From contig CAKPAX010000004.1 of the NCBI GenBank assembly GCA_934133175.1, forward strand, positions 41,529 to 73,528: a DNA stretch of 32,000 bases. The letters run 5' to 3'. The stretch comes from an uncultured Clostridia bacterium. Lineage in GTDB: Bacteria; Bacillota; Clostridia; TANB77; CAG-508. Both the position numbers and the translations under genes were made by a program. Of this stretch, positions 1-32,000 are shown piece after piece. How positions within the stretch are numbered: position 1 is the stretch's first letter; each line of letters starts with the position of its first letter. The notes under the pieces were generated by a model. It was not told the origin of the DNA. It did not search any database and worked only from the letters and a program-made list of their open reading frames with translations.

Positions 1-20658: not shown

Positions 20659-20688
20659 TAAAAGTGTAAAATTATTAAAAGCAAAACA

Positions 20689-20716
20689 TTGACAAAGATG
20701 AAAAAAGTAGTATAAT
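20689..20716 (+). promoter_or_regulatory. Promoter of tRNA-Lys(CUU)
   Basis: TTGACA (20689-20694), 16 nt, TATAAT (20711-20716). Confidence 0.65.
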
Positions 20717-20739
20717 AGAAAATGCTTATATTAATATAT

Positions 20740-20815
20740 GGGTCATTAGCTCAGCTGGTAGAGCAGCAGACTCTTAATCTGAAGGTCCGGGGTTCGAAAC
20801 CCCGATGACCCACCA
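20740..20815 (+). tRNA. tRNA-Lys (anticodon CUU)
   Basis: Acceptor GGGTCAT/ATGACCC, anticodon loop CTCTTAA, T-arm CGGGG-TTCGAAA-CCCCG, encoded CCA. Confidence 0.93.
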
Positions 20816-20848
20816 AAAGATTGTTACGTTATGTAACAATCTTTTTTT
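20816..20848 (+). terminator. Rho-independent terminator
   Basis: aaagattgttac (20816-20827) pairs with gtaacaatcttt (20833-20844), and the T-run extends to 20848. Confidence 0.75.
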
Positions 20849-20935
20849 AATATACTGTATAAAAAATATATAAAATATGTTTAAAAATTTTTCAAAAAGG
20901 ATAAGATATATATATATATTTTAGGAGGTATATTT

Positions 20936-22054
20936 TTGAAAAAGAAAAAAACATTTAAAAAATTTATTGTTACATTTTTTATATTAATAATAATAGGATT
21001 TATATGTTTTTATATATATTATACATATAAAAATATAGAGATAAAGTCAAATTATGAAGTACAAAGAACAGAATATATCACAAATAGTGAAGAAACTGTG
21101 GAAAGTATAGAGAAAAAAAGTAAAAGTATTGCAGATATAATTGAAAATGTTACTGATTGTGTTGTTGGAATATCTAAATTTAAAAATAATGGCAGTTCTA
21201 TTTTTTCGAAAAATAGTGAAGATGAGCTTGGAATAGGAACAGGAATAATAGTATCTAATAATGGATATATAGTAAGTAATTCTCATGTGACTGGAGAAAA
21301 ATATAGTACATGTTATGTTACATTAGATAATGGAAGAAATTATGATGGAACAGTGGTGTGGGCTGATTCAGATCTTGACTTATCAATTACCAAAATAAAT
21401 GCTAAAAATTTGAATTATATAAAATTAGAAAATTCTGATAATATAAGAGTAGGAGAAACTGTATATGCAATAGGAAATCCAATAGGATTTGAATTTAGAA
21501 GAACAGTTACATCCGGAATTGTAAGTGCTAAAAATAGGACAATAAAATTTGAAAATGGAGATAATGTTTCATATATGTCGGGATTAATTCAAACAGATGC
21601 AACTATAAATCCAGGAAATAGTGGAGGACCATTAATAACATCAGATGGAAATGTTGTAGGAATAAATACTGTTAAAATTTCTTCAGCAGAGGGAATAGGA
21701 TTTGCTGTTCCAATAGATACAATAAAAACTGTAATTGAAAAGTTTAAATTAAATGATAAATTTGACGAAGCAAAAATAGGAATTTATGCTTATGATAAAG
21801 AAGTTATTCCATACTTATCTTATAATAATAATTTTGATAAAGGTATATATGTAGTACAAATAACACCAAATGGACCAGCTAGTAAAACGGAATTAAAAAT
21901 TGGAGACATAATAAATTCAATAGATGGAGTTGAATTAAGTTCAATGAATAGATTAAAACAATATATTTATACCAAAAACATTGGTGATGAAGTAAAATTA
22001 AATATAACAAGAGGAAAGATAAAAAAAGATATAATATTGCAATTAGGATCCTAA
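20936..22054 (+). CDS. htrA: HtrA/DegP-family serine protease (S1C) with PDZ domain, membrane anchored
   Basis: AGGAGG is followed 7 nt later by TTG 20936. There is an N-terminal TM helix. The catalytic triad context is SNSHV, DLDLSI and GNSGGPL. The C-terminal PDZ-like segment is GIYVVQITPNGPASKTELKIGDIINSIDG. Confidence 0.9.
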   Translation: MKKKKTFKKFIVTFFILIIIGFICFYIYYTYKNIEIKSNYEVQRTEYITNSEETVESIEKKSKSIADIIENVTDCVVGISKFKNNGSSIFSKNSEDELGIGTGIIVSNNGYIVSNSHVTGEKYSTCYVTLDNGRNYDGTVVWADSDLDLSITKINAKNLNYIKLENSDNIRVGETVYAIGNPIGFEFRRTVTSGIVSAKNRTIKFENGDNVSYMSGLIQTDATINPGNSGGPLITSDGNVVGINTVKISSAEGIGFAVPIDTIKTVIEKFKLNDKFDEAKIGIYAYDKEVIPYLSYNNNFDKGIYVVQITPNGPASKTELKIGDIINSIDGVELSSMNRLKQYIYTKNIGDEVKLNITRGKIKKDIILQLGS

Positions 22055-22124
22055 AAAACATTCAAACTATTTAAAAAATGAACTAAATATGATATAATTG
22101 GTAAAAATTTATAGGAGAGAGTTT

Positions 22125-22973
22125 ATGGGAGAATTTTGGGATATATATGATGAAAATAGAAAGAAAACAGGTAGGTTTGCAGAAAGGGATGTATATAAGT
22201 TAAAAAAAGGAGAATATCATATTGTTGTAACAGCTATAATAATAAATTCTAAAAATGAAATATTAATAACTAAAAGGGCACCACAAAAGAGTTTTGCACT
22301 AATGTGGGAATTGACGGGAGGATCTGTAAAAAAGGGAGAAACAAGTTTAGAAGGAATAATTAGAGAAGTTAATGAAGAAATAGGTATAAATTTTTCAAAA
22401 AAAGAAGCTATTTATTTAAAAACTGTCAGAAGAACAAAATTGTGTAATGATTTTAAAGATATGTGGGTATTTAAAAAAGATATAAAATTAGAAGATTTGG
22501 TTCTTCAAAAAGAAGAAGTTATAGATGCAAAGTGGGTTGATATAAATAAGTTTTTAGAAGGAAAAAATGATAAGAGTATAATACCAATAATTGACTTTGA
22601 TGAAAACGATTATAAAAAAGTAATAGATTTAAAGCAAAGGGAATCTTATAAATATATAGGAGAAAATGTTTCTGTAAAGATAGATAGACCTAAAGGAAGT
22701 AAACATCCTAAACATGATTTCGAATATGAAGTTAATTATGGGTATGTTCCAAATACAATAAGTGGTGATGATGAAGAAATAGATTGCTATATATTAGGAG
22801 AAAATGAAAAGTTAAAAGAGTTTAAAGGAAAATGTATAGCAGTAATACATAGAACAAATGATGACGATGATAAACTAGTTATAGTTCCAGAAGGAAAAGA
22901 CTTTACAGATGAAAAAATAAAGGAGTTAACTAATTTTCAAGAAAAATATTTTGAAAGCGAAATTATAAGATAG
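22125..22973 (+). CDS. NUDIX hydrolase fused to a short inorganic-pyrophosphatase-like domain
   Basis: ATG 22125 follows TAGGAGAGAG, whereas the ORF-track start at 22098 is a TTG without an SD. The NUDIX box is GGSVKKGETSLEGIIREVNEEIGI. The C-terminal part, KIDRPKGSKHPKH..NYGYVPNT..DDEEIDCYILG..HRTNDDDDKLVIV, resembles family I PPase acidic motifs. Confidence 0.8.
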   Translation: MGEFWDIYDENRKKTGRFAERDVYKLKKGEYHIVVTAIIINSKNEILITKRAPQKSFALMWELTGGSVKKGETSLEGIIREVNEEIGINFSKKEAIYLKTVRRTKLCNDFKDMWVFKKDIKLEDLVLQKEEVIDAKWVDINKFLEGKNDKSIIPIIDFDENDYKKVIDLKQRESYKYIGENVSVKIDRPKGSKHPKHDFEYEVNYGYVPNTISGDDEEIDCYILGENEKLKEFKGKCIAVIHRTNDDDDKLVIVPEGKDFTDEKIKELTNFQEKYFESEIIR

Positions 22974-22987
22974 AAGGAAAGTAATAA

Positions 22988-25489
22988 ATGAAGTTTATAA
23001 ATGAAATATATTTAGATAAAGAAAAAGATATAATAATAAAGTTATATGATAAAGGAGAAGATGAAATTAAGTATGTTTTAGAAACTCCAAATCATAATAC
23101 AGGGAATTTAATAACTAATTTAGCAAAAATTTGTGACTTAGAAACTGTAAAAAATAAAGATGATATGAAAATAATTACAGGAGTAATACCGGCAAGTATT
23201 AATGGGGATAATGAAGAAGTATATATTTTAAGACTTGGTGGAATAAAAATAGCTAATATATTTAAAAATGGAAAAATAGAATTAAAAGCAAAAATTCCAT
23301 CAATAATGAAAACTTTAATGTCTCAAACAAAAGATTATAGATTTGGAGTAGATAAAACTATTGTTAAATTTTATTTATTTAAAAAAACAAAATTTAGAAC
23401 AGATTTACATACACATATGAATGCTAATTTGTCTCCTGATATATTAATTGCATTAGGGATAACTCATCAGATAAAATATCCTTTATACTACATAAAAAAA
23501 TTAAAACTAAAATTAACAAAAGAACAAGAAGAAAAAATATATGAACAAAGAAAATTGGTAGAAAAAGATTTTGAAAATTCGGAGTTAAAAGGAAAATACT
23601 TAACAAGAAGAATTGATGATAATACTTTTATAAATTTTGCTGATTTTATTTTAAATAATTTAGAAAATTCAAAGGAAAATATTGAAAAAATAAGAGCAAG
23701 TTTAGCTATATTAAAAGATGGACAAGCAGTTTTTACGAACTTAGAAAAAGTTTACTTATATAGATATATTTTTGCAAAAGGAACAGAAAGTAAAGAAAAA
23801 ATAAAATTAGATATAAATAAAATAAATGAAATCTACCAAAAAGATATAAAAGAGGCTGTAATAAAAATGCTTGAGGATAAAAAAAGAGGAAGTATTTATG
23901 CAAAAAATAATTTAAGACAAGATAAATTATTATGGATTGCTAGGGAATATCAAAAACAGGGAATTTATTATGTAGAAATTGCTGATACTACACTAACTAA
24001 AAAAGGACTTCCAGCAATAGAATTGTTAGAAGAAATACATGATATTATGCCAAAAATAGAAGCGGAAACAGGAGTAATAATAAGATTTTTAGTAGCAATA
24101 AGAAGAATTCCATTAACTATTATTAAAGATAATATAACAAGTAGTGATTATTTAAGAGAAAATTTAAGCGTTTTAAAAGCAGTATCAAGAAGTCCATATG
24201 TTGTTGGAAGTGATTTTATTGGAGAAGAAATAAATGATATTTCTGAATTAAAACCAGCAATAAAAGAAATAACACAATTTGCTGTTGCACAAAATAACGG
24301 ATTTACAATAAGAATACATGCTGGAGAAAATGATAGTTTAAGAAATAATGTTTTAAAATCAATACAATTAGTTAGAAAATCAACTGAAAAAGGTCAAAAA
24401 ATGCCTAGAGTTAGAATAGGACACGGATTATATACTCCAGAGTTAGATAGTGAAGAAGGAAAAAAATTAATTAAAGAAATAAAAAAATCAAATGCTGTTA
24501 TGGAATTTCAATTAACATCAAATGTTAGATTAAATAATTTAAGTAAAATAGAAGGACATCCTTTAAAAAAATATTTAGATAATGGAGTAAAATGTGTACA
24601 AGGAACAGATGGCTGTGGATTTTATGGAACAGACACAATTGAAGAACAATTAGCAATGCAAAATTTATTGAAATTAAAACCAGAAGACTTTGAAAAAATG
24701 AGAGATGTGGAAGATGAGATTATAAAAGAAAATAAAAAATATTTTATAAAAAAATCAAAAGATTTTGACAAATTCTTAAATGGAAGAACATTAAGAAAGG
24801 CTATTCTTCAATTAGAAGACGAGATTATAAATGAAGATATAAATAAAAATATAAAATTGAGATTAAATAACAAAGTTGATTCAAGTAAAAAACTAAAAGA
24901 TATTATAAAAGAGTTGCCAACTGATAAAACACCTATAATAGTTGCTGGTGGAAGTTTTAATGCTCAAAATGTTGAAACGATTACTGAAGATACTGGAATT
25001 AATTCATTAAGAGAATTGATAAAAAAATTAGATGATAAAAAGGTATTTTTTGTAATAGGACATAAATTGCAAGGATATGAGAAAGCTGTTTTAGAATTGT
25101 GTCAAGAGTTAAATAAAAAAATTGAAGTTTATGCTATAATACCTAAAATGATAGAAAAAAATATAGCCGAAAATATTTTAAAATCTAATATAACAGGAGT
25201 CCGTATATCAACAGAAAGTGAAGATTTTGGAATATATAAAAGTTTTAATTATGAGATTTTTGAAAGAAGATTTTCAATAGTAATAGCATTTGATGGGCAT
25301 TCTCCTGTATCAAATTTGGTTCAAGAAGCCAAAAATGGAAAAGCAAAATCAAAAATATATGTAAATAGGAAAAATGAAAATTTAAATTACAAAGCAAAAA
25401 CTCTAAAAGGCTATATAACGCCATTTGAAATTGAAGATAATATTGCTAATAAAATAATTGAGGATAATATAGATATAATAAAAAAATAG
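22988..25489 (+). CDS. Large adenosine/AMP-deaminase-fold protein with unknown N-domain, helical insertion and C-terminal SLOG/LOG-like Rossmannoid domain
   Basis: 833 aa. The ordered ADA signature is DLHTHMN (H141, H143), IHAGE (H444, E447), RIGHG (H479) and GTDG (D541). The C-terminal 190 aa show PIIVAGGSF, VFFVIGHKLQGYEKAV, EVYAIIP and SIVIAFDGHSPVSNLVQEA. It starts 14 nt after the NUDIX gene. Confidence 0.75.
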   Translation: MKFINEIYLDKEKDIIIKLYDKGEDEIKYVLETPNHNTGNLITNLAKICDLETVKNKDDMKIITGVIPASINGDNEEVYILRLGGIKIANIFKNGKIELKAKIPSIMKTLMSQTKDYRFGVDKTIVKFYLFKKTKFRTDLHTHMNANLSPDILIALGITHQIKYPLYYIKKLKLKLTKEQEEKIYEQRKLVEKDFENSELKGKYLTRRIDDNTFINFADFILNNLENSKENIEKIRASLAILKDGQAVFTNLEKVYLYRYIFAKGTESKEKIKLDINKINEIYQKDIKEAVIKMLEDKKRGSIYAKNNLRQDKLLWIAREYQKQGIYYVEIADTTLTKKGLPAIELLEEIHDIMPKIEAETGVIIRFLVAIRRIPLTIIKDNITSSDYLRENLSVLKAVSRSPYVVGSDFIGEEINDISELKPAIKEITQFAVAQNNGFTIRIHAGENDSLRNNVLKSIQLVRKSTEKGQKMPRVRIGHGLYTPELDSEEGKKLIKEIKKSNAVMEFQLTSNVRLNNLSKIEGHPLKKYLDNGVKCVQGTDGCGFYGTDTIEEQLAMQNLLKLKPEDFEKMRDVEDEIIKENKKYFIKKSKDFDKFLNGRTLRKAILQLEDEIINEDINKNIKLRLNNKVDSSKKLKDIIKELPTDKTPIIVAGGSFNAQNVETITEDTGINSLRELIKKLDDKKVFFVIGHKLQGYEKAVLELCQELNKKIEVYAIIPKMIEKNIAENILKSNITGVRISTESEDFGIYKSFNYEIFERRFSIVIAFDGHSPVSNLVQEAKNGKAKSKIYVNRKNENLNYKAKTLKGYITPFEIEDNIANKIIEDNIDIIKK

Positions 25490-25505
25490 TACATAATATA
25501 ATAAA

Positions 25506-25540
25506 AATATAATCTAATTAAATTAGGTTATATTTTTATT
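25506..25540 (+). terminator. Hairpin terminator after the deaminase gene
   Basis: aatataatctaatt (25506-25519) pairs with aattaggttatatt (25521-25534) with one G-U pair, and a T5 run overlaps the 3' arm. Confidence 0.55.
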
Positions 25541-25660
25541 TATGTATTTTATATTTATATTTTTATAATAATTAAGATTTTAACAAATTAAAACAATTTA
25601 ATTAATTTTGTTGTATATTATTGGATTTTGTGCTATACTTAAAAAAGTTTTGATATATTT

Positions 25661-25737
25661 GCACTCGTAGTTTAGTTGGATAGAATGTCAGGCTACGAAC
25701 CTGAAGATCGGGGGTTCGAATCCCTCCGGGTGCACCA
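25661..25737 (+). tRNA. tRNA-Arg (anticodon ACG)
   Basis: Acceptor GCACTCG/CGGGTGC, anticodon arm TCAGG-CTACGAA-CCTGA, T-loop TTCGAAT, encoded CCA. An extended -10 (TGCTATACT, -10 at 25634-25639) lies upstream. Confidence 0.93.
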
Positions 25738-25782
25738 TAATATATTTTTTTCATATAATATTAAATAAATTTAAAAAAACAC

Positions 25783-25811
25783 TTGAAAAAAGTATTAAAT
25801 TATGGTAATAT
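25783..25811 (+). promoter_or_regulatory. Promoter of tRNA-Pro
   Basis: TTGAAA (25783-25788), 17 nt, TAATAT (25806-25811), preceded by TGG (extended -10 like). Confidence 0.5.
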
Positions 25812-25828
25812 TATTATTGTTATTTTAT

Positions 25829-25904
25829 CGAGGTGTAGCGCAGTTGGTAGCGCGCGTGGTTTGGGACCATGAGGTCGCAGGTTCGATCCCTGTCACCTCG
25901 ACCA
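25829..25904 (+). tRNA. tRNA-Pro (anticodon UGG)
   Basis: Acceptor CGAGGTG/CACCTCG, anticodon arm CGTGG-TTTGGGA-CCATG, T-arm GCAGG-TTCGATC-CCTGT, encoded CCA. Confidence 0.93.
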
Positions 25905-25968
25905 GAAAAAGACTAGTTTTTGAGGAAAATTCATTAGAATTCAAAAACAGTCAAATGATTTTAAGTAA

Positions 25969-26007
25969 GCTATTTTCTAAGAGTTTTTAGAAAATAGCAT
26001 TTTTTTA
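25969..26007 (+). terminator. Strong rho-independent terminator downstream of tRNA-Pro
   Basis: gctattttctaa (25969-25980) pairs with ttagaaaatagc (25987-25998), followed by a T7 run. Confidence 0.75.
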
Positions 26008-26184
26008 TTTATTCCAAAAAATGTCTAAAAATTCTAAAAAATTCTAATTTTTTGTTCCAAAAAGTGTTCCGTAAGATTAAAAATTCAAAAATAAGATGTT
26101 CCGGAATGTTCCGTGAAGCAAAAATCATTGATATTTAGCTACTTTGAGTGTTGAACGAATAACACAAAAAGGAGGGCTAATGAT

Positions 26185-26550
26185 ATGAATTTTATACCAT
26201 ACAAAGCTAATGAATATCTTGAAAATAGTTTCTATCAAGTACCAAAAGAACTATTTATTAATCCATATTATGTGACTTTAAGTCTTGCAAGTAAGGTATT
26301 ATATGGATTATTACTAGATAGATTGTCAATATCTATAAAGAATAATTGGACTGATGATAAGGGAGATATTTATATAGTATATTCAAGAAAAGAAGCTGGA
26401 TTAAAGCTTAATCTTTCAGATAAGACTGTTACAAAAGCATTCAAAGAGTTAAAGAATGTCAAATTAATTCGTGAAATTAGGACAGGTTTTAAGAAAAATA
26501 ACATTATCTATGTAGGAAAGATTAATCATGTTGAAATTTATGATTCGTAA
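26185..26550 (+). CDS. RepA_N-domain (replication initiator A N-terminal) protein, short form
   Basis: FYQVPKELFINPYY..LSLASKVLYGLLLDRLSISIKNNWTDDKGDIYIVYSRKEAGLKLNLSDKTVTKAFKELKNVKLI fits the RepA_N consensus as I recall it. At 121 aa it contains only the N-terminal domain. GGAGGG lies upstream. Confidence 0.7.
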   Translation: MNFIPYKANEYLENSFYQVPKELFINPYYVTLSLASKVLYGLLLDRLSISIKNNWTDDKGDIYIVYSRKEAGLKLNLSDKTVTKAFKELKNVKLIREIRTGFKKNNIIYVGKINHVEIYDS

Positions 26551-26618
26551 AAAGTACGACTCATGATAAGGAAATTTTACGATTCTAGAAACGGAAAAAT
26601 TACGATGTAATAATATTA
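26550..26618. repeat. Three phased 23-bp iteron-like direct repeats at the 3' end of the RepA_N gene
   Basis: TACGA occurs at 26555, 26578 and 26601, exactly 23 nt apart. The units are aaaagTACGActcatgataagga, aatttTACGAttctagaaacgga and aaaatTACGAtgtaataatatta. An inverted copy, tcgta, lies at 26545-26549. Confidence 0.6.
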
Positions 26619-26686
26619 AATATAATATAAATAAATTAATTAATATTTATTACATACTAAAAGAAAATATAAGGAGTGAATAAATT

Positions 26687-27052
26687 ATGAGTAGAAAAGA
26701 ATTAGAATATCAAAAAATAGGAGACTTTTATCTTCCAAAGGTAACTTTACCTGCTGAAGATGATAAATTAGATAATATAGGCAAATATGGACTATTAAGA
26801 TTAGAGTATCTGAAAGAACATAAGAAAGGTTATTATACTTTTCTTATGATTAATGGATCAGTTCCATTTGAATTAAGGAATATAGATTCTGCTGCAAATG
26901 AAAGAGTAAAAAAGATAATAAAACAACTAGCAGACGAGGAAAATGTCAATGAAGAATTGAAAGCTAAAGACCAAATGGAATGGGTAAGATGTATGAATAA
27001 TATAAAGAACAGAGCTGAAGAAATTGTACTTAAAGAACTTATTTATGTATAA
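26687..27052 (+). CDS. TnpV-family transposon-encoded protein
   Basis: YQKIGDFYLPKVTLPAEDD..IGKYGLLRLEYLKEHKKGYYTFLM..IDSAANERV..ELKAKDQMEWVRCMNNIKNRAEEIVLKELIY follows the TnpV consensus (GDYxLPxLxLP, YGxxxLxYLxEH, LKAxxxxxWxxxMNNI, EIVxxExIY). AAGGAG lies upstream. Confidence 0.8.
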   Translation: MSRKELEYQKIGDFYLPKVTLPAEDDKLDNIGKYGLLRLEYLKEHKKGYYTFLMINGSVPFELRNIDSAANERVKKIIKQLADEENVNEELKAKDQMEWVRCMNNIKNRAEEIVLKELIYV

Positions 27053-27242
27053 AATTGATTACTAAAAAATTATTCAAAGAGAAATTAAAAGTACAAAAAG
27101 GGGATTAAATAATAATCTATAAAATAAATTTATGTACCTAGAAAAGTCCAAATAAAGGTACTATAAATTAAAAATAAGTATCACATAAAGTGCAACGCAA
27201 GGTACAAAAATAGGTGCAATAAATTATTTTATAAATCCATTT

Positions 27243-27357
27243 CTTGTCCTAGCAAGCAATGAATGTGGGAGACCGAAAAAATCATTTTCTGTCTCAGCAA
27301 GCAATGAATTCGTTCACACGAATTCTGCTTGCTCCCCATTCTGGTCAATGGGACAAG
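27243..27357 (+). other. GC-enriched structured element (nested hairpins plus a 14-nt direct repeat), a candidate cis-regulatory RNA, oriT or recombination site
   Basis: Outer stem cttgtcc (27243-27249)/ggacaag (27351-27357). Hairpin gagac (27269-27273)/gtctc (27291-27295). A 15-bp hairpin pairs agcaagca..gaattcg (27296-27312) with cgaattc tgcttgct (27319-27333). Hairpin ccatt (27336-27340)/aatgg (27347-27351). An exact repeat agcaagcaatgaat lies at 27251-27264 and 27296-27309. Confidence 0.5.
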
Positions 27358-27401
27358 TCCCAAGCCCTTTTATAAAAATTTGAGTGAGAGGAGAATAGAA
27401 A

Positions 27402-27695
27402 ATGAAAAATTTAAGAGAAGTAAACGATGATATATTAAAAGAATGGTTAGAATTTAGAGAAGAAACTATTTTATGCTATCTTAATGAAGAAGATAAAAAA
27501 CATGGATTATTTATTGATGAAATATCTGAAAAGATTTTGAAAAATGTTCCTAAACAAAATAAGAAATATGTTGAAAAGCAATTAAATGAGCTAGATAAAA
27601 ATTTTATGGATTACTTAGGTTATTGGAATGAAAAATATTATAGGAATGGATTTGTTGATGGGATAGAATTAATTAGAGGTTGTGGTCATATATAA
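27402..27695 (+). CDS. Hypothetical 97-aa protein
   Basis: The ORF has GAGAGGAG upstream. I recognise no motif apart from a C-terminal YYRNGFVDGIELIRG pattern. It lies immediately downstream of the structured element. Confidence 0.55.
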   Translation: MKNLREVNDDILKEWLEFREETILCYLNEEDKKHGLFIDEISEKILKNVPKQNKKYVEKQLNELDKNFMDYLGYWNEKYYRNGFVDGIELIRGCGHI

Positions 27696-27702
27696 ATTAT
27701 TA

Positions 27703-27736
27703 AAAGTGTGAAAGATACAATTTTCTTTCACACTTT
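27703..27736. terminator. Bidirectional hairpin terminator
   Basis: aaagtgtgaaaga (27703-27715) pairs with tctttcacacttt (27724-27736), between convergent genes. Confidence 0.65.
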
Positions 27737-27742
27737 ATCTTT

Positions 27743-28099
27743 TTATACTTCAAAATAATCTTCTATATTACTGCTAGACCATCCACCATAACCAGGTCTA
27801 CCAGGAGTCCCACTAAATCCTGGTCTTCCTGGTGTGCCAGGTATACCTGGTGTTCCAGGAGTTCCACCAATTCCTGGTTGATATGGTAAATATCCAGTGT
27901 AATTTAATTTAAATGCAAGAGCTTTATTTTTTGAATCATATAAAACGCCATTTTCATACCAACCAATGTGCTTACCATTTTTTATATTATATATATTTCC
28001 ATTGTAAATCCAAGCTAGATTTTTACCAGTTTTACTTATAAGTCTATCATCATATTTAAATAACTCAGCTTGTCCATTTTTATTATATAGCCATTCCAT
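27743..28099 (-). CDS. Four-repeat beta-hairpin (4-fold beta-flower-like) protein with a C-terminal collagen-like Gly-X-Pro tail
   Basis: Four repeats of about 14 aa (WLYNKNGQAELFKY, RLISKTGKNLAWIY, GNIYNIKNGKHIGWY, NGVLYDSKNKALAF) are followed by nine consecutive GXY triplets (GTP GTP GIP GTP GRP GFS GTP GRP GYG). AAAGGAG lies upstream, 16 nt after the HNH gene. Confidence 0.6.
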   Translation of the reverse strand: MEWLYNKNGQAELFKYDDRLISKTGKNLAWIYNGNIYNIKNGKHIGWYENGVLYDSKNKALAFKLNYTGYLPYQPGIGGTPGTPGIPGTPGRPGFSGTPGRPGYGGWSSSNIEDYFEV

Positions 28100-28115
28100 A
28101 GTAATTTACTCCTTT

Positions 28116-32000: not shown

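What the first reader, a model, noticed from the sequence alone, without database searches (positions are those of the whole stretch)
22125..25489. Operonic NUDIX-pyrophosphatase fusion plus 833-aa ADA-fold protein with SLOG/LOG-like C-terminal domain: candidate nucleotide-conversion (ATP to ITP) conflict or signalling module
Two co-directional genes lie 14 nt apart (stop 22971-22973, ATG 22988). htrA lies upstream, and a hairpin terminator plus tRNA genes lie downstream. Gene 1 fuses a canonical NUDIX box (GGSVKKGETSLEGIIREVNEEIGI) to a short inorganic-pyrophosphatase-like domain (KIDRPKGSKHP..NYGYVPNT..DDEEIDCYILG..NDDDDKLVIV). Gene 2 carries the metal and catalytic signature of the adenosine/AMP deaminase amidohydrolase fold in the correct order: H141-x-H143, H444/E447 in IHAGE, H479 in RIGHG and D541. 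It is more than twice the size of a housekeeping Add. It has an N-terminal domain of about 135 aa that I cannot place and a helical insertion of about 170 aa after the HxH strand. Its C-terminal alpha/beta domain of about 190 aa has a strand plus Gly-rich-loop pattern (PIIVAGGSF, VFFVIGHKLQGYEKAV, SIVIAFDGHSPVSNLVQEA) resembling SLOG/LOG/DprA Rossmannoid nucleotide binders. There is established precedent for oversized ADA-fold enzymes acting as antiviral effectors that deaminate (d)ATP to (d)ITP. RdrB of RADAR is one, and the CARF-fused Cad1/CAAD of type III CRISPR is another; as I recall, Cad1/CAAD loci often include a NUDIX enzyme acting on ITP. SLOG domains have been proposed as ligand sensors in nucleotide-based conflict systems. 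My inference is a self-contained module. A SLOG-type sensor would gate an ATP/dATP deaminase, and the NUDIX-PPase partner would clear ITP/dITP (to IMP plus PPi, then 2 Pi). I do not recognise this three-activity architecture as a described system.
Basis: partly seen in the sequence, partly recalled or inferred. Interest (0 to 1): 0.8.

Follow-up and report, generated by a model that had tools for sequence, protein, structure and literature searches.

The report
Adenosine-deaminase enzyme fused to SLOG sensor
A gut Clostridia genome encodes a large, uncharacterised enzyme that joins an adenosine-deaminase catalytic barrel to a nucleotide-sensing SLOG domain, but its pairing with the neighbouring NUDIX-pyrophosphatase gene is confined to two sister lineages, so the proposed two-gene antiviral module is not supported.

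Summary
Gene 1 (22125-22973) is a canonical NUDIX domain fused to a truncated family-I pyrophosphatase core. Gene 2 (22988-25489, 833 aa) has an intact adenosine-deaminase (ADA) metal and catalytic site. Its AlphaFold model is confident (pLDDT 92). It shows an N-terminal alpha/beta domain, an ADA barrel with a ~160-aa helical insertion, and a C-terminal SLOG domain. The closest structures to that domain are the TRPM N-terminal domain, DprA, the Moco-carrier protein and LOG.

The NUDIX-PPase/ADA adjacency occurs only in this lineage and one sister lineage. The next relative (81% identity) has htrA directly followed by the ADA gene. NUDIX-PPase orthologues sit elsewhere in other genomes. Only 4 of 57 ADA-SLOG loci have any NUDIX gene nearby.

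Within this clade the ADA-SLOG gene lies in housekeeping contexts (htrA, or pheST/ffh-trmD) and is under purifying selection. Distant relatives (21-31% identity) lie on mobile or variable DNA. Their recurrent partners are different: a PGDYG-domain protein (adjacent, or fused to the C-terminus) and two unknown small proteins. No TIR, CARF or RdrA partner was found.

The most likely function is a SLOG-regulated adenine-nucleotide deaminase of unknown physiological role. I rate it a new variant of a known kind, of moderate interest.

The parts
22070..22098 (+). Promoter-like site (TTTAAA, 17-nt spacer, extended TG, TATAAT) upstream of gene 1
   Evidence: Consensus scan and sequence. This is a consensus match only. 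It makes the TTG at 22098 an unlikely start codon.
22125..22973 (+). Gene 1: 282-aa NUDIX hydrolase fused to a truncated family-I inorganic pyrophosphatase core
   Evidence: ORF. Pfam NUDIX 1.3e-15 plus Pyrophosphatase 4e-8. Member of a conserved 282-aa family with 2155 hits.
22215..22574 (+). NUDIX domain (aa 31-150), with the NUDIX box starting at nt 22320
   Evidence: The closest solved structures are MutT-type NTP pyrophosphohydrolases (3hhj, 1.3e-9).
22647..22970 (+). PPase-like domain (aa ~175-282). It aligns to residues ~49-129 of 173-aa family-I PPases and keeps the NYGxxPxT motif and the Asp clusters. The C-terminal third of a normal PPase is absent.
22974..22987 (+). 14-nt intergenic spacer containing the gene 2 ribosome-binding site (GAAGGAAAG). 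No terminator lies between the two genes.
   Evidence: Co-transcription is inferred, not shown.
22988..25489 (+). Gene 2: 833-aa three-domain ADA-SLOG protein
   Evidence: ORF. AlphaFold2 pLDDT 92.4, pTM 0.92. Purifying selection in all domains, omega 0.04-0.28.
22988..23392 (+). N-terminal alpha/beta domain (aa 1-135), fold unassigned
   Evidence: Strands and helices in the model. No Pfam hit above noise. By phmmer the domain is detectable only within the window's own clade.
23393..24907 (+). ADA-fold amidohydrolase barrel (aa 136-640). Catalytic residues: H141/H143 (nt 23408-23416), H444 and E447 (nt 24317-24328), H479 (nt 24422-24424), D541 (nt 24608-24610).
   Evidence: Pfam. Residue invariance. 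Foldseek best match is adenosine deaminase 6n9m, 4e-11. Profile search gives 6n9m at 7e-20.
23483..23959 (+). Helical insertion (aa ~166-324) between the HxH strand and the second barrel strand
   Evidence: Helices 166-324 in the model. This is the most constrained segment, omega 0.008-0.2.
24908..25486 (+). C-terminal SLOG (LSDAT-like) Rossmannoid domain (aa 641-833), with conserved loops PIIVAGGSFN, FVIGHKLQGYEK and FDGHSPVSNLVQEAKNGK
   Evidence: Domain model pLDDT 91. Foldseek hits: TRPM4 1e-4, DprA 4.6e-4, Moco carrier protein 5e-4, LOG 2.6e-3, TRPM2-ADPR 4.8e-3. Pfam LSDAT_prok in 8 of 24 relatives.
25501..25539 (+). AT-rich intrinsic-terminator hairpin followed by a U-rich tail
   Evidence: RNA fold -20 kcal/mol, z = -6.8.

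Best explanation
Gene 2 encodes a member of an uncharacterised family of large ADA-fold enzymes, here called ADA-SLOG. The protein has an N-terminal alpha/beta domain, a zinc-dependent adenine-deaminase barrel with a ~160-aa helical insertion, and a C-terminal SLOG (LSDAT-type) nucleotide-binding domain.

The most likely mechanism is as follows. The barrel deaminates the adenine of a phosphorylated adenine nucleotide rather than free adenosine. The SLOG domain binds a nucleotide-type ligand, such as ADP-ribose or ATP as in TRPM channels, and controls activity or oligomerisation.

In this clade of low-GC gut Clostridia the gene is a vertically inherited chromosomal gene in housekeeping neighbourhoods. 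Its role here is most likely regulated purine-nucleotide turnover, not a dedicated antiviral system.

Gene 1 is an independently conserved MutT-like NTP pyrophosphohydrolase. Its fused PPase core removes the PPi product. It came to lie upstream of the ADA gene only in this lineage and its sister lineage. Co-expression would give a chemically coherent ATP -> ITP -> IMP + 2 Pi route, but that coupling is a recent local arrangement and not a conserved system.

Shown: the domain architecture, intact catalytic residues, purifying selection, and the lineage-restricted adjacency. Inferred: the substrate class, the regulatory role of SLOG, co-transcription, and the physiological role.
For: Architecture and active site.

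The protein is not an Add orthologue. It scores 59.8 against TIGR01430, whose cut-off is 216.6.

Sequence reading combined with my recollection of ADA and ADAL structures: the residue two positions after the HxH motif is Asn145 (HTHMN). This position is Asp19 in mouse ADA, where it binds the ribose hydroxyls. The second Asp of the TDD motif is a nearly invariant Gly542. These substitutions argue against plain adenosine as substrate.

Core-like context in the window's clade:
- htrA-ADA in the window, L001, L059, L060 and L061-68.
- htrA ... CDA-fold deaminase-ADA in L002, L003, L012 and L014; in L018 the CDA-fold deaminase is separated from the ADA gene by one intervening gene.
- pheS-pheT-ADA-ylxM-ffh-rimM-trmD-rplS in L007 and L017, with one or two intervening genes in L006; L016 shows the upstream part only.

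ADA protein divergence (63-71%) tracks htrA divergence (62-69%) across these loci. All domains have omega of 0.04-0.28.

The pairing is not conserved.

Gene 1 is MutT-like with a PPase catalytic core.

No TIR, CARF, cyclase or RdrA partner was found among the window ORFs scanned. PADLOC gives no system-level hit.
Against: - No biochemical data exist for any member of the family.
- More distant relatives sit on mobile or variable DNA, next to serine recombinases, a Mob_Pre relaxase, a methyltransferase or Cas9-Cas1-Cas2. They have recurrent non-metabolic partners: a PGDYG protein (adjacent or fused), c33 and c2. This pattern is more typical of conflict or mobile-element cargo genes than of purine metabolism.
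- The ADA gene alone has been exchanged between the two sister lineages. It is 95-99% nt identical versus 79-86% for the flanks, with dS 0.19 versus 0.51-0.72. This hints at selection on this gene.
- Sensor-fused ADA enzymes (Cad1/CAAD) and SLOG-fused effectors (ThsA) are established antiviral designs.
- The gene lies about 0.7 kb from a tRNA-Pro integration hotspot that here carries SoFic and a HaeIII-type restriction-modification system.
Confidence: 0.5

Rival explanations
1. Self-contained antiviral or abortive-infection effector. The SLOG domain senses an infection-derived nucleotide signal, such as an ADPR-type or cyclic nucleotide. It switches on an ATP/dATP deaminase, as in Cad1/CAAD and RdrB. 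In this lineage the NUDIX-PPase has been recruited to detoxify ITP/dITP, as reported for CAAD-Nudix pairs.
For: - Sensor-plus-ADA architecture is confirmed.
- The CAAD-Nudix precedent is in the literature.
- SLOG acts as the sensor in ThsA.
- Relatives lie in mobile or variable regions, next to Cas9 loci, recombinases and methyltransferases.
- A Nudt16-like NUDIX lies directly downstream of the ADA-SLOG gene in an Ignavibacteriales relative.
- Gene-specific introgression has occurred between sister lineages.
- The 14-nt spacing suggests co-transcription.
- The NUDIX part hits PADLOC candidate PDC-S07 at 2.8e-18.
Against: - The pair is confined to two sister lineages.
- NUDIX genes occur in the flanks of only 4 of 57 loci.
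- The window's own clade shows fixed housekeeping synteny and core-like divergence.
- No signal-generating partner such as TIR or a cyclase was seen in the ORFs scanned in the window or in the related loci examined.
- No known-system PADLOC hit appears beyond generic ADA similarity.
- The ADA domain is far closer to housekeeping ADA than to Cad1.
- The PDC-S07 hit is explained by generic NUDIX similarity.
Confidence: 0.2
2. Mobile-element cargo with a counter-defence or competition role in the wider family. The SLOG domain captures an adenine-containing immune signal, such as a cADPR isomer or a cyclic oligoadenylate. The ADA barrel deaminates it and so inactivates the signal. The window's clade would carry a domesticated chromosomal descendant.
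For: - Intermediate relatives that share the window-type SLOG motifs sit in a tight c33-ADA-c2 operon. One is on a contig with a Mob_Pre relaxase and TnpV.
- c2 occurs in several copies around the gene.
- PGDYG matches only phage families of unknown function.
- Viral SLOG domains have been proposed to act on ADPr-derived immune signals (PMC9503650).
Against: - This is purely contextual, with no precedent for deaminative signal inactivation.
- No relatives were found in the viral contig collection, although that was a limited two-pattern scan.
- No viral protein shares the architecture in BFVD.
- The window's own copy is not on a mobile element.
Confidence: 0.1
3. Bifunctional purine-salvage enzyme in which the SLOG domain is itself catalytic. 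It would act as a LOG- or PpnN-like nucleotide N-glycosidase releasing base plus ribose-5-phosphate, working in series with the deaminase.
For: - LOG enzymes are among the structural matches (7w2i, 5zbl with AMP, 1t35).
- The distant clade has a GGGxxVxD motif that parallels the LOG PGGxGTxxE motif.
- The slot between htrA and the ADA gene holds other nucleotide enzymes in sister lineages: a CDA-fold deaminase or the NUDIX-PPase.
Against: - In the window's clade the motif reads FDGHSPVSN. The acidic residue is replaced by an invariant Asn and the Gly pair is degraded.
- The best structural and Pfam matches are to the non-catalytic ligand-binding LSDAT/TRPM and DprA branches.
Confidence: 0.1

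Closest known systems
Cad1 / CAAD (CARF-fused adenosine deaminase of type III CRISPR-Cas)
   Same: An ADA-fold barrel is fused to a Rossmannoid ligand-sensing domain. It is structurally alignable (9c6f, 8e-9; 8z3k). CAAD is sometimes partnered with a Nudix hydrolase that mitigates ITP toxicity.
   Different: The sensor here is a C-terminal SLOG domain, not an N-terminal CARF domain. There is no CRISPR context in the window. Profile similarity is marginal (about 4e-4, against 7e-20 for ordinary ADA). The window protein also has an extra N-terminal domain and a 160-aa helical insertion.
ThsA of Thoeris (SIR2-SLOG)
   Same: An enzymatic effector is fused to a C-terminal SLOG domain that binds an ADPR-derived signal.
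   Different: The effector here is an ADA barrel, not a SIR2 NADase. No ThsB/TIR signal generator was found in the window or in any related locus examined. The SLOG domain here is closest to the LSDAT/TRPM branch.
RdrB of RADAR
   Same: Both are oversized (~800-900 aa) ADA-fold proteins. That RdrB deaminates (d)ATP is from my own knowledge.
   Different: No RdrA ATPase partner is present. There is no PADLOC RdrB hit. RdrB is absent from the top 50 structural matches and from all profile matches.
Housekeeping adenosine deaminase (Add; e.g. Salmonella 6n9m, Plasmodium ADA)
   Same: This is the best sequence and structure match for the catalytic barrel. The metal and catalytic residues are identical.
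   Different: The window protein is 2.4 times larger, with three added modules. It scores below the TIGR01430 cut-off. The ribose-binding Asp is replaced by Asn145, and the second Asp of the TDD motif by Gly542.
TRPM channel N-terminal MHR1/2 domain (LSDAT SLOG) and Pfam LSDAT_prok
   Same: These are the best structural matches for the C-terminal domain (TRPM4, TRPM8, TRPM2 bound to ADPR). LSDAT_prok is the best Pfam family for relatives.
   Different: The window's own sequence does not reach Pfam significance (part A). It is fused to an enzyme, not to a channel or a SLATT-type membrane domain.
MutT-type NUDIX NTP pyrophosphohydrolases and family-I inorganic pyrophosphatase (gene 1)
   Same: The NUDIX box is canonical and MutT is the nearest match. 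The PPase core retains the metal-binding Asp clusters.
   Different: The two activities are fused in one 282-aa chain. The PPase part lacks the C-terminal third. All scores fall below every NCBIfam equivalog cut-off, so substrate specificity is unknown.

Membership tests
Adenosine/AMP deaminase superfamily (Pfam PF00962) | Significant match to the family model and a (beta/alpha)8 amidohydrolase fold | tested here: met
   Pfam 75.3 bits against a cut-off of 27. Foldseek gives TMt 0.76 to 6n9m.
Adenosine/AMP deaminase superfamily (Pfam PF00962) | Zinc ligands HxH, His and Asp, plus catalytic Glu and His | tested here: met
   H141, H143, H444, E447, H479 and D541 are invariant or nearly so across 50 sequences.
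Adenosine deaminase Add equivalog (TIGR01430) | Score above the curated equivalog cut-off | tested here: not met
   59.8 bits against a cut-off of 216.55.
SLOG superfamily | Rossmannoid three-layer alpha/beta fold matching SLOG members | tested here: met
   Domain model pLDDT 91. The top 38 Foldseek hits are all TRPM, DprA, Moco carrier protein or LOG, with E down to 1e-4 and TMq 0.5-0.62.
SLOG superfamily | Sequence-profile match to a SLOG family | tested here: inconclusive
   8 of 24 homologous C-domains hit LSDAT_prok (best 7e-6), 2 hit LSDAT_euk, 1 hits LDcluster4 and 1 hits YAcAr. The window's own domain has no hit.
Cad1/CAAD | CARF sensor domain fused to the ADA domain | tested here: not met
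   The PADLOC CARF_ADA hit covers only the ADA part (aa 313-560, profile positions 335-559). The N-terminal domain gives no CARF hit.
Cad1/CAAD | Location in a type III CRISPR-Cas locus | tested here: not met
   No cas genes were found among the window ORFs scanned. The Cas9 (type II) seen next to some distant relatives is not type III.
RADAR (RdrA/RdrB) | RdrB-family deaminase with an adjacent RdrA ATPase | tested here: not met
   No PADLOC RdrB or RdrA hit. The neighbours are htrA, the NUDIX-PPase and tRNAs.
Thoeris | TIR-domain ThsB signal generator next to a SLOG-containing ThsA | tested here: not met
   No TIR hit was found in the neighbours scanned in the window or in related loci. Not every window ORF was scanned.
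NUDIX hydrolase superfamily (gene 1) | NUDIX box GX5EX7REUXEEXGU and a family-model match | tested here: met
   Box at nt 22320. Pfam 58 bits against a cut-off of 21.1.
Family-I inorganic pyrophosphatase (gene 1, C-terminal half) | Full-length PPase fold with the complete active site | tested here: inconclusive
   Pfam 33.6 bits against a cut-off of 23.5. Only profile positions 28-111 of 153 are covered. The Asp clusters are retained and the C-terminal third is absent. Activity was not tested.
Conserved two-gene system (NUDIX-PPase + ADA-SLOG) | Co-occurrence of the pair across homologues | tested here: not met
   The pair is present only in the window lineage and its sister lineage. It is absent from the 81% relative, from the 17 other GTDB species loci and from the NUDIX-PPase orthologue contexts.

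The most novel reading that the evidence does not exclude
ADA-SLOG proteins would be a previously undescribed class of ligand-gated adenine-nucleotide deaminases used in biological conflicts. They would combine the logic of ThsA (a SLOG sensor) with that of Cad1 and RdrB (an ATP/dATP-to-ITP effector). In most lineages they would work with PGDYG-domain, c33 and c2 partners on mobile elements. In this gut Clostridia lineage the enzyme would be fixed in the chromosome and secondarily coupled to a NUDIX-PPase that clears ITP/dITP.
Probability: 0.2. Interest if true: 0.8.

Novelty: new variant of a known kind. Interest (0 to 1): 0.5.

Why it matters
Sensor-fused nucleotide-modifying enzymes are a recurring design in bacterial immunity and signalling. 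An ADA barrel controlled by a SLOG domain has not turned up in the literature I could search.

If the SLOG domain gates deamination of ATP or another adenine nucleotide, the family would add a third, independent solution to regulated ATP-to-ITP conversion, alongside CARF-ADA and RdrB. It would also offer a tractable prokaryotic model for ligand sensing by the TRPM-type SLOG domain.

The family has about 500 to several thousand members in gut and anaerobic metagenomes, and all are annotated only as "adenosine deaminase" or "hypothetical". Even the ordinary reading, a regulated purine-nucleotide deaminase, would correct that annotation.

Showing that the NUDIX-PPase pairing is lineage-specific also guards against over-interpreting one operon as a system.

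Tried and rejected
- RdrB/RADAR and Cad1/CAAD membership is rejected. There are no partner genes, no CARF domain, only marginal profile similarity to Cad1/CAAD, and no RdrB match in the PDB profile or PADLOC searches.
- Assembly chimera as the explanation for the 99%-identical ADA allele in L001 is rejected. Nine independent assemblies show the same excess identity, and dS is about 3-fold lower than in the flanks.
- A conserved NUDIX partnership across the family is rejected. Only 4 of 57 loci, in 3 lineages, have a NUDIX gene nearby.
- Relationship of the N-terminal domain to the PGDYG partner: the PGDYG HMM does not hit the window protein.
- Identity of PGDYG, c2 and c33 could not be established. 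There were no PDB, PADLOC or informative Pfam/PHROG matches beyond PF14083 itself and a weak Zn_dep_PLPC hit.
- A sequence-profile search of the SLOG domain against PDB found nothing. Only fold comparison worked.
- The viral collection scan and the BFVD fold search found no relatives. The viral scan used only two peptide patterns, so it is weak negative evidence.
- The first broad profile (A4) was too divergent for locus scans.
- The Burroughs et al. 2015 SLOG paper could not be retrieved. A prior mention of an ADA-SLOG fusion there therefore cannot be excluded.

Full report
**1. Observation**

The two ORFs are present as described.

- Gene 1 most likely starts at ATG 22125. This start is preceded by an AGGAG ribosome-binding site and by a promoter-like TTTAAA-17-TGnTATAAT site at 22070-22098. 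The gene ends at 22973.
- Gene 2 starts at ATG 22988, 14 nt after the stop of gene 1, behind a GAAGGAAAG ribosome-binding site. It ends at 25489.
- An AT-rich hairpin at 25501-25539 (-20 kcal/mol, z = -6.8) with a U-rich tail follows gene 2. After it come tRNA-Arg(ACG) and tRNA-Pro(UGG).
- The upstream gene is htrA, with Trypsin_2 and PDZ domains.
- The window is extremely AT-rich, roughly 11-31% GC and typically 20-28%.
- Related contigs come from uncultured gut Clostridia MAGs.

**2. Gene 1**

- Pfam finds NUDIX (aa 31-150, 1.3e-15) and family-I Pyrophosphatase (aa 195-275, 4e-8).
- The NUDIX box GSVKKGETSLEGIIREVNEEIG is canonical.
- The nearest characterised relatives are MutT-type NTP pyrophosphohydrolases. 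Every NCBIfam equivalog cut-off is missed, so substrate specificity is unknown.
- The C-terminal ~105 aa align to residues ~49-129 of 173-aa PPases. The NYGxxPxT motif and both Asp clusters are retained. The last third of a normal PPase is missing.
- A NUDIX enzyme that releases PPi, fused to a PPase, makes chemical sense. This is inference.
- The fusion is a conserved 282-aa family with 2155 hits.

**3. Gene 2 architecture**

- Pfam sees only the ADA domain (aa 318-571, 6e-21).
- A 50-sequence alignment reaching 21% identity (A2) gave an AlphaFold2 model with pLDDT 92.4 and pTM 0.92.
- The model shows four parts:
  - an N-terminal alpha/beta domain (aa 1-135);
  - the amidohydrolase barrel beginning at the H141-x-H143 strand;
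  - a helical insertion (aa ~166-324);
  - after two long helices, a C-terminal alpha/beta domain (aa ~641-833).
- The ADA zinc and catalytic residues H141, H143, H444, E447, H479 and D541 are invariant or nearly so.
- The barrel's best structural and profile matches are ordinary adenosine deaminases: 6n9m at 4e-11 by Foldseek and 7e-20 by profile.
- Cad1 and CAAD appear only from rank 25 structurally, and at about 4e-4 by profile. RdrB does not appear.
- The protein fails the Add equivalog cut-off, with 59.8 against 216.6 bits.
- Two residues that contact the nucleoside in classical ADA are changed. The Asp two positions after HxH is Asn145. The second Asp of the TDD motif is Gly542, which is nearly invariant. 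The structural roles of these residues are from my own knowledge. I take the changes as a hint that the substrate is not plain adenosine and may be phosphorylated.

**4. The C-terminal domain is SLOG**

- Modelled alone it has pLDDT 91.
- Its top PDB matches are exclusively SLOG-superfamily members: the TRPM4, TRPM8 and TRPM2 N-terminal domain (1e-4 and up, including TRPM2 bound to ADPR), DprA, the Moco carrier protein and LOG.
- Eight of 24 homologous C-domains hit Pfam LSDAT_prok ("SLOG in TRPM, prokaryote", best 7e-6). The window's own domain does not.
- The family shows the two Gly-rich loops typical of SLOG/LOG: "YFVTGGxxxGxEK" and "iGGGxxVxDxIQ".
- In the window's clade these loops read "FVIGHKLQGYEK" and "FDGHSPVSNLVQEAKNGK". 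They are invariant within the clade but lack the acidic residue at the LOG catalytic position.
- This favours a ligand-binding role over a catalytic one.

**5. Is the pair a module?**

No.

- Eighteen GTDB species carry close ADA-SLOG relatives at 63-99% identity. The NUDIX-PPase is adjacent only in the window and L001.
- Eight further independent assemblies of the L001-type lineage also have the pair.
- The next relative (81% identity; L059, L060) has htrA directly followed by the ADA gene.
- In other lineages, a 153-aa CDA-fold deaminase (dCMP_cyt_deam_1, 7.7e-30) lies between htrA and the ADA gene, sometimes together with other genes.
- A further subclade has the order pheS-pheT-ADA-ylxM-ffh-rimM-trmD-rplS.
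- NUDIX-PPase orthologues at 63-65% identity sit in unrelated contexts, such as ylmH-NUDIX-PPase-NUDIX-CutA1.
- Across 57 ADA-SLOG loci with 448 kb of flank, NUDIX-box genes occur in 4 loci from 3 lineages. One of these is a Nudt16-like gene directly downstream in an Ignavibacteriales relative. I judge this too sporadic to indicate a conserved partnership; no statistical test of enrichment was run.

**6. Core-like behaviour in this clade**

- ADA protein identity (63-71%) tracks htrA identity (62-69%) across loci.
- All domains are under purifying selection, with omega of 0.04-0.28.
- The neighbours are housekeeping genes.

**7. The wider family looks different**

- A search of 1.84 billion representative proteins gave 801 hits, 138 of them below 1e-30. 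These include full-length proteins at 21-31% identity and 700-1000 aa.
- Members come from Clostridia, Christensenellaceae, Bacilli, Alphaproteobacteria ("Azospirillum" gut MAGs) and Ignavibacteriales.
- In this distant clade the recurrent neighbours are:
  - a PGDYG-domain protein (PF14083), in 9 loci;
  - a distant PGDYG relative (c12), in 5 more loci;
  - a ~150-aa protein (c2), with 13 copies in 9 loci;
  - a ~170-290-aa protein (c33), which is only weakly similar to zinc phospholipase C.

- The PGDYG domain is fused to the C-terminus of ADA-SLOG in at least twelve proteins, at 3e-17 to 1e-34. This is Rosetta-stone evidence that PGDYG belongs to the system in that clade.
- Intermediate relatives that share the window-type SLOG motifs form a tight c33-ADA-c2 operon. 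One is on a contig with a Mob_Pre relaxase and TnpV.
- Other loci carry serine recombinases, an N6/N4 methyltransferase, or Cas9-Cas1-Cas2 immediately downstream.
- None of these partners occurs in the window.
- No relatives were found in viral contigs or in BFVD.
- No TIR, cyclase, CARF or RdrA partner was seen in any locus examined.

**8. An unexpected feature**

- Between the window lineage and its sister lineage the ADA gene is 95-99% nt identical. VanW, htrA and the NUDIX-PPase are 79-86% identical. This holds in nine independent assemblies.
- dS is 0.19 for the ADA gene, against 0.51 for htrA and 0.72 for the NUDIX-PPase.
- This is a gene-sized introgression, not an assembly artefact. 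The third lineage (L059) shows no such excess.

**9. Interpretation**

- Best supported (confidence about 0.5): a SLOG-regulated adenine-nucleotide deaminase from an uncharacterised family. It is fixed in the chromosome of this clade, with a lineage-specific and possibly co-transcribed NUDIX-PPase neighbour.
It lacks the expected evolutionary signature in this clade.
- A mobile-element counter-defence origin (about 0.1) and a catalytic LOG-like SLOG domain (about 0.1) are minor rivals.

**10. Novelty**

- Literature searches found no description of an ADA-SLOG or LSDAT-deaminase fusion, and no paper mentioning PGDYG.
- The key 2015 SLOG paper could not be read.
- I rate the finding a new variant of a known kind, namely a sensor-domain-fused ADA or SLOG-fused effector. 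Interest is 0.5.

Noticed in passing
window 25905-32000: Collinearity with the sister lineage ends just after tRNA-Pro. Downstream lies what appears to be an integrated mobile element. It carries a RepA_N/DnaD-like replication protein (26185-26550), a phrog_24764 protein, a Bflower protein (27743-28099), a SoFic defence protein (28738-29862, PADLOC 9.8e-87), and a HaeIII-type restriction endonuclease with a C5 cytosine methylase (29951-31916). Other assemblies have a phage integrase, a radical-SAM gene or a peptidase at this site, so it is an integration hotspot.
   Followed up: partly
window 22988-25489 compared with L001 and L061-L068: Gene-specific introgression. The ADA-SLOG gene is 95-99% nt identical between two lineages whose flanking genes are 79-86% identical. 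dS is 0.19 for the ADA gene, against 0.51-0.72 for the flanks.
   Followed up: yes
L065:5372-7812: In one assembly of the sister lineage the ADA-SLOG gene is split into 407-aa and 362-aa ORFs. This could be a pseudogene or an assembly error.
   Followed up: no
L036, L037, L039 (aa ~790-975 of the ADA proteins); L023, L024, L026, L032, L033, L035, L044, L046, L052 (adjacent genes): A PGDYG-domain protein (PF14083, function unknown) is either adjacent to ADA-SLOG or fused to its C-terminus in the distant clade. This indicates a functional partnership that is absent from the window.
   Followed up: partly
L056:1-4063 and L057:1-4090: A tight operon of a c33-like gene (~290 aa), ADA-SLOG, and a c2-like gene (157-158 aa, overlapping the ADA stop). 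In L056 it lies on a contig with a Mob_Pre relaxase and TnpV. c2-like genes recur in several copies around ADA-SLOG genes.
   Followed up: partly
L028, L029, L030 (about 10.1-14.6 kb in L028): A Cas9-Cas1-Cas2 locus lies immediately downstream of the ADA-SLOG gene. A serine recombinase and a distant PGDYG relative lie upstream. The source is not identified; the ADA protein is about 67% identical to P0287, whose close relative P0393 is annotated as Azospirillum sp.
   Followed up: no
L002, L003, L012, L014, L018 (genes upstream of the ADA gene): A 153-aa CDA-fold deaminase (dCMP_cyt_deam_1, guanine-deaminase-like) lies in the region between htrA and the ADA gene, where the window has the NUDIX-PPase. 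It is directly upstream of the ADA gene in some loci and separated by one gene in others. Different nucleotide enzymes have been inserted at the same position in different lineages.
   Followed up: partly
window 2001-5000: A stretch of extremely low GC content (11-15%) with few long ORFs.
   Followed up: no
window 10979-17298: A block of minus-strand genes includes a TraG/TraD-like coupling protein (14712-16001). It is followed by a tRNA-Lys/Glu/Thr cluster (17013-17298). This may be a second mobile-element remnant.
   Followed up: no
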